From Planctomycetota bacterium (GTDB taxonomy: Bacteria > Planctomycetota > UBA11346): a stretch of 64,000 nucleotides of DNA. Location: positions 1 through 64,000 of the forward strand of contig JBBQSO010000023.1 in NCBI GenBank assembly GCA_038213805.1. Direction: 5' to 3'. The translations under genes were made by a program, and so were the position numbers. Positions 1 through 64,000 of this stretch are shown here, piece after piece. The first letter of the stretch is position 1; each line of letters opens with the position of its first letter. The notes under the pieces are model-generated. The model was not told where the DNA came from, did no database searches, and saw only the letters and a list, made by a program, of their open reading frames with translations.

Positions 1-1
1 C

Positions 2-673
2 CTGCTGCCGCCGCTGGTGGTGCGCACCGTGCAGCCCTTCGGCCTGATCATCGCGGAGCGCAGCGTCGGCGACGCCGAGGAGGTGCTGGTCTACCCCGCG
101 CTGGGCCGCGTGCGCCGCGACCTGCGCACGCGCCTCAACCAATGGCTGGAGAGCCGCGCCACCGCACCCGAGAGCGGCGACGACGAGCTTGCGCGGCTGC
201 GCGAGTATCGGCCCGGCGACCATCCGCACCGCATCCACTGGAAGGCCAGCGCGCGCCATCGCAGCCTGCTGGTGGCCGAGCGCCACGCGCCCGGCTGCCG
301 CCGCTTGGCGCTGGTGGTTGATACCAACGCGGTGCTCGACGGTCGGCGCTTTGAGCGCCTGATCGCGCTCGCGGCGACGCTGGTCGACCATTTTCTGCAG
401 CAGGGCTGGGCGCTCACCCTGCACGGCGCTTTCTGCGCGTCGGCGGAGACGCCCAGTGCGGGCATGGCCGGTGACCGCGCACGCTTGATGGAAGCACTCG
501 CGCTGGCCGGAGCGACCACCATCCCGGTGCAAGAGTTCATCCCGAACGGGCGCACCACCGTGGTGTTGAGCATCTCGGCATTTACGCCTGCGGAGAGCTG
601 GCCGCGACCGCTGGTGCTGACCCTGGCGGAATGCGAGCAGCTGGTGTGGTTGCCGCGGCGGTTGCGCGGCTGA
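2..673 (+). CDS. DUF58 domain protein (5' end lies before the window)
   Basis: The frame is open from the window edge. Motifs LREYRPGDHPHRIHWKASAR and LVVD are typical of DUF58. Confidence 0.85.
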   Translation: MLPPLVVRTVQPFGLIIAERSVGDAEEVLVYPALGRVRRDLRTRLNQWLESRATAPESGDDELARLREYRPGDHPHRIHWKASARHRSLLVAERHAPGCRRLALVVDTNAVLDGRRFERLIALAATLVDHFLQQGWALTLHGAFCASAETPSAGMAGDRARLMEALALAGATTIPVQEFIPNGRTTVVLSISAFTPAESWPRPLVLTLAECEQLVWLPRRLRG

Positions 674-677
674 CCGT

Positions 678-1283
678 TCAGGCAGGTGGAGAGGAGGAGC
701 CGGCATCGCCGAGTTCCTCGAACTGCGGATCAGCGGCCTGAGGCGGAGCCGCGGGCGGGGCGAGGTCGTCTGGTGTCGGCAGCGGCAGCGGCAGCGCGGC
801 TGTGCTGGCGACCCTGCCGGCCAGCTCGGTGCGCTCGCGCGCCTGGGCCTGCTCCACGAGTGCGACCAGCTCGGCGTAGACTGATGCCGCGCGGGCATGA
901 CGGAAGTGCCAACTCATGGTGGCCTTGGTGCGCTTGCCGAACACCGTCACGCGCACGTAGGGAATCAGGAACAGCGCGAGGAAGGGCAGGTTGGGCAGGA
1001 AAGCTATGAAGAACGCCGCCCATGAGGCGCCGGCGGACGAATCGAGGGCGAACAGCCAGATTACCAGGCCTATAAGCGTGCTGATGCCTGCCAGCCACAA
1101 GCCCCAACGGCTGTACTGGTTGTGCCTGGTGATGAGCAGCACGTCATTGAAGAACACCCGCTTAGTCTCGACGTCATAGCCTTCGAACTGGTCGACCTCG
1201 AGGCGGTCGGCGCACAGGAAGACCGACGACCGATCGCCGAACGAGATCAGATTTCCAAGGTGGCGGCGTGACGATGGGGTCAT
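678..1283 (-). CDS. Hypothetical membrane protein (2 TM segments), last gene of the MoxR cassette
   Basis: ATG at 1283 overlaps the upstream stop (ATGA). Two hydrophobic segments and a Pro-rich tail. Confidence 0.7.
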   Translation of the reverse strand: MTPSSRRHLGNLISFGDRSSVFLCADRLEVDQFEGYDVETKRVFFNDVLLITRHNQYSRWGLWLAGISTLIGLVIWLFALDSSAGASWAAFFIAFLPNLPFLALFLIPYVRVTVFGKRTKATMSWHFRHARAASVYAELVALVEQAQARERTELAGRVASTAALPLPLPTPDDLAPPAAPPQAADPQFEELGDAGSSSPPA

Positions 1284-1906
1284 TGCCGGATGACTCCGCA
1301 CACCATCAGGACGATGACCGCGACAGTGCCGCCGCCGAACAGGGATACCATCGCGCCGATGATGAGCGCGGTGATGCAGCGGGCACGGGAAATCGCGATG
1401 CCATCCTTGCGCTGGCGCAGGCCGCGGACCGCGTTCCACATCGCCAGTGGCCCCAGGACCAGGCCAGCGATCATGAACAACAACCCGACCACCGCGTAGG
1501 CCAGGGCGATGCGGCTGTGGTCGCGGTAGGTGCGCCGCGCGCTGGCCAGGACTCCTTCGCCGGCCAAGCGGTCGAAGCAGCCCGGGCACAGGGTCATGCC
1601 ATCGCTGTCGATGCGGCACAGCTGGCACATGAAAGTGCCGCAGCGCGAGCAGGAGGCCTCGGCGACATTCCGGGAATGCTTCGCGCACGGGGTGCCGGCG
1701 CCACCCACGCCGACCGGGGTGATGAGCATCGGCGCCGCATCGGCCACCGGCGTGAAGATCGTGGCCTGATAGCGCAGGCTGCAGCTGCGGCAGCGCTGCG
1801 CTCCGCTCTCTTGAAACTGCCGCGGTGCGGCCGTCCCGCAGGAGGGGCAGGCCGGCCCGATGTAGGAGCGCCGGACGCGCGGGCGGTTGCGAGCGGTCAC
1901 GGCCAT
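1280..1906 (-). CDS. Zinc-ribbon + B-box-like zinc finger membrane protein (DUF4190-like C-terminal TM pair)
   Basis: CPSC..CRSC ribbon, then CAKH..CSRC..CQLC..CPGC, then two hydrophobic helices. Start is uncertain. Confidence 0.75.
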   Translation of the reverse strand: MAVTARNRPRVRRSYIGPACPSCGTAAPRQFQESGAQRCRSCSLRYQATIFTPVADAAPMLITPVGVGGAGTPCAKHSRNVAEASCSRCGTFMCQLCRIDSDGMTLCPGCFDRLAGEGVLASARRTYRDHSRIALAYAVVGLLFMIAGLVLGPLAMWNAVRGLRQRKDGIAISRARCITALIIGAMVSLFGGGTVAVIVLMVCGVIRQ

Positions 1907-1914
1907 CCCAGGAC

Positions 1915-2080
1915 TAGCAGGGTGATGAAAAAGCTCGGCCGGCGCCGTGCCGGCCTTCCGACCTGTCTGACTGCGTTGGACGAAGTATGAAAATGCCCTG
2001 CATTTCCTGCGCTTCGTCCGCCTTGCCATCCAGGCCGGATGACCGGCGATGCTTGGTCGCCACTTTTCATCACCCTGTTA
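1915..2080. mobile_element. 166 bp MITE-like element with 17 bp terminal inverted repeats
   Basis: Left end TAGCAGGGTGATGAAAA (1915-1931) and right end TTTTCATCACCCTGTTA (2064-2080) match at 16/17 as inverted repeats. Internal inverted pair GGACGAAG...CTTCGTCC. No transposase. Confidence 0.75.
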
Positions 2081-2680
2081 GCGCTTCCAGGTGATGACGC
2101 GGGTCTTGGCGATACGGTCGTGGAGCGTGGTGCGCTCCTTGCTGAAGACCATCAGCGCGTCGATCAGGCCGAGGATGCGCGTCGCGCCCATGAGGATGCG
2201 CGAGACCGCGCGGCCCCAGGCCTGGCCGGCGCTGATGTTGCTGCCGTCGGGGCGCACGACCTTGGTCTTCGCCACCATCTTGCCCAGGGTCTGGCCGCGC
2301 GCGGTCAGCATCAGGGCTTCGTACGCCACGGCACCGACGCTGGGAATGATCATGATCGCCAGGGTCGTGCCGAGCGGCATCTCGCCCGCGCGGGCGCCCG
2401 ACTGGGCCGCCATCATGCCGAGCGGTATTGCGATGGCGAAGACCGGGATGACGAAGACCAGGCCATCGATGAACGCCCCGACGAAGCGGGCGCCGGGGCC
2501 TGCGAGCTCGAGATCTTCCTGGGTGCTACCGGACTTGATGTCCTGGACGCGCTCGTTCTTGCAGCCGGCGCAGACCGTCTGGCCCTGCAGGCTGATGACG
2601 CAGTCGGGGCAGAAGGATTTGCCGCATCGCGCGCAGGTCGAGAGATTAGCGACGACGTCGGGATGGTTTACGCATGGCAT
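2078..2680 (-). CDS. RDD family membrane protein with N-terminal B-box-like zinc finger
   Basis: CVNH..CARC..CPDC..CAGC N-terminus. RDD motifs RFVGAFID, GQTLGK and LHDRIAKTRV. Confidence 0.9.
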   Translation of the reverse strand: MPCVNHPDVVANLSTCARCGKSFCPDCVISLQGQTVCAGCKNERVQDIKSGSTQEDLELAGPGARFVGAFIDGLVFVIPVFAIAIPLGMMAAQSGARAGEMPLGTTLAIMIIPSVGAVAYEALMLTARGQTLGKMVAKTKVVRPDGSNISAGQAWGRAVSRILMGATRILGLIDALMVFSKERTTLHDRIAKTRVITWKR

Positions 2681-2769
2681 GGTCGAGGTTCCCTGGGGAG
2701 TTTCGGAGCGCTGTTCCTAGCGCCTGCGACACTGTCGCGCAATGCTGCGTTTGGCCCCTGCGCCTGCGC

Positions 2770-3510
2770 TCAACCCTTCGCCACGAAGCACAGCGCGACC
2801 AGCCCGCGCACCAGGTTCTCGCCGCTGAGGCGATCCTGGTCGATGCCCAGGCGCTGGCGGTAGTGGTCGCCGACGCGTTCGAACAGCGCGTAGCGTGCCC
2901 CCTCTTCCAGGCCGTCGCGGCGCATCACCAGGGCGAGCAGGAATTCGCGCTCCTCGAGGCCGATGCGGTGGGCGAGCTGGCGGCGCAGGCGTGGCGTGTC
3001 GAGGCTGTTCTGCCTCCAGGTGTTGAGCACAGCGGGATCGGGTGCGGGGGGCTGGCGCTCCTCGACCACCAGGGTGTCGGCGACCAGATCGCCGAGCCGG
3101 CGGCGGTGGCGGTCGAGCAGGCAGACCGCCATGCCCAGGCCGCCTAGAGGCACCATGTCGAGCGCGCGCACCACGTTGCGCACCAGCGATTGGCGCACGT
3201 CGATGGGCAGGCCGCGGCCGTCGACGACGCGCAGCGAGAGCATGCGCTTGCCCAACGACTGGCCGGCGTGGGCAACTTCGAAGTAGACGTGGTAACCCCA
3301 CAGGATCACGAATCCGGCGGTGGTGGACACCAGGGCGGCCAACGCGTCGGGCAGCAGCAGCTTGACGACGGTGTTCATCACGCCGATCACGCCGAGGATG
3401 AGCAGCAGGTCGATGACGAAGGCGGCAAAGCGCCGCCCGAAGCCCGCCGCGACCAGGTGCACGGCGACGTGTTCCGGGGTGTGTACCACCACTGCTTGCG
3501 CGCGGCTCAT
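2770..3510 (-). CDS. RDD family protein
   Basis: TPEHV, RRFAAFVID, GQSLGKR, RRLGDLVADTLVV. ATGA overlap with the upstream gene. Confidence 0.9.
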   Translation of the reverse strand: MSRAQAVVVHTPEHVAVHLVAAGFGRRFAAFVIDLLLILGVIGVMNTVVKLLLPDALAALVSTTAGFVILWGYHVYFEVAHAGQSLGKRMLSLRVVDGRGLPIDVRQSLVRNVVRALDMVPLGGLGMAVCLLDRHRRRLGDLVADTLVVEERQPPAPDPAVLNTWRQNSLDTPRLRRQLAHRIGLEEREFLLALVMRRDGLEEGARYALFERVGDHYRQRLGIDQDRLSGENLVRGLVALCFVAKG

Positions 3511-4544
3511 GGCCGGCTCCGGCGGGGCGCACGGAACAGCCACAGGCACAGCCCGGTGAAGAGCGTGACCGCGACTGCGATCTTGAGGGCATAGGACACG
3601 GTCTTGGCCGAGAACTGGCTGAAGGAGCCTTCGATCAGACCGGCCGCGACCAGGACCAAAGCACTGGTCAGTAGCATGCGCCACACCGGCGTGAAGGCTG
3701 CGCGCACCGATGCACCAGCGCCGATGTCGCCGGGCAGCAGCAGCGCCTGGCCCATGCGCAAACCGGCGGCGGCGGCGAAGACGATCGCCGGGAGTTCGAG
3801 CGCGCCGTGCGGGCCGACCCAGGCGATGAAGAAGGTGCCGACGCCGTCACGCAGGTACATCGCCGCGAGCGCTCCGACGATCATGCCGTTGTAGAACAGC
3901 AGCATCCAGCCGCCGATCAAGGTCAGCGCGCCGAGGCTGAAGGCGAGGAACGAGACCTGGATGTTGTGGGTGTAGAGGAACGAGCCGAAGGCGGCGGCGC
4001 GGTGCATGGAGTCGATACGCTCCTCCTTGCCCTCGATCTCGGCGACGCGCTGCGCCGGGCTTTGGGAGAAGAATTCCTGCGGGATCAGCGCCGGGGCGTT
4101 GCCGGGATCGCCAAGGACCGCGAGCAGGCCGGTCAGCGCGCCAAGGACCAGGGCCAGGGCCGCGCCCAGCACCCAGCGTCGCTCGGCGCGGAAGCTCGCC
4201 GGCGCATCCTCGACCAGGAAGCGGCGCAGCGCCGGCCACCAGCCGCCGCGCTCCTGGCCGGCCTGGCTGTAGACCACGCGGTAGGCGCGGCCGACCAGCT
4301 GGTTGAGCTGGCCGAGCAGTTCGGGGTTGGCGGTGTAGGTGCGCGCCTGGTTGAGGTCGGAGCAGGCCAGCCGGTAGAGCCGCACCAATTCGAGGATGGT
4401 ATCGCGGCCGAGCTGGCGGGTGGGCGCGTCGGCGATCACCGTCAGCAGCTGTTCGAGTTCGCGCCAGCGCGGGCGGCGCGCACTGATGAAGCCCTCGATG
4501 TCGAGGCCGCCACCGGCGCGCCGCAGTCCGGGTCCGGTGCTCAT
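3507..4544 (-). CDS. SpoIIM/DUF95 family membrane protein
   Basis: RWRELEQLL N-terminus, HNIQVSF, YNG, PHGALELPAI and AGLIEG motifs, with multiple TM segments. Confidence 0.9.
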   Translation of the reverse strand: MSTGPGLRRAGGGLDIEGFISARRPRWRELEQLLTVIADAPTRQLGRDTILELVRLYRLACSDLNQARTYTANPELLGQLNQLVGRAYRVVYSQAGQERGGWWPALRRFLVEDAPASFRAERRWVLGAALALVLGALTGLLAVLGDPGNAPALIPQEFFSQSPAQRVAEIEGKEERIDSMHRAAAFGSFLYTHNIQVSFLAFSLGALTLIGGWMLLFYNGMIVGALAAMYLRDGVGTFFIAWVGPHGALELPAIVFAAAAGLRMGQALLLPGDIGAGASVRAAFTPVWRMLLTSALVLVAAGLIEGSFSQFSAKTVSYALKIAVAVTLFTGLCLWLFRAPRRSRP

Positions 4545-5860
4545 AGCAGCTGCCTGCGCTTGACGTCGAGGTAGGCGTTGACCGCCGCCACGCCGAGGTC
4601 GTCGGGTGCGGTCTCGACCACCAGCGCGCCGAGCTGGCGCAGCTCCTTGACCAGTTGGCGGCGGCCGTCGACGAGGTCTGCCGCGACCAGGGTGCGGCAC
4701 AATTCACGACGGTCGGCAGGGCTGGTGGCGGCGACCGCATCGAGCACCGGGTCGGTCATCACCATGATCAGCGGTAGATGACGCGGCACCAGCATGCGCA
4801 CCGCGCTGAGCAGTTCGCCGTGGTCGCCGCGCTCGGGCAGCACGGTGGCGACCAGGATCAAGGTGCGCTGGCGCAGGCGGCGGCGCAGGTGCGCGGCGAG
4901 AGCGCGGTAGTCGGTGTGCAGCCAGCGCTCCTCAACCGCAGTGGCGAAGGCGGTCAGGCGCGCGAGGTGGGCGGATCCGCGCCCCTGCGGCACGCCACGG
5001 TCGACCTCGGCGGCGAAGGCGAGCATGCCGACGCGGTCCTCGCTGCGGTTGCACAGCCAGGCGGTGAGCACGGCGGCGTCGAGCGCGTGGTCGGTGCGCG
5101 TCAGCCAGCCGCGCGGGCCGGCGACGCGCGCCGCCATGCGGTGGCCGGCGTCGATGCACAGCAGCACGTCCTGGGAGCGTTCGACACGGAATTCGCGCAC
5201 GATCATCTGCCCGCGCCGCGCCGAGGCCTTCCATGCCAGGTGACGCCAGTCGTCGCCCTGCACGTATTCGCGCAGGCGGTCGAACTCGCGGCCCTGGCCG
5301 ACGCGCGGCGCCAGGCGCGTGCCCATGCCGCGTAGGAACAGCGCGTCGAGCTGGCGGCGCAGGCGGCGCACCCCACCGAGGTCAGGCAGCACTGCGACGG
5401 TGGCCGCACCACCGGCGGCGGCGGCGCGCTCAGCCAACCCGAAGCGCGTCCACGCCGCAACCGCGGCGGGCAGCTGCGCCTGGCCGCGCTTGCGAGCGTG
5501 GGCGATGAACGGCAGGGCCAGGCCCTGGCCGGGGGCGCAGCGGCCGCCCGCGCTCGCCGAACCGCCGCCGAGCTCGGGCGGCAGCACGCAGCGCACGGTC
5601 AATGTCAGCACCGCCGCCGCGTCGTGGGTGGCGGTCGCGGCGAGGTCGATGCCCTGGCCGAGCGGCACGGCGAGCTGCGCCGGACGCACCACGCGCACGC
5701 GCACCCGCCCCAGCCAGCGCGCCTCGGCCGCGGCCAGGCCGAGCACCGCCAGCGCCGCGCCGAGCGCGAGCAGCCCGGCCGGCGGCCACCACGGCGCGGC
5801 CAGCGCCGGGATGGCGATGGCGCCGAGCAGCGGCAGCAGGCGTGGTCCGGGACGGATCAT
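4541..5860 (-). CDS. DUF58 domain protein with N-terminal TM segments
   Basis: GREFDRLREYVQGDDWRHLAWKASAR, IDAGHRM and the C-terminus YLDVKRRQLL. Confidence 0.9.
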   Translation of the reverse strand: MIRPGPRLLPLLGAIAIPALAAPWWPPAGLLALGAALAVLGLAAAEARWLGRVRVRVVRPAQLAVPLGQGIDLAATATHDAAAVLTLTVRCVLPPELGGGSASAGGRCAPGQGLALPFIAHARKRGQAQLPAAVAAWTRFGLAERAAAAGGAATVAVLPDLGGVRRLRRQLDALFLRGMGTRLAPRVGQGREFDRLREYVQGDDWRHLAWKASARRGQMIVREFRVERSQDVLLCIDAGHRMAARVAGPRGWLTRTDHALDAAVLTAWLCNRSEDRVGMLAFAAEVDRGVPQGRGSAHLARLTAFATAVEERWLHTDYRALAAHLRRRLRQRTLILVATVLPERGDHGELLSAVRMLVPRHLPLIMVMTDPVLDAVAATSPADRRELCRTLVAADLVDGRRQLVKELRQLGALVVETAPDDLGVAAVNAYLDVKRRQLL

Positions 5861-5876
5861 GGCGTGCGCTCCGCGC

Positions 5877-6813
<937 letters not shown>

Positions 6814-6839
<26 letters not shown>

Positions 6840-8061
6840 CGCGGAAACTCCTGAAGGCTTTGGTGAGGCGGTGCATGAGGACGCTGAAATCGCCGGCCGA
6901 GGGTTCGCCGGGGGGCAGGCGCAGGCCGCCGGTAAGGCGCTCGACGGTGGCGCGCGCGGCAAGTGGGCGCTGGCCGGTGCGCAGGATGACCTCGCGCAGC
7001 AGGCGCTGGCGATAGAGGTCGAGGGCGTCGCGGCGCGAGAGCGCGCGCAGATAAAGTCCGGCGAGGGCATCGACGCCCTCGACAGCCTCGGAGCGCACGT
7101 CGCGCCAGGGGTCGGAGACTTGACCGAGGATGGCGCGACGGCGCCAGAACCACAGCGCGGCGACCAGCGCGCCGATGCCCACCAACGGGCCGAGCGCGTG
7201 CCGGCGTAACAGCTCGAGCGCGCCGAGGGCGTCGTCGACACCGTGCGCATGCTCGTCGAACCACACCGGGCGATGCTCGCCGACCAGCGCCAGCAGCAGG
7301 GCAAGGTGGTCGGCCTCGGCGAGGTGGGCGTTGCTCAACACCTCGGGGCAGGCCAGCACCCACACGTCGCCCGCGCCGACGGCGCGGCGCATGACCAGGG
7401 GCTGGCCGCCCTGCGCCACCACCGTGACCGCCTGCGCCAGGGTGCGGCCGTCGAGAACGCGCGGGGTGGATGGAAGCAGGTGCGCAACACCCGGCAGGAG
7501 CGGCAGCACCGGCATCGCCAACCCGGGACCGGGCGCAGCGATGGCAAGGCCGCCCCACGGGGCATCGACGGCCACGACCAGGCGCCCGCCACCTTCCAGC
7601 CAACGCTCCTCGCCGGGCGTCAGCAGCGTCTGACGATTCTCCGGGGTGGCGTCCGCGGGGTCGCCCGCGTCGTCGTCATCGTCGTTTTTGGAGTCGGTCT
7701 TTTCCTGCGGTCTGTCATCGGCGGGCGCGGTTTGCGGCGCATCTTTACCATGCGGCGCGCCCTTCCCTTCGCTGGCATCCTTGCCCGCGAGCAGCCGCGC
7801 CATCCAGCCGGCCCCGACGGCCGGCTGGATGCGCAGCACCACGCCCCGTTGCGGCAGCGCTGCGTGCTCGATGGTTCGCCCGAGCAGCGCCGTGTCGTGG
7901 CCGCTGCCGGCAAGGTAGGCGCGCGCCAGTGACAAGCCGGCGCCATTGCTGTCGAGGCTCGATCCCGGGCCGTGCGGACGATCGCCGCGGCGACCCTCGC
8001 CACCCAGCCAAGCGAGGCAGATACCGACGAAGAGCAGGGCGGTGAGCGCCAGCCACCTCAT
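6814..8061 (-). CDS. DUF4350-like membrane-anchored protein
   Basis: N-terminal hydrophobic segment, [26 protein letters not shown] and a C-terminal TM. Usual position upstream of moxR. Confidence 0.75.
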
Positions 8062-9086
8062 GACCGCGGCCCCGGGGCACGCAGCCGCGCGAGCAGGCCC
8101 TGGGCGGCGTCGGCGAAGGCGCGCGCGGCCTCGCCGTCGTCGCGGCCGCCGTACCAGGCGTGATCGAAGGCGCGCGTGAGTTCGTGGAAGCCACCCCGCC
8201 AGCTCAGCTCGCTGGAGATCGCCAGGGCGTATTCCCAGTTGGTGCGGCCGATGCGGTGGTGGATCAGCCCGAAGCTCCAGCATTCGACGAGCAGGGCGTG
8301 GTACCAGGCGCGGATGGCCTCGCGGTAGCGCCCCTGGCGGGCCAGATCCTGGGCGAAGGCCACCCATTCGTCAGCGGCGCGCGAGCGCGGATCAGCATCG
8401 GCCTGGGCCGGCAGCGCAGTGCCGGTGACGGTCGGCAGCGCTGGCGCGCGACGGCGCCAGGCGACCAGGGCAAGCACCGTCGCCAGTGCGACCAGGGCGC
8501 CGACCACGATGAAGGTCAGCACCGAGACGCCCGATTGCGAACCGTGATGCGTGGCATCGCGATTCTGGAACCAGCTGCCGAGCCAGTCGAACAGGTCGCC
8601 GATGCGGTCGCCAAGCCAGCTCAGCGCGCGCCGCACGCGCTCCAGGAAACCAACGGGCAGATTGGCGGGATCGAGGCCGCCCGCCACCTCGCCGCCGCTG
8701 CGCAAGTCGGCCCGCGCGGCGCGCGCCGCAAGTTCGGCCAGGGCGGCCGCATCCGCGCCCTGAGCGCTGCCGGCGGGCGGGCCCGCGACCAGCGACCCGA
8801 CCGCCGTGACGAGTGCGGCGGCGCGTTCGCCCGCCTTGCCCAGCTCGCCGGCGCGGACCAGGACGAGCAGGGTCGGATCACCAAGCAGCTCGCCGCCCGG
8901 CCACGCCACGCGCAGCGCGGCGAGATCTTCGGCCAGGGCGGTGGCGCGCGCCTGGTCGCCTGCGGTAAGCGCGGCGGCGAACGCGGCGATGCGCGCGCGG
9001 TAGGCGACCGGCGCCAACGCCTCGGCCCCGGGCAGCGCACCCAGCCAGGCGAGCAGAACAAGCAGCGTTGGCAGCAGGCGCATCAT
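8058..9086 (-). CDS. DUF4129 domain membrane protein
   Basis: Signal peptide and one TM. Motifs GRYREAIR, RTNWEY and FDHAWYGG. Confidence 0.85.
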   Translation of the reverse strand: MMRLLPTLLVLLAWLGALPGAEALAPVAYRARIAAFAAALTAGDQARATALAEDLAALRVAWPGGELLGDPTLLVLVRAGELGKAGERAAALVTAVGSLVAGPPAGSAQGADAAALAELAARAARADLRSGGEVAGGLDPANLPVGFLERVRRALSWLGDRIGDLFDWLGSWFQNRDATHHGSQSGVSVLTFIVVGALVALATVLALVAWRRRAPALPTVTGTALPAQADADPRSRAADEWVAFAQDLARQGRYREAIRAWYHALLVECWSFGLIHHRIGRTNWEYALAISSELSWRGGFHELTRAFDHAWYGGRDDGEAARAFADAAQGLLARLRAPGPRS

Positions 9087-9901
9087 GGCGCGCCCTCGTG
9101 CCGGGAGAGATCACCGAACCATTGGCGCAGATCCTCGCCGTCGCGGCGCGCGCGCGCCTGCAGGGCGGACACTGTCAGCGCGGCGATCCAGAAGGGCTCC
9201 AGCAGCAGAGTGGCGCCGGCGAGCAGCTGGATGACGTAGAGCGGCCGCGACAGGTCCAGGAGGGCGTGCCACTGGACCAGATCGATGCCGCCGGCCCCGC
9301 CGGCGAGCCACAGGCAGGCCTGGGCTGCGAAGTGCAGGTTGAAGAAGGCGAGCGCCATGGCGAGGGTGAAGCCGAAGCCGAGCACCAGGATGGGCAGTGG
9401 CCGGGCCACCGTGCCGAGGGCGCGCAGCGGCGCGACCAGGCCGGCGCCGCAACCCGCGGCGGCGCTGACGGCGAACGCAGCCAGCGCGGCGATCAACCAC
9501 GCGCTGACCACGCTCCACAGCAGGGACCAGAACAGCAGCTCGAGCAGCAGCGCGAGGTAGATGTGGGCAAGCAGGTCGGCAGGCGGCACACGCAGCACGC
9601 CACGCACGCTCACGCGGCCGCCATCGGCGTGGCTGCGGCAGGCGCGTACGAACCAGTGGCGACCGACCAGCGACACCGTCCAGGCGGCGAGCGCGAGCAG
9701 CGCAAGACTGGCGAGCGCATCGGCGTGGTGGCGGGCCTCGTCGCCGAGCAGCCACACCTGCCAGATCAGGTAGGCGGTCAGCAGCCGCACCGGCAAGGCG
9801 GTGGCGATCAGCAGCGCCGACCAGCCGGGGAGGGCGCGCACCAGCTCGGCGCCGCGGCCGAGGGCATCGAGAGCGGCGCCGGCGCCGCTGCGCGCGCTCA
9901 T
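9083..9901 (-). CDS. Polytopic membrane protein of the MoxR cassette
   Basis: Several hydrophobic helices. C-terminal RARRDGEDL. ATGA overlaps on both sides. Confidence 0.75.
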   Translation of the reverse strand: MSARSGAGAALDALGRGAELVRALPGWSALLIATALPVRLLTAYLIWQVWLLGDEARHHADALASLALLALAAWTVSLVGRHWFVRACRSHADGGRVSVRGVLRVPPADLLAHIYLALLLELLFWSLLWSVVSAWLIAALAAFAVSAAAGCGAGLVAPLRALGTVARPLPILVLGFGFTLAMALAFFNLHFAAQACLWLAGGAGGIDLVQWHALLDLSRPLYVIQLLAGATLLLEPFWIAALTVSALQARARRDGEDLRQWFGDLSRHEGAP

Positions 9902-10185
9902 CGCCAGCCGCCGAGCAGGACCACCGCCCACACCATCAGCCGCGCGCAAAGCAGGAACAGCGCCAGGCTGGCCGCGGCCATCGCCAGGCCGGCCACGATC
10001 CGCCGCCACGGCCCGGCCTGCCCGGCCACGGCGTGGGTCTTGGCCAGGCACGGCCGGCAGTAATTGATGCCGTCGCGCGTGGTCGCGCATTCTTGGCAGA
10101 CCACCAGCCGGCAGGACATGCACAGCGCGAAACCAGCACGTTCGGGATGATGGGCGCAGATCCGCGCACCTTGGGCCAGCGCCAT
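9898..10185 (-). CDS. Small B-box-like zinc finger membrane protein (95 aa)
   Basis: CAHH..CMSC..CQEC..CRPC followed by a hydrophobic C-terminus. GAGG upstream of the ATG. Confidence 0.75.
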   Translation of the reverse strand: MALAQGARICAHHPERAGFALCMSCRLVVCQECATTRDGINYCRPCLAKTHAVAGQAGPWRRIVAGLAMAAASLALFLLCARLMVWAVVLLGGWR

Positions 10186-10372
10186 GGAACCTACCTCTCG
10201 AACGGTTCTTGTCGCGGCGGGGCCCCAAAAGCAAGGGCGGGCGACGCTGAGCGGGTGGACAGCTGCGGCATGACCGACACCACCTGAAGGTGGCCTGTTT
10301 CCCCCCTGGCGGGTGACGGCCGCGCTGCCCATGCTGATGCGAGCGGTCCGGGGCACCCGGCCGCAGCACCCC

Positions 10373-12415
10373 ATGGCCAAACCTTCTACCACCTCTGTGG
10401 CGCGACCGCTGGCGGACCAGGGTGATGCGACCGCCAAGCGCGCACCTGCGGGCAGGCGCGCAACCGCGCCGGTCATAACCACGCTGTCGCTCTGCCACCT
10501 CGCATTTCTGGTGCTGGTCGCGGCCTATCTCTGTACTTTTCACCGCCAGGGTGAGCAGGCGGTGTGGCTGATGGCGGCCGTTGGCGTGATCGGCGAATTG
10601 CTGCCGGGCGCGCTCCGCCGCTGGTTCCTGGCCGAGATCTTGCTCGTGCTGGGCTCGGCGGTCTGCTGGCTGTGGGTCATGCCGCACGGCGTGCCGGATG
10701 CCCTGCACGCCACCCTGGGCATGGCGCTCGCTGACTGGATGCTGGTGCCAAGCCGCCTGGGCATGCTGCGCTGGGTGCTGAGCCTGGCGATTGTCGAGCT
10801 GGTGGTGCAGGGCGCGCGTCCGCACGCCAGCCTCGCCGCGCTCTCCATCATCCCGATCGGACTGGGCGCCCTGGCCGTCGACAGCTGGCTGCTTGGCGCG
10901 CTCACCGCGAAGCGCGGCCTGCGCTTGGCCACGCCGCCGGGGCTGTCGCTGCTACGCTGGGCGCTGATCCCGGCGGCGCTGGCGATGATCGTCGGGATCG
11001 GTGGCGGCGGCGCGGTGGTGCGCCGCAGCATCGCCTACAACGCCGCGCACGATCAGGGGCATGGGCCGCATCCGGGGACCAAGGATCGCAGCATCGCCGG
11101 GCTCGGCGACAGCCTGCACATCGGTGATAGCCAGCGCGTCGATCTCGACCCGCGCGTCGCCGCCCATCTGTTCTGGGAGACCGGAGCGGACCCGAGCGGC
11201 CTGGTGTACCTGCGCGCCCTGGCGCTGTCTGAGCTGACCCTCAACGGCAGCATGCTGTCGTGGCGCGCTGCACACCGCGCCGCCCTGGTGCCGGCGCCGC
11301 CGCCCGCGCATCATCCCGTGCGCTGGGGTAGCATCTGGCGCCTGCCCGGTGGCGGCGACGTCATCCTGCGCCCGGACGGCGGCGAAGCGCTGCAGGACCT
11401 CGCGGACGTGGTCCGCGACGCGGACGGCAACCTTTACAGCCCCGGACTGGGCAATGCCTCGCGTATCTACAAAGCCGACTTCGACGAGGGCCAGATCGAC
11501 GCCGATCCTGCCGAGCTGGCCGAGTACCGCGCCTTCCCCCAGGAGCTCGCAAGCCTGCCCTGGGCCGAGCTCGAGGAGCCGCGCTGGCGCACCATGACGC
11601 CAGAGCGCGCCGCCGACGCGGTGCGCAAGGCGCTGCAGGAGCGCTGCCACTATAGCCTCGTCGATCTGCCATCGCCGGCAGCCGGCGCGGGCGGGGTGAT
11701 CCGCACCTTCCTGTTCGGGCGCGAGCAGGAGCGCATCGGCCACTGCCAGTACTTCGCGACCTCGGCGGTACTGCTGCTGCGCCACGCGGGTCACGTCGCG
11801 CGCTGCGTGGTCGGCTTCGCCTCGGACGAGCTCGACGAGCGCGGCGTGGTCTTCCGCGGCCTGCACGCGCACGCCTGGGTCGAAGTCGTCGACAGCCACG
11901 GCCAGTGGCTGCGCTGCGATCCGACCCCGCCGGCCGGTATGCACCAGCGCGGCCCTCTGGGCATGGGCAATGAGGGCCACGACGACGAGCAGCCGCCGCC
12001 ACCCGTGCAGGTGCCGGTGGCCGACGTCCACACGCCCCAGGCCGCCGCAGAGCGCCAACGCACGCAGATCGTCAGCGCGGCCATGATATGCGCCGGCCTC
12101 GCGCTCGCGTGGTGGCTGCTGCGCCGCCGCCGTGCTATCGATCCGCGCCTCGCCCTGCTCCAGCGCCACACCGAGAACCTCTTCCGCGTGGCGGTGGCGC
12201 TGGGAGTGCCGGTCGGCCCCGCCACCACCCTCACCGAGGTCGCGCACGCGCTGACCGCGTGCACCGGCGTCGTGCTCGACGCGTACCTCGCCGCCCATCT
12301 CGCCGCGCGCTTCGGCGGCGGCCCCCTGCCCCCTCCCTGGCCGATCGACGAGCTGCGCGTCGCCGGGCGGCGCGGGGCGCCTGTCAGCGCGGGGGCAGCT
12401 GGATCTCGGGGGTGA
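10373..12415 (+). CDS. Membrane-bound transglutaminase-like protein (TgpA/DUF3488 type)
   Basis: N-terminal TM bundle. Catalytic triad motifs GHCQYFAT, HAWVEV and DPTP. Start uncertain (10313 or 10373). Confidence 0.9.
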   Translation: MAKPSTTSVARPLADQGDATAKRAPAGRRATAPVITTLSLCHLAFLVLVAAYLCTFHRQGEQAVWLMAAVGVIGELLPGALRRWFLAEILLVLGSAVCWLWVMPHGVPDALHATLGMALADWMLVPSRLGMLRWVLSLAIVELVVQGARPHASLAALSIIPIGLGALAVDSWLLGALTAKRGLRLATPPGLSLLRWALIPAALAMIVGIGGGGAVVRRSIAYNAAHDQGHGPHPGTKDRSIAGLGDSLHIGDSQRVDLDPRVAAHLFWETGADPSGLVYLRALALSELTLNGSMLSWRAAHRAALVPAPPPAHHPVRWGSIWRLPGGGDVILRPDGGEALQDLADVVRDADGNLYSPGLGNASRIYKADFDEGQIDADPAELAEYRAFPQELASLPWAELEEPRWRTMTPERAADAVRKALQERCHYSLVDLPSPAAGAGGVIRTFLFGREQERIGHCQYFATSAVLLLRHAGHVARCVVGFASDELDERGVVFRGLHAHAWVEVVDSHGQWLRCDPTPPAGMHQRGPLGMGNEGHDDEQPPPPVQVPVADVHTPQAAAERQRTQIVSAAMICAGLALAWWLLRRRRAIDPRLALLQRHTENLFRVAVALGVPVGPATTLTEVAHALTACTGVVLDAYLAAHLAARFGGGPLPPPWPIDELRVAGRRGAPVSAGAAGSRG

Positions 12416-12854
12416 TCAGGTCGGGTGGCAGCACCTCGGACGGGTGCGGGCTGACCACGAGTTCGGAGACCACGCGATTGTTGTCGCCCGCCTTAAGCGC
12501 GACCACGCGCACGAAGGCGACGCCGCGCGCGCACGTGATGATGAAGTAGGCGACCTCGGCGCGTGCGCCGAAGCGCCGCACACCGAGTTCGGTCACGCCG
12601 GTAGGCCGACCCAGAAGTTCGAACTGGGCGGCGAACAGCGCGGCATAGCCCGGCACCTGACCCTCGAGCGCGCCGTCGGCGAGGAGGATGCGCGTGCCCC
12701 GCTCCAGCGGCCCGTCCTTGACCCCGGGCGTGGGCGGCTCCTGCATCACCGTCACGGCATCGTGCAGGCGTCGCTCGATGAAGCTGTCGGCCGCGTTGAG
12801 CGGGGCGATGCCGAGGGCGGCGAAGGCAATCAGGGCGGTGAGTTGGCTGGGCAT
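12384..12854 (-). CDS. Hypothetical secreted protein
   Basis: Signal-peptide-like MPSQLTALIAFAALGIAPLNAA, with AGGA upstream. Confidence 0.6.
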   Translation of the reverse strand: MPSQLTALIAFAALGIAPLNAADSFIERRLHDAVTVMQEPPTPGVKDGPLERGTRILLADGALEGQVPGYAALFAAQFELLGRPTGVTELGVRRFGARAEVAYFIITCARGVAFVRVVALKAGDNNRVVSELVVSPHPSEVLPPDLITPEIQLPPR

Positions 12855-12904
12855 GGTTGGTCCTGGCTCAGGGGAGGGAGCGGTGCGGAGCGCGGGTGCA
12901 GCGG

Positions 12905-12925
12905 GATGCGAGATGCGAGATGCGA
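12905..12925. repeat. (GATGCGA)x3 heptamer array, single arm
   Basis: Three exact copies with degenerate copies upstream, in an intergenic region. Confidence 0.7.
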
Positions 12926-13047
12926 GGGGACGGGTTCCGGGTGCGTCAGGTCGCCACGATGATCGCCGTTCCACCGCAGCCTCGATCCACCTGGTCGGTG
13001 GCGGCGGACGATCGTCCCGGAACCGTATCCGGGCGCGACCACGGTCC

Positions 13048-15926
<2,879 letters not shown>

Positions 15927-16101
15927 GCACTTTGACCGTTGCGCATTCCGGGCGCCTTGGGGCCACGGGTACGTCGCTGATCCCCAGGCTTCGGCGTGGT
16001 CGCAGCGACCCTGGGACAGACTGGCCGGTGACCACCGTCCGCGCCGCATGATCTGCGTCACACCGCTTCCCCCCAGGGCCAGGTCGCCGTAGCATCCCGC
16101 C

Positions 16102-18543
16102 ATGCGCCGCTCGCGTTCGCTGCTCACCGCCGTCCTCTGCGCCTGCATCGCTGGTTGCGGGACGCGCAGCACCGCGCAGCTGCAGCCCCTGGCCGAGAGC
16201 GGCGACGCTGTGGCGCAGTACGAGCTCGGCTGCCGCTTGCGCGATGGCGCCGCCGGCGAGCCCGTCGATCCCGCAGGTGCCACGCAGTGGCTGCACCGCG
16301 CCGCCGACCACGACCACGCCGCGGCGCAGGCGGCGCTTGCTGCCTGCTACGCCGACGGCTTCGGCGTGGTCGCCGACCAGGCCGCCGCGACCACCTGGTA
16401 CCACCGCGCCGCCGAACACGGTGGCCCGCGCGCCATCCAGGCCTTTGCCGACCGCCTGGTCGCCGGCGCCGGGATCGCGGCGGACCCGGCGTTGGCGCGG
16501 CTGTGGTACGCTCGCGGCGCGGCCACGGGCGACGCGGACTGCGCGCACCGCCTGGGCGTGCTGCTGTTCGCCGGCGTGGGCGGCCCGCGCGATGCGGTCG
16601 CGGCGGCCGACTGGTTCCGCCGCGCGGCCGACCAGGGGCTGCCCGAGGCGCGCTACCACCTCGCGCTGTGCCTGCAGCGCGGCGACGGCGCGCCGCAGGA
16701 CGCGGCCGCCGCACGTGACTGGTACCACAAGGCCGCTGCACAGGGATATGCCCCGGCGATGACCGCGCTCGCCACCTGTCTGATCGCCGGCACCGGCACG
16801 CCGCGGGATCTGGTCGGTGGCACCCTCTGGCTGCGCCGCGCCGCGGCCCAGGACGACGGCGCGGCGGAATACCGGCTTGGCCAGTGCGCGCGCTCCGGTC
16901 AGGGTCTGGCGCTGGATCCGGGCGCCGCGGCCTGGTGGTTCCGCCGCTCCGCCATGCATGGCGACGCCGACGGCCAGGCCCTGGCGGGCTGGTGCCTGGC
17001 ACGCGGTTTCGGCATCGCCAAGGATCCGGCCGGCGCGGTGCGCTGGTACCGCCTGGCCGCGGCGCAGGGCCACGCCGACGCCAGCTTCTGGCTCGGCCTA
17101 CACCTTGAGCGCGGCGACGGCGTGGCCGCCGATCCGGCCGCCGCTGTGGTAGCCTACCGCCAAGCCGCAGACCAGGGGCTGGCCAAGGCCATGGTCCAGC
17201 TGGGTGTGGCCTGCGAGAACGGCAGCGGCGTGGCCAAGGACGACGTCCAGGCCGCGCACTGGTATGCGCTGGCCGCGCAGGCGGGCGACAGCAACGGCCA
17301 GTACGACCTCGGCATGTGCTACGAACTGGGCCGCGGGTTGGCCAAGGATCCCGTTGCCGCGCTGCGCTGGTACCGCGCGGCTGCAGACCAGGGCGACGCC
17401 GAGGCGCAGTGCGCGGTCGGCTTCGCGTACGACAACGGCAACGGCACTGGGCGCGATGCTGCCGCAGCGGTGGACTGGTACCGCCGCGCCGCCGACCAGG
17501 GGTTCACGCGCGCGATGTTCAACCTCGCGCTGTGTTATGAGGACGGTCGCGGCACCATCCGTGACGGCGCAGCCGCAAGCGCCTGGTACCGCCGCGCCGC
17601 GGCGGCTGGCCACGCGCGCTCGTCCTACCGCCTGGGGGTGTGCGCGGAACGCGGCATCGGCCTGCTACGGCCCGACGCCATCGCGGCGGCGGCCGCTTAT
17701 CGCGTAGCAGCAGAGCAGGACTACGCCGATGCGCAGGCCGCGCTCGGCGGCTGCTACGAAACCGGCCGCGGTGTCACTGTGGACCCGCAAGAGGCAGCGA
17801 CGTGGTACCGCAAGGCCGCCGCGCACCAGCACGCCTGGGCGGAGTACCGACTGGGCATGCTCGCCCGCGAAGGCCAAGGCCAGGACGCCGATCCGGCCGC
17901 CGCGTGGACGTGGTTCGCTGCCTCCGCCGAGCACGGCGAGGCGCAAGGCCAGTTCCAAGCCGGCATCTGCCTCGACATCGGGCGCGGCGTGGCAAAGGAC
18001 GCGGCCAAGGCGCTGGACTGGTACCGCAAGGCCGCGGCGCAGCGCTCCTCGGCCGCTGAGTACATGCTCGGCTGGCACGCCGAACAGGGGATCGGCATGG
18101 CCATCGCCGCCGCTGAAGCAGTCGCCTGGTACGAGAAGGCCGCCGGCCACGGCCACCACGCTGCCATGAACCGCCTGGGTCTGTGCTGCGAGCACGGCAT
18201 CGGACGCGCGGCCGATCCGGTTGCGGCCGCCGACTGGTACAGCCGCGCGGCGGCGCGCGGCGATGCCGACGGCGAGGCCAACCTCGCACGCTGCCAACTT
18301 GACGGCGTGGGCATCGCACGAGACCCCGCGCAGGCCATCCCTCTGCTGCTCAAGGCTGCCGACGCGGGCAGCGAGGATGCGGCTTTCCTGCTGGGCCGCT
18401 GCCACGAGCAGGGCCTGGGCGTACGCGTGGATCACCTCACGGCGCTGCGCTGGTACGGCCAGGCCGCCGAGCACGACCATGGCGAGGCCGCGCAGGCGCT
18501 GGGACGCGTCCGTGAACTGGTGGCACGCGACTGGCAGCCGTGA
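16102..18543 (+). CDS. Sel1-like repeat lipoprotein (about 21 repeats)
   Basis: Lipobox-like IAGC, then a recurring ~36-aa unit A..LG..Y..G.GV..D...A..WY..AA.QG. Confidence 0.92.
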   Translation: MRRSRSLLTAVLCACIAGCGTRSTAQLQPLAESGDAVAQYELGCRLRDGAAGEPVDPAGATQWLHRAADHDHAAAQAALAACYADGFGVVADQAAATTWYHRAAEHGGPRAIQAFADRLVAGAGIAADPALARLWYARGAATGDADCAHRLGVLLFAGVGGPRDAVAAADWFRRAADQGLPEARYHLALCLQRGDGAPQDAAAARDWYHKAAAQGYAPAMTALATCLIAGTGTPRDLVGGTLWLRRAAAQDDGAAEYRLGQCARSGQGLALDPGAAAWWFRRSAMHGDADGQALAGWCLARGFGIAKDPAGAVRWYRLAAAQGHADASFWLGLHLERGDGVAADPAAAVVAYRQAADQGLAKAMVQLGVACENGSGVAKDDVQAAHWYALAAQAGDSNGQYDLGMCYELGRGLAKDPVAALRWYRAAADQGDAEAQCAVGFAYDNGNGTGRDAAAAVDWYRRAADQGFTRAMFNLALCYEDGRGTIRDGAAASAWYRRAAAAGHARSSYRLGVCAERGIGLLRPDAIAAAAAYRVAAEQDYADAQAALGGCYETGRGVTVDPQEAATWYRKAAAHQHAWAEYRLGMLAREGQGQDADPAAAWTWFAASAEHGEAQGQFQAGICLDIGRGVAKDAAKALDWYRKAAAQRSSAAEYMLGWHAEQGIGMAIAAAEAVAWYEKAAGHGHHAAMNRLGLCCEHGIGRAADPVAAADWYSRAAARGDADGEANLARCQLDGVGIARDPAQAIPLLLKAADAGSEDAAFLLGRCHEQGLGVRVDHLTALRWYGQAAEHDHGEAAQALGRVRELVARDWQP

Positions 18544-18676
18544 GCGCGCCGCGCTGAGCGGCGATTGTCAACGATCACCGTACTGAGCCCGACGAGCGTC
18601 GAGCCGCGCGACCCGCATCTGCCAATCTTGTCCAGATGGGCCTGCGGATACAGTCATCGGTCACACGGAGGTGACC

Positions 18677-19708
18677 ATGGGCAGCGACCACACGCTCGAT
18701 AACGAAGCCGGCGAGAGCCTGGCTCAGCGCGCCGCGCCCGGGCGCGCGCTGCGCCCGCACGCAGCAGGCGCCGAAGAGGGTGGCGAGACCACGATGCCAC
18801 ACGCGCTGCGCAGCGACGTGCAGGTCGGCGGCGCTCTCGCCGCCCGGGCCTTCGCCAGCAGCGCGGTCGTGGCAGCCGACGTCGCCGCCGACCACGGCGG
18901 CCCGCTGCCGGTGGCGCACAGCCACATCGATGTCACCGGCATGAATCAGAAGGAGCGCCATGCCGCTGTGGTCATGGACGCCAGCCGCGACCGTCTGGTC
19001 GAACTCGCCAACACCCTCGACCATACCCCGAAGGTCGATCCCCTGGTCTCGGCCAGCGTCCATCAGGCGCTCTCTGACCTCAATGACGGCAAGGTCACCT
19101 TCGGCGAACATTTCGAGCGCGTCGCCGGCTCTGGCGCACCATTCACGCGCTCCACCACGCTGAACGCGCTCAACCGCATGGGCCAGGGCGGCAAGCTTGA
19201 GATCAATCTCGCCGAACTCGATGGCAAGTCGGACGCGGAGCAGGCGGACTACTCGGTGTGGCGCCTGGTCCACGAAGCAGCCCACACCGTCCTGAAAGGC
19301 AAGCACAACGAAGCCGATCCCGCCGGCTGGGGGTTCAAGGAGTCGCAGAGCACCATCCGCGATGAATCCCACGTGCGCTGGATCGTCGATCACGCCTTCG
19401 CCAGCGACATGAAAACGCGCGATGCCAATGCCACCGGCGAGCAGGTCGCGGCCGCGGCCGAGCACGAGGGCATGTGGGACTTCCGCAAAACCATGGCCGC
19501 GGGCAGCGTCGACAAGGCCTTCACCAGTTTCCTGAATACCAAGTCCCCCTACACCACGCGCAGCGGCGATCCCGAGCCCTCGACCAGCGAGATCGAATTC
19601 GTGCTGCGTGACGGCGTGCCGAGCGCGAAGCTCCCCGGCAAGGCGGAGCAGCACGATGGCTTCTGGCGCATCGTCGAACCGGCGGCCCAGGCCCACGGTC
19701 ATCCATGA
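18677..19708 (+). CDS. Hypothetical protein with HEXXH zinc-metallopeptidase-like motif
   Basis: GGAGG RBS before the ATG at 18677. LVHEAAH motif. No signal peptide. Confidence 0.65.
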   Translation: MGSDHTLDNEAGESLAQRAAPGRALRPHAAGAEEGGETTMPHALRSDVQVGGALAARAFASSAVVAADVAADHGGPLPVAHSHIDVTGMNQKERHAAVVMDASRDRLVELANTLDHTPKVDPLVSASVHQALSDLNDGKVTFGEHFERVAGSGAPFTRSTTLNALNRMGQGGKLEINLAELDGKSDAEQADYSVWRLVHEAAHTVLKGKHNEADPAGWGFKESQSTIRDESHVRWIVDHAFASDMKTRDANATGEQVAAAAEHEGMWDFRKTMAAGSVDKAFTSFLNTKSPYTTRSGDPEPSTSEIEFVLRDGVPSAKLPGKAEQHDGFWRIVEPAAQAHGHP

Positions 19709-20271
19709 GGCGCGCCGTCGCACTCGTGCTCGCCTTCATCAGCGTCGGATCCACCGCCTGCACCCACGATTCCCGGGAAAACGCCATGCTCGCCAGCCCG
19801 CACCAGTCCTCCAGCCAGCTCGACGTCGTCAGCGGCCACCTGTTCGGCATCGCGCTCGCCGCGTCCGACGCGCGGACGCAACTGCAGGGCGCCATCCCAA
19901 CGACCACGCCGCATCACGAGGAACGTCGCGACGGCCGCAGCGGCGGGGCCGTGCGCACCTTCCTAGTCGACGTGTTCCCTGAACAGCATGCCGAACTGCA
20001 CTGGTCCACGCCCACCGGTGGTCCGATTGCTCTCGCCTACGTGGACTACCCGACCGATGGCTCCGCAGTCCCGGTGGCCGAGGCACTCGGTCTGGTCACC
20101 ACCACCGACCCTGAGGCGGCGGCTCGCACCTTGGCGGGCACCCCGGGCGTCGGCGCACTGGAACACGCCGATGATGGCATCATTTTCAGCGCGAACGGCT
20201 TCCGCACCCGGCTGCGCTGGAGCGGCGGGCGCATCGTCGCGGCGGTGCTCGCGCGCACGTCCGCACCCTAG
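19705..20271 (+). CDS. Hypothetical exported protein or lipoprotein
   Basis: ATGA-coupled to the upstream gene. Signal MRRAVALVLAFISVGSTAC with a weak lipobox. Confidence 0.65.
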   Translation: MRRAVALVLAFISVGSTACTHDSRENAMLASPHQSSSQLDVVSGHLFGIALAASDARTQLQGAIPTTTPHHEERRDGRSGGAVRTFLVDVFPEQHAELHWSTPTGGPIALAYVDYPTDGSAVPVAEALGLVTTTDPEAAARTLAGTPGVGALEHADDGIIFSANGFRTRLRWSGGRIVAAVLARTSAP

Positions 20272-20459
20272 ACAGCGGTCCGCACCGTCCAGGACGCTGG
20301 ACGATGCCGCTTCCGGTCCGTCGCGGGCCAGCAGACTGCTGGAATGATCTCACGCCTGCAATCGGCCGCGCCAGCGCAGCCACCGTCCCCGCACCGTGAG
20401 GGCGGGCCGTCCCCCTCCTGCGCCACGGCGCTGACGCATCCGGCACCGGAACCGCTCCG

Positions 20460-21125
20460 GTGACCGCGCTGCTCGGCTACGATCTCATCCCACCCTCGGT
20501 GCCCACGGGTCTGCCCTGGTACTGCCTGATCCTGCATGGTCTGGGCGACAGCCGCCATGGCTGGCAGCCGGTCGCGCCGATGCTGAGCCTGCCCCAGCTC
20601 GGCTTCATCTTCGCCGAGGCCCCCAAGGCGTACCACGACGGCTTCAGCTGGTTCGACATCAGCCCGGAATTCGCGCCCGACCCGGACCAGGTGCGCAGCA
20701 GCCGGGCGGCGCTGGTGCGGCTCATCGACCACCTGCTCGACGAGCTCGACCTGCCCAGCGAGCGCCTGTTCATCCTCGGCTTCAGCCAGGGCTGCCTGAT
20801 GACTCTCGACGTCGGCCTGCGCAGCTCCCAGCGCTTCGCCGGCCTGATCGGGATCAGCGGCTTCATGTGCCTGCTCGACGAGTTCCCGGCCGCCTTCACC
20901 CCGGCCACCCGGACGCAGCACCTGCTGCTGACGCACGGGCGCAGCGATCAGCTCATCCCCATCGCCCATACCCGCGCACAGAAGGACCGCCTGGTCGCCC
21001 TGGGCGTGGCGCTGACTTGGCGCGAATACGCCAAGGCCCACCATCTCGACATGCCGCAGGAGCTCGACGACATCCGCGCCTGGCTGCTCGCGCGCATCGC
21101 CACCGGTGCCCGACTTGGCGCTTGA
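20460..21125 (+). CDS. Phospholipase/carboxylesterase (alpha/beta hydrolase)
   Basis: LHGLGDS, nucleophile elbow GFSQG, HGRSD and a C-terminal His. Confidence 0.9.
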   Translation: MTALLGYDLIPPSVPTGLPWYCLILHGLGDSRHGWQPVAPMLSLPQLGFIFAEAPKAYHDGFSWFDISPEFAPDPDQVRSSRAALVRLIDHLLDELDLPSERLFILGFSQGCLMTLDVGLRSSQRFAGLIGISGFMCLLDEFPAAFTPATRTQHLLLTHGRSDQLIPIAHTRAQKDRLVALGVALTWREYAKAHHLDMPQELDDIRAWLLARIATGARLGA

Positions 21126-21179
21126 CCCTTCCGGCGCCGGCAGCACCGTTCCGCCAAAGCTTTTTCCAACGGAGCCCCC

Positions 21180-21296
21180 ATGAGCAAGCAGTACAACAAG
21201 GTCGAGAAACGCCGTCGCCGCGAGCGCCGCAACCGCCGTCAGAAGACTGCGATCAAGGAGAAGCTGGCCGCCGGTGGCAAGAAGAAGAAGGCCTGA
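21180..21296 (+). CDS. Small highly basic protein (38 aa) MSKQYNKVEKRRRRERRNRRQKTAIKEKLAAGGKKKKA
   Basis: GGAG RBS, ATG at 21180, TGA at 21294-21296, host-like codons and a downstream hairpin. Below the ORF-track size cutoff. Confidence 0.7.
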   Translation: MSKQYNKVEKRRRRERRNRRQKTAIKEKLAAGGKKKKA

Positions 21297-21324
21297 TCAA
21301 AGGCCCAACGGCCCAGGCCTCGTG

Positions 21325-21358
21325 GGGCCCCGCACCTGGTGCGGGGCCCGCTTCGTTT
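21325..21358 (+). terminator. Putative intrinsic terminator (possibly bidirectional)
   Basis: Palindrome GGGCCCCGCACC-T-GGTGCGGGGCCC followed by GCTTCGTTT, between convergent genes. Confidence 0.6.
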
Positions 21359-21409
21359 AACCAGGCTTCGGGGCCACGCCGAACCAGTAGGCCCTGGTGG
21401 CCTTGGGGC

Positions 21410-22780
21410 TCACCCCGGCCCTGCCGGGTGCACCCACGGCTGGCGGTAGGGCCGGCGCAGCAGCCCGGTGGCCTCGGCGTCACCGGTCACCTCGCCCTTG
21501 GCCGGATCCCACGCCAGGGTGCGACCGGTGCGCATGGCGAGATTGGCAAGGATGCAGCTGGTGGTCGAGATGTGGCCCTGCTCGATGTCAGCCACCGGCC
21601 GCCCGCGCGTGGCGATGGCGGCGAGGAAGTCGCGCATGTGGCCGCGGATGGCGGGCGCGACGTGGGTCTCGAGGTCCTTCTCGGTGCGGTCCTCGGGATA
21701 CGCATCGAGTTCGTAGGCGACATCGCGGTGGATGGCCTCGCCACCGCCCAGCGGCGTGAAGTCGTAGCCGTTGACGCTGGCCTTGAGCGTGCCCTTGTCG
21801 CCATAGAAGGTCGCCGACCAGGGGTACTTCGGATCACTTGCCGCGCCCCAGGTGCGGTGTTGCCAGATCAGCTGGACGCCGTCGAAATCGAAGTTCGCGG
21901 TCTGGGTGTCGGTGATGTCCGCGCGCGCAGCCTTGTCGATCAGGATGCCACCCATCGAGGACACCCGCCGTGGCCAGCCAAGGCCGAGCATCCAGCGCGT
22001 CATATCAAGCATGTGGATGCACATGTCGCCGACGATGCCATTGCCGTAGGCCGTGAAGGCGCGCCAGCCGCGTGGGTGGACGATACGGTTGTAGGGCAGC
22101 AGCGGCGCGGGCCCGCTCCACATCTCCCAATCGAGGTTGGCCGGCGGCTGCTCGTCGGGCGCGTTGTCGCGGTTGCGCATGTGGTAATAGCTGCACATCT
22201 CGACCAAGCCGACGGTGCCCAGCTTGCCGGCCTGGATGACGCGCTCACGCGCCTCGATGAGGTGCGGTGTGCTGCGCCGCTGCGTGCCGACCTGGACGAC
22301 GCGCTTGGTGCGCCGCGCCGCGGCCAGCATCGCTTCGCCCTCGCGGACGTCGACGCTGATCGGCTTTTGCACGTAGACGTCCGCGCCGGCCTCGACCGCA
22401 GCGATCATCGCCAGGGCGTGCCAGTGATCGGGGGTGGCGATCAGCACCACGTCGAGATCGCGCTCCTTGAGCATCAACCGGTAGTCGGCGTAGGTGCGCG
22501 GTCGCTGCTTCGACGCCTGGCGCAGCGCGACCTGGTCGGCGGCGGCGGACAGCATCTTGGTGTCGACGTCGCAGAGCGACACCACCTGCACCGGCGCCAC
22601 CTGGATGAGGCGCAAGAGGTCGCACTTGCCATACCACCCGCAACCGATCAGGCCGACGCGCAGCGGCTTGCCGCCGGGGCCGCCGTTGGCCCCGGCGTCT
22701 TCGGCCGCGGCGCGCTGGCCCGGAAAGGCGGACCAGGCGAGGCCGGCCGCGCCGGCGATGAGGAGGTCGCGTCGTCTCAT
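21410..22780 (-). CDS. Tat-exported Gfo/Idh/MocA oxidoreductase
   Basis: MRRRDLL Tat motif, GLIGCGWYG, IATPDHWH, QKP, QVGTQRRS and DMCIHMLD. Confidence 0.93.
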   Translation of the reverse strand: MRRRDLLIAGAAGLAWSAFPGQRAAAEDAGANGGPGGKPLRVGLIGCGWYGKCDLLRLIQVAPVQVVSLCDVDTKMLSAAADQVALRQASKQRPRTYADYRLMLKERDLDVVLIATPDHWHALAMIAAVEAGADVYVQKPISVDVREGEAMLAAARRTKRVVQVGTQRRSTPHLIEARERVIQAGKLGTVGLVEMCSYYHMRNRDNAPDEQPPANLDWEMWSGPAPLLPYNRIVHPRGWRAFTAYGNGIVGDMCIHMLDMTRWMLGLGWPRRVSSMGGILIDKAARADITDTQTANFDFDGVQLIWQHRTWGAASDPKYPWSATFYGDKGTLKASVNGYDFTPLGGGEAIHRDVAYELDAYPEDRTEKDLETHVAPAIRGHMRDFLAAIATRGRPVADIEQGHISTTSCILANLAMRTGRTLAWDPAKGEVTGDAEATGLLRRPYRQPWVHPAGPG

Positions 22781-22917
22781 GGCATCTCCCTGTTCTGTGA
22801 GCTTACGGAGCGGACGCCGCGACGTTGCGCGGGCGGGCGCCGGGCGCCAGCGGAACCACGGCCCAGGGCCGGCGCGTGACTCCTCGACAACCCTGGTGAG
22901 GGACCCATCATCCCGCC

Positions 22918-23430
22918 ATGCGCACCCTCCTGCTTGTCACCGCCCTCGCCTTCCTGGCTGGCGCCCCCACCTCAAACCTTAGCGCGGCCGATGCCGCAGT
23001 CCCGGCCGTGGCCGCCACCGTGCCCGCGGTGAACCAGACCCTGCTCGAGCGCTGCATCAGTCTCACCAGCCAGGCCGCGGACTCCGCTCATAAAGGCGCC
23101 GACATCGCCCAGAAGGCTGCCGGCCTGCCATTCGCCGGCGCCAGCGCCAAGACCAACGCCGACGCCGCGGCGACCAAGGCCAACGACGCCAGCGGACTAC
23201 TCAGCGACTTCAAGAACCTGCAGAGCGGTCAGGCCCCCTCCACGACCGGCGCCCTGGCGCAGGCCGCGAGCGGCTCCCTCAACCTCGGCGAGCGTCTCAA
23301 GGGCCTGCCCGGCGCTTCGGTGCTTCAGCAGATCTTCGCGGTACCGGGTCTCGGCGATGCGCTGATCAATAACCTGCCGGTCGACAAGGTGCCGGGATTC
23401 GATGCGATCAAGGGGCTGCTCGGAAAGTGA
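22918..23430 (+). CDS. Hypothetical secreted Ala-rich protein
   Basis: Signal peptide MRTLLLVTALAFLAG..LSAA and host-like codon usage. Confidence 0.7.
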   Translation: MRTLLLVTALAFLAGAPTSNLSAADAAVPAVAATVPAVNQTLLERCISLTSQAADSAHKGADIAQKAAGLPFAGASAKTNADAAATKANDASGLLSDFKNLQSGQAPSTTGALAQAASGSLNLGERLKGLPGASVLQQIFAVPGLGDALINNLPVDKVPGFDAIKGLLGK

Positions 23431-23440
23431 GATTCCTGCA

Positions 23441-23467
23441 GCGCACCGGCACATGGTTCCGGTGCGC
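23441..23467 (+). terminator. GC-rich hairpin after the 22918-23430 gene
   Basis: GCGCACCGG...CCGGTGCGC forms a 9 bp stem. No U-tract. Confidence 0.35.
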
Positions 23468-23928
23468 GGAATGTCTCCGCGAAACCATCAGCCTGTGCCA
23501 GCGGCGCGGCCCAAGCCAGCCAAGGGCAGTGCCCTAGCAATATCCACAATGTCCGAGCCGGCATCCCTCCCAATGGGCGATGGAGATTTTGGCTGCTGAA
23601 TCGCGAGCGCCAACGGCGCTCATGATAGCACTCCCTGGAATCGCTCTGGTTCCTGTTGATGGCGCTGCTTTTCAGGATCGACGAACCATACCGCACTGTC
23701 GTGACCCAAGGTCCACAACCTGGTGGGCCATCGACATCGCCGTCGCAAGTCCGAACCGTGCAACCCCGTCGTGTCGCGCAACACAACCTGACCACGTGGC
23801 GCGCTTCCCGCCGGTCCCCGCGTTAGATCCGCCGACCATCCCCCTACTGCCCTGTGGACGCACCGCTCGCCGGTCCGTCTCGGCCGCAGTCACGGTCGTG
23901 GCTTGCCCATCCCTGCGAGGACCATTCC

Positions 23929-26094
23929 ATGCCCACGTCACTGCTCTCCACGCCCACCAGGGCCATCGCCACCCTGGTCCTCGCGCTGTCTTCGACCACG
24001 GCGATGGCCGCGGATGGCGATGGCTTCTGGCACACCGATGGCGGGACGTTGCGCGACGCGGCGGGTAAGGTGGTCCATTTCAGCGGCACCAACTGGAGTG
24101 GCATGGACAGCCCGAACCTGATTCCGCACCGCCTGTGGGGCGGCACCAACCACACCATTGAGAAGCACCTCGACGAGATGAAGGCCGCCCGGCTTAATCT
24201 CATCCGCCTGCCGTTCTCGTCCGAGATCTTCATCCCCGGCCGGAAACCGGACCAGTCAGCGATCGATTCCACCGTCAACGCCGATCTGCTCGGCAAGACC
24301 TGCCTGGAGATCCTCGATCGCATCGTCGCTTCTGCGGGCCAGCGCGGCATCCGCATCATCCTCGACTACCACCGCCGCGTTGCCGGCTCGGCCTCCGAGG
24401 ACGGTCTGTGGTACGATGGCGGCCACCCCGATGCCCAGTGGATCGACAACTGGGTGGCGCTCGTGACCCGCTACAAGAACAACCCGACGGTAGTCGGCGG
24501 CGACCTCTTCAACGAGGTGCACGCATCCGTGACCTGGAACGCCGATGGCGTCGATCCCGACCACAACTGGCGCTGGGCGCTCAAGCGCTGCGGCAACGCC
24601 ATCCTTGCGGTGAACCCCCATTTCCTGATCTGCGCCCAGGGCCTCGACCAATACAAGGGTGAAGGCGCGTGGTGGGGCGAGGTCCATACCGGAGAACACG
24701 ATTTCCCGCTGACTCTCGACGTGCCCAACCAACTGCTCTACGAGATCCACGACTATGGCCCGGTGGTATTTGACCAGCCGTTCCATCAGGCTTCTGCGGG
24801 CTTTCCCGGCAATCTGCCCGGCTTCTGGGATCACTTGTGGGGCCACCTCTTCAAATCCGGCACCGGTCCGGTGTGGGTCGGCGAGTGGGGCAGCTTCCTC
24901 AATGAATCCCAAACCGTCGCCGCCTTCCCCGACAACGCCTCGATGCCCGATCGCGCCCACCGCGAAGTGAATGACTGGTTCCCGACGATGCGCAAGTACA
25001 TCCACGACAACCAGCTGTCGTGGACCTGGTGGACCTGGACCAACGACTCGGGCGACACCGGCGGCCTCCTGAACGAGGACAACACGGTCAACACCGCCAA
25101 GGTCGCGATGATCGCATCGGTCACCTATGCCCCGTTCGCGCCCTCAGGCCCCCTCACCACTCCGGCCAACAGTCCGCCCACCGCGGTCATGACCGCGACG
25201 CCGACCACCGGCACGGCGCCGCTTGTGGTTGCGTTCAACGCCAGCGGCTCCAGCGATCCCGACAGCGACCCGCTGACCTTCGCCTGGTCCTTCGGCGACG
25301 GCAGCGCCACGGCGACCGGCGCCACCGCGAGCCACACTTACACCGCCGCCGGCAGCTTTACCGCCACGGTCACCGTCAGCGACGGCCAGGGTCACAGCGC
25401 CCCTGCTACCAGGGCCATCACCGTCACCAGCGCCGGTGGAGGTGGTGGCGGTGGGTCCGGCAGTGGCTCGAGCACCCCATTCAGCGGCACCGCCATCAGC
25501 CTGCCCGGCACCATCCAGGCCGAGAACTTCGACAATGGCGGCGAGGGCGTCGCCTACCACGACAGTGACGTGATCAACAATGGCGGGGGACGGACCAGCG
25601 ATGGCGTCGACGTGGAGACCGTCGCCGGCGTCACCGACGTCGGTTGGACGGCGACCGGAGAATGGCTGAAGTACTCTGTCGTGGTCGCCAGCACGGGTCA
25701 GTACACCCTCGGACTGCGCGTCGCGAGCGATGGCGGCAGCGCCACCATCCACCTTGAGGACGAGACCGGCGCGCACCTCGGCGGCAGCATCGCCGTCAGC
25801 AGTACCGGGGGCTGGCAGAACTGGACGGTCGTCAGCACCCCCGCCACGCTGAGCGCGGGCAGCCACGTTTACACGGTGGTCTTCGATGCGGTGACCATGG
25901 GCGCCAACCTCGACAAGATCCAGGTCGACGCGGTCTCCACTGGCAGCGGTGGGGGTGGCGGCGGGAGCGGCGGAGGCGGTGGCGCTACCTCCGGCTCTCA
26001 GGGTGGCAGCAGCGGCTGCGGCAGCGGCTTCGCGGTCGCCATCAGCATGGTGATGGCGTTCCTGGGCATGCGCCTGCGCGGCCAGAGGCCGTGA
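23929..26094 (+). CDS. GH5 endoglucanase with PKD and CBM6 domains and a C-terminal membrane anchor
   Basis: NW.G, IRLPFS, ILDYH, DLFNEVH (acid/base Glu), HDYGP, GEWG (nucleophile). PKD: FAWSFGDG..ASHTY. CBM6: IQAENFD, GEWLKY, TGGWQNW. Confidence 0.92.
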   Translation: MPTSLLSTPTRAIATLVLALSSTTAMAADGDGFWHTDGGTLRDAAGKVVHFSGTNWSGMDSPNLIPHRLWGGTNHTIEKHLDEMKAARLNLIRLPFSSEIFIPGRKPDQSAIDSTVNADLLGKTCLEILDRIVASAGQRGIRIILDYHRRVAGSASEDGLWYDGGHPDAQWIDNWVALVTRYKNNPTVVGGDLFNEVHASVTWNADGVDPDHNWRWALKRCGNAILAVNPHFLICAQGLDQYKGEGAWWGEVHTGEHDFPLTLDVPNQLLYEIHDYGPVVFDQPFHQASAGFPGNLPGFWDHLWGHLFKSGTGPVWVGEWGSFLNESQTVAAFPDNASMPDRAHREVNDWFPTMRKYIHDNQLSWTWWTWTNDSGDTGGLLNEDNTVNTAKVAMIASVTYAPFAPSGPLTTPANSPPTAVMTATPTTGTAPLVVAFNASGSSDPDSDPLTFAWSFGDGSATATGATASHTYTAAGSFTATVTVSDGQGHSAPATRAITVTSAGGGGGGGSGSGSSTPFSGTAISLPGTIQAENFDNGGEGVAYHDSDVINNGGGRTSDGVDVETVAGVTDVGWTATGEWLKYSVVVASTGQYTLGLRVASDGGSATIHLEDETGAHLGGSIAVSSTGGWQNWTVVSTPATLSAGSHVYTVVFDAVTMGANLDKIQVDAVSTGSGGGGGGSGGGGGATSGSQGGSSGCGSGFAVAISMVMAFLGMRLRGQRP

Positions 26095-26134
26095 GCGCAG
26101 CTGATGGACGGCGCCGACCGGCGCCGTCCACGGG

Positions 26135-27472
26135 TCAGGCCAAGTCTGGCAGCGGCCGCCGGCCGTCGCCAAAGGCATCGACCGAACAGTCCATGCGCGC
26201 GAGCAGAGCCATCAGCAGGTCGCAGAAATTGCCCTCGCACTGCTGCACGTAACGGCCGGTGCGCAGGCCGCCGGCGTGGCCCGCGACGATCGTCGGCAGA
26301 TTGACGTGGTCGTGAGCATCTCCGTCGCCCATGCCAGAGCCGTACAACACCAGGGTCTGGTCGAGCAACGAGCCGGCACCGTCGCGGGTGGCCTTGAGGC
26401 GGTCGAGGAAGTAGGCGAGCTGGGTCACGTGGTGGATGTTGATGCGCCGGACCTTCTCCAGCTTCTTCGGGTCGTGGCCGTGGTGCGACATCTCGTGGTG
26501 GTTCTCGGGCACGCCGATCTCGGGATAACTGCGCCCAAAAGCCTGGCTGAACATCAGCGTTGAGACGCGCGTGCTGTCGCTCTGATAGGCGAGCGCAATG
26601 AGGTCGAGCATCAGCCGCGCATGCTCGTCAAAGCGCCCGGGGATGCCGGCCGGAACCTCAAGCTGGACGTTGCCGGCGTGGCCGTTGTCCGCGGCCTTGC
26701 GCTCGATGCCCTGAATGCGCGCCTCGACCGAGCGCACGCTGTCGAGGTACTCGTCGAGCTTGCGCCGATCGTCGCTGCTCACCTGCCGGGCAAGGGTCTG
26801 CGCCTGCGCGCCGACCAGGTCGAGGATGCTGCGGTTGAGCGAGGCCTCGCCATAGGCGTTGCGCCCGGTCAGCGACGACGATGAGAACAGGCGGTCGAAC
26901 ACCGCGCGCGGATCGATCTCGCGCGGGTTGGGCTGCGACGGCGAGCGCCAGGAGATGTGCGCGTGGTAGGCGCAGCTGAAGCCCTGGTCACAGTTGCCGG
27001 CAGAGCGCCCCGCCTGCAGGCCGAGCTCGAGTGAGGGCAGCTTGGTCGCCTGCCCGATGCGGGTGGCGATGAGCTGGTCGGCGGAAACCGCATTGTGCAC
27101 CACCTCCGACTGCGCGGCGCTGCCAGTCAGCCAGGTCGCGGTCTCGCGCGCGTGGTGGGCGCGATTGTCGCCCTCGGCCATGCGGTGGCGCAGGCCACCG
27201 AGCACCAGCAGGTCAGCAGCGTGGCGCGCCAGCGGGTCGAGCACGGCGGGTAGCGCGTCGCGGCACAGCGTCAGGTCGGTCTGCGCCGGCGTCGGCCAGA
27301 AATTGGCGTTGTCGACGCCATGCGGCACGTAGATGAAGCAGATGCGCTTCACCGCTGACGATGCGGCTACGCGCGCCGGCGTGTCGGCCCAGCCCATGGT
27401 TTCGAGCAGTGGCAGGGACAGCGCGGCGCCAAGGCCGCGCAGGACGGTGCGGCGGGAGAGCGGCGGGTTCAT
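26135..27472 (-). CDS. DUF1552 (HXXSHH) Tat-signal protein
   Basis: SRRTVLRGLG, SLELG, ISWRSP, HHEMSHH, YGSGMGDG. Confidence 0.92.
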   Translation of the reverse strand: MNPPLSRRTVLRGLGAALSLPLLETMGWADTPARVAASSAVKRICFIYVPHGVDNANFWPTPAQTDLTLCRDALPAVLDPLARHAADLLVLGGLRHRMAEGDNRAHHARETATWLTGSAAQSEVVHNAVSADQLIATRIGQATKLPSLELGLQAGRSAGNCDQGFSCAYHAHISWRSPSQPNPREIDPRAVFDRLFSSSSLTGRNAYGEASLNRSILDLVGAQAQTLARQVSSDDRRKLDEYLDSVRSVEARIQGIERKAADNGHAGNVQLEVPAGIPGRFDEHARLMLDLIALAYQSDSTRVSTLMFSQAFGRSYPEIGVPENHHEMSHHGHDPKKLEKVRRINIHHVTQLAYFLDRLKATRDGAGSLLDQTLVLYGSGMGDGDAHDHVNLPTIVAGHAGGLRTGRYVQQCEGNFCDLLMALLARMDCSVDAFGDGRRPLPDLA

Positions 27473-29856
27473 GGCTGGACCTTGGTGTGGGCTGGCGACG
27501 CGCCCGCGGCGTCCGCGACCTGCTGTCCGACACGGCGGTGGCCGAAGGGGAAGCTGAGCGCGGTCTCGATGACGATGGTGTCGAAGCGCTGGCCACTGGC
27601 CGCGGCCTTGGCGACGATGTCGTCGAGCACCGCGTCGTCGGTGTACTGCAGGGCGCGGCCAAGCGCGTAGGTCAGCACACGCTTGGCGAGCACCCGCGCG
27701 AGGTCGTCGAGATGCTTTGCGATGAGCTTCTTGAGCTCCGCCGGGCCGTCGAACTTCAGCTTGCCGGGCAGCTCGCCGGTGGCGTCGATGGGCGCATCGC
27801 CGAGCTTTTCGCGCCAGTGCGCGTGGCGGTCGAAATTCTCCAGGCCGAAGCCGATCGGATCCATGACGCGGTGGCAGCCGGCGCAGGCCGCGCGCTGGCG
27901 GTGGATTTCCAGCACCTGGCGGTCGGTGGCGTGCGGGTTCTCCTTGCGCGTGAATTGCAGCTGAGGGATATCCGGCGGCGGCGGCGCTGGCGGTTTGTCG
28001 AGCACCTCCTCAACGATCCAGCGCCCGCGCCGGGTCGGGCTGGAGCGGTCCGGGTGGGAGTTCGCGACCAGCAGCGCACCGAGAGTAAGGATGCCGCCGC
28101 GCCGCCCGTCGCTGAGCGGCACCAGGCGCATCTCGTCACCGGTCACGCCGGGAATCTCATAGAACGTCGCCAGCGCCTGATTGAGGAAGGTGTAACCGGG
28201 ATCGATGAAGTCACCAACGCCGCGCCCGTCGCGCAGGATGTGCCCGAACAGCCCGGTGGCCTCGGCGACCATCGCCTGGCGCACGGCGTCCGGTAACTCG
28301 CCGTCGTCGTGGTGCTTCTCGACGCGCCCCGAGGGCTCGACCAGGTTGCGCAGCAGCAGCCACTGACCGGCGAAGTTGTCGATGAAGCCCTGGCAGCGGG
28401 CATCGGCGATCATGCGGACTATCTGTGCCCGCTCGACAGCAGGTTCGTGCAACTGACCGGCTGCCGCGAGTTCCAGGAGCGCCGCGTCGGGCGGGCCCGA
28501 CCACAGGAAATAGGACATCCGGCTGGCCAGGTCGTAGTCGTCGAGGCGGCTGTTGCCGTCGTGGTCGGCGACACCCTCGCGCTCGATGCGGAACAGGAAT
28601 TCCGGGCTGACCAGCACCGCCTTGAGCATCTCCTTGACCGCGCGCGGGAAGCTGCGGCCCTGCTGATCGGCGAGGTCGAATACGCTCAGCAACAGGGCGA
28701 GTTGCGCGGGCGTCGCCGGCCGGCGGTAGGCGCGGCTGGCGAAGCGCTCGGCGATGCGTGCCGCGGCGGCGCGCTTGGCCAACCCCGGCCCAGGGGTGGC
28801 GATCAGCACGTTGCTCGCCGCCGGTGAAGTCCCGCCGGCAAGTCGCAGCACCTCGACGGTCTCGACCACCACGGCGTCGCCGACCAGTCCGGGCGGTCCA
28901 CCCCCCGCGATGGTCACGGTCAGCTGGTGCCCACCAGCTGCCAGCGGCACCGTGCAGGTGATGACGTCGGTAGCGGTAGTCGGGGCGGTAATGCGCGCGG
29001 CGTGGACCTCCTTGCCGTCGACGCGGATGCGCAGCAGCGGCGCCGCGCCATCGCTGCGCTCAGCACCAGCGCGCACCGCGATGACGTGGTCGCCGGCGCT
29101 GGCGACGGTGATCGTGGTGGCAAGGTCCGCTGGACCCTCGATCAGCCGCTGCTTGCCGTCCGGCTTGCCGGCCTGCGTTTTGCCGTCCTGGATGAGATCG
29201 AGCGCGCCGCCGCCGCAACGCAACACGACGCTGTCGGCGAGCAGCGCACGCTCGAGGATGTCGTCGGCCGCGACCAGGTATTTCTCCATCAGAAAGGGCG
29301 ACAACGACAGCGTCTCGGCGATGTTGTCGAAGCCGTCGCTGACGTCGTCCTTGGGGAAGCCTGCGCCCGCCTCGTAGTCGAGGCCGAGCAGGTCGCGGAT
29401 CGAATTGCGGTACTCGCCACGGTTCAGCCGGTGCAGCGTGGTCGGGCCGGCGTCGGGATGGTCGAGGGTCTTCAAGGAGAGGATCCAGGTGCGGATCACC
29501 TGGCGCTCGTCCACACTCGGCTGCTTGGCCTCATCCTCGGGCGGCATGTCGCCGTCTGCGACCTTGCCGGCTACCTGCTTCCACAGCCTGCGCGCGCGCA
29601 GGGCCTCGGCATCGCTGGCGTAGACGCCGAGGTCCAGGTCGCCCTTGTGCTTTTCGAGGTTGTGGCAGCCCGCGCAGTAGGTTGCGAGGAGCGGCTTCAC
29701 CTCATGCTGGTAGCGTTCGCCGAGTGCGGTGGCCACCGCATCGGCGGCACCGGCCACACCGGCCAGACCCAGCAGCGCCACGCACGCAACGATCCGCAGC
29801 GCCGCGCGCCGTGGCGTTGACTTCGAAGCGCTCTCGTGTGCTGCCGACCGGTTCAT
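27469..29856 (-). CDS. DUF1587/1592/1588/1585/1595 protein with c-type heme motifs
   Basis: YCAGCH, RLNRGEYRNSIRDLLG, GFDN, LASRMSYFLWS, FAGQWL, SSPTRRG, CAGCH and DPIGFGLENFD. Start is 29856 or 29922. Confidence 0.92.
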   Translation of the reverse strand: MNRSAAHESASKSTPRRAALRIVACVALLGLAGVAGAADAVATALGERYQHEVKPLLATYCAGCHNLEKHKGDLDLGVYASDAEALRARRLWKQVAGKVADGDMPPEDEAKQPSVDERQVIRTWILSLKTLDHPDAGPTTLHRLNRGEYRNSIRDLLGLDYEAGAGFPKDDVSDGFDNIAETLSLSPFLMEKYLVAADDILERALLADSVVLRCGGGALDLIQDGKTQAGKPDGKQRLIEGPADLATTITVASAGDHVIAVRAGAERSDGAAPLLRIRVDGKEVHAARITAPTTATDVITCTVPLAAGGHQLTVTIAGGGPPGLVGDAVVVETVEVLRLAGGTSPAASNVLIATPGPGLAKRAAAARIAERFASRAYRRPATPAQLALLLSVFDLADQQGRSFPRAVKEMLKAVLVSPEFLFRIEREGVADHDGNSRLDDYDLASRMSYFLWSGPPDAALLELAAAGQLHEPAVERAQIVRMIADARCQGFIDNFAGQWLLLRNLVEPSGRVEKHHDDGELPDAVRQAMVAEATGLFGHILRDGRGVGDFIDPGYTFLNQALATFYEIPGVTGDEMRLVPLSDGRRGGILTLGALLVANSHPDRSSPTRRGRWIVEEVLDKPPAPPPPDIPQLQFTRKENPHATDRQVLEIHRQRAACAGCHRVMDPIGFGLENFDRHAHWREKLGDAPIDATGELPGKLKFDGPAELKKLIAKHLDDLARVLAKRVLTYALGRALQYTDDAVLDDIVAKAAASGQRFDTIVIETALSFPFGHRRVGQQVADAAGASPAHTKVQP

Positions 29857-30118
29857 GCCCCAGGATATTCCGTTGAGCGCCCGCCGCGTTGATGGATTTG
29901 TGCTGAGAGCACGTGCGTTCATGCTTGTGCCGACTGAAGTTGCCCCCGATTGCGCCGCCGCCCGCGCACTCCTGGCGCCAGCTTCCACAACGCCAGACGG
30001 AACGGACGTCGGAAACGCGTGACGTCGGTAGCCAGTCCCCGAGCGTCCGTCTGGAACCACACATCCACCCCGTCCCCCCACTGGCAGCCGCAGGCGCGGG
30101 CACGATAATCCGCTGCGC

Positions 30119-30319
30119 ATGCACATCACCGTCAACGACCAGCCGACCGAGCTGCCCGAGGCCGCCAGCGTCGCCGATCTCATCGCCTCCCTGGCCCTGC
30201 CCGGCACGCGCGTCGCGGTCGAAGTCAATCGCCAGCTCGTCCGCCGCCTCGACCACGCCACCACCACGCTGCTCGCCGGCGACGTCGTCGAGGTCGTGAC
30301 CCTGGTTGGCGGTGGCTGA
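30119..30319 (+). CDS. thiS: Sulfur carrier protein ThiS
   Basis: 66 aa. ITVN, VAVEVN and GDVVEVVTLVGGG C-terminus. Confidence 0.92.
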   Translation: MHITVNDQPTELPEAASVADLIASLALPGTRVAVEVNRQLVRRLDHATTTLLAGDVVEVVTLVGGG

Positions 30320-30324
30320 CCGCC

Positions 30325-32595
30325 TCACCAGTCGCGCTTGGCCCGGTTCGGCGGCCACACCAGCGGCGTCAGCGCGCGGATCGCCGCGATTTCGCGCTGC
30401 GCCGTCGCCTCGTCGCCTGCCAGGCGCGCCGCGGCGATCAGGTCCTCGCGCAGCGAGAGCCGCGTCGGATAGAGCGCCACCACCCGGGCGGCCAGCGCCT
30501 GCGCTTCCTGCGCCGCCTGCATTCCACCCTGGCCGCGCTGCCGCGCGCGCTCGGCAATACGCCGGCGCTGCTCGCCCAACGCCTGGACATAGAGCAGTTC
30601 GCCCGGCCAGCGCGCTGCCAGCACCTCCAGGAAGGGGCCGACCGCATCGAGTTGACGCGGATCGAGGCCGGCAAGGTGCACGGCGATGGCTGCGGCCTCG
30701 TGGTCGACGTCGCGGTCGGCCGGGAAGCGCCCGCCCTCCGCGATCAGCGCGCCCATGGTGGCGAGCGCCACCACCGCCACCTGTTCGTCGCGCACTGAGC
30801 GCGCTGGCGGCTGCCCAGCCCGCTCCAGGGCGATGTCCAGATACTGCTGCGCCGCAGCTCGCTGCTCGGACGTGGCGGCTTGACTGTAGCGGCGCAGGGC
30901 CTCGGCCAGCCCGCGACCCTCGCGCAGCAGTTCCCCGCGCTGGCTGCTCAGCACCACCCCGGCCAGTACGGCGATGAGCACGCTCAGCCCGGCGAGCGCG
31001 CCGATCGTCTGCCGGCGCGGCGAGGTCGGCCATACCACCTGCGCGCCGCGTTGCTGCGCGAGCCCGAGCATCGCCACCAACGCCAACACGCCCACGACCT
31101 GGGCGCTGTGCAGGTGGAAGTCGGCCTGGGCGTGCAGCAGGCAGGCGAGCACCCCGGCGAAACATGCCGCCGGCCGCGGCGTCGGCAGCCGACGTACCGC
31201 CAGCAGAGCGGCGGCGACCAGCACGACGAAACCAGCCGCCCAGCCCAACCGCACCCGCGGCAGATCGCCGAGCGGATAGGATGCGAAACCCGAGCCGAGC
31301 TGACCAAGGCCCACCACCACCAGGGCGAGCGCAGCGATCCCGGCGCCCAGGGCGCCCAGGGTCTCGGCTGCGTCGGCGCGCCCCCCCAGCTGCCCTTCAC
31401 CAGCAAAGGACTGTGGCGCCGCAGGGCCGGTGTCCTCCGGCGAAGCTCCCGCGCGGATCTCCCGCGCCGCACCTGGCCTCAGTCGCACCAGCAGCACCGC
31501 CCACCACGCCAGCAGGACAAGCGCCACCGGCACGCCCAGATCGGCCGCCGCCTGCAGGGTCTCCTGGTGCGCGAAAATGGTGTCCTCGACCCACGCCGGC
31601 TTGAGTCGCGGGAAGGCGGTCTCAAAGCCGTTCACCCCGAAACCGCACCACGGTCGTTCCGCGATCATGGCGCCAGCGGCCTGCCAATAGCCGAGCCGGA
31701 CATCGGCGCTGGCCACCGCGTGCGTGCGCACCCACGGCACCAACGCCGCCACCGCGCAGATCGCCAGCAGGCCAGTGACGATCGCCGCGCGCCAGCGCCA
31801 CGCGGGGATGAGCAGGACGCCGGTGACCGCCAGCGCCACGAGCAGAGCCAGGATGCCGGCCTTGGAGCCGCTGCAGGCAAGCGCGACGCTGGCCAGGGCG
31901 AGCAGCGTCCCCGCCGTCCAGCGCGCCACGCCGCGGCTGCGCCACGCCAGGTCGGCGAGCAGCGGCCACAACGTGATCAGGTAGGCGGCGAGGGTGTTGG
32001 CGAGCAGGAACGAACCTTCCAACCGCCACGACGCGACGCGCACCGCGAACTGCTCGCGCAGGTCGTCACGGCCGACCAGGTTGGGATCGTCACGAAAGGC
32101 CCGCTGCAGCGCGGCGCGCTCCCACACGCCTTGCCCCACGAGCACGAGCAATTCGCCGGCCAGCCCACCGAGCAACCCCGCCACCAGCAGCCCAGGCCGG
32201 GCGCGGATCACCGGCCACAGCGCCCACGCCGCGCCCAGGTGCAGCACCCAAGCCGCCCACAGCGCCCACGCCGCAGCCGGCAGCGGGCTTCGCCAGCACC
32301 CCCACGCTGCCACGATCAGGACCGCCGCGCCGAGCCAGGCAGGTTGTAGCCGGAACCAGGGCGATCCGGCCCCCGACACGGACGGTTCTGCCGCAAAGCC
32401 GCGGCAGAGCAGGCCGGTGGCGAGCGCCGCCGCCAACAGGACCAGGTAGAAGAGATTGCCGAGGTCGGTGGCCTCGCCGCTCCAGATCAGCGGGCGCAGC
32501 AAGGGCAGGATGACCAGCCAAGCGCCCCCGACGCGCACCAGGCCACGCTGCAGGCGGAGGTCTGCGGAAGCTGCGAGGGGCGGGGCTTTAATCAA
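30325..32595 (-). CDS. O-antigen ligase (Wzy_C) family polytopic protein, candidate protein O-oligosaccharyltransferase
   Basis: GSFLLANTLA, SGSKAG, VRLGYW, RPWCGFG, AHQETLQ...DLG and LHAQADFHLH, plus a helical C-terminal domain. TTG start is uncertain. Confidence 0.85.
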   Translation of the reverse strand: MIKAPPLAASADLRLQRGLVRVGGAWLVILPLLRPLIWSGEATDLGNLFYLVLLAAALATGLLCRGFAAEPSVSGAGSPWFRLQPAWLGAAVLIVAAWGCWRSPLPAAAWALWAAWVLHLGAAWALWPVIRARPGLLVAGLLGGLAGELLVLVGQGVWERAALQRAFRDDPNLVGRDDLREQFAVRVASWRLEGSFLLANTLAAYLITLWPLLADLAWRSRGVARWTAGTLLALASVALACSGSKAGILALLVALAVTGVLLIPAWRWRAAIVTGLLAICAVAALVPWVRTHAVASADVRLGYWQAAGAMIAERPWCGFGVNGFETAFPRLKPAWVEDTIFAHQETLQAAADLGVPVALVLLAWWAVLLVRLRPGAAREIRAGASPEDTGPAAPQSFAGEGQLGGRADAAETLGALGAGIAALALVVVGLGQLGSGFASYPLGDLPRVRLGWAAGFVVLVAAALLAVRRLPTPRPAACFAGVLACLLHAQADFHLHSAQVVGVLALVAMLGLAQQRGAQVVWPTSPRRQTIGALAGLSVLIAVLAGVVLSSQRGELLREGRGLAEALRRYSQAATSEQRAAAQQYLDIALERAGQPPARSVRDEQVAVVALATMGALIAEGGRFPADRDVDHEAAAIAVHLAGLDPRQLDAVGPFLEVLAARWPGELLYVQALGEQRRRIAERARQRGQGGMQAAQEAQALAARVVALYPTRLSLREDLIAAARLAGDEATAQREIAAIRALTPLVWPPNRAKRDW

Positions 32596-32676
32596 TGTGG
32601 CCTAACCGTCGACGGCCTGAGGCTGCGGCCAAGTCGAATCCCGGGTCCACCGGGCTGCCCTCCGCGGGTCGCGGCT

Positions 32677-33357
32677 TCAGGGTCCGGGCAGGACGGTGGT
32701 GACGTTGAAATCGTCCAAGGTCGCGACGTTCGGGTCCTGCGATGTCGACGGCGCGCCCGGATCGGGAGGCAGCGGGAAATCGCTGGCCTTCACCGGGTTC
32801 CACTTCGACGTGTCCGAGGTCCAGTGCAGAATGAGGTCGTCGCTCTTCTGGTTCGGCGTACCGGCGCTGCTGCGGAACATGATGTCGCGGGTGTACTTCG
32901 CGACACCTCCAGCGCCTCCGCCCACGGGACCATTGGCGATCTTGAACTCGAACACATTGCTGGGGTAGTTGCCGAAGAAATCGATGATGTGCGTCGCGGT
33001 CTGCTGGGCATCGGCCGGCGAACAGGTGCCGACGCCGGTCATCTTCACCAGGCGGGTGACGCTGAGGTCGATGAACTGCTTGTTCACCGAGTGGCCACGT
33101 TTGAAGAGGTAGCTCCAGGGGTCCTTGGTGAAGTCCGACGCGGTCGCGTCACCGGCATCGCCCAGCACCGGCCACGCGTCGAAATACGTCGACAGCGCCA
33201 ACGAGATGTCGGCCATCGCTGCCTTGGTCTGCGCGACGCGCGACAGGCGCTTGAGGATGGAGAGCGTGGCCAGGATCATCGAAGCGAGGATGGCGATCAC
33301 CACGATCACGATCATCAGTTCGATAAGAGTGAAGCCACGGCGGCGGAACGACGGCAT
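32677..33357 (-). CDS. Prepilin-type N-methylation domain protein
   Basis: RRRG/FTLIELMIVIVVIAILA. Confidence 0.9.
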   Translation of the reverse strand: MPSFRRRGFTLIELMIVIVVIAILASMILATLSILKRLSRVAQTKAAMADISLALSTYFDAWPVLGDAGDATASDFTKDPWSYLFKRGHSVNKQFIDLSVTRLVKMTGVGTCSPADAQQTATHIIDFFGNYPSNVFEFKIANGPVGGGAGGVAKYTRDIMFRSSAGTPNQKSDDLILHWTSDTSKWNPVKASDFPLPPDPGAPSTSQDPNVATLDDFNVTTVLPGP

Positions 33358-34437
33358 TCAGAACTCCAGCGGAGTGCTCAGGAAGGAAATGAACTTCTTG
33401 CCGGCCTGGTACATCTTCGCGCGCTTGATCCCAGACCACGGAGGATTGTCGAAGGACAGCTCGTCGAAGGGCCGCTCGTACTCGCAGATGTCGGTGATTT
33501 GCTTCCACAGCAGGGACAGGTTGCCGGTGGCCGGCGTGGACCAGGTCGAATCGTTGTTGTCCCGAAGATTGGCCGCACTCAGCGCAGTCCCTGTCGGCGG
33601 CAACGCTGCGGCATTAGGCGCCGTCGCATCGACCAGCGGGCCGGCCGCGCCGATCGCGACGTAGAAACGGCGCTCGTACTGGTAGAGCTTGAGCGCTTCG
33701 CGGCGACCCTGGTCGTTCGACGCCGTCGTGCCGGAGGGCGGCGACGTGTCGAGAGGCGGCTGGAAGAAGGCGAAGGCGGCGACCAACGGATTGCCCCAGC
33801 GGTCATTCCAGTTCTGCTTGGGGCTGCGGTCGCTCATGTAGTCCTTGAACAGCTTGTCGCGCGGGATGTTTTCGGCGGCGCGCAGCAGTTCGCGGGTCTT
33901 GAGCGGATTGATGTCACGCAGGTCGTGGCGGTCGGGCTGGTACAATCCGCTGGGGGTGGTCGGCGCCGGCGCTGTGCTGACAATGTCGGCATAGGTTCCT
34001 GAGAAACTGCTGTGCTTCTTACCCCAAGGATAGGGAAAGTGGTATTTGCGCAGGTCGGCCGTCGAGACGTCGAGATAGGCGCTGACAGAGCTCGGAAACC
34101 CGCCGTTCAGGTAAGCCGAATCGATGTTGATGATCTGGGCGATACCCGAGGCATCGAGCGGGTCGGGCTTGTAGGTGAACACTCCGCCAACCGTCTTGTC
34201 GAGGACGTCATTGTACCCCTTGCTGCATTCCTGCTGGAGAACGAACGCCGTCATGCCCTCCTGCTGCCCCTTCTGGCTGAGCCCCATCAGCACGTCGTTC
34301 ATGCGCTGGATGGTCACCGCGCTCTTCGCCGACTCCATGATCGGACCGATGACCACGATCAGCATGCCAGCGAGCACGCCGATGATGGCGATCACCACCA
34401 GCAGCTCGATGAGCGTAAAGGCGCGCGCCGCTCTCAT
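33358..34437 (-). CDS. Prepilin-type N-methylation domain protein
   Basis: RA/FTLIELLVVIAIIGVLA and a GspG-like DRWGNP. Confidence 0.9.
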   Translation of the reverse strand: MRAARAFTLIELLVVIAIIGVLAGMLIVVIGPIMESAKSAVTIQRMNDVLMGLSQKGQQEGMTAFVLQQECSKGYNDVLDKTVGGVFTYKPDPLDASGIAQIINIDSAYLNGGFPSSVSAYLDVSTADLRKYHFPYPWGKKHSSFSGTYADIVSTAPAPTTPSGLYQPDRHDLRDINPLKTRELLRAAENIPRDKLFKDYMSDRSPKQNWNDRWGNPLVAAFAFFQPPLDTSPPSGTTASNDQGRREALKLYQYERRFYVAIGAAGPLVDATAPNAAALPPTGTALSAANLRDNNDSTWSTPATGNLSLLWKQITDICEYERPFDELSFDNPPWSGIKRAKMYQAGKKFISFLSTPLEF

Positions 34438-35651
34438 ATGTCTTCGACTTCCTGGGCCACGTTGTCCTTGGCCCCGTCCATATCGTCGCCCTGCGGCGTG
34501 GTGGTCAGCGGCTTGGGGGTGAGGAGCGGGGTGTCCAAATTGTGGTTGCTGCCGGGATTGAATTTCAGCACACCGTCGGCGCCAGCGCTGATCAGGCGCA
34601 CCCCACCCTTCTGCGAGATCGAGTAGAGGATTTCGTGGCCCCAGGCGTCGTAGACCGCCAGGCCGGGCAGGCGGTACTCTTTATAGACCGGACCGCCGCC
34701 GGTGCCGTGCTTGATGAAGCCCGGCTTCCAGAAGGAGCTGATCTGCGGGCTGCTGTCGGTGGCGGCGTTGGTGTAGACCCGCGCGGCCGTGCTGGTGTCG
34801 AGGGTCGTGGTGCCTTCGATGTTGCGATTCAGGCTCGGCGGCGTGAAGCTGTCGATACCGGACCCGCCCGCGCCGAGGATCGGGTACTTGAAGCGCTTCT
34901 CGTCGGGCGTCGCGGGGTCTACGTCCGGAGCGCTCGCCAAGGCCTTGAGGCTGCTCAGCTCCGCGCCCGCGCCGCTCGCCCCGAAGATGTAGTCGAGGGC
35001 GCGCTTGTTGTCGTAGGCCAGGCCAAAGGTGCCGTCGGCGTCCTGGACATCGGTCGGGTTGGTGGCGTTCGGGAAGGTGGTGTCATTGAACGGACCGCTG
35101 GTCCCGCCGGTGCTATCCGTCACCACCTTCACGGTCTTGCCATAGATATTCGTGGCGGTCAGGGCCGACGGTCCCGGCTTGGGCAGCTGCAGGTACTTGG
35201 TGACCAGCTTCTGGGTCGCCCCCAGGATGCCCATGACCTCGCGCTTGGCGCCGAACAACATCGGCACGCGCGGATCGTTGAAAACGTCGTCATCGGCGAG
35301 AACCTGGGTGATCCCGGCCGCCCCGGAGGCGATCTGGCTGAGGTCGACGCCACGGAAGGCGAGTCCGCTGGTGGACACCGCCGAGCCGTCGAAGGCGCGG
35401 AGGAAGGGGAAGCGCGTCTGGCGCGAGCCTGCGAAGGGATGCTCGGTCGGGCTGACCGAACCGCCGCGGCCGGCGATGGTCAGCTCGATGCCCTTGCGGA
35501 TGGTGGCGATGATGACGCCGGTCTTCTTCTTCTTGGCGTCGCCCCCCAGGCCCATCGCAACCATGACGATCATGCTTGAGAGCACCGCGATGATGGAGAT
35601 CACCATCAGCAGCTCGATCATGGTGAAGCCGCGGCGCGCGGTGATGGTCAT
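34434..35651 (-). CDS. Prepilin-type N-methylation domain protein
   Basis: RRG/FTMIELLMVISII, DAWGHEILY and ISAGADG. Confidence 0.9.
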   Translation of the reverse strand: MTITARRGFTMIELLMVISIIAVLSSMIVMVAMGLGGDAKKKKTGVIIATIRKGIELTIAGRGGSVSPTEHPFAGSRQTRFPFLRAFDGSAVSTSGLAFRGVDLSQIASGAAGITQVLADDDVFNDPRVPMLFGAKREVMGILGATQKLVTKYLQLPKPGPSALTATNIYGKTVKVVTDSTGGTSGPFNDTTFPNATNPTDVQDADGTFGLAYDNKRALDYIFGASGAGAELSSLKALASAPDVDPATPDEKRFKYPILGAGGSGIDSFTPPSLNRNIEGTTTLDTSTAARVYTNAATDSSPQISSFWKPGFIKHGTGGGPVYKEYRLPGLAVYDAWGHEILYSISQKGGVRLISAGADGVLKFNPGSNHNLDTPLLTPKPLTTTPQGDDMDGAKDNVAQEVEDI

Positions 35652-35670
35652 GGGCGTGGGTTCCACGGCG

Positions 35671-36414
35671 TTACAGGTCCTGGAGATTGCCGAGGCCGAT
35701 TTTATAGATGGCGACCGCGGCGACGTATTTGGAATCGACGGTGCAGACGCCGAGCTGGCCGAGGCCGCTGACCGGCGCAGGCGAGAGGCTAGCGCCGCTG
35801 GCACCGGGAATCGAGGGCAGCGGCCCGACGTCGCGCGTGGTGGTGATGTCGGTGGGCGACTGGATGACGAAACCGGTGCGGTACTGGTAGAACCAGCCGA
35901 CGCTCGTGCCCGGTGACATCATGGTGTAGGTGGGAGTGCCAGGGCTGCCACTGACCCCACGGTAAGGCAGCACGTTGCGATTGAACTCGTAGCGCGCGAT
36001 CGGCTTGGCCCTGGCCGGAGTGCTGATGTCGCCGCACAGCTCGCCACCGGCTCCGCCGCTGGTATCGGTGGTCTTCGTCAGCACCGCAGAGGTGTTGGGG
36101 TCGAGAGTGCCGAAGATGACGGTCGCGTAGGCCGGACCTGAGGCCGGCACCACGATGGCCACGCCGTAGCACGACGGCGTGCCGCTGCCGGAGGGCTGCT
36201 GGTGGCTGCGGGCCAACTGGCGCGCCTGCGACGAGGCGCGCATGATGGCATTGGCCGCGTCGTGCACGCGCCCCTTCTTGATCGCCGGGAAGATGCTCGG
36301 CACGGTCATCGCGACCAGCATGATGACGATGCTCACCACCACGATCATCTCGATCGCGGTGAAGCCCGCGGAAGTCGTGCGGCGCCGCGCGGTGCAGTCC
36401 TCAATTCGCAGCAT
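35671..36414 (-). CDS. Prepilin-type (FimT/GspH-like) protein
   Basis: AG/FTAIEMIVVVSIV followed by AANAI..ARQLA. Confidence 0.85.
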   Translation of the reverse strand: MLRIEDCTARRRTTSAGFTAIEMIVVVSIVIMLVAMTVPSIFPAIKKGRVHDAANAIMRASSQARQLARSHQQPSGSGTPSCYGVAIVVPASGPAYATVIFGTLDPNTSAVLTKTTDTSGGAGGELCGDISTPARAKPIARYEFNRNVLPYRGVSGSPGTPTYTMMSPGTSVGWFYQYRTGFVIQSPTDITTTRDVGPLPSIPGASGASLSPAPVSGLGQLGVCTVDSKYVAAVAIYKIGLGNLQDL

Positions 36415-37279
36415 TGTTCTTCCAGCTGGTAATGTCATCGCTGGGCCCCTTGGCGCCGTTCGGGAAGACATCGAGGGGCGCCCCGGTCGAGTCGGCATCC
36501 TGCGCATCGACCATGTTCGGTCCCGCCGACCACACGCCGAAGGACGAGGCGCCGTAGGTCTTCGCGGCGTAGGCGATGCGCAGCGGCTGACCCCACGCGT
36601 CGATGATCTGGTGGCGCTTGTTGACGAACTTCTTGGCGATGGACGGCTGGCACATGTCATAGAAGCCGCTGTAGCCCGAGATGATCAGGTCGGTGTCGAA
36701 GGGGCCGTCGAAGTTCTCGGTCGCGGCCACGCTCGCGTAGTTCGGACTGGTGCCGAAATTGGGTGCGTTCGACGTACTCGAGACCTCGTCCCACGCGGCC
36801 TGCCGCGGCCGGCCATCGATGAAGCGGAACTTGCTCGGCTGGATGGGCACCGCCGGCGGGGTTCCGGCCCCGGGCGGGATCTCACCGGCCGTGATCCTAC
36901 CTGACAGGGTCATATCCGCCGTCAGCGTGCCATTCTGGTTCACCTGCCACTGGTTCATATCCCATAGGTAGGCCGTGCGCAGGCTGCACTGGGGATCGGG
37001 CACGGTGAAGGCGGACCCGGCCCCAGGAACGCGCTGCCGCCACGTCCAGGTGCTCTGCCCATAGGTGGTGATCGCCGCCGACACCGCCTGCACCAGCGTG
37101 GCGGTCGAGCCGATGTAGACCTTGCGCTGGATGACCTTGTACATCGGGAAACCCATCGCCGCGAGCGCGGCGATCACCGAGATGACGATCAGCAACTCGA
37201 TCATAGTGAAGGCGCCGCGGCGCGCTCCCTGGATCGGGGCGTGATGGCGGTTCTGCGGCGCGTTCATGTTCACCCTCAT
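36401..37279 (-). CDS. Prepilin-type N-methylation domain protein
   Basis: GA/FTMIELLIVISVIAALA, DAWGQPL, WSAGPN and DDITSW. ATGA overlap with the upstream gene. Confidence 0.9.
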   Translation of the reverse strand: MRVNMNAPQNRHHAPIQGARRGAFTMIELLIVISVIAALAAMGFPMYKVIQRKVYIGSTATLVQAVSAAITTYGQSTWTWRQRVPGAGSAFTVPDPQCSLRTAYLWDMNQWQVNQNGTLTADMTLSGRITAGEIPPGAGTPPAVPIQPSKFRFIDGRPRQAAWDEVSSTSNAPNFGTSPNYASVAATENFDGPFDTDLIISGYSGFYDMCQPSIAKKFVNKRHQIIDAWGQPLRIAYAAKTYGASSFGVWSAGPNMVDAQDADSTGAPLDVFPNGAKGPSDDITSWKNNAAN

Positions 37280-37836
37280 GCCATCACAATGTGGACGGCG
37301 CCGATGACCAGGGCAACACCCAACACCCGGCAAACCAGGACATCCCCGTCACCCACCGGGATGCGCTTGCGCAGCATGCGCGCCACCAGGCTCGCCTCGA
37401 TCGCCAGCAGCGGCTTGGCGGCGACGAACAGCGCCAGGCCGAGCAGCGCGCCGACCGCGGCGATGGTGCCGACCGGCAGCAAGTCGCGCATTGGGTCGCG
37501 CAGGCACCAACCGGCAGCGATGACGATGCCGGCGATGGCGACCACCGCGACATGACCGATGCTGAGGTGAATCTGGCGACGCGGCGGCGCGGCCGGCACG
37601 CGTGCCATCACCGCGGCGACCAGCCCCGCATCCCCGCGCCGACCGCCGCTGGCGGCCTGGGCACTGGCCCGCTGGTAGAGCGTGCGGGCGCGCAGCAGGT
37701 CGTCGAGCTGCTCAAGGCGCTCCGCGCGGATGCGCAGGACGGGATCGTCGCGCACCAGGCGTTCGAGGCCGGCGGCTTCGGCTGCGCCGAGCTCGCCATC
37801 GCGGAGACGTTGGATGAGGCGGTCTTCCTGGCGCAT
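37276..37836 (-). CDS. Membrane protein with an anti-sigma-factor-like N-terminus
   Basis: LRDGELGAAEAAGLERLVRDDP N-terminus and three hydrophobic segments. Confidence 0.6.
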   Translation of the reverse strand: MRQEDRLIQRLRDGELGAAEAAGLERLVRDDPVLRIRAERLEQLDDLLRARTLYQRASAQAASGGRRGDAGLVAAVMARVPAAPPRRQIHLSIGHVAVVAIAGIVIAAGWCLRDPMRDLLPVGTIAAVGALLGLALFVAAKPLLAIEASLVARMLRKRIPVGDGDVLVCRVLGVALVIGAVHIVMA

Positions 37837-37899
37837 GGGCTTCCTGCGAAAGAGACGTTCCTGGGAATGCGGAACCGGACACCGGCACCAGCCATGCGA

Positions 37900-38394
37900 T
37901 CAGTCGTCAGAATAGGTGTAGACCCCAGATTGGCCAACGGTTTCGGACACTTCCACCCGCAGGCGGCGGACGCTCACGGCACCGAAGGTCTCCTTAAGCC
38001 GGGCATACAGGCTGCGGCCGATCCAGGCGGAGAAGTTTTCGGCCGAGGTGTTGTTGATGGGCAGAACGATGACCTCGGCGGTCGGGGCAAGGTAGCGGCA
38101 TTCGCGGTAGGCGACCTCGGTGTGGCCATCGTCGCGGTGGATGTAGCGCAGTTCGCGGTGCTCGCCGGGAATCAGCCAGTGCTCATCGAGGTGATCGCAC
38201 AGCTCTTTGATGATCGGCTTGACCATCTTGAAATCGATCACCAGGCCGAACTCCGACAGGCTGCCATCGACCTCGCACACCACATGGTAATTGTGGCCGT
38301 GCAGACGCTCCTTGGAGCCATTCGGGAAGATCAGGAAATGTGCACAGGAGAACTTCAGGTACTCCTTGGCGATGTGGATGGACCATTGTTCCAT
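37900..38394 (-). CDS. queD: 6-pyruvoyl/6-carboxy-tetrahydropterin synthase family protein
   Basis: FSCAHF, LHGHNY, IDF, DE, TSAEN and VSET. Confidence 0.88.
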   Translation of the reverse strand: MEQWSIHIAKEYLKFSCAHFLIFPNGSKERLHGHNYHVVCEVDGSLSEFGLVIDFKMVKPIIKELCDHLDEHWLIPGEHRELRYIHRDDGHTEVAYRECRYLAPTAEVIVLPINNTSAENFSAWIGRSLYARLKETFGAVSVRRLRVEVSETVGQSGVYTYSDD

Positions 38395-38404
38395 GGGGGA
38401 CCTG

Positions 38405-38696
38405 TGGCTGATGGCTGATGGCTGATGGCTGATGGCTGATGGCTGATGGCTGATGCCGGCGACACGCGCCGGCATTAGGATGGGGCTGGTGGCAGCGCTG
38501 ATCGCGCCAGCCAACCCAGGACCCGATCCATCAGCCTTCAATCCGGAACGGCCCGCGGTCCGCCCGTGCCCATGATGGCCCCCCATCAATCCTCAACAAG
38601 GCCAACCACCGGTCGCCTCAGGCGAGTGCCATGGGACGGCTCACCACGTCACCCCCCCCACCTCTGCCCTCGACCCAGCAGCCATCAGCCATCAGC
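38405..38696. repeat. Inverted heptamer-array element: (TGGCTGA)x7 ... (TCAGCCA)x2-3
   Basis: Seven exact copies at 38405-38453. Reverse-complement arm CAGCCATCAGCCATCAGC at 38679-38696. Confidence 0.85.
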
Positions 38697-38754
38697 AAGG
38701 GCCCAGCCCTACGCTCCTTGCCCACCCCGCCGCCCCCGCGAACATGCCCCCCGC

Positions 38755-39432
38755 ATGTCCGAGACCGTCAAAGCCCTCTTCGCCAACATCGCACCCCGCT
38801 ACGACCTGCTCAACCGGGTGCTGTCGGCGCGGAGCGATGTGCGCTGGCGCCGCCGCGCCCTGGACCTGGTCGAGGGCCGCCCGGAGTCGGTGCTCGACCT
38901 CGCCTGCGGCACCTTCGACCTCGGCCTGGAAGCGCTCGCCCGCGGCAAGGCGATGCGCGTCCACGGCTGCGACTTCTGTCAGCCGATGCTGGTTGCCGGA
39001 GCGGGTAAGCGCCGTGGCCACCCCCTCTCCGCGAGTGTCGGCGACGCCCTGCACCTGCCATTCGCCGATCAGGCATTCGACCTCGCCATGATCGCCTATG
39101 GCTGGCGCAACTTCAGCGATCCGACCCTGGCTCTGCGTGAGCTGCGCCGGGTGCTGCGCCCCGGTGGCCAACTGCTCATCCTGGAATTCTTCCGGCCGCT
39201 CGGCTGGTGGCCGAAACTGTTCTACGGCACTTTCGGACGCTTCATCTTCCCTGCCGCCGGCGGCGCCCTGGCCGGCAATCCCGGCGCCTACCGCTACCTC
39301 AACGACAGCATCGGGCGCTTCCTGTCCCAGGGCGAGGCCGATGCGCTGCTGCTGCGCGAAGGGTTCGCCCAGACGCGCTGGACGAGCTTCTTCGGCGGGG
39401 TCAGCCATGGGGTCGTCGCGCGCCTGGTTTGA
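38755..39432 (+). CDS. ubiE: UbiE/MenG family quinone C-methyltransferase
   Basis: FANIAPRYDLLN, VLDLACGT, GDALHLPF, RVLRPGG.LLILEF and AYRYL. Confidence 0.88.
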   Translation: MSETVKALFANIAPRYDLLNRVLSARSDVRWRRRALDLVEGRPESVLDLACGTFDLGLEALARGKAMRVHGCDFCQPMLVAGAGKRRGHPLSASVGDALHLPFADQAFDLAMIAYGWRNFSDPTLALRELRRVLRPGGQLLILEFFRPLGWWPKLFYGTFGRFIFPAAGGALAGNPGAYRYLNDSIGRFLSQGEADALLLREGFAQTRWTSFFGGVSHGVVARLV

Positions 39433-39453
39433 CCGCGAGATGGGGTTTGGGAT

Positions 39454-39600
39454 GAGGTGCGGAGCGGGGAGCGGGGAGTGACCGGCAAATTCGGCTGACA
39501 CTCCGTTGACCGGATTCTCGCCCCTTTTCCCTCGCATCACCCCATCCTCCTTGGCACTCCGCACTCCGCACCTCGCACGCCCCACTCTGCACTCCCCGCC
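39454..39600. repeat. Inverted heptamer-array element (GGAGCGG/GGAGTGC type)
   Basis: GAGGTGCGGAGCGGGGAGCGGGGAGTG at the left and GCACTCCGCACTCCGCACCTCGCAC...GCACTCCCCGC at the right. Confidence 0.7.
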
Positions 39601-39641
39601 CGCTTGATCCAAGGTCACGCTGGCCGATCCCAGCCCGCCTC

Positions 39642-41444
39642 CTACGGTCTGACCGCATGCTCATCCTGCTGCTGCGCATCGGCTTCGTGACCCTGGCCAC
39701 GCTCATCGGCTTGACCAGCGGACAGCACTTCTACCACGCCACCCTGGACGGTGTCCTGCCACCGTGGTTCGGGGGAGCGATGGGCTTCGGCGTCTCGATC
39801 ACCCTGATCGCGGGCGAGCACGCATTTCGCCGGCATTTCTCGCGCGGTCTGGTTGGTTTCCTGATCGGTCTGGGTGCCGGCCTGCTGCTGGCGTACCTGC
39901 TGCTCAGCGTGCTGCATCTGGTCATCCAGGATGACACGCTCTACAACAACATCGACCTGCCGGTGGCGCTGCTCACCGTCTACCTGGTGCTGATCACGGT
40001 GCTGCGCAACATCGACCGTCTGCGCGTGGTCATCCCCTTCGTCGAACTGCGCGCGGAACGCAGCGACGAGAGCGGGCTGGTGCTCGACGCCTGGGTGCTT
40101 GCTGATGGGCGGCTGACCGCGCTGATCGCCGCGGGGCTGCTGCCGCGCCGCCTGCTCGTCCACCGCCGTGTCCTGCTCTTTCTCGAAGACCAGGCCAGCG
40201 GCCCTGATGTCGCCCTCCAGACCCGCGCCCGGCGGGCGCTCGAAGCCCTTGCCACCCTGCGCGCGATGCCGCAGGTGCGCGTGGAGATCGACGAGACCGA
40301 GATCCCCAACGCCTCGAGCCTCGCCGACGTGGTCATCCGCCTCGCCCGGCTGGAGAGCGCACGGCTGATCGCCAGCGAGCGCGACATCCTCCAGCGGGCG
40401 GCCGCCGAAGGCCTGGTCGCGATCGACCTCCAGAGCCTGGGCAGCGCGCTGTCGCCGGTGGTGCGTCCGGGCGAGGTCCTGACCGTGGCCATCGACAAGG
40501 CCGGCGAGGGCCGCAACCAGGGCGTGGGCTACCTCGACGATGGCAGCATGGTGATCGTCGCCGACGCCGCCCACCTGGTTGGGGCACGCGTGCGCTGCAC
40601 CATCCTGCGCCTGCACCAGACCGCCAACGGGCGGATGGTGTTCGCGGAGCCCATCGGCGCCGGGGACGGCGCCGGTCCGGAAGTCCGGAAGTCCGGAAGT
40701 ACGGAACAACCAGGGGGAGCACCCCGCGAAAGCCTCAGGCGTCGCCTGGGGGCATGGCGCGGGAGGAACTGGGCCGTCGACTTCCGGACTTCCGGACTTC
40801 CGGACCTCCGGACCCTGGCCGACTTGGCCGGCCAGCCCGGCCAACCCGTCCCACCCCGGCATCGCCGCCAGTTCGCGCTCCAGGACCGCGGTGAGCCGAG
40901 GATCATCGAGCACCAGCGAGGTCTCGCGGTTTGCGACCAGTGCAGAGCGCGTCCAGTTGTGGCTGCCGACCACCGCCCAGCGCGAATCGACCAGCACCAC
41001 CTTGGCGTGGCTGGTGCGCGTCAGTTCATCGAGCAGCACCGGCACCCCGTGCTCCCGCAGCCAGGCGGTGGGCGCCTCGTGCTTGTGCTCGGGCTCCTTG
41101 GTGTCGTAGGTCAGACCCCGGTCGAGGGCCACCCGCACGTCGACACCGCGACGCCGGGCGGCGGCGAGGGCCTCCATCAGGCCCATGACCGGACTGCCGG
41201 GATCGGCGCGGATGACGAACATCAGCACCCACACGCGCGCCTGCGCCCCGGCGACGAGGCGCTCGACGGCGCGCGCATACTCGGCTTCGTGCCCCGGCCC
41301 GCTCAACAGCAGGACAGGCGGGGCAGAGCGGGCGCGGCCGCACCAGCCGACCACGCCGATGGCCAGGACCAGGGCAGTGATGACCGCGGCGCTGCGCTGC
41401 CACGCGGGGCGCGGGTGCAGGTCGACCTGGAGCGGCAGCGCCAT
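39642..41444 (-). CDS. Phospholipase D/Nuc-like single-HKD protein; homologous part is about 41444-40845 and the ORF reads through to 39642
   Basis: N-terminal TM, RRGVDVRV, SHAKVVLVD, GSHNWT and NRETSL. No in-frame stop until 39642. Confidence 0.8.
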   Translation of the reverse strand: MALPLQVDLHPRPAWQRSAAVITALVLAIGVVGWCGRARSAPPVLLLSGPGHEAEYARAVERLVAGAQARVWVLMFVIRADPGSPVMGLMEALAAARRRGVDVRVALDRGLTYDTKEPEHKHEAPTAWLREHGVPVLLDELTRTSHAKVVLVDSRWAVVGSHNWTRSALVANRETSLVLDDPRLTAVLERELAAMPGWDGLAGLAGQVGQGPEVRKSGSPEVDGPVPPAPCPQATPEAFAGCSPWLFRTSGLPDFRTGAVPGADGLREHHPPVGGLVQAQDGAAHACPNQVGGVGDDHHAAIVEVAHALVAALAGLVDGHGQDLARTHHRRQRAAQALEVDRDQAFGGRPLEDVALAGDQPCALQPGEADDHVGEARGVGDLGLVDLHAHLRHRAQGGKGFERPPGAGLEGDIRAAGLVFEKEQDTAVDEQAARQQPRGDQRGQPPISKHPGVEHQPALVAAFRAQFDEGDDHAQTVDVAQHRDQHQVDGEQRHRQVDVVVERVILDDQMQHAEQQVRQQQAGTQTDQETNQTAREMPAKCVLARDQGDRDAEAHRSPEPRWQDTVQGGVVEVLSAGQADERGQGHEADAQQQDEHAVRP

Positions 41445-41510
41445 GGGCTGCCCGCTCAGCTCTCGGCGTCCGCCTCGACCGCGGCCACGGCATCGGGCAG
41501 GCGCTCGTAG
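39657..41510 (+). CDS. PIN/TRAM (YacL-like) membrane protein; homologous part ends near 40655 and the ORF reads through to 41510
   Basis: Four TM segments, VLD..VLADGRL, PGEVL, QGVGYLDDGSMVIV and QTANGRMVFA. No in-frame stop until 41508-41510. Confidence 0.85.
   Translation: MLILLLRIGFVTLATLIGLTSGQHFYHATLDGVLPPWFGGAMGFGVSITLIAGEHAFRRHFSRGLVGFLIGLGAGLLLAYLLLSVLHLVIQDDTLYNNIDLPVALLTVYLVLITVLRNIDRLRVVIPFVELRAERSDESGLVLDAWVLADGRLTALIAAGLLPRRLLVHRRVLLFLEDQASGPDVALQTRARRALEALATLRAMPQVRVEIDETEIPNASSLADVVIRLARLESARLIASERDILQRAAAEGLVAIDLQSLGSALSPVVRPGEVLTVAIDKAGEGRNQGVGYLDDGSMVIVADAAHLVGARVRCTILRLHQTANGRMVFAEPIGAGDGAGPEVRKSGSTEQPGGAPRESLRRRLGAWRGRNWAVDFRTSGLPDLRTLADLAGQPGQPVPPRHRRQFALQDRGEPRIIEHQRGLAVCDQCRARPVVAADHRPARIDQHHLGVAGARQFIEQHRHPVLPQPGGGRLVLVLGLLGVVGQTPVEGHPHVDTATPGGGEGLHQAHDRTAGIGADDEHQHPHARLRPGDEALDGARILGFVPRPAQQQDRRGRAGAAAPADHADGQDQGSDDRGAALPRGARVQVDLERQRHGLPAQLSASASTAATASGRRS
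40674..40814. repeat. Inverted octamer-array element (CCGGAAGT)x3 ... (ACTTCCGG)x3 + ACCTCCGG
   Basis: Arms at 40677-40700 and 40780-40811 with inverted outer ends GGT/ACC. Same unit as the 60719-60910 element. Confidence 0.9.
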
Positions 41511-41809
41511 ACGGGCAGGATCTTGGTCAATCGGGTCATGCGCAGCACGGTTGCGACGCTCGGTGCGGGCTCGGCGATGACCATACGCCCGCCAGAGATG
41601 CGCACCCGGTTGACCACGCCGATGAGCAGGGCGATGACCTCGGAGCCGAGCGCGGGGATGGCGCTCGCGTCGATCACCCAGCGCCCGGCGGGATTGGCGG
41701 TCACGCGCGTGCTCAGCTCATCGACGACGCGGTCGATGAAGGCGGGCTCGCCGACCGACACCGACCAACGCATCACCCGCACCTTGCCAACCATGGTCTC
41801 AGTCCACAT
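41456..41809 (-). CDS. STAS domain anti-sigma factor antagonist
   Basis: VIDAS....GS..I..L and V..VLRMTRLTKILPVYE...DAV. Confidence 0.8.
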   Translation of the reverse strand: MWTETMVGKVRVMRWSVSVGEPAFIDRVVDELSTRVTANPAGRWVIDASAIPALGSEVIALLIGVVNRVRISGGRMVIAEPAPSVATVLRMTRLTKILPVYERLPDAVAAVEADAES

Positions 41810-41841
41810 GTCACGCACTTTCGGCTGGAATGCGGCCCAGG

Positions 41842-42891
41842 TCAAGGATGGGTTGGGAGCGACGGCCGGTCGGCCAGGGCGTCGGCGGCGCGCGCGAACA
41901 CCGCCTCGATGCTGATCGCGCCCATGTCGACCTTGGTCACGTCGCGCCGCTCCCAGGCCGCGCCCGGCGCCTGCAACGTGCGGTAGCCGCGGCCCCGCGG
42001 GCCGTTGCGCGTGGCCGGCACCGGGCCGAACAGCCCTATCGCCGGCGTACCGACCGCCTGGCAGAGATGCAGCGGACCGGTGTCGCCGCTCACCACCAGC
42101 GCCGCGCCGGCGAGCAGGGCAGCAAGTTGGGGAATGGTGGTGGGCGGCGCCACCACGCCGCTGCCGGCTTCACCAGCGATCTCCTCAGCGAGGTCGTGCT
42201 CGGCCGGCGATCCCCATACCAGGACCAGCGGCTGGCGACGGCGACCCAGGGCGCGCGCGAACTCGATCTGGCGCTTCACCGGCCACACCTTGGTCGGCCA
42301 GCCGGCACCGACATTCAGCATCCACGGCTGGCCGGGGCCGTGCGCTGGCAGGCCCTGCTTCTCAAACCAACGCGCCACCCACTCGCGCTCGGCCGTCCAC
42401 GCCGGCAGCGGGAAGCGCCACGGCGCGTCCGGACGGCCGCCGCCAAGCAGGGGCAGGCCCAGGGCGCGCTGCTGATCGATGACGTGTTCGGCGAAGGCTG
42501 GGGTGCGCCGACGCGACAGCAGCCAACTGAGTTCGCGGGCGCGTGGCCGGCGGTGGCCGATGCGCCGGGCTGCGCCCGCGCAGCGCGACAGCAGTGCGCT
42601 CTTGGCCAGGCCCTGGGCATCGATCACCGCGTCGTAGCCGCAGGCCCGCACCTCGCGCAGCAGGCGCCGCAGCAGCAGGGCGCGCCGACCGAGGGTGCAG
42701 CCCGGCTCGCGCATGGAACGCCGCGGCAACTCATGGAGGCGGGCGATGGCCGGGCTGCCGCGCAACAGCGGCGCCCAGCGGTCCTCACATAGCCAGCCCA
42801 GCTCATGGCCGGCCGCCGCCAGATCCGCAGCCAGCGGAAGAGTGTGGACGATATCGCCGAAGGCCCCCAGGCGCACGATCAGAACCCGCAT
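41842..42891 (-). CDS. Glycosyltransferase family 9 (heptosyltransferase-like)
   Basis: VRLGAFGDIVHTLP, IDAQGLAKS, KVWP, VSGDTGPLH and GLFGP. Confidence 0.92.
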   Translation of the reverse strand: MRVLIVRLGAFGDIVHTLPLAADLAAAGHELGWLCEDRWAPLLRGSPAIARLHELPRRSMREPGCTLGRRALLLRRLLREVRACGYDAVIDAQGLAKSALLSRCAGAARRIGHRRPRARELSWLLSRRRTPAFAEHVIDQQRALGLPLLGGGRPDAPWRFPLPAWTAEREWVARWFEKQGLPAHGPGQPWMLNVGAGWPTKVWPVKRQIEFARALGRRRQPLVLVWGSPAEHDLAEEIAGEAGSGVVAPPTTIPQLAALLAGAALVVSGDTGPLHLCQAVGTPAIGLFGPVPATRNGPRGRGYRTLQAPGAAWERRDVTKVDMGAISIEAVFARAADALADRPSLPTHP

Positions 42892-43199
42892 CCGCGGCAC
42901 GTTAGCGGGGCGCCAGAGAATGGCGACGGTCGCCTCCCGCAGGGTCACCACCGGACCTCGCCTGGAATCCGCTCTGAATCCCGGAGGAGAAGCAAAGGAC
43001 CTCCCTGCCAACCCCCTAGCTCCCCATGTCCCTCCGGTTTTCCATGACCATTCCCTGCCACTTTCCGCTGCCTGGCGCCGGTCTGGCCACAGTCCGATAC
43101 CCGGAAGAGGTTTGCGCCCTTGCGACATGAACCGGGGGGCTGTAGAAGGGTCGACCACCTCGACTCCAATAGGACGGGACCTTCCCGGTCGCGAAACGC

Positions 43200-43811
43200 A
43201 TGAGCAAGGATGAACACCTCAGCCTCGGCAAGGTCGCGAAGCGCTGCAATGTCAGCCGCACCACTGTGTACCGCTGGATAGTCCACGGTCACCTGAAGGC
43301 CTACGCCCTGCCCAGCGGCCACTTCCGCGTCAAGCCGGAGGACCTTGAGGAGTTCTGCCAGTCCTTCGGCATCCCCGATGTGGGCAAGAAGCCGGCACGC
43401 ATCACCGCCAACACCGCCGGAAAGCTTCAGGTATTGATCGCTGACGACCACCCCGACGTGGTGCTCCTGCTGCGCAAGGTCGTCGAGCGTTACCTGCCCA
43501 ACGCCATCATCCACGAAGCGGTCAACGGCGTCGACACCTGCATCGCCGTCGGCACCATCCATCCGCACATCCTGCTGCTCGACATCATGATGCCCGGCAT
43601 GGACGGCTTCGCGGTCCTGCAGGAGCTGCTGCGCCGCCCCGAGTTGACCGGCAGCCAGGTGGTGGTGATTTCGGCGTACGAGCCCTTCGACCGCGTCGAA
43701 GAGATGAGCCGCCTCAACCCGCAGATCGCCGCCTGCGTGCGCAAGCCGGTCAGCGTGGACGCGCTGGGCAAGAGCCTGCAGGAGCTGGCGCGCAGCTTCG
43801 CGGTCGGCTGA
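43200..43811 (+). CDS. Excisionase-type HTH + receiver domain response regulator
   Basis: VAKRCNVSRTTVYRWI..G.L.A..LPSGHFRV. Receiver motifs IADD, LLDIMMPGMDG and KP. Confidence 0.9.
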   Translation: MSKDEHLSLGKVAKRCNVSRTTVYRWIVHGHLKAYALPSGHFRVKPEDLEEFCQSFGIPDVGKKPARITANTAGKLQVLIADDHPDVVLLLRKVVERYLPNAIIHEAVNGVDTCIAVGTIHPHILLLDIMMPGMDGFAVLQELLRRPELTGSQVVVISAYEPFDRVEEMSRLNPQIAACVRKPVSVDALGKSLQELARSFAVG

Positions 43812-43821
43812 TAGGCGACCC

Positions 43822-44781
43822 ATGCTCGAGGTCCTGCAGTCGCTGCAGCCGCATTTCAACGAGGTCGAAAAGCACATGGCGCTGGCCCTGGCCAGCGCCG
43901 AGGTGCGCGTCGATGACCTCATCGCCAGGCTCGGCAGCTTCCACGGCAAGATGCTGCGCCCGGCGCTGGTGCTGCTGGTCGCCGAGGCGGCCGGCGGCAT
44001 CCAGCCGGTGCACCATCGCCTGGGCGCCGCGCTTGAGCTGATCCACACCGCCACCCTGATCCACGACGACCTCATCGACGATAGCGGCCTGCGCCGCGGC
44101 CAGCCGACCGCGCACGTGGTCTTCGGCAACACCACCTCGGTGCTGCTCGGCGACTACTTCTACACGCACGCCTTCGACCTGATGGCCGACATCGGCGACC
44201 TGGTGGCGATGAAGCGCCTGACCGTCACCACCAACGTCATGTGCACCGGCGAGCTGCACCAGCAGTGCGCCGCGCGCGATACCGCGCTCAGCGAAGCTGA
44301 GTACAACCGCATCATTTTCGCCAAGACCGCGGCGCTGTGCGAACGCGCCGGCGAGCTTGGCGCAGTGCGCGGGGACCCGACGCAGCGCGCCGCCGCGGCC
44401 GCCTACGCACGTGCCTGCGGCATGGCCTTCCAGATCGCCGACGACTGCCTCGACTTCAGCGGCGATCCGAAGAAGGTCGGCAAGACCCTGGCCACCGACA
44501 TCGAGCGCGGCCGCCTGACCCTACCGATCATCCGCCTGCTCGAGAGTCTGAACGGCGCCGAGCGCGCCAGCGCGGCTCAGCGCCTGACCAGCGTCACCAC
44601 GCTCGCGGACGTCGACGCAGTCCGGGCCATGGTCGTGGATGGCGGCGGCGTGCGCGCCGCGCTGGACACCGCGCGTGGCTACATCACCCTCGCCCAGAAG
44701 CAGCTCGACGCCTTCCCCGCGAGCGTCCACCGTCAGCGTCTATGGGACCTCGCCGAATTCATCGTCGCGCGCGATTTCTGA
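43822..44781 (+). CDS. Polyprenyl diphosphate synthase (IspB-like)
   Basis: GKMLRP, IHTATLIHDDLIDD...RRG, KTA and FQIADDCLD. Confidence 0.93.
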   Translation: MLEVLQSLQPHFNEVEKHMALALASAEVRVDDLIARLGSFHGKMLRPALVLLVAEAAGGIQPVHHRLGAALELIHTATLIHDDLIDDSGLRRGQPTAHVVFGNTTSVLLGDYFYTHAFDLMADIGDLVAMKRLTVTTNVMCTGELHQQCAARDTALSEAEYNRIIFAKTAALCERAGELGAVRGDPTQRAAAAAYARACGMAFQIADDCLDFSGDPKKVGKTLATDIERGRLTLPIIRLLESLNGAERASAAQRLTSVTTLADVDAVRAMVVDGGGVRAALDTARGYITLAQKQLDAFPASVHRQRLWDLAEFIVARDF

Positions 44782-44803
44782 ACGCTCGGACTCGAGAATA
44801 CAA

Positions 44804-44978
44804 CCGCCAAGGCGCCAAGTCACAGCCGAGGGCAGCCAGCGAGGCCGTCCACTCCCCAAGAAATCCTTTGCCGTGATCAGTGGGGGAGGCGGAAAGCGGA
44901 GGGGCTCCAACCCACTCTGCGCGCCGAAGAACCAGAAGGGACCATCCACTATCACCGCGGTTCCTGGCATCTTGGCGG
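44804..44978. repeat. Degenerate inverted element with CGCCAAG-type arms
   Basis: CCGCCAAGGCGCCAAG (44804-44819) and CCTGGCATCTTGGCGG (44963-44978) match at 13/16 as inverted repeats, between convergent genes. Confidence 0.5.
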
Positions 44979-45005
44979 CACTATACGCTCCCTCTTATCT
45001 GACGC

Positions 45006-47261
45006 TCAGCCCCCCGCCACCGGTTGCGACTCGGGGACCCACTTGTGCACCAGCTTGGCGAACTGCACCTGGGTGTAGGGCTTGGCCAAATAATCGTCGA
45101 AACCGAGCTGCAGGAAGCGCTCGTGGTCGCCGACCATGGCGTTCGCGGTCAGCGCCACGATCGGCGGGCAGATCGCGCCGGCGGGGAGGCTCGCGCGGAT
45201 CTCGCGCATCGCCGCGATGCCGTCCAGCTCCGGCATGTGCACGTCCATCAGCACCAGCACCGGCCGCTCGTCGGTGAACCGCGCCACCGCCTGCCGACCG
45301 TCAGCGGCACAACTGGCGCGCAGGCCGAGGCGCACCAGGCGCGCCACCGCCAGGGTGCGATTGACCAGGTCGTCCTCGGCGAGCAACACCAGCGGCAGCG
45401 CGGATGCGGTCGGGGTCGGGTCGACTGCCGTATTGACGCGGGGTGCCGCCTCGCGCAGCGCGGCGATGAGCATGGTCGCGGCCTCGGAGCGACGCAGCGG
45501 CAGCTCGAACCAGAATGTCGACCCGCTGCCGGGCGTGCTCACCACGCCGATCGCGCCGCCCATCAGCTCGACCAGGTTCTTGACGATGCTCAGGCCCATG
45601 CCGGTGCCACCGTGGCGCCGCGAATAGGAGCCGTCGACCTGCACGAACGGACGGAAGAGTTTGCCCAGGTCGGCCTCGGCGATGCCGATACCGGTGTCCT
45701 GCACCTCGCAGCGCACCGTGACCCGGCCCTGGCCGGCGGCGGCCGCGGCGACGCGCACCTCGACGGAGCCCTGGTCGGTGAACTTGAGCGAATTGCCGAC
45801 CAGGTTGAGCAGCACCTGGCGGATGCGCCCGCCGTCGGCGCGCAACAGGCGCGGCAGCTCGGGGTCGATGACCACGCGCAGCGGCAGCGCCTTGGACTTC
45901 GCCGCCGGACTGAGCACGGTCATGGCGTCGCGCACCACCTGGGCGAGGTCGATGTCGGTGAGGTCGAGGCGGAAGCGGCCGGCCTCCATTTTTGAAAAAT
46001 CGAGCAGGTCGTTGATGACGCGCAGCAGCTCCTGCCCGGAGGTCAGCACGCCCTCGACGCACTCGCGCTGCATGGCATCGACGCCGCTCTCGAGGAGCAG
46101 CTCGCTCAGCCCGATGATGCCGTTCATCGGCGTGCGGATCTCGTGGCTGACGGTGGCCAGGAATGAGGACTTCAGGCGCGAATTCTCGATCGCCTCGTCG
46201 CGCGTCCGCGCGAGGGCCTCTTCCGCCTCCTTGCGCGCGGTGATGTCGAAGATCACGCCGATGTGCCCGGCGCCGGCGGGCAGCGGCGCCGCGGTGAAGA
46301 TCGCGAATTGCAGGCCGTTGCCGGCAGGCAGCCCGGTCTCGCAGGTGAACACGCCGCCCGCGGCGTGCGCGGCGACGAAGCGCTCCCAAAGTTCGGCGGG
46401 CAGCATCTCCCACACCGGCCGGCCGGCTGCCGCGCCGCCACCAACGAGGCGCGTGAAGGCGTCGTTGCAACCTTGCAACAGGCCGGCGCCGTCGCAGTGG
46501 AAGACCGGCACCGGGATGGTGTCGATCAGGCGCTGCTGGAAGGCGACCTGGGTGTGGAGCTGGTCACGTGCCTGGACGAGCAGGCCGTGACCTTCGCCGA
46601 GCTGGCGCGCAGCCTCGCTGAGCGCGGTGGTCAGGGCGTCGATCTCGCGGATCGGCGAGCGCAGCTCGACGACGGCGAACTGGCCGCGCGCCATGCGCCG
46701 CGCCGCGTGCACCGCCTGGTCGAGCGGCCGGGTCAGCCCACGACTGAGGCGGTGGACGATCGGCAGCAGGGTGAGGATCACCACCGCCGAGGCCAGGACC
46801 GCGCCGACCAGGATGGTACCCAGCAAGGCGTCCGAGGCCGCGGCGCGGCTGGTGATGCCGACCAGGCCCTGGCCGGCGATGGGCGCGGTGACCAGGTCGG
46901 AAACCGGGGGGCTCACCTCCTCGAAGCTCCGCCCGGTGAGCTCGGGCGCACTGCTTGCCACCACGCGCCCACGCTGATCGACGACCGTCGCCGAGGACAG
47001 GTCGCCCGTCGCGACCGCGCTGTCGATAAGCTCGACGACGCGCGGGTAGTTGCGTTCGGCGAGTGGCACGGCGAGGTTGTCGGCGAGATGATGGGCGAGC
47101 AGCTGCTGCTTCTCCGCAAGATTGCGGCTCAGCGCACGCTGCGTGGTGACGAGCTGCAGCGCGGTGAGCGCCACCGTCACCAGCACCACCGTGACCATGA
47201 CCAGGGCGAGGATGCGGTGATGCAGGCTTGGCAGCAGGCGTGCAAGCAGGCCGGCCTTCAT
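45006..47261 (-). CDS. Hybrid sensor histidine kinase (TM-HAMP-PAS-HisKA-HATPase-REC)
   Basis: [43 protein letters not shown] and LAKP. Confidence 0.95.
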
Positions 47262-48340
47262 CGCGTCGCCCGCTTCCAGGCCGCCTGATAGCGGGCCAGG
47301 GTCGCCGCGTCGAGCGGCTGCCAGATGGTGAGCCGCCCGAGGTAATCCGCGTCGGTGATGTGGTAGTCGAGCTTCTCGGCCACGGTCAAGAACCGCGTGG
47401 CGTAGATGTTGGCCGGCCCGTAGGAGGTGTGGCGCGCGACCTCGGCCTCGACGCGTGCGCTGATCTGGTAGTCGATGAACTCGTGGACCAGCAGCAGCTT
47501 GGCGGGATCAATGGCGCTCGATATCGCCCAGTTGTCGACCCACGCGGTGGCGCCCTCAGCGGGGACGGTCATCGCCCAGTCTCCGCCTTTGCTGTTGATG
47601 AGGTGCACGCCAATGCCCCAATCCGTGCCCACATCGATGGTCTTGACGCTGTCCGGCTCGAGATTGTCGGACCAGTAATGGCCGACCTGGGCGTGCAGCT
47701 CGCGCAGCTTGACCTCAATGCGCGCGAGCTGCGCGTCGCTGAGCCTGAACAGGTCGCTGGCCGGGATATGCAGGGCGAGGGCCACCAGGTAGATATTCGC
47801 GGTGTCGTAGTTGCTCACCGACACCCGCCCCTTCCAGCGTTCGTCCCACAGCACCTCGTAGCTGGTCGGCTTCGCGAGCTTGGCGCGATTATAGGCGAGG
47901 GCGTACGGCCCGTAGGTGAAGGGCGCGCCCCAGGTGTGCCCGTCGATGCGGAAGTAGCCATTGTCGAGGATGATCGGGTTGACCTGCGCCAGATTCGGGA
48001 CCAAGGCGGTCTCGAGCGGCCGAATCAGACCCTCATCCTTGAGCGTGCGCAGCAGGTCGTTGGCCGGGCTGACGAGGTCGGCGCTGTGGTCGCGCAAGTG
48101 GCTGCGAAAGGAATCGAGACCCGTGGCGCTGGTGCGCACGAGCTCGACCTCGATGTGATGACGCTCGCGCATCGCCGCGATGAAGCCCGGGGCGTAGGGC
48201 TCCACGTAGCCCTCCCAGGCGTGGATGGCGATCTGCACTTTGTGCAGGGGCGCTTCGTCAGCCGCCTCCAGCATGGGGCTGTAGAGGAGCATCCAGACCG
48301 GAATCAGGAATGCCGCGAGCAGAGGGGACGGCGAGGACAT
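47258..48340 (-). CDS. PotD/PotF-like extracellular solute-binding protein
   Basis: Signal peptide, WEGY, DLVSP, VPNL, PFTYG..LAYN, PAEGATAWVDNWAI and FIDY. Confidence 0.85.
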   Translation of the reverse strand: MSSPSPLLAAFLIPVWMLLYSPMLEAADEAPLHKVQIAIHAWEGYVEPYAPGFIAAMRERHHIEVELVRTSATGLDSFRSHLRDHSADLVSPANDLLRTLKDEGLIRPLETALVPNLAQVNPIILDNGYFRIDGHTWGAPFTYGPYALAYNRAKLAKPTSYEVLWDERWKGRVSVSNYDTANIYLVALALHIPASDLFRLSDAQLARIEVKLRELHAQVGHYWSDNLEPDSVKTIDVGTDWGIGVHLINSKGGDWAMTVPAEGATAWVDNWAISSAIDPAKLLLVHEFIDYQISARVEAEVARHTSYGPANIYATRFLTVAEKLDYHITDADYLGRLTIWQPLDAATLARYQAAWKRATR

Positions 48341-48387
48341 GGGCCAGTATGGCACAGAATGGAGTTGGACGCACCTGGGAGGCTGCT

Positions 48388-48521
48388 GGCTGACGGCTGA
48401 CGGCTGACGACGGCGCTTCGCGCCGTCTCATGAACCCGAAAGCAGGGGCCGGCCGCGATCGATTTGCAATCCCCGGACCAGTAGCTGCCAGCTGCCAGCC
48501 GTCAGCCGTCAGCCGTCAGCC
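48388..48521. repeat. Inverted heptamer-array element (GGCTGAC)x3 ... (GTCAGCC)x3
   Basis: Arms at 48388-48408 and 48501-48521, with an internal hairpin GACGGCG-CTTCG-CGCCGTC. Confidence 0.85.
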
Positions 48522-48685
48522 TGCCGTCTGACCGCCTCTCCCCCGTATGCCGTTTTACCGGTTGCGGGCAGCTCTGACCCCCGCCATTATACAGAAGCCC
48601 GCCCGCCGGCATGGCCCACGCCCAGCGCGTCGGGCGAACCCGGTGGCGCCGACGAGCCCATCTGTCCCCCCGAGGAATCCATTTC

Positions 48686-50224
48686 GTGTCCCATCACAAC
48701 AGCGGCGCCCGGCATCCCCGGCGCCAGCCCCGCGACCACGTTGCCCATACCGATGACAGCGGTGCGTTGCCCATCCACAACCCCAGCGAGCCGCGCATCA
48801 TCGTCCGCGAAGACCACGCGATCAGCCGCAAGGACATCGACCCCGATACCTTGCGCGTCCTCTACAAGCTCAAGGACGCCGGCTACGAGTCCTACCTGGT
48901 CGGTGGCGCGGTGCGCGACCTGCTGATGGGGCGGAGACCCAAGGATTTCGACCTCGCCACCGACGCGCGGCCGCGCGACCTGCGCCGGCTGTTCCGCAAC
49001 AGCCGCGAGGTCGGCCGTCGCTTCCGCCTGGTGCACGTGTTCTTCGGCCCCAAGAATGTCGAGGTCGCAACCCTGCGCTCGATGGTCGAGGCGAGCAGCG
49101 ACGGCAGCGGTGACCTCTACGTCGAGGAAGATAACCAGTGGGGCGATCTGGAGAGCGACTCCTTCCGCCGCGACTTCACCATCAATGCGCTGTACTACGA
49201 CATCCGCGACTTCGCGGTCATCGACTACACCGGCGGCGTGCAGGACCTGAACGACCACCTCATCCGCTGCATCGGCGATCCCCAGGTACGCTTCCGCGAG
49301 GATCCGGTGCGCATGCTGCGCGCGATCAAGTTCGCGGCGCGCTTCGGCTACACCATCGAAGCCGAGACCGATCGCGCGCTGCGCGAGTTGGGCGAGGAGA
49401 TCCACAAGGCCAGCCGCTTCCGCGTCACCGAGGAGATCTTCCGCATCCTCACCCAGGCCAACCGTGAGCGCGGCCTGCGCCTGCTCCACGACTACGGCAT
49501 CCTGCGCGTCATCTATCCTGAGTGGCTCGAAGCGATCGGCCCCGACGGCTTCGCCCAGGTGACCGAGTTCTTCGCCGCGGTCGACAAGGCCGCCGAGGAG
49601 GAGCGCTACTTCCCGCTCGAGGTCCTGACCACCGGCCTGTTCCTGCCGCTGCTCGACACCGTCAACGTCGAGAAGGACCACTTCCACCGTATCGCCTCGC
49701 GCGTCACCAGCGAGATCCGCACCCTTGGCATCCGCATGGATCTGCCCAAGCGGCTGATCAACAGCGCCATGGAACTGCTGCGCGGCCAGCTCTATATGCT
49801 GTTCTTCGCGCACCTGCCCAAGCGCGTGCGCCGCTACGTGACCGCGCCGTTCTTTGATCTGGTGCTGCGTGTCAACGAGCTGGCCTTCGGCGGCGTGCCC
49901 GAGCTCGCAGAGCTGCAGGCGACCTGGACCGATGCGCGCAAGGCGCTGCGTCAGCCGCTGGGCGGCAGCGTCGGCACGCCCGACCGCCGCGACATCTTCA
50001 GCTTCCGCGGCGCCACCGGCGGCGGCCGCCACCATCGCGGCGGCGGTGGCCACCGCGGCGTGCTGCACGGCTCCGACACCGAGGACGATGACGAGGTCGG
50101 CGACGACGCCTGGCTCGAGAAGGAGACCGCGGCCTGGGAGGCCGAGGACGGCGCGCCCGCCGAGGGGCAGGCCGAGGGCGGCAACGGCGGAAACAACGGC
50201 AACGGCAAGGGCGGGCGTCGCTAG
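48686..50224 (+). CDS. pcnB: Poly(A) polymerase I
   Basis: LVGGAVRDLL..PKDFD, the PAP-specific VGRRFRLVHV, RRDFTINAL and EDPVRMLRA. GTG start after GAGG. Confidence 0.9.
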   Translation: MSHHNSGARHPRRQPRDHVAHTDDSGALPIHNPSEPRIIVREDHAISRKDIDPDTLRVLYKLKDAGYESYLVGGAVRDLLMGRRPKDFDLATDARPRDLRRLFRNSREVGRRFRLVHVFFGPKNVEVATLRSMVEASSDGSGDLYVEEDNQWGDLESDSFRRDFTINALYYDIRDFAVIDYTGGVQDLNDHLIRCIGDPQVRFREDPVRMLRAIKFAARFGYTIEAETDRALRELGEEIHKASRFRVTEEIFRILTQANRERGLRLLHDYGILRVIYPEWLEAIGPDGFAQVTEFFAAVDKAAEEERYFPLEVLTTGLFLPLLDTVNVEKDHFHRIASRVTSEIRTLGIRMDLPKRLINSAMELLRGQLYMLFFAHLPKRVRRYVTAPFFDLVLRVNELAFGGVPELAELQATWTDARKALRQPLGGSVGTPDRRDIFSFRGATGGGRHHRGGGGHRGVLHGSDTEDDDEVGDDAWLEKETAAWEAEDGAPAEGQAEGGNGGNNGNGKGGRR

Positions 50225-50244
50225 CCCGTCCTGGGACCTCCCTG

Positions 50245-50495
50245 CAGCCGGACAGCCGGACAGCCGGATAAAACAGGAGACGCGGAGGCGCGGAGAACGG
50301 AGGAGGACGACTGAGAGCTCGGACCGCCCCGCCATCCGCGTTCCTGACCGTCTGACCAGGCCGCTCCCGGAATCGCGGCGTCCACGCGCATCGCGGAAGC
50401 GCTCCAGGCAGTCCCCCCTCCCCTCCTCCGATCTCCGCGTCTCCGCGACTCCTGTTCGATCCGGCTGTCGCATCCTCGCGTTGGATCCGGCTGTC
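50245..50495. repeat. Composite inverted element with (CAGCCGGA)n outer arms and CGCGGAG-type inner arms
   Basis: Left: (CAGCCGGA)x3 + AACAGGAGACGCGGAGGCGCGGAGAACGGAGGAGG. Right: CCTCCTCCGATCTCCGCGTCTCCGCGACTCCTGTT + ATCCGGCTGTC x2. Confidence 0.85.
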
Positions 50496-50521
50496 GGACT
50501 CCCCCTCGATCGGACCACTCT

Positions 50522-51307
50522 GTGCCGCGCTACGCGCTCACTATCGAATATGATGGACGCGCCTTCCAGGGCACGCAGGCCCAGGCTCCAGGTCTACGAA
50601 CCCTGCAGGGCGTGCTTGAGGCCGCCGCGGCCACCCTCGACGGGAAGGAGGTCCAGGTGCGCCTCAGCAGCCGCCTTGACGCGGAGGTCAGCGCACTGGC
50701 CCTGACCGGTGACTGCATGCTCGCCAAGGAATGGGATCCGGCGACCCTCGCCCTGGCGTTCACCAGCAATCTACCCAACGACGTCGCAGTGCGCAGGGTC
50801 GCGCGCGTCGCCGACGGCTGGAGCGCGAAGCTCCATGCGCGCAGCAAGACCTACCGCTATCGCGTGGTCCAACGCGGTGTGCGACCGGTCCTCGACCGCG
50901 ACTGCCTGTGGGTGCGCCAGCTCGACCATGTCGAGCGCCTGCATGAACTCGCGGCGCTGCTTAGCGGTGACCTCGATCTGTCGGGCTTCGCGTGCCTGCG
51001 CGGCGACGACACCGACGCACAGGACCCGCACCGCCGCGTGCTGCGTGCGTGGTGGACGCGCGAGCCGCGCGGCGACGACACGCATTGGTTGTTCCGCATC
51101 ACCGGCCAGGGCTTCCTCTACAAGCAGGTGCGTGGGCTGGTCGGGGCGATGGTCTTCGTCGCCCAGGGGCGCGCGGAGTGCGCGGATTTCATCGCCGCGA
51201 TGCAGGCCGGTCGCAGCGCGCGGCGCTTCGGCAACATCGTGCCGGGAGGGGGGCTGGTGCTGGAGCAGGTCAGCTACGATCCCGAACCGGCGTGGGTGGC
51301 GGTATGA
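50522..51307 (+). CDS. truA: tRNA pseudouridine(38-40) synthase
   Basis: IEYDGRAFQG.Q, TLQG.LE, SRLDAEVSA, KTYRY, GFLYKQVR and GLVL. Confidence 0.9.
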   Translation: MPRYALTIEYDGRAFQGTQAQAPGLRTLQGVLEAAAATLDGKEVQVRLSSRLDAEVSALALTGDCMLAKEWDPATLALAFTSNLPNDVAVRRVARVADGWSAKLHARSKTYRYRVVQRGVRPVLDRDCLWVRQLDHVERLHELAALLSGDLDLSGFACLRGDDTDAQDPHRRVLRAWWTREPRGDDTHWLFRITGQGFLYKQVRGLVGAMVFVAQGRAECADFIAAMQAGRSARRFGNIVPGGGLVLEQVSYDPEPAWVAV

Positions 51308-51314
51308 TCGCCCC

Positions 51315-51374
51315 TGTGCGGAATGCGGCGTGCGCAGTGCGCTGATTCACACGACGCATTCCGCACTTCGCACA
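51315..51374. repeat. Short inverted heptamer-array hairpin between convergent genes (possible terminator)
   Basis: TGTGCGGAATGCGGCGTGCGCAGTGCG ... CGCATTCCGCACTTCGCACA. Confidence 0.7.
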
Positions 51375-51380
51375 TGTGCG

Positions 51381-52850
51381 TCAGGCCAGCAGCGCCTTGA
51401 TCACGCTCGCCTTCTCGACCCCGGTGAGCTTGAAATCGAGCCCCTGGTAGCGGTAGGTCAGGCGCTCGTGGTCAAAGCCGAGCAGGTGCAGCATAGTGGC
51501 GTGGTAGTCGCGGATCAGGACCGGGTCCTTGACGATGTTGTAGCTGAAATCGTCGGTCTCGCCGTGGATGACGCCCGGCTTGGCGCCACCGCCCGCCATC
51601 CACATGCTGAAGCAGCGCGGATGATGGTCGCGGCCGTAATTGTCCTTCGACAGACCGCCCTGTGAATAGACGGTGCGGCCGAATTCACCGCCCCACACGA
51701 TCAGGGTGCTGTCGAGCAGACCGCGGCTGCGCAGGTCGTCGAGCAGGCCGGCACAGGCCTGGTCAACGTCCTTGCACTGGCTGGGCAGACGCCCACCCAC
51801 ATTGCTGTGGTGATCCCAGTTGTTGAGGTAGACCTGCACGAAGCGCACGCCGCGCTCGACCAGGCGCCGCGCCATCAGCGCGGAGTTGGCAAAGGTGCCG
51901 GGCTTCTTCGCTTCTTCACCGTAGAGCTGCCAGGTGCTGGCCGGCTCCTTGCCGAGGTCGGTCAACTCGGGGACCGAAGACTGCATGCGGTAGGCCATTT
52001 CGTACTGTCCGGAACGCGTGCGCGTCTCGGGGTCGCCGGTCTGTCGGTAGCTGATGTCGTTCAGCCTGCCGATCCCGTCGAGAGTCGTGCGGCGCACTTC
52101 CGGTGCAACGCCGGGCGGATTGTTGATGAACAGGATGGGATCTCCGGCGCTGCGGAAGGACACGCCCGCATGTTCCCCGGGCAGGTACCCCGACGACCAC
52201 AGGCGGCCGGAAATCGCTTGTTCCTGCTCGCGGTTGCTTGGCGTTGCGACCAGCACCACGAAGGGCGGCAGGTTCTGGTTCATGGTGCCGAGCGCGTACG
52301 AAACCCACGAGCCGATGCACGGTCGGCCGGTGATCTGGCTGCCGGTCTGCATCGCGCAGATCGCCGGCTCGTGGTTGATCGCCTCGGTGTTCATCGAGCG
52401 GATCCAGCAGATCTCGTCGGCCTTCTTACCGAGGTTGGGCAGCAAGTCGCTCAACCACATGCCGCACTTGCCCTGCTGGTGGAACGCGAACTTGCTCGGC
52501 GCGATCGGGAAGCGCGTCTGACCCGAGGTCATGGTGGTCAGGCGCTGGCCGTTGCGGATCGACTCGGGCAGGTCCTTGTCGTACATCTTGACCAGGTCGG
52601 GCTTGTAATCGAAGAGGTCGAGCTGCGAGGGCCCGCCGACCATGTGCAGGTAGATCACCTGCTTGGCCTTGCCCGGGAAGTGCGGTCCCGGCTTGCGCGC
52701 GGCCGGCTCGTCCGCGGACAGCAGTCCGCCGCCGCCGAGCAGCGAGGCGAGCGCGGCGTAGCCGACAACGCTGCCGCCGCGGGCGAGGAACTGGCGGCGG
52801 GTCTGGCCATCCCGCAAGGCGGCGTTGAGGGCTTGGTTGTCGGTGTTCAT
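51381..52850 (-). CDS. DUF1501 Tat-signal protein
   Basis: TRRQFL, GGPSQLDLFDYKP, ARRLVERGVRFVQ, WDHH, GGEFGRT and GRDHHP. Confidence 0.93.
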   Translation of the reverse strand: MNTDNQALNAALRDGQTRRQFLARGGSVVGYAALASLLGGGGLLSADEPAARKPGPHFPGKAKQVIYLHMVGGPSQLDLFDYKPDLVKMYDKDLPESIRNGQRLTTMTSGQTRFPIAPSKFAFHQQGKCGMWLSDLLPNLGKKADEICWIRSMNTEAINHEPAICAMQTGSQITGRPCIGSWVSYALGTMNQNLPPFVVLVATPSNREQEQAISGRLWSSGYLPGEHAGVSFRSAGDPILFINNPPGVAPEVRRTTLDGIGRLNDISYRQTGDPETRTRSGQYEMAYRMQSSVPELTDLGKEPASTWQLYGEEAKKPGTFANSALMARRLVERGVRFVQVYLNNWDHHSNVGGRLPSQCKDVDQACAGLLDDLRSRGLLDSTLIVWGGEFGRTVYSQGGLSKDNYGRDHHPRCFSMWMAGGGAKPGVIHGETDDFSYNIVKDPVLIRDYHATMLHLLGFDHERLTYRYQGLDFKLTGVEKASVIKALLA

Positions 52851-55800
52851 TTGTTCAGGACCTCGTCGAGGTTGAGCAGCTGGTTGCAGAGCATGGTCCA
52901 GGCGGCGAGTTCGGACGGCGCCAGGGCCGCATCGGCCTTGGTCTCACCAACCGCGATCAGCGCCTTGGCGTCGTCGGGCTTTCCCTGGTACCACGTGCGC
53001 AGCTCGCGCAGCGAGTCGCCGACGATCTTCGCCTCGGGCGCGGTCAACGGGCGCGCGAGCACGCGCCGGCTGACCACGTCGAGGCGTGCGACATCGTCGC
53101 CAGGGGCGGCCAGGGCCTTCTGGGCGAGCAGGCGCGCGGCTTCGATGAACTGCGGATCATTCATCGTCACCAGCGCCTGCATCGGCGTGTCGGTGCGCTC
53201 GCGACGCAGGCACGACGTCTCGCGCGCCGGGGCATTGAGGATCTCGAGCGCGGCCGGCGGCGCCATGCGCTTCCAGAAGTCGTAAATGCTGCGCCGGTAC
53301 AGCGCGTCGCCGTGGTCCTGGACGTACTCGTGGGTATTGCCCTCGCGCATCCCGACCTTGTCCCATACCCCACCCGGCTGGTAGGGCTTGACGCCCGGTC
53401 CGCCCATGGTTGACGACAGCGCGCCGGCCGCAGCCAGCGCGTAGTCGCGGATCATCTCCGCGTCCATGCGGAAGCGCGGGCCGTGCGCGAGCAGGCGGTT
53501 GGACGGGTCCTTCTCGAGTTTCGCAGGCGTGGTCGCCGCCGCTTGGCGGTAGGTCGCCGACGTGACGATCAGGCGCACCAGCTTCTTCATGTCCCAGCCG
53601 CCGTCACGGAACTCGACGGCCAGCCAGTCAAGCAGCTCCGGGTGCGAGGGCGCCTCGCCCATGATGCCGAAATCCTCGACGGTCTTGACGATGCCTGTGC
53701 CGAAATACTCCTGCCACATACGGTTGACGGTGACGCGCGCGACCAGCGGGTTGTCCTTGGCCACCAGCCACTGGGCGAGGCCGAGGCGGTTGTGCGGCGC
53801 CCCGGGCGGCAGCGGGTTGAGGAACCCGAAGACCGTGGCGTCGACCTTGTCCTTGGGCTGGTCGTACTGGCCGCGGAAGAGGATGAAGGCCTCCGGCATG
53901 CCGTCCTTCTTCTCTTCCTGCACGTGCGTCACCGGCACGTGCTCGAGCAGGCCCTTCTTCTCCTGTTCGAGGGCGGCCTTCGCGGTCTGCTCCTTGGCAA
54001 GCTGCTCGTCGCCAGCGCTCCACAGTGCGAAGACCTCGTCCCTGGCCTTCGCCTCGCGCTTGTCCTGCGGGATGGCGAGCAGGGCGAGCACACGCGGGGT
54101 CGCGGCCAGGCGCGCGATGAGGTCGGCGGGGATGCGCTCCGTGTAGATGCGCAGGTCCTGCACCGAGACGCCGTTGACGACGTCGACGTTCTTGCGGCGC
54201 GCGATCTTGAAGGGTGCGCTGGTGCGGGTGGTGGTCTTGAGGGTGTTGGCCTCGGCGTCGGTTTCCTGCGCCTGGCCATCGACGTAGATGCGCAGCCCTT
54301 CGGCCTTGCCCGAGCCGTCGTAGGTGACGAAGACGTGCTGCCACTCGCCGCGCTTGACGGTGTCCTTGCGCGTGCGCACCTTGAGCGCGTCGTCGCTCCA
54401 GTGGTGGATGAGGTGGGCGGCGAAACGGTTGCCCTCGAGCCACACGTCCCAGCCGCGGTAGCCGTCGGCGTCGTCCATGCGCGAGAACAGCGCACCGCCG
54501 CCCTCCTTGGGGGTCTTGACCCAGCACCCATACGAGAAGGACTGGTCCTTCTCGAAGTCGCCGATGGTGGAGTCATCGAAGCTCGCCGCGGTGTTGGTGG
54601 TGAAGCGCGGCGCCATGCCGAACTTGCCGCCCTCTTCCCAGCTCACCGGCTCGCCCGTCTGCGCGCGCAGCGCCTTGCCGGAGTAGTCGCCGATCAGCGC
54701 CATGTCCGCGGGCACCGCGTCGAAGGGCAGGTGCAGCGCCGGTTTGACACCCTTGGCCAGGTCCTGATTCCAATCGGCGGGGGTCGCGGTCTTCAGCCAG
54801 GTCTCGAACTCGCCGCGCAGCGCCTTGGTGCGCTCGTCCTTGCGCCTGCCGCTCTCGCCAAGACCGCTGGCGATGGCCGCCAGGCGCTCATCGTCCGCCG
54901 CGCTGGTCAGACGCACGATCGGGCCACTGTCCTTGACGTTGCCGTCGAGTCCGCCCTGGGTGGTGTGGCGGTAGTAGGCGCTCATCGCGTAGAAATCGTG
55001 CTGCGTGATGGGGTCGAACTTGTGATCGTGGCAGACCGCGCAGTTGGCGGTCAAGCCCAGGAACACCCACGAGGTGGTCTCGACGCGGTCGCGCGCGTAG
55101 TTGACCAGGTTCTCGGCCTCGATGGTGCCGCCCTCGTTGGTGGTGATGTTGCAGCGCTGGAAACCGGTGGCGATGCGCTGCGCGCGGGTCGGCTCAGGCA
55201 GCAGGTCGCCGGCGAGCTGGTCGATGGCGAACTGGTCGAAGGGCTCGTTGCGGTTGAAGGCGTCGATCACCCAGTCACGGTAGGGCCAGATCTCGCGGTA
55301 GTTGTCGAAGTGCATGCCGTGGGTGTCGGCATAGCGCGCGGCGTCGAGCCAGTAGCGCGCGCGGTGCTCGCCGTAGCGCGGCGACGCCATCAACCGGTCG
55401 ACCAGCTTGTCGTAGGCGTCCGCCGCCTGGTCGGTGGCGAAGGCATCGACGGTCGCGGGTTCGGGCGGCAGGCCGGTGAGGTCCAGAGCGAGGCGACGCG
55501 CCAGGGTGCGGCGATCGGCCTCGGGCGCGGGCGCCACGCCGGCGGCCTCGAGGCGCGCGAGCACGAAGCTGTCGATGGGATTGCGCACCCAGCCCTTGGC
55601 GGCGACCGTCGGCAGCGCCGGGCGCTCAGGCGGGATGAATGCCCAGTGCGCCTCCCAGGGCGCGCCCTGGGCGATCCAACGGCGCAGCAGCTCCTTCTGC
55701 TCCGGCTTGAGTACCTTGTGCTCCGCGGGCGGCGGCATGACCTCGTCCGGGTCCTTGGAGGTGATGTGCTGATAGAAGGGGCTCTCGTCGGGCTTGCCCT

Positions 55801-56032
55801 TCACCACCGTCGGCGAGTCCTTGCCATCCTTGCCGCGCGCCGCGAAAAAGCCGTCCTCGCGGTCAAAGCGCAGCTTGGCCTTGCGGCTGCCGGGATCGGG
55901 CCCGTGGCAATGGAAGCAGTTCTCAGCGATGAGGGGCCGGATGTCCCGGTTGAAGCGGATCGGGGCATCCGCCGCCGCCAGGGCGCCAGTCGTTCCGGCA
56001 AGGATGCAGAGCAATGCAGCAGCTGGGGTCAT
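52847..56032 (-). CDS. DUF1549/DUF1553 protein with planctomycete-type cytochrome c and LamG-like domains
   Basis: FNRDIRP..CFHCHG, NPIDSF, DLTGLPP, WLDAARYADT, CAVCHDHK, WQHVFVTYDG, HPELLDWLA and TPMQAL. Confidence 0.93.
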   Translation of the reverse strand: MTPAAALLCILAGTTGALAAADAPIRFNRDIRPLIAENCFHCHGPDPGSRKAKLRFDREDGFFAARGKDGKDSPTVVKGKPDESPFYQHITSKDPDEVMPPPAEHKVLKPEQKELLRRWIAQGAPWEAHWAFIPPERPALPTVAAKGWVRNPIDSFVLARLEAAGVAPAPEADRRTLARRLALDLTGLPPEPATVDAFATDQAADAYDKLVDRLMASPRYGEHRARYWLDAARYADTHGMHFDNYREIWPYRDWVIDAFNRNEPFDQFAIDQLAGDLLPEPTRAQRIATGFQRCNITTNEGGTIEAENLVNYARDRVETTSWVFLGLTANCAVCHDHKFDPITQHDFYAMSAYYRHTTQGGLDGNVKDSGPIVRLTSAADDERLAAIASGLGESGRRKDERTKALRGEFETWLKTATPADWNQDLAKGVKPALHLPFDAVPADMALIGDYSGKALRAQTGEPVSWEEGGKFGMAPRFTTNTAASFDDSTIGDFEKDQSFSYGCWVKTPKEGGGALFSRMDDADGYRGWDVWLEGNRFAAHLIHHWSDDALKVRTRKDTVKRGEWQHVFVTYDGSGKAEGLRIYVDGQAQETDAEANTLKTTTRTSAPFKIARRKNVDVVNGVSVQDLRIYTERIPADLIARLAATPRVLALLAIPQDKREAKARDEVFALWSAGDEQLAKEQTAKAALEQEKKGLLEHVPVTHVQEEKKDGMPEAFILFRGQYDQPKDKVDATVFGFLNPLPPGAPHNRLGLAQWLVAKDNPLVARVTVNRMWQEYFGTGIVKTVEDFGIMGEAPSHPELLDWLAVEFRDGGWDMKKLVRLIVTSATYRQAAATTPAKLEKDPSNRLLAHGPRFRMDAEMIRDYALAAAGALSSTMGGPGVKPYQPGGVWDKVGMREGNTHEYVQDHGDALYRRSIYDFWKRMAPPAALEILNAPARETSCLRRERTDTPMQALVTMNDPQFIEAARLLAQKALAAPGDDVARLDVVSRRVLARPLTAPEAKIVGDSLRELRTWYQGKPDDAKALIAVGETKADAALAPSELAAWTMLCNQLLNLDEVLNK

Positions 56033-56540
56033 GGGCACGAATCCTCGCTCAATGGGTACATGCAAAGTGGCGTCTGCGTTGATCGGAACTCGGCTGGGCG
56101 CTGATCGGAAAGACTGTTCTAATATTATGATGCGTGGTGGTTTGCGCCAATCGGTCGCAGCTCGTTGGAGTTCCTTCACCGCGCCTCCACCGCGGTGGCA
56201 TGAGCGTCGACTCACCGTTGAGTGGAACCAGAATATCCCACACCCATCCAGATGTGCGCTGAGGGACACACCTTTCACTCGACATGACCGCGAAGCGTGT
56301 TTCTGCGCCCGGACAGCCTGGCGTGCGGACCCTCAGGAAACGTCCGCAAATCGGCAGTCCGGGACGGACCATGCCGGTGGTAACGGAGAGTCGCATGGCG
56401 ACTTCCGCTGCAACCCTGGGCTTACCCAAAACTACGCGTCAATTGATCGATAGCCTGCAAGTCGCCCAGCCAATTTGGCTTTTGGAGCGCAGATCGTGCT
56501 CCCCTGACCCGCGCGGCCACGACCCGACCCCAGCGCTCGC

Positions 56541-57140
56541 TCAGACCCGCACCTTGAGCCGTTCGGCGCTGACGATGGTGGCCAGCTCCTGGACGGCGCG
56601 ACCGAGATCTTCGTTGATGATCAGGTAATCGTACCGGTCCCAGAGGCCGAGTTCGCGCTCGGCCTCGACCAGGCGCCGGCGGATGGCGTCCGGGCTGTCG
56701 GTGCCGCGGCTGCGCAGTCGGCGCTCGATCTCGGCGCGGCTGGGTGGGACCACGAAGACGTGCACCGCACTGGGAAAGGTGCCGCGGATGGTCAGCGCGC
56801 CCTGGACGTCGACGTCCTTGATGACGCTGCGCCCGCTGGCCAGCGAGGTCTCGATGAAGGCGCGCGGCGTGCCGTAGTGATGGCGACCGAACACCTGGGC
56901 ATGCTCAAGCAGATCGTTCTCTTCGACGCGGCGGGAGAACTCGCTTTCACTGACGAAAAAGTAGTCGACCCCGTCCTTTTCAGCGCCGCGCGGGCTGCGC
57001 GTGGTGACGCTCAGGCAGCGTACGAAATCGGCATGCTCTGACGCGAAACGGTCCATCAACGTGCTTTTGCCGGCGCCGCTTGGCCCGGAAAGCACGATGA
57101 AGAGGGCCTGTGGTCCGTGGGACGGGAAGCGCGTCAACAT
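56541..57140 (-). CDS. gmk: Guanylate kinase
   Basis: SGPSGAGKS, TTRSPR.E.DGVDYFF, YGTP, DVQGA and YDY.IIN. Confidence 0.96.
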   Translation of the reverse strand: MLTRFPSHGPQALFIVLSGPSGAGKSTLMDRFASEHADFVRCLSVTTRSPRGAEKDGVDYFFVSESEFSRRVEENDLLEHAQVFGRHHYGTPRAFIETSLASGRSVIKDVDVQGALTIRGTFPSAVHVFVVPPSRAEIERRLRSRGTDSPDAIRRRLVEAERELGLWDRYDYLIINEDLGRAVQELATIVSAERLKVRV

Positions 57141-57191
57141 CGTCGCACCCTAGCGTCCCGGAAAATCGCCCGCAATGGGGGGGACGGATGG

Positions 57192-57356
57192 GTGCGGAGT
57201 GGGGAGTGGGGAGTGCGAAGTGCGAAGTGCGAAGTGCGGAGTGCGTACTGGTCCCTTGGCCTCGCTCGGAGACCGACGAGGCGCCGTTGCCCAGTTGAGA
57301 TCAATGATGACGCAGGATTCCCCGCGCACCGCACGCCGCACACCGCACCCCGCACC
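57192..57356. repeat. Inverted heptamer-array element (GTGCGRA/GTGGGGA)x7 ... (CGCACNC)n
   Basis: Left arm at 57192-57245 and a degenerate complementary arm at 57325-57356, in a divergent intergenic region. Confidence 0.8.
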
Positions 57357-57436
57357 TTCCCCCAGGGTGATACGCCCCCCACCGGTCCGCGAGCCCTGCC
57401 CTTTCGCGAGGCCCACCCCGCGCGACGGTGGAGACC

Positions 57437-57904
57437 ATGGAAGCCTTCCGGCAAGCTGCGTTCTACGCTATCGTCGTGGCGCTCGTCTATGGGGTGCTGA
57501 AGCTCGTCCAGTACCTGGACATAGTCCACGTGCCGGAGAACTACGGCGACATCAACGGGCTGGAACCTTATTCCTCATATCGCATCGACGGCGGCCTGCC
57601 CTTCACCCAGTTGCGCGCAGGCGATGCGATCTGCTACCGACTTGGTCCCGAGACCGAGCGCGCTGTCCAGTTCGGCTGGATTGCAGCGCTTCCCGGGGAC
57701 GACATCGCGGTCAGCGACGGCACCTTGCAGGTCAATGGCACGCCCAGCCCGCACAGTGGCAAGCTGCCCATCCCTGACTGCGCCGCCCTGCGCATCCCCG
57801 CCCAACACCTCTACGTGCTCAGCGACGGGCACCAGGCCGACAGCGTGGCCCACGGCCTGATCCCCGCCATCGCCGTGCGTGGGCGCCTGGCCAGGCTGCC
57901 ATGA
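57437..57904 (+). CDS. Degenerate signal peptidase I (S26)-like membrane protein
   Basis: N-terminal TM, RAGDAICY, IAALPGDDI...G.L.VNG, IPAQHLYVL.D and DS..HGLIP...VRGR. Catalytic boxes not evident. Confidence 0.7.
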   Translation: MEAFRQAAFYAIVVALVYGVLKLVQYLDIVHVPENYGDINGLEPYSSYRIDGGLPFTQLRAGDAICYRLGPETERAVQFGWIAALPGDDIAVSDGTLQVNGTPSPHSGKLPIPDCAALRIPAQHLYVLSDGHQADSVAHGLIPAIAVRGRLARLP

Positions 57905-59181
57905 GGATCCTCATCGAACGCCTTGGTCTGCGCACCACCGGCATCATCTTGATGGTGGTGGCGGCGGCCCTGCTGGTCATCGCCTTGCTGGTCGCCTGGA
58001 ACGCCGTGGCGCGCTGGCAAGCGATCGCAGCCCTGTCGGGCGCACAGCTGGCACGTCTCGGCGGGGACGAGCAGTCCGCGCGACGCGACCTGCGCGAAGC
58101 GGGCGATGACCTGCCGACGCTGCCGACGACGGTCCTGCCGGGCGTCGATCTGGGCGACGAATCCGCCGCCGGGCGGCTCGAATCCTTGCGCGCACGGGTA
58201 CCGGCACGCGATCGTCACGACGTCGACACGGTGCTCGCCCTGCACCGCGCCCTGCGCGGCCAGGATGCGGGTGTCGAGGTCGCCGGCAGCGATGCCACCC
58301 TGCTTACCGCCATCCGTCTGACGGCCAAAGCGGACGCCGCGCCTGCCAAGCTGACCTACGATGCCGATCTGCCGCCGCACGTCGCCATCCTGCAGGCCGC
58401 TCTGCAACGCCAGTTCCGCGCCGCATGGGTGGCGGGCGATGGTGAGGCCATCCGGCGCAGCGCCGGGCCACTGCTGCTGATGGCGCCGACCGCGCCAGAC
58501 GCCCCGCGCCTGCGGCTGATCCTGACCGCACTGAGTCCAACCGTGGATGCGAGCGTCCTCCACGCCGCCGGCGGGGCGATCGGCAACCTCGATGAACGTC
58601 TCGCCCTGATCCGCGCGCTGCTGCGCCTCGCCCCGGTGAAGACCCACGACCAACTGATCAGCCTCATCCCTCCCGAGCGTCAGTTGCCCGAGGAGCAGGA
58701 GGCCGCCCTGCTCGGCACCAGCACCCCGCTCGATCAGCAGGTTCAGAAAGTCATGGCCTCGCCCACGCCGGCCGCGCTGCGCGCGCTGCTCGACCGCGCC
58801 CTGCAGGCGGGACGCACCGACCTGGCGAAGCAGGTCCTCGCCAAACTGCCCGCCGACGCGCAACAACCCGTGCTGGTGCAGCTCGCCACTGCCGATGGCG
58901 ACCTCGACACCCTGATCCACCTCCTCGGCGAGCAGCCCGAGCTGCAACTGCGCATCTCGCCGGTGGTGGTGGCGGGCGGCCATGCCGCCTTCCACGTCGC
59001 CACCGCCAGCGGGCTTGTGCCGCGCACCGGCATCCAGATCCGCCTCGCCGGCAAAGATGTCGATCCCGCGCGCCTCCAGCGCCTCGCCAGCCTGGTGGTC
59101 GTGGACCTCGGCGCGACCACGGGCGCTCTTGAGGTGCGCTACGGTCAAAAGGTCGTCGCCAGCGCCCAGGTGACGCCATGA
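57901..59181 (+). CDS. Hypothetical membrane-anchored helical protein
   Basis: N-terminal TM and Ala/Leu-rich helical repeats. ATGA overlaps on both sides. Confidence 0.7.
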   Translation: MRILIERLGLRTTGIILMVVAAALLVIALLVAWNAVARWQAIAALSGAQLARLGGDEQSARRDLREAGDDLPTLPTTVLPGVDLGDESAAGRLESLRARVPARDRHDVDTVLALHRALRGQDAGVEVAGSDATLLTAIRLTAKADAAPAKLTYDADLPPHVAILQAALQRQFRAAWVAGDGEAIRRSAGPLLLMAPTAPDAPRLRLILTALSPTVDASVLHAAGGAIGNLDERLALIRALLRLAPVKTHDQLISLIPPERQLPEEQEAALLGTSTPLDQQVQKVMASPTPAALRALLDRALQAGRTDLAKQVLAKLPADAQQPVLVQLATADGDLDTLIHLLGEQPELQLRISPVVVAGGHAAFHVATASGLVPRTGIQIRLAGKDVDPARLQRLASLVVVDLGATTGALEVRYGQKVVASAQVTP

Positions 59182-60311
59182 TCCCCTGCCAGAAATGCGG
59201 CCACATCAATCCCCTGGGCACGTCGTTCTGCCGCGGCTGCGGCACGCGCCTGGAATTCGACTACGAAGCCGTCGCCGCGTCGGTGGCCGGCACCAAGCGC
59301 GATCACCAGGACGAGCACGTCTTCACCTGGGGCCGCAGCGCATTGACGCTCTGCGGATTCGCGCTGATTTGCGCGCTGATCGTACGCTATGTCATGGTCC
59401 CACCCATGCCGCTGCTGGAATTTCCGCTCGCGCCCCCCATCGCGCTCTTCCCCAAGGATGTGCCCGCGTGGACGGGCGCCACGCTGGCCAGCGGCGCGGC
59501 AGCCACACCGGCGGCCTCCACCGCACCCGCGGGCGGCGCGCCCAGCGGCCCGATCACCGCCTGGCGGCAGGCCGCCGCCGCGCGCACGCTCACCGCATTG
59601 GGCATCTCCACCCTCAAGCTCAACTCCTGGATCGCCCAACTGGTCACGGCGCAGCATGCCGACGGCGGATTTCCCGGCGATGACGACCTCGCCGCGACCG
59701 CGCTCGCCGTGCTTGCACTCGACGCCTATCCAGCCGCACCGGCGACGCGCGCGGCCGCGGCCAAAGGACTGGCCTGGTTGCAGGTGCACGCCGCCGGCCT
59801 GGGCAGCCGCTCCCCCCTCGCGCGCACGCTGATGGCACTGGCGCTGGCTGAGGCCGATCGCTTCGAGCCCACCCTACGCAGCGCCCTTGAGCCCTTCCTC
59901 ATCGATGGCAGGGAGCCGGCATGGCAGGCCCTGCTGCTGAGCGCCCTGCCCGCCGCCGACCGTTCGGCCCAGCAGGGTGCGGTGCGCGGAGCGCTGAAGA
60001 CGCCGATCTGGAATGCCTACTTCATCCTGCTCGATGGCGGCACCCCGACTCCCGATGCCGCGCTCTTCGGGCTCGAAGGCGCCAAGGCCCTGCGCAGCGG
60101 CGAAGATCGCCTGGTGTGGGCCGGCACCGCCTGGGCGAACCCGGTCGCGCCACTCGACCTGATCGCGGCACTGCGCACCTGGGCGCTGATCGATCCGCTG
60201 CCGGTGTCCGCTGGACTCAGCAAGGCGGCCGGCGCCAACGCCCAGGTGGCGGTGGCGATCCTGGGCGTCACCGCACCGGTGCGGCTGCCGCCCTTGTGGC
60301 TGGTGCGCTGA
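59178..60311 (+). CDS. Zinc-ribbon membrane protein with prenyltransferase/squalene-cyclase-like repeats
   Basis: CQKCG.IN.....FCRGCG, a TM, then LVTAQHADGGF, ATALAVLAL and KGLAWL. Confidence 0.7.
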   Translation: MIPCQKCGHINPLGTSFCRGCGTRLEFDYEAVAASVAGTKRDHQDEHVFTWGRSALTLCGFALICALIVRYVMVPPMPLLEFPLAPPIALFPKDVPAWTGATLASGAAATPAASTAPAGGAPSGPITAWRQAAAARTLTALGISTLKLNSWIAQLVTAQHADGGFPGDDDLAATALAVLALDAYPAAPATRAAAAKGLAWLQVHAAGLGSRSPLARTLMALALAEADRFEPTLRSALEPFLIDGREPAWQALLLSALPAADRSAQQGAVRGALKTPIWNAYFILLDGGTPTPDAALFGLEGAKALRSGEDRLVWAGTAWANPVAPLDLIAALRTWALIDPLPVSAGLSKAAGANAQVAVAILGVTAPVRLPPLWLVR

Positions 60312-60392
60312 CCGCCTACCCCTCCGCGGCCGCCGAGTGGTGCGCCCTTCCATGCTTGGCCGCTGGCCAGCGCCGGGCATGCTGCCGCAGCC

Positions 60393-60716
60393 GTGCCCGA
60401 TACTGTCACCATCACCGCTCCCAAAACCGTCACCCGCAGCGAGGTCGCGCCCGACCGCGGCTGGAAGGCGGTGCTGTTCAACGACGAGGTCACGCCCCTC
60501 AATGTGGTGATCTTCGGCCTGCAACGCTCCGCCGGCCTGAGCGAGGAAATCGCCGAAGCCGTCGCATTGGAGGCCCACCAGCACGAGCAGGCGGTGGTGA
60601 AGCGCGGCCTGAGCGAGGAGGACGCCAAGATCCTCTGCGGCGGTCTGCGCAAATGGACGCGTATCGATGGCATCTGTCCAGGCGTGACGTGCGAGGCGCA
60701 GCAGGATGACGAATAG
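60393..60716 (+). CDS. clpS: ATP-dependent Clp protease adaptor
   Basis: AVLFNDEVTP..VV and A.EAH...AVV. 107 aa. Confidence 0.8.
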   Translation: MPDTVTITAPKTVTRSEVAPDRGWKAVLFNDEVTPLNVVIFGLQRSAGLSEEIAEAVALEAHQHEQAVVKRGLSEEDAKILCGGLRKWTRIDGICPGVTCEAQQDDE

Positions 60717-62406
60717 GCGTCCGGAGGTCCGGAAGTCCGGAAGTCCGGAAATCGGGGACCTGTCACTGCGGCCGGTGGCGGCGGGCCGCAAGCGTCCATC
60801 CGCGCCCCAGGTCGCAGCCGAGCAGACTGCCAACCCGCCGCCCACCGGAGCCGCTGCGCGCAGCGCGCCGCCGCGGACTTCCGGACTTCCGGACTTCCGG
60901 ACCTCCGGACCCGCCCTCCGCATCCGCGCATGCAACCGCAGCCCGGTGCGCAGCGACGGCACCTTCGTGCTCTACTGGATGATCGCCAATCGGCGCACCA
61001 GCTGGAACCACAGCCTCGACCGCGCGGTCGGTTGGGCGCGCGAACTGGGCCGACCGCTGCTCATCCTCGAGGCGCTGCGCTGCGGCTACCCGTGGGCGAG
61101 CGCGCGGCTGCACCGCTTCGTGCTGCAGGGCATGGCCGACAACGCCGTGGCCTGCGCGCGCGCCGGAGTCGCCTACCATGCCTACGTCGAGGACCGGCCG
61201 GGCGCCGGCACTGGTCTGCTCGAGAGCCTGGGGCGCGAGGCCTGCGTGGTCGTCACCGATGAGTTTCCCTGCTTCTTCCTGCCGCGCATGGTCGCGGCGG
61301 CGGCCAGCCGCATGCCGGTACTGCTCGAGGCGGTCGATGGGAATGGCGTGCTGCCGCTCGCCGCGGCCGACCACGCCTTCCCGACGGCGTACGCATTCCG
61401 CCGTTTCCTGCAAAAGACCTTGCCGGCGCACCTCGGCGCCGCGCCGCGCGCCAAGCCCTTCGCTGGCGCGCCGTTGCCGCGCCTGGCCACCCCGCCCGCG
61501 GCGTTCACGCGCTGGCCCGCGGCCGCTGCGGCGTTGCTCGCCGGGGACGCGACCGCGCTCGCCGCGCTGCCCATCGACCACGGCGTGGCGCCAGTCGCGT
61601 TGACCGGCGGGGCGGTCGCGGCAGAGCGCCAGCTCGAGGGCTTCCTCGACCAGCGCCTCGCACGCTACGGCGAGGAGCGCAGCCTGGTGGCGAATGACTG
61701 TGCGAGCGGCCTGTCCCCCTGGCTGCATTTCGGCCACATCTCGGCGCACGCGGTGCTGGCACGCGTGCTGGCGCGCGAGGACTGGTCACCCGAGCGACTC
61801 GGCCAGCGCTGCGACGGCAAGAAGGAGGGCTGGTGGGGGCTGAGTGCGAGCGCGGAGTCCTTCCTCGACGAACTGGTCACGTGGCGCGAGCTCGGCTACG
61901 TGTTCTGTCAGCGCACGCCTGATCACGACTGCTACGAGTCGCTGCCGCCGTGGGCGCGCGCGACCCTCGACCAGCATACCGCCGACGCGCGCCAGCACCG
62001 CTACTCCCTGGACGACTTCTCCGCCGGACGCACCCACGATCCGCTGTGGAACGCCGCGCAGGGTCAGTTGCGCACCACCGGGCGCATGCACAACTACCTG
62101 CGCATGTTGTGGGGGAAGAAGATCCTGGAATGGACCGCGCACCCGCGCGAGGCGCTGGCGGTGATGATCGACCTCAACAACCGCTATGCCCTCGACGGGC
62201 GCGATCCCAACAGCTACAGCGGGATCTTCTGGTGCCTGGGGCGCTTCGACCGGCCGTGGGCGCCGCAGCGGCCGATCTTTGGACAGATCCGCTACATGAG
62301 CTCCGCCAATACCGCGCGCAAGATGCGCGTCACCGAGTACATCGCCACCTATGCCCCCGCTGCGCCCGGGACCCCTGATGGTCAGCAGCGCCTGTTCAAC
62401 CCATGA
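60706..62406 (+). CDS. phr: Class II CPD deoxyribodipyrimidine photolyase with an in-frame repeat insert at the N-terminus
   Basis: VLYWM, SGLSPWLHFGHIS, ELVTWREL, THDPLWNAAQ, MHNYLRMLWGKKILEW, DGRDPNSY and FGQIRYM. Confidence 0.92.
   Translation: MTNRRPEVRKSGSPEIGDLSLRPVAAGRKRPSAPQVAAEQTANPPPTGAAARSAPPRTSGLPDFRTSGPALRIRACNRSPVRSDGTFVLYWMIANRRTSWNHSLDRAVGWARELGRPLLILEALRCGYPWASARLHRFVLQGMADNAVACARAGVAYHAYVEDRPGAGTGLLESLGREACVVVTDEFPCFFLPRMVAAAASRMPVLLEAVDGNGVLPLAAADHAFPTAYAFRRFLQKTLPAHLGAAPRAKPFAGAPLPRLATPPAAFTRWPAAAAALLAGDATALAALPIDHGVAPVALTGGAVAAERQLEGFLDQRLARYGEERSLVANDCASGLSPWLHFGHISAHAVLARVLAREDWSPERLGQRCDGKKEGWWGLSASAESFLDELVTWRELGYVFCQRTPDHDCYESLPPWARATLDQHTADARQHRYSLDDFSAGRTHDPLWNAAQGQLRTTGRMHNYLRMLWGKKILEWTAHPREALAVMIDLNNRYALDGRDPNSYSGIFWCLGRFDRPWAPQRPIFGQIRYMSSANTARKMRVTEYIATYAPAAPGTPDGQQRLFNP
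60719..60910. repeat. 192 bp inverted octamer-array element (CCGGAAGT)n ... (ACTTCCGG)n
   Basis: Arms at 60719-60752 and 60877-60910 with inverted ends GTCCGGAGG / CCTCCGGAC. Confidence 0.9.
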
Positions 62407-62596
62407 CGCCGATTCTTTCGAATGGTTATCCTCGCCAAGATGCCACGTCGCCAAGCTCGGCCACAATGCTCCGCAGCTTCGCCACCTCTGGACCTGCCGC
62501 TTGCGGTCGGTGCATGCGTCCCAGCGTGAGCCCACCCAGGTTGACCGTCCCTCGGCACCGTCGAGCCCTGGCGATCAATCTCATGGGGGATGCCGA

Positions 62597-63964
62597 ATGA
62601 CGACGTTCCGCGCCACGCGTGAACTGCCGGTCGACGCCGCCACCGCCTATGCCTGGCATGCTGGCGCGGGCGCACTGGAGCGGCTGCTGCCGCCCTTCTC
62701 CGGCGTCCGGCTGTGCGGCAGTGCCGGGGGTATCAGTGAGGGCGCACGCACCGAACTCTCGGTGCCGCTGCTCGGGCCGCTACGCACGCGCTGGATCGCC
62801 CGCCACGAACTGCCACAGCCCGGCAGCTCATTCTGCGACGTCCAGGAGCGCGGGCCGTTCGCCGCATGGCGGCATGTCCACCGCTTCCTGCCGTCGGCCA
62901 GCGGCTGCACGTTGGAGGACGAGGTCACGTATGCGCTGCCTGGCGGAGCGCTTGGCCGTTTGCTGGCGGGTGGGCAGGCCGGTCGCGAACTCGCGCGCGT
63001 CTTCGCGTGGCGCCAGCGCCGCACCGCGTTCGACCTTGAGCACCTCGCACGCGGCGCCGGACGGCCACCGCTGACGGTCGCGATCACCGGCGCCAGCGGC
63101 ATGGTCGCCGGACAGTTGCGCCCCTTCCTGACCAGCGGCGGCCACCGCGTGATCAGCCTGCGCCGCGGCGCAGCACGACACGGCGACGAGGCCGCGTGGG
63201 ATCCTGCGAGCGGAAAAATCGACGACACGGCGCTCGATGGCTGCGATGCGATCGTGCATCTCGCCGGCGCCAACGTTGCGCGACGGTGGACGGCTGCGGG
63301 CAAGGCGCTGATCCGCGACAGCCGCGTCGATCCGACGCGCGCGCTGTGCTCGGCCCTGGCGGCGCGCGCGAAGCGACCGCGCGTGCTGGTGTGCGCCTCG
63401 GGCGTCGGGTTCTACGGCGATCGTGGCTACGGTGCGGTCGATGAACAGGCCGCGGCAGGCCACGATTTCCTCGCCGACGTCTGCCGTGGCTGGGAGGACG
63501 CTTGCGAGCCGGCGCGGCAGGCCGGCATCCGCGTCGTCAATCTGCGCATCGGGGTGGTGCTCAGCCCCCTGGGCGGTGCCCTGGCGAAGCTGCTTCCGCC
63601 GTTCCGGCTTGGGGGCGGAGGGCGCGTCGGTTCCGGCACCCAGGTGATGAGCTGGATCAGTCTCGACGACCTAGTCTACGCCCTGCACCACGCCCTGCTC
63701 TGTGATGATCTGTCCGGTCCGGTCAACGCCACCGCCCCTACGCCAGCCAGCAATGCCGACCTGACTGCGACGCTGGCGCGTGTTCTGCACCGCCCGCACC
63801 TGCTGCCCATGCCGGCCTGGGCGGTCGGCGCGCTGTTCGGCGAAATGGGCCGCAATCTGCTGCTGACCGGCGTGCGGGCCGTGCCAAGACGCCTTCAGGA
63901 AAGCGGTTTCCGCTTCGCGGATCCCGATCTGGAGGCGGCCTTGCGCACGATGCTGGGCCGTTGA
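62597..63964 (+). CDS. SRPBCC + TIGR01777 (YfcH-like) NAD-dependent epimerase fusion
   Basis: WH...AL.RL.PP, GPFAAWRHVH, ITGASGMV, HLAG, SRV..T, WE and WISLDD. Confidence 0.92.
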   Translation: MTTFRATRELPVDAATAYAWHAGAGALERLLPPFSGVRLCGSAGGISEGARTELSVPLLGPLRTRWIARHELPQPGSSFCDVQERGPFAAWRHVHRFLPSASGCTLEDEVTYALPGGALGRLLAGGQAGRELARVFAWRQRRTAFDLEHLARGAGRPPLTVAITGASGMVAGQLRPFLTSGGHRVISLRRGAARHGDEAAWDPASGKIDDTALDGCDAIVHLAGANVARRWTAAGKALIRDSRVDPTRALCSALAARAKRPRVLVCASGVGFYGDRGYGAVDEQAAAGHDFLADVCRGWEDACEPARQAGIRVVNLRIGVVLSPLGGALAKLLPPFRLGGGGRVGSGTQVMSWISLDDLVYALHHALLCDDLSGPVNATAPTPASNADLTATLARVLHRPHLLPMPAWAVGALFGEMGRNLLLTGVRAVPRRLQESGFRFADPDLEAALRTMLGR

Positions 63965-64000
63965 CCGGTGCTGAGCGGCGCACGCCCGAGAGGGGCGCGC

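Follow-up and report, generated by a model that had tools for sequence, protein, structure and literature searches.

In the 64,000-nt stretch of DNA that was analysed as a whole (the window; positions 1-64,000 of contig JBBQSO010000023.1, assembly GCA_038213805.1, from a Planctomycetota bacterium of UBA11346), a YacL-like PIN-TRAM gene (+ strand, start at 39657) and a PLD-like gene (- strand, start at 41444) converge, and neither has a stop codon near the end of its conserved part. The explanation that we favor, at a probability of roughly 0.55 when taken with all its parts, is that the spacer between these genes was remodelled by a foldback repeat element, that both stops were lost in the process, and that the read-through of each gene into the other is incidental. 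The explanation includes the view that the element belongs to a lineage-specific foldback family that turns over between close relatives, with members that are gained, lost, and remodelled quickly. The features of the junction are given in Table 1.

Table 1. Features of the convergent gene pair, the junction between the genes, and a second copy of the repeat element (window coordinates).
Feature	Positions	Strand	Basis or score
PIN-TRAM conserved part, aa 1-332, YacL-like membrane protein	39657..40652	+	alignment to relatives
PIN-TRAM read-through tail, 285 codons and a TAG (41508-41510), crossing the element and then the whole PLD gene in antisense	40653..41510	+	
Small hairpin rich in GC, stem of 7 bp, within the unique sequence of the left flank that separates the gene end from the left arm	40656..40673		minimum-free-energy fold
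Left arm, (GTCCGGAA)x3 plus a degenerate unit	40674..40706		
Core (loop), 72 nt, unrelated to the core of copy 2	40707..40778		
Right arm, (GACTTCCG)x3, then GACCTCCG and GACC; 37/37 nt identical to the right arm of copy 2	40779..40814		
Small hairpin rich in GC, stem of 8 bp, within the unique sequence of the right flank	40823..40843		fold
PLD-superfamily conserved part, about aa 1-200, ending ...LERELAAMPGWDGLA	40846..41444	-	Pfam PLDc_2
PLD read-through tail, about 400 codons plus stop at 39642-39644, through the element and then antisense across the whole PIN-TRAM gene	39642..40845	-	
Copy 2 of the element, same arms around an unrelated core of about 120 nt, between the ClpS stop and a photolyase-like gene	60719..60911		z -9.6

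According to the ORF table, the PIN-TRAM ORF extends over 39657..41510 on the + strand (617 aa) and the PLD ORF over 39642..41444 on the - strand (600 aa), and the two overlap by 1,788 nt (39657-41444), which reproduces the ORF lengths and the overlap of about 1.79 kb reported in a first-pass annotation made from this DNA alone. Alignment to relatives placed the end of the conserved PIN-TRAM part at about 40652 (...GRMVFAEP), beyond which there was no homology to relatives, and homology resumed at 40846, at the minus-strand PLD end ...MPGWDGLA; the homology limits proposed earlier, near 40655 and 40845, are thus close to those obtained by alignment.

Membership of the plus-strand gene in the YacL-like family is indicated by full-length homology and by the C-terminal TRAM domain of its homologs. 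It was found that 189 proteins matched the PIN-TRAM protein at E<=1e-3, those listed being mostly 330-350 aa in length; the matches were 44-92% identical across about 92% of the query, many had a precomputed PF01938 assignment, and several of those listed carry the JGI name 'uncharacterized protein YacL'. The TRAM match of the window's own protein in Pfam was 16.4 bits, under the 21-bit cut-off, and no PIN model in Pfam or NCBIfam matched it, so that 'PIN' here is the label of the first-pass annotation and part of the family name. The minus-strand protein scored 76.2 bits with Pfam PLDc_2 (cut-off 27), and its stretch SHAKVVLVDSRWAVVGSHNWT agrees with HxK...D...GSxN, which we take to be the PLD-superfamily motif. 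None of the NCBIfam equivalogs DrmC, ClsB, and NucT reached its cut-off for this protein.

The gene pair was compared with 13 related loci, all of them MAG contigs, 7 of which have an adjacent convergent PLD gene. Both genes stop normally in all seven, the PIN-TRAM protein being 332-340 aa in the six full-length copies (the copy at locus L012 is cut at its start) and the PLD protein 199-220 aa, with stop-to-stop spacers of 14-546 nt. This is the comparison that the first-pass annotation had called for, and none of the seven has the same long overlap. The closest relative, L001, has 92% aa identity (92.7% for the PLD protein) in a genome about 89% identical in DNA, and it is syntenic with the window over 29.6-50.9 kb; the homology breaks exactly at spacers. 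Between the last conserved codons of the two genes there are 193 bp in the window and 319 bp in L001, and these segments are unrelated DNA. Therefore, the stops appear to have been lost when the spacer was replaced. The earlier suggestion that the element simply took the place of both stop codons is supported by the synteny with L001, by the intact L001 stops, and by the unrelated spacer DNA.

The sequence that now occupies the spacer includes a 141-bp element (40674-40814), an inverted pair of (GTCCGGAA)n arrays, as had been described in the first-pass annotation. The arms at 40674-40700 and 40780-40806 are 27 nt long and 100% complementary (88% when extended to 40 nt), and their repeats are (GTCCGGAA)x4.0 on the left and (GACTTCCG)x4.4 on the right. 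The predicted stem is about 30 bp, and a 221-nt stretch is predicted to fold with about -137 to -145 kcal/mol. The 16-mer TCCGGAAGTCCGGAAG had 12 matches in the window with <=2 mismatches, compared to 0.04 expected, and 12 matches were reached in 0 of 100 shuffles. The stretch of the left-flank hairpin has no counterpart in L001. The element had been said to be free of stop codons; it contains one, a minus-strand TGA at 40735-40737 in the core, in a frame that the PLD gene does not use. Around the element, all six frames are free of stops for only 157 nt (40735-40892), and 15 longer stretches of this kind are present in the window. Rfam at gathering thresholds gave 0 matches in the whole window. 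A permissive Rfam search of 40550-40950 returned three miRNA-precursor models at 19-29 bits against gathering thresholds of 90-98, which we regard as chance hairpin likeness.

The focal element is one of eight inverted-array elements in the window, all of which lie between genes. The array units are 7 or 8 nt long, are present in 2.6-7.6 copies, and have several sequences (GTCCGGAA, TGGCTGA, GGCTGAC, GTGCGGA, CAGCCGGA, and others). For 7 of the 11 perfect arrays in the window an exact inverted partner was found <=450 nt away, and long stems were predicted for 8 of 8 elements, with z < -3 in 6. The core of the focal element (40707-40778) and that of copy 2 (60751-60873) have no similarity beyond 7-mers. 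At copy 2 the ClpS stop (TAG, 60714-60716) is retained, 2 nt before the arm, and the starts and stops adjacent to all seven of the other elements are intact.

Comparison with L001 points to rapid change in these elements. A 298-bp element at 50225-50521 is represented by 6-7 bp in L001, a (GGGTCCA)x21 array in L001 has no array at the matching place in the window, unit numbers differ between orthologous elements, and at the element at 48388 a compensatory unit change is present in both arms in L001, as if the arms evolved in concert. At the presence/absence site (50225-50521) GGACC occurs near both ends with extra bases between, which gives no clear target-site duplication, and none was evident at the focal copy. 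The 61 window ORFs that were scanned contained no transposase or recombinase domain, and the pattern (TCCGGAAG)2 occurred in 0 of the 13 related loci. The best 15 and the best 12 of more than 1,100 literature matches describe no such elements for Planctomycetota, a weak hint that they are unpublished.

According to the favored explanation, the spacer between the conserved convergent genes would have been taken by one member of a foldback family, in each element of which a variable core is folded into a long hairpin by two arrays of a 7-8-nt unit that flank it in inverted orientation. The remodelling would have replaced everything between the last conserved codons, that is, both stops and the short native tails, and both ORFs would run on because the new segment happens to be stop-free in the two frames used. 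The sequences show the anatomy, the repeat family, the absence of the stops that the seven relatives have, and the openness of the antisense frame; we infer that there is no adaptive overlap or switch here and that the tails are junk. The GC-rich stem would most likely end both transcripts or be cut in both, for example by RNase III, in which case ribosomes would run off non-stop mRNAs, and we propose that these would be rescued by trans-translation; otherwise both proteins would bear long unstructured tails. Either way the state would be neutral to mildly harmful and probably short-lived.

That the hairpin ends or processes both transcripts and thus gives non-stop mRNAs, which was also raised in the first-pass annotation, is plausible given the predicted stem; transcript ends, RNase III cleavage, and tmRNA tagging at the junction are events that we purely infer. 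In a consensus scan, 38000-43000 contained neither a sigma-70-like promoter nor an intrinsic terminator (shuffles expect 0.3 and 1.5, respectively), and ARAGORN detected neither tRNA nor tmRNA genes in the window. These negative results count against the favored explanation, as do several other points: the junction is known from one assembly of this genome, the loss of two stops in one event is unusual, the pair is conserved in the clade and therefore selection should oppose a state that harms both genes, and neither a transposase or recombinase in the window nor a clear target-site duplication was seen.

The junction might instead be an assembly artefact, such that the true genome has normal stops and the palindromic repeat junction was collapsed, mis-joined, or mis-polished. 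We regard this as possible, although rather unlikely. Palindromes are badly handled by assemblers and polishers, and a 141-bp palindrome is a difficult sequence type; the same repeat is also present 20 kb away on this contig, with arms that recur in the window. The genome looks like that of an uncultured lineage known only from metagenome bins, and the related loci are all MAG contigs. The window's own two ORFs were absent from the protein collection that was searched, and no independent copy of the junction was found in those searches. However, synteny with L001 is intact on both sides, and homology already ends 21 and 31 nt before the arms are reached, where the sequence is unique. A mis-join at the arms would not delete the stops because the stops lie outside the arms. 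A small indel error could not restore a native-length PIN-TRAM protein because the + strand is stop-free in all frames over 40560-40891, and the earliest stop would give 409 aa. Elsewhere in the window, long genes are intact.

In the first-pass annotation it had been proposed that the gain or loss of one 8-nt unit would reset both C-termini at once. A contingency switch of this kind, in which 8-nt slippage, or inversion of the core between the perfect 27-nt arms, would toggle the C-termini or the stop status of one or both genes and thereby switch their protein levels in a coupled and heritable way, is formally possible because the unit of 8 nt is not a multiple of 3, and in the assembly the unit lies inside both ORFs. 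Deletion of one right-arm unit would give a PLD protein of 233 aa, with the stop inside the core, and a PIN-TRAM protein of 409 aa; inversion of the core (40701-40779) would place the TGA of the core in the PIN-TRAM frame and give 362 aa, which is within the homolog range, and orthologous elements of the window and L001 do differ in unit number. Yet among nine arm states (-1, 0, or +1 unit per arm) the PIN-TRAM protein was 409-617 aa and the PLD protein 233-600 aa, and neither any of the nine nor the core inversion gave native-like ends for both genes, a result that speaks against the proposal. A TGA in frame after inversion is expected by accident in one case in three. Arrays of three to four units, as found here, are short for high-rate slippage. 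The scanned ORFs included no invertase or recombinase gene, and the relatives are without any such device. As in a phase-variable locus, a unit that is not a multiple of 3 lies in frame, but switching between a functional and a non-functional product was not found. We therefore consider a coupled switch to be improbable. The first-pass annotation had correctly placed the + strand stops in the other two frames at 40892 and 41107, but those of the minus strand, given as 40333 and 40529, are wrong: the nearest in the frames unused by the PLD gene are at 40737 and 40531, and the table of slippage outcomes is altered because of this.

A more far-reaching idea is that the arrays are an undescribed, concertedly evolving class of intergenic Planctomycetota elements that act as bidirectional signals for transcript ends or processing, independent of a U-tract, with the hairpin at this locus setting protein ends in place of stops, and with unit slippage or core inversion deciding, in a coupled and heritable manner, whether the PIN-TRAM or the PLD protein is made in the stopped or the tmRNA-tagged non-stop form. 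This would be a very improbable reading of the junction.

To return to the favored explanation, the length of the read-through has a simple source in codon usage. The two genes share a codon-aligned antisense register, as the first-pass annotation had stated and a frame check bore out, and the third-position GC of this genome is about 85-90%. Among 30 window genes (13,757 codons), the aligned antisense frame had 0.45 stops per 100 codons, compared to 1.89 and 3.0 in the other antisense frames, and it was stop-free in 9 of the 30. The read-through spans the whole partner gene because the GC3 bias empties the aligned antisense frame of stops and because the genes share the register. In L001 the antisense ORFs are open too, at 9986..10960 (-) and 11168..12049 (+) in L001 coordinates, with the L001 stops intact. 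Whole-gene mutual read-through thus looks like a by-product of GC3 codon bias and not a designed overlap.

No Pfam or NCBIfam family matched either tail. The 66 residues coded by the element had no match at E<=0.01 among 221 candidate proteins of 339-1080 aa, and no long-form relatives of the PLD protein were found among proteins of 330-1050 aa, where only two larger PLD proteins matched, which are unrelated and have 37-38% identity across about 21% of the query length. That the 285-aa and approximately 400-aa extensions are functional, as genuine long antisense overlapping genes, is barely credible: both frames are open across 1.79 kb, and the available part of one study reports translation of long antisense ORFs in another high-GC bacterium (PMC8850804), but the codon bias predicts the openness, the tails match no protein family, the overlapping frame is not conserved as part of a protein in relatives (neither in long-form proteins nor past the normal stops of the seven pairs), and the open antisense frames of L001 are not joined to the genes.

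Rickettsia palindromic elements lie in frame within protein-coding genes and can be read as protein without adding a stop; those elements are inside genes with intact ends, whereas the element here lies at gene ends that lack their stops. Heptamer tandem repeats of cyanobacteria are known as STRR. In the portion available of a report on Beggiatoaceae, TAACTGA forms abundant intergenic 7-nt direct repeats that are often near start codons and patchy across lineages, with almost all arrays direct and an inverted set in 1 of 170 (PMC4679880). Our elements resemble both in being intergenic 7-nt repeats, and differ in that an inverted pair closing the whole spacer is not the rule in those systems, as far as these accounts extend.

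The nearest likeness in array structure is to Xanthomonas (GGGAATC)n, for which the accessible text describes 70-75 convergent array pairs on opposite strands, with the potential to form stem-loops or cruciforms, and arrays whose length varies among related genomes but which mostly remain of one type, single or inverted pair (PMC4692102). Judged by that text, both cases have mostly intergenic short-unit tandem arrays in a high-GC genome, and the 7-nt-class arrays and the inverted stem-loop pair of the Xanthomonas type were found here. In contrast, the window has several unit sequences and not one, 8-nt besides 7-nt units, a Planctomycetota host, and one element that removes two stops. Since three consecutive G do not occur in the focal unit GTCCGGAA, it has no G-tract, and a G-quadruplex, which the Xanthomonas unit type could form, is not expected for it.

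Gene-end palindromes are exemplified by QMITE1 and QMITE2 of Coxiella burnetii, a precedent for the favored explanation. In the part of the publication at hand, these palindromic repeats reach into the 3' ends of functional genes, where they provide the C-terminal residues or the stop codon; enhC of one strain continues through a QMITE, and the route suggested by the authors is that RNase III cuts the stem, a non-stop mRNA results, and the protein is degraded (PMC5896051). The QMITEs are described there as classical MITEs: they share an internal sequence, carry direct repeats, are linked to insertion sequences, and have a stop just after the element. Here, in contrast, the cores are not related to each other, the element is not followed by a stop, and two convergent genes are hit together. 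The terminal inverted repeats of a MITE were found (arms common to two copies) and homologous internal sequence was not. Shadow antisense ORFs are, in the excerpts available, long open frames that result from high GC (PMC8850804; PMC3454372); compared to those, the frames here are fused in frame to real genes, the stops being missing. REP/BIME elements (REPIN) are described in the available text as palindromic units of 20-40 nt that end in a conserved tag, GTAG or CGTC, and go with a RAYT transposase (PMC3733652); this class was rejected, the arms being tandem octamers without GTAG, with CGTC at 1 of 4 inner arm ends, and the window having no such transposase. The anatomy also does not fit a retron, integron attC, CRISPR array, or alternative genetic code, and no reverse transcriptase, integrase, or Cas domain was found in the 61 window ORFs.

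Provided that the junction is genuine, two conserved genes have lost their stops together to a hairpin repeat that evolves fast, and this would be a natural test case for how bacteria handle non-stop or tail-extended proteins of the housekeeping type. It is also a warning for the annotation of high-GC genomes, in which the loss of a single stop can be enough to produce a 600-aa 'protein' made up largely of antisense junk, and gene callers can miss the real partner gene beneath such a read-through ORF. Of more use, perhaps, is the wider repeat family: its inverted 7-8-nt arrays flank spacers, its arms co-vary, and its elements come and go between genomes about 89% identical in DNA. It could serve the study of how such hairpins originate and what role they have in a phylum with poorly known terminators and regulatory signals.

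The window has a GC content of about 69% and carries gene families typical of Planctomycetota (PSD1, PSCyt and DUF1501/1552). In a protein search, residues 1-332 of the plus-strand ORF 39657..41510 were identified as a YacL-like membrane PIN-TRAM protein (189 relatives, mostly of 330-350 aa among the matches listed). In an alignment of 10 relatives, the C-terminus was located 5-35 residues past an invariant ...MVFA(E/D), whereas 286 residues follow it in the window. The approximately 200 N-terminal residues of the convergent minus-strand ORF form a domain of the PLD superfamily (PLDc_2, 76 bits); no NCBIfam equivalog matched this ORF at cut-off. The mutual read-through reported in the first-pass annotation was borne out by these two ORFs, as listed in the table. 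The PLD start codon (41444) is 11 nt past the stop of a same-strand STAS-domain gene (41456-41845), and therefore the two genes are probably co-transcribed; the next gene upstream on this strand encodes a family 9 heptosyltransferase. Elsewhere, window positions 12000-16000 have a GC content of 0.63-0.65, compared to about 0.69, and contain GC3-rich ORFs without a Pfam match, and so may be foreign or fast-evolving DNA.

Features of the PIN-TRAM/PLD junction and sites of inverted arrays (window coordinates unless a locus is named)
Feature	Position	Strand	Remark
PIN-TRAM ORF	39657..41510	+	617 aa
PLD ORF	39642..41444	-	600 aa
Left arm, (GTCCGGAA)x4.0	40675-40706		octamer array between conserved gene parts
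Right arm, (GACTTCCG)x4.4	40779-40813		inverted octamer array
First stops after 40891	TGA 40892, TAG 41107, TAG 41508	+	last is in PIN-TRAM frame
TGA in focal core	40735-40737	-	frame not used by PLD
Further minus-strand stops	40529-40531, 40333-40335, 39642-39644	-	last is first in PLD frame
Inverted arrays, TGGCTGA	38405-38698		intergenic
Inverted arrays, GGAGCGG / GCACTCC	39455-39595		intergenic
Inverted arrays, GGCTGAC	48388-48521		intergenic
Inverted arrays, two nested pairs	50245-50496		intergenic
Inverted arrays, GTGCGGA	51316-51375		between convergent stops
Inverted arrays, GGAGTGC	57192-57356		intergenic
GTCC-unit sites	L004 7210-7229; L006 5806-5979; L008 6606-7070; window 40675; L001 13553		

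The arms of the focal element between the two genes are 100% complementary across 27 nt and 88% across 40 nt, around a core of 72-79 nt. The focal region of 221 nt folds at -137 kcal/mol as plus-strand RNA and -145 kcal/mol as minus-strand RNA (z-scores of -5.6 and -6.4, respectively, with 0 of 200 shuffles equally stable). The plus strand is stop-free in every frame from 40560 to 40891; around the element, all six frames are free of stops over 157 nt, a length exceeded by 15 such stretches in the window. The element had been described as holding no stop codons, which was incorrect because of the minus-strand TGA in the core. Likewise, the other-frame stops previously named as nearest were correct for the plus strand (40892 and 41107) but not for the minus strand (40529 and 40333), since the core TGA is closer.

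A single scan of species-representative genomes yielded 13 loci, all in Planctomycetota metagenome bins, and 8 of these also encode the PLD protein, as the convergent neighbour in 7 and 3.4 kb away at locus L011. Both genes end in normal stops in all 7 relatives with the neighbouring pair, with stop-to-stop distances of 14-546 nt and no long overlap like that of the window. The six full-length PIN-TRAM copies encode 332-340 aa (the start is cut off at locus L012), and the PLD protein is 199-220 aa. The closest relative, locus L001 (92% amino acid identity), is collinear with the window from 29.6 to 50.9 kb; its PIN-TRAM gene stops 9 codons past ...FAE, its PLD gene stops 13 codons past ...PGW, and the 255-nt spacer is occupied by another hairpin repeat, (AATCTGCG)n, which recurs at L001 398-460. 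DNA homology breaks at about 40652 and restarts at 40846, and the 193 bp (window) and 319 bp (L001) between these points have only chance-level short words in common. The intact stops in relatives and the unrelated intervening DNA indicate, at the level of sequence comparison, that replacement of the spacer in the window's lineage removed the stops and native tails of both genes, a result that supports the earlier suggestion that the element simply replaced both stops. The stop-less junction, present in one assembly, may be an assembly artefact. Against this, stops outside the repeated arms would have survived a mis-join at those arms, and no small indel restores the native PIN-TRAM end.

Among 30 GC3-rich window genes (13,757 codons), antisense stops per 100 codons numbered 0.45 in the codon-aligned frame, compared to 1.89 and 3.0 in the other two, and the codon-aligned frame was wholly stop-free in 9 of the 30. 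A stop in this frame requires the sense codon TTA, CTA or TCA, which are rare at such GC3. About 1.5 antisense stops are expected for 332 codons and 0.9 for 199 codons. The exact antisense codon register of PIN-TRAM and PLD was confirmed, and it is found in 4 of 7 relatives (given a 1-in-3 expectation, 4 or more of 7 would occur with a probability of 0.17). In L001, the antisense ORFs 9986..10960 (minus) and 11168..12049 (plus) are open likewise, although the L001 genes stop. The read-through tails matched no family in Pfam or NCBIfam, no long-form relative was found among proteins of 330-1050 aa, and no peptide similar to that encoded by the element was found among proteins of 339-1080 aa. 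The 1.79-kb mutual overlap is due to stop loss plus codon bias, and does not in itself speak for overlapping coding.

The first-pass annotation had also proposed a coupled switch, and resetting of the gene ends by unit gain or loss, or by core inversion, is a formal possibility. When -1, 0 or +1 unit per focal arm was simulated, loss of one right-arm unit shortened PLD to 233 aa by a stop within the core, and PIN-TRAM came to 409, 478 or 617 aa according to the state of the left arm. No simulated state gave native-like ends in both genes. With the core inverted between the perfect arms, PIN-TRAM would meet the core TGA in its own frame and end at 362 aa, while PLD would remain at 600 aa; the focal arrays are short, and nothing points to heterogeneity.

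The focal arms recur in a second copy at 60719-60911, with a right arm identical over 37 of 37 nt, an unrelated core of about 120 nt and the ClpS stop 2 nt ahead of an arm. The longest-ORF ATG of a photolyase-like gene (60706-62406) overlaps the ClpS end, and its frame crosses the entire second copy, which is an annotation hazard; the true start is probably at about 60946, just past the copy. Beyond these two elements, six spacers contain inverted arrays of other units. The seven non-focal elements have the same architecture, namely inverted 7-8-nt arrays of several units that close the spacer as a long hairpin, and 8 of 8 window elements fold with a long stem closing the spacer (z below -3 in 6). 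The flanking genes can be divergent, co-directional or convergent, and some arms lie about 10 nt or less from a start or stop codon. A scan of 61 window ORFs detected no domain of a transposase or recombinase. Inverted arrays are present too in the more distant relatives L006 and L008. Units bearing GTCC recur in the relatives and the window (GTCCGGAA, GTCCGGG, GTCCGAT, GTCCGAG and GTCCAGG), which may hint at a shared origin or at a sequence-specific component (e.g., a binding protein).

Comparison with L001 indicates that the window elements turn over fast, because a 298-bp nested foldback element (50225-50521), between the stop of a poly(A) polymerase/CCA-type gene and a TruA-like start, is a presence/absence polymorphism represented by 6-7 bp in 89%-identical L001 (20640-20646), and because an L001 spacer upstream of a response-regulator gene (13422-13697) contains (GGGTCCA)x21 facing (AGACCCT)x7, whereas the orthologous window spacer (42927-43081) has no array. 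GGACC is present near both ends of the foldback element, a possible duplication that is not clean. The orthologous elements at window 48388-48521 and L001 18860-18945 have GGCTGAC/GTCAGCC and GGCTGGC/GCCAGCC, respectively, a complementary change in both arms, and differ as well in unit number and by a 33-nt core indel. Given this mirrored change, the two arms evolve concertedly, a pattern that argues for selection on their pairing or for copying from one arm to the other. L001 has its own two-copy hairpin family (398-460 and 11088-11170, the latter in the PIN-TRAM/PLD spacer), with (ATCTGCGNA)n arms and a common TTCTC...GAGAG loop, and each genome seems to have amplified its own unit families.

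At the focal locus, where no canonical terminator is present, a GC-rich stem of about 30 bp would form in both convergent transcripts. The hairpin may halt or be cut in the RNA, giving non-stop messages that would undergo trans-translation; alternatively, both proteins would carry junk tails. The same idea of cut or halted RNA and a non-stop message was proposed for a MITE-extended gene of Coxiella (PMC5896051), an element acting on a gene end as here, and inverted heptamer-array pairs, an element type like that of the focal element, are on record in Xanthomonas (PMC4692102). Therefore, both the element type and the gene-end effect are known in kind, and the new twist is the simultaneous loss of two stops.

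What the first reader, a model, noticed from the sequence alone, without database searches (positions are those of the whole stretch)
60706..60930. Palindromic repeat element inserted in-frame in the photolyase N-terminus
Seen: the ATG at 60706, overlapping the end of clpS, precedes a 192 bp element (64 codons, no stop) translated as ..PEVRKSGSPE...RTSGLPDFRTSG... Removing exactly 60719-60910 leaves MTNRPALRIRACNRSPVRSDGTFVLYWM, which reads as a natural class II photolyase start. Established analogy: Rickettsia palindromic elements insert in-frame into genes. Inference: this is a coding-compatible selfish palindrome. One-unit (8 nt) slippage would frameshift the gene, so ON/OFF variation of photorepair is possible. 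The hairpin could also gate translation coupled to clpS.
Basis: partly seen in the sequence, partly recalled or inferred. Interest (0 to 1): 0.78.

Follow-up and report, generated by a model that had tools for sequence, protein, structure and literature searches.

The report
Hairpin repeat inside photolyase gene start
A 192-base selfish hairpin repeat, one of over a hundred copies in this planctomycete genome, sits in frame between the first four codons and the conserved body of a light-driven DNA-repair gene; it looks like a tolerated insertion and not an on/off switch.

Summary
Positions 60719-60910 are a perfect 32-bp inverted repeat, (GTCCGGAA)x4 / (TTCCGGAC)x4, around a unique 128-bp core. 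It lies 2 nt after the clpS stop, in frame and stop-free in a class II photolyase ORF. Removing it restores M-x3-PALRIR, the commonest N-terminus among the homologues.

It is not a Rickettsia palindromic element (RPE) relative. It is a gene-less member of a tandem 7-8-mer hairpin class:
- The genome has 110 octamer copies and at least 7 unit families.
- The class is almost wholly intergenic and peaks 0-10 nt after stop codons.
- Arms prefer four units.
- A copy with the same arms carries a PF05635 ("23S rRNA IVS protein") gene.

The scan has met this class before on other DNA. Xanthomonas heptamer pairs are its published counterpart.

Translation through the insert is likely but unproven. P69, R72 and N77 are kept. 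AlphaFold2 orders residues 70-75 and leaves 1-67 disordered. A sister copy has stayed in frame inside uvrA across the genus. Against it, 21% of family copies would be in frame and open by chance.

The 8-nt slippage switch has no support, because arm number is fixed at four. At the uvrA site the arm unit differs between species.

The parts
60393..60716 (+). clpS (107 aa). Its stop TAG 60714-60716 lies 2 nt before the element.
   Evidence: ORF; Pfam ClpS PF02617, 43 bits.
60706..62406 (+). Class II CPD photolyase ORF (566 aa) as assembled, reading through the element.
   Evidence: PDB 2xry matches at E = 5.3e-73, aligned from residue 70. This exact 566-aa protein is on record from one NCBI contig.
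60706..60718 (+). Original start ATG plus codons 2-4 (MTNR) and the first base of the split Pro codon. It overlaps the last codons of clpS. GAGG lies 9 nt upstream.
   Evidence: The ATG is conserved in G003, but there it lies inside the clpS codons GAT GAC.
60719..60750 (+). Left arm: four octamer units, GTCCGGAG then (GTCCGGAA)x3. Read as RPEVRKSGSPE in the photolyase frame.
60751..60878 (+). Unique 128-bp core, partly self-complementary, with no copy elsewhere in the genome.
   Evidence: only GC-rich chance matches; fold.
60879..60910 (+). Right arm: (TTCCGGAC)x3 then CTCCGGAC, the exact reverse complement of the left arm. Read as ..SGLPDFRTSG.
60775..60777 (+). In-frame GTG inside the element. 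A possible alternative start that would give a 45-aa extension before P69.
   Evidence: Sequence; frame.
60910..60936 (+). Conserved N-terminal motif PALRIRACN (residues 69-77). R72 is invariant; P69 and N77 are in >=90% of 52 homologues. AlphaFold2 models a strand at 73-75.
60946..60948 (+). In-frame GTG downstream of the conserved motif.
   Evidence: A JGI record of a 91%-identical protein is called from this codon.
40675..40813 (+). Second copy of the same octamer family in the window (139 bp) with an unrelated core.

Best explanation
The element is a gene-less copy of a hairpin repeat family. Its arms are four tandem GTCCGGAA units and their inverse, and its gene-bearing form encloses a PF05635 four-helix-bundle gene. 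Like most of its family it landed just after a stop codon, here 2 nt after that of clpS. Because the photolyase start overlapped the end of clpS, the insertion split photolyase codon 5. That separated the original ATG and first four codons from the conserved PALRIR N-terminus. It happened to be 192 bp (64 codons) long and stop-free. Ribosomes starting at ATG 60706, probably those that have just finished clpS, can therefore read through it. The result is a photolyase with a 64-residue Pro/Ala/Arg/Ser/Gly-rich disordered segment ahead of an intact fold. The insertion is tolerated, and it predates the split from the nearest relative, where most of it has since been deleted in frame. The strong hairpin probably lowers or modulates photolyase translation. 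It does not act as a slippage switch. Shown: the element's identity, family, site, age and frame, and the conservation of the downstream motif. Inferred: that the insert is translated, and any effect on expression.
For: Family: 110 paired octamer elements and 61 solo arrays in the genome, and 310 inverted array pairs in at least 7 unit families. A copy with the same arms at G000:C29:26284-26776 encloses a PF05635 ORF (83.9 bits) and also begins 2 nt after a stop, gaaTAAgc|GTCCGG compared with gaaTAGgc|GTCCGG here. 33 of 35 PF05635 genes in six genomes have a 7-8-mer array within 250 nt, against a background of 0.18 arrays per kb. Niche: of 300 elements scored, 182 have no coding flank and 99 have one. 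Of 269 sides that face a gene's 3' end, 101 lie 0-10 nt after the stop. Original start: homologues begin M-x2-4-(V)P-x-L/I-R-I-R. The motif offset is 23 in 44 of 111 and never below 20. M. mazei photolyase aligns from residue 70. Age and frame: G003 (87% identity) keeps a 24-nt in-frame arm remnant, MTIERPDFRTPGPSLRVR. Still translated upstream of residue 69: P69, R72 and N77 are kept in both G000 and G003, with R72 invariant in 52 sequences. AlphaFold2 gives pLDDT around 97 from residue 70 with a strand at 73-75, while residues 1-67 are below 50. Precedent: the same family sits in frame (126 bp, 42 aa) in the middle of uvrA, between the UvrA_inter and UvrA_DNA-bind domains. The insert is shared by the genus, while distant Planctomycetota have a 7-12 aa loop there.
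Against: By chance, 363 of 660 element-frames are stop-free, and 136 of 660 (20.6%) are both stop-free and a multiple of 3 in length. This element is open in 5 of 6 frames. The 128-bp core is not bridged by any public contig; depth is zero at 60803-60833 in all four runs. The frame therefore rests on one assembly. The predicted hairpin (-156 kcal/mol) pairs the AUG region and starts 13 nt after it, which should hinder initiation and elongation. An RNase III domain gene is present and could cut a 32-bp stem. In a roughly 5%-diverged strain (run X3), the two changes in the overlap (60713, 60716) are silent for clpS but alter photolyase codons 3 and 4. One public pipeline starts a 91%-identical relative at the downstream GTG. 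No expression data could be obtained.
Confidence: 0.6

Rival explanations
1. The element is untranslated or only partly translated. The photolyase now starts at GTG 60775 inside the element or at GTG 60946 after it, and the hairpin is simply an intercistronic or 5'-leader structure between clpS and phr.
For: In-frame and open is expected by chance in about 21% of copies. The family is otherwise intergenic. The AUG is buried in the predicted structure. The X3 substitutions show constraint on the clpS frame, not on the photolyase frame. A JGI record calls the GTG 60946 equivalent in a 91% relative.
Against: A start at 60946 would give a motif offset of 7, yet none of 111 homologues is below 20. 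It would also delete invariant R72 and the strand at 73-75, which AlphaFold2 models with pLDDT around 97. P69, R72 and N77 are retained in both G000 and G003 although 7 of 19 neighbouring residues differ. A start at GTG 60775 remains possible and would still translate the right arm.
Confidence: 0.3
2. The arms are a contingency locus. Gain or loss of one 8-nt unit shifts the frame and switches photorepair ON or OFF.
For: One unit is 8 nt, so any single-unit change would shift the frame (from the sequence). In the low-quality genome G010, the uvrA copy is out of frame with a TGA.
Against: Arm size is held at four units: 117 of 220 arms, with 52 of two, 33 of three and 14 of five. Both arms here are exactly four units and perfectly complementary. 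The uvrA copy has four-unit left arms in G000, G010, G005, G007 and L185 despite 76-91% protein identity. The G010 frame break comes from a 2-nt difference in the core, not from unit number. Photolyase is not the kind of gene usually phase-varied (my knowledge).
Confidence: 0.06
3. The hairpin acts at the RNA level as an RNase III site, like the rRNA intervening sequences that carry PF05635 genes. Cleavage separates the clpS and photolyase messages and sets their stability. This is not exclusive of the other readings.
For: A perfect 32-bp stem within a longer imperfect one. An RNase III domain gene is present (53.1 bits). The family's gene-bearing copies carry the IVS protein family.
Against: Efficient cleavage would cut off the only upstream start codon and would destroy the uvrA message, yet both ORFs are kept open. 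No RNA data are available. No Rfam family matches; the best E-value is 0.92.
Confidence: 0.25
4. The core, and hence the frame, is an assembly chimera. Reads from another of the 100+ copies were joined between the two arms.
For: Public contigs stop inside the arms (60746 and 60897). Joints across the arms come from other copies (tables 5 and 8).
Against: Both arms are joined to their own flanks in three runs from two studies. The outermost variant unit (GTCCGGAG/CTCCGGAC) is mirrored in both arms. The core is unique in the genome. G003 holds an arm remnant at the same site.
Confidence: 0.1

Closest known systems
Inverted tandem heptamer repeats of Xanthomonas (GGGAATC) and Nostoc (Rehm et al. 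2015, PMC4692102; I read the abstract and passages)
   Same: Tandem 7-8-nt units. 70-75 convergent inverted pairs per genome. [quoted passage not shown] A strong bias to non-coding DNA and to within 50 bp of stop codons. Unit numbers differ between species, while the repeat type (single or inverted pair) is usually preserved.
   Different: The unit here (GTCCGGAA) has no G-tracts, so the G-quadruplex rationale for four units cannot apply. Here the copies are linked to PF05635 genes, and two copies lie in frame inside conserved genes.
Rickettsia palindromic elements (RPE), as summarised in the MITE review PMC10969869 (passage read)
   Same: Palindromic selfish repeats of about 100-200 bp that insert in frame into unrelated housekeeping genes and are tolerated as extra peptide segments.
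   Different: RPEs are sequence families with a conserved core and encoded peptide, and nearly half of them lie in ORFs. Here only the tandem-unit arms are conserved, the cores are unique, and only 2 of about 110 copies lie within ORFs. There is no sequence relationship.
23S rRNA intervening sequences carrying a PF05635 (S23p/IVS protein, Avd-like) ORF. The link between PF05635 and Avd is from PMC10053308 (passage read); the IVS biology is from my own knowledge.
   Same: A stem formed by inverted ends around a variable interior. The full-length family member with identical arms carries a PF05635 gene (G000:C29).
   Different: This copy has no gene and lies in a protein-coding message, not in 23S rRNA. 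RNase III excision is not shown.
REP/REPIN and classical MITEs
   Same: Small, abundant, hairpin-forming, mostly intergenic repeats that are patchy among close relatives.
   Different: The arms are tandem arrays, not a single conserved palindrome. No target-site duplication was seen at the junctions I examined. The cores are not conserved. No RAYT or transposase link was examined.
Drosophila foldback (FB) elements (recalled, no call)
   Same: Inverted ends built from short tandem subrepeats of variable number, around heterogeneous central loops.
   Different: FB elements are eukaryotic, much larger, and use transposase-linked mobilisation. The likeness is architectural only.

Membership tests
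Tandem 7-8-mer inverted-array repeats (Xanthomonas type, Rehm 2015) | Arms are head-to-tail runs of a 7-8-nt unit, paired in convergent inverted orientation | tested here: met
   4 + 4 octamer units, 32/32 complementary.
Tandem 7-8-mer inverted-array repeats (Xanthomonas type, Rehm 2015) | Preference for four units per array | tested here: met
   117 of 220 arms have four units.
Tandem 7-8-mer inverted-array repeats (Xanthomonas type, Rehm 2015) | Non-coding bias, close to stop codons | tested here: met
   281 of 300 elements have at most one coding flank; 101 of 269 3'-end sides lie 0-10 nt after the stop.
Tandem 7-8-mer inverted-array repeats (Xanthomonas type, Rehm 2015) | G-rich unit able to form a G-quadruplex | tested here: not met
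   The unit GTCCGGAA has no run of three G (sequence).
PF05635 (IVS-protein) hairpin cassettes and their gene-less copies | A copy with the same arms encloses a PF05635 gene in the same genome | tested here: met
   G000:C29:26284-26776. Also G010:C632.
PF05635 (IVS-protein) hairpin cassettes and their gene-less copies | This copy itself carries the gene | tested here: not met
   The 128-bp core has no such ORF. It is a gene-less member.
Rickettsia palindromic elements | Conserved element sequence and encoded peptide shared among copies | tested here: not met
   Only 12 of 110 cores have any BLAST partner. Only the arm peptides recur.
Rickettsia palindromic elements | In-frame insertion into conserved ORFs | tested here: met
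   phr and uvrA: 2 of about 110 copies.
MITE | Target-site duplication and a conserved internal sequence derived from an autonomous transposon | tested here: not met
   No duplication at the phr, C29, 40675 or 50245 junctions. Cores are unrelated.
Phase-variable simple-sequence contingency locus | Unit number varies within and between close strains | tested here: inconclusive
   Comparative data argue against it (four units conserved). The reads could not show unit counts.
Class II CPD photolyase (the host gene) | Full-length similarity to solved class II enzymes | tested here: met
   2xry at E = 5.3e-73 over residues 70-550; mean pLDDT 88, pTM 0.84.
REP/REPIN | Association with a RAYT (IS200/IS605-like) transposase | not tested
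   No search for RAYT genes was made.

The most novel reading that the evidence does not exclude
The arms of these PF05635-linked hairpins are actively rewritten from a template held elsewhere in the genome. The copy fixed in frame in uvrA since the origin of the genus carries (GTCCGGAA)x4 in three species, (GTCCGGG)x4 in another and (GTCCGAT)x4 in a fifth. In the genomes where this was checked, the unit at uvrA is one amplified genome-wide: G000 and G010 have hundreds of octamer hits and no GTCCGGG hits, while G007 has 152 GTCCGGG hits. In the two cases checked it also flanks that genome's own PF05635 gene. Meanwhile the core drifts freely, and the arms decay where the family is rare (G003, G002). 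That would imply a conversion or templated-repair mechanism, possibly involving the Avd-like PF05635 protein. Such a mechanism would maintain four-unit arms, favour the position just after stop codons, and occasionally build new disordered segments into proteins such as this photolyase.
Probability: 0.25. Interest if true: 0.8.

Novelty: new variant of a known kind. Interest (0 to 1): 0.5.

Why it matters
It documents that the poorly understood class of tandem 7-8-mer hairpin repeats can become part of conserved proteins. The same class includes the Xanthomonas "quadruplex" heptamers. Here one copy lies at the N-terminus of a photolyase and another in an interdomain loop of UvrA, much as Rickettsia palindromic elements do. 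It also undercuts the G-quadruplex explanation for the four-unit preference, since the same preference holds for a unit that cannot form quadruplexes. The uvrA and phr copies are dated, orthologous markers. They show the arms being kept perfect or switched to a new unit while the core drifts. That makes the question of how these repeats spread and are maintained, and what PF05635 proteins do, directly testable. For annotation, it warns that start-codon calls at such junctions differ between pipelines (566 aa against 486 aa).

Tried and rejected
- Reads: only assembled contigs were available. They break inside the arms, so neither unit-number variation nor the core could be checked.
- Metagenome scan with the 91% relative P0122: only relatives at <=66% identity came back, so no third close copy of the junction was obtained.
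- Rfam: nothing; the best hit was a chance miRNA match at E = 0.92.
- BLAST of the 128-bp core against the whole genome and of cores against each other: no source for the core was found.
- Target-site duplications: none seen at the four junctions inspected.
- Literature: I found no description of PF05635-linked tandem-array hairpins, or of such arrays in frame in genes. Hits were Rehm 2015 (read in part) and MacGregor 2015, PMC4679880 (listing and abstract start only). The report that REP hairpins within about 15 nt of a stop codon stall ribosomes is recalled (Liang, Rudd and Deutscher 2015) and was not found by one search.
- A misassembled contig join was considered and largely rejected (see rivals).
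- A terminator role was rejected because no T-run follows the right arm.
- My coding-context calls use a home-made codon log-odds score, not a gene finder. Of the 7 'in-frame open' cases it gave, 6 were chance GC-rich arrays inside genes and were set aside.
Full report
**1. The observation**

The window is contig C23 of a 5.5-Mb, 69.2% GC draft genome of 180 contigs. Record titles of its nearest uvrA relatives read "MAG: Planctomycetota bacterium".

clpS is at 60393-60716 (ClpS Pfam, 43 bits). A 566-aa ORF at 60706-62406 starts at an ATG 11 nt inside clpS. This ORF is a class II CPD photolyase. M. mazei 2xry matches at E = 5.3e-73 and aligns from query residue 70, ALRIRA against PKRIRAL.

Between codon 4 and residue 69 lies the 192-bp element 60719-60910. 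Its left arm is GTCCGGAG(GTCCGGAA)x3, its core is 128 bp, and its right arm is the exact reverse complement of the left.

The arm pattern occurs 10 times in the window against 0 in 100 shuffles. The region folds at -156 kcal/mol against -116 for shuffles, z = -7.9. Deleting exactly 60719-60910 gives MTNRPALRIRACN....

**2. What the element is**

It is one of 110 paired elements, plus 61 solo arrays, with these octamer arms in the genome.
- Total lengths are 74-492 bp, and length mod 3 is 40/40/30.
- The cores are not a family. Only 12 of 110 have any BLAST partner, and this core is unique.
- A Tandem Repeats Finder survey finds 310 inverted array pairs. The main unit families are AAGTCCGG (94), AGCCATC (63), ACCCTAG (27), ACGCGGAG (26), ACTCCGC (20), ACGGCTG (10) and AGGCGCGG (8). 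The window alone holds six.
- Arms prefer four units: 117 of 220.

I trained a codon log-odds score on 1,464 long ORFs. With it, 182 of 300 elements have no coding flank, 99 have one, and 16 have two on the same strand. Of 269 element sides that face a gene's 3' end, 101 lie 0-10 nt after the stop. In the octamer family, 62 of 220 sides have a stop 1-12 nt before the first unit.

The photolyase copy fits this pattern, since it begins 2 nt after the clpS stop.

**3. Link to PF05635**

Earlier notes of this scan (e1-1376192, e1-2106571, e1-1153229) claim that such arrays bracket "23S rRNA IVS protein" genes. I tested this.
- G000 has five PF05635 genes.
- One, at C29:26284-26776, is enclosed by (GTCCGGAA)x4.4 and (TTCCGGAC)x4.5. 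It also begins 2 nt after a stop, that of guaB.
- Another, at C19:5907-6407, sits between TGATGGC arrays.
- Across G000 and five relatives, 33 of 35 PF05635 genes have a 7-8-mer array within 250 nt. 21 have arrays on both sides, and 9 have the same unit inverted on both sides. The background is 0.18 arrays per kb.

The photolyase element is therefore a gene-less member of a family whose full-length form carries this Avd-like gene. The link between PF05635 and Avd comes from a passage in PMC10053308.

**4. Distribution and turnover**

The octamer pattern is patchy. Hit counts are 249 in G000, 328 in G010, 191 in G005, 91 in G006, 87 in G020 (another genus), 47 in G007, 13 in G003 and 4 in G002. 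The other 33 genomes searched have none, and the reversed control gives 0.

Orthologous intergenic sites differ between G000 and its close relative G003.
- The 297-nt nested element at window 50225-50521 corresponds to a 6-nt spacer in G003.
- The octamer copy at 40675-40813 corresponds to a 320-nt stretch with different arrays.
- A site that is empty in G000 holds ACCCTAG/GGTCCAG arrays in G003.

**5. History at the photolyase site**

- Only G003 shares the clpS-phr adjacency, 1 of 19 relatives' loci.
- At the same point G003 has 24 nt of arm-like sequence, in frame: MTIERPDFRTPGPSLRVR. TCCGGA is its own reverse complement, so both arms share it as a direct repeat. Deletion between two such cores would leave this kind of remnant (inference).
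- All other orthologues start M-x(2-14)-P-x-[LI]-R with no element.
- Among the 120 best homologues in the large protein collection, the VLYWM motif was found in 111. Its offset from the start is 23 in 44 of them and never below 20. Deleting the element gives offset 23.

The insertion is therefore real and predates the G000/G003 split.

**6. Is the insert translated?**

For:
- R72 is invariant, and P69 and N77 are at least 90% conserved in 52 sequences.
- All three are retained in G000 and G003, although 7 of the 19 residues from position 69 differ between them.
- AlphaFold2 (mean pLDDT 88.1, pTM 0.84) gives pLDDT around 97 from residue 70, with a strand at 73-75. Residues 1-67 are below 50. 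A start at GTG 60946 would remove an ordered, conserved piece.
- The only in-frame canonical starts upstream are ATG 60706 and GTG 60775.
- The G003 remnant is also in frame.
- The family has a clear precedent in uvrA (section 7).

Against:
- 20.6% of element-frames would be open and a multiple of three by chance, and this element is open in 5 of 6 frames.
- The core is not independently covered by public contigs.
- The hairpin buries the AUG region.
- RNase III is encoded.
- The two differences in the overlap in run X3 are silent for clpS but not for phr.
- A JGI record of a 91% relative is called from the downstream GTG.

I put read-through from ATG 60706 at about 0.55-0.6.

**7. The uvrA copy**

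G000:C5:13069-13194 is a 126-bp octamer element, in frame in a 1,164-aa UvrA. It lies between the UvrA_inter and UvrA_DNA-bind domains. Distant Planctomycetota (60-68% identity) have a 7-12 aa loop there. The clade at 76% identity or more has 45-55 aa. Within that clade the arms are:
- (GTCCGGAA)x4 in G000, G010 and G005;
- (GTCCGGG)x4 in G007;
- (GTCCGAT)x4 with (CATCGGA)x5 in L185;
- degenerate in G002;
- unrecognisable in G003.

The heptamer GTCCGGG has 152 hits in G007 but none in G000 or G010, and it flanks a PF05635 gene in G007. The cores are barely alignable between species while the arms stay perfect. An in-frame copy can thus persist for the life of a genus, and its arms evolve in concert with the genome's own family. 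The mechanism is unknown; see the novel case.

The G010 copy is out of frame, through a 2-nt core difference and a TGA, but that genome is a 68%-complete draft.

**8. The switch hypothesis**

Nothing supports it. Unit number is held at four across the genome and across species at an orthologous site, and the one broken copy is not broken by a change in unit number. The reads available could not address it directly.

**9. Comparison with known elements**

The published counterpart is the Xanthomonas/Nostoc heptamer repeat class (Rehm 2015). It shares the convergent inverted pairs, four-unit preference, non-coding bias and proximity to stop codons. Its G-quadruplex rationale cannot apply to GTCCGGAA.

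RPEs are the functional analogue for in-frame insertion, but the defining conserved core is absent here. The element also fails MITE criteria: no target duplication and no conserved interior. My literature searches found no description of the PF05635 link or of in-frame copies of this class. The scan's own earlier notes had already made the PF05635 link on other genomes.

**10. Verdict**

This is a real, old, in-frame insertion of a known but unexplained repeat class into the start of a photolyase. It is probably read through as a disordered N-terminal segment, and it is not a phase switch. Interest is moderate for the locus itself. It is higher for what the phr and uvrA copies reveal about how the class behaves.

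Noticed in passing
G000:C5:13069-13194 (L026 2570-2695, minus strand); relatives L028, L029, L030, L031, L032+L184, L185: The same octamer element lies in frame (42 aa) in the middle of uvrA. The insert is shared by the genus, but its arms are GTCCGGAA, GTCCGGG or GTCCGAT units (four units in the left arm in each case) depending on the species. Distant Planctomycetota have a 7-12 aa loop at this point.
   Followed up: yes
G010:C11 (L031 about 1990-2250): The uvrA copy in G010 has a core 2 nt shorter and an in-frame TGA, so uvrA reads in two frames there. This is either a real pseudogene or an error of a 68%-complete draft.
   Followed up: partly
G000:C29:26284-26776 (L027 485-977): A full-length family member. 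(GTCCGGAA)x4.4, a 146-aa PF05635 ORF whose C-terminus runs into the right arm, and (TTCCGGAC)x4.5. It is inserted 2 nt after the guaB stop and just before guaA.
   Followed up: yes
window 50225-50521: A nested hairpin: CAGCCGGA arrays outside GGAGACGC arrays. It directly follows a TAG stop. G003 has only a 6-nt spacer at this site, a clean empty site.
   Followed up: partly
window 38405-38696, 39461-39595, 48388-48521, 51316-51378, 57192-57355: Further inverted tandem-heptamer elements of other unit families (TGGCTGA, GGAGCGG/GCACTCC, GGCTGAC, GTGCGGA). The orthologous sites in G003 hold different or no arrays.
   Followed up: partly
genome-wide: Four-unit arms dominate (117 of 220) although the unit has no G-tract. 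The four-unit preference reported for Xanthomonas repeats therefore cannot be explained here by G-quadruplex formation.
   Followed up: partly
genome-wide, octamer family: About 18 genes read 39-62 nt into an element before reaching a stop, so their C-terminal tails are encoded by an arm. Many elements have a stop codon plus a purine-rich spacer (gagg, ggggaag) mirrored on both sides.
   Followed up: no
P0122 compared with window 60946: A 91%-identical photolyase in a JGI record is annotated from the downstream GTG (486 aa). The NCBI record of this window's gene is annotated from ATG 60706 (566 aa).
   Followed up: partly
G003:C71 (L030): uvrA of G003 matches in two pieces that meet at query residue 336-337, in different open frames. 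This may be a frameshift, or an assembly error unrelated to the element.
   Followed up: no
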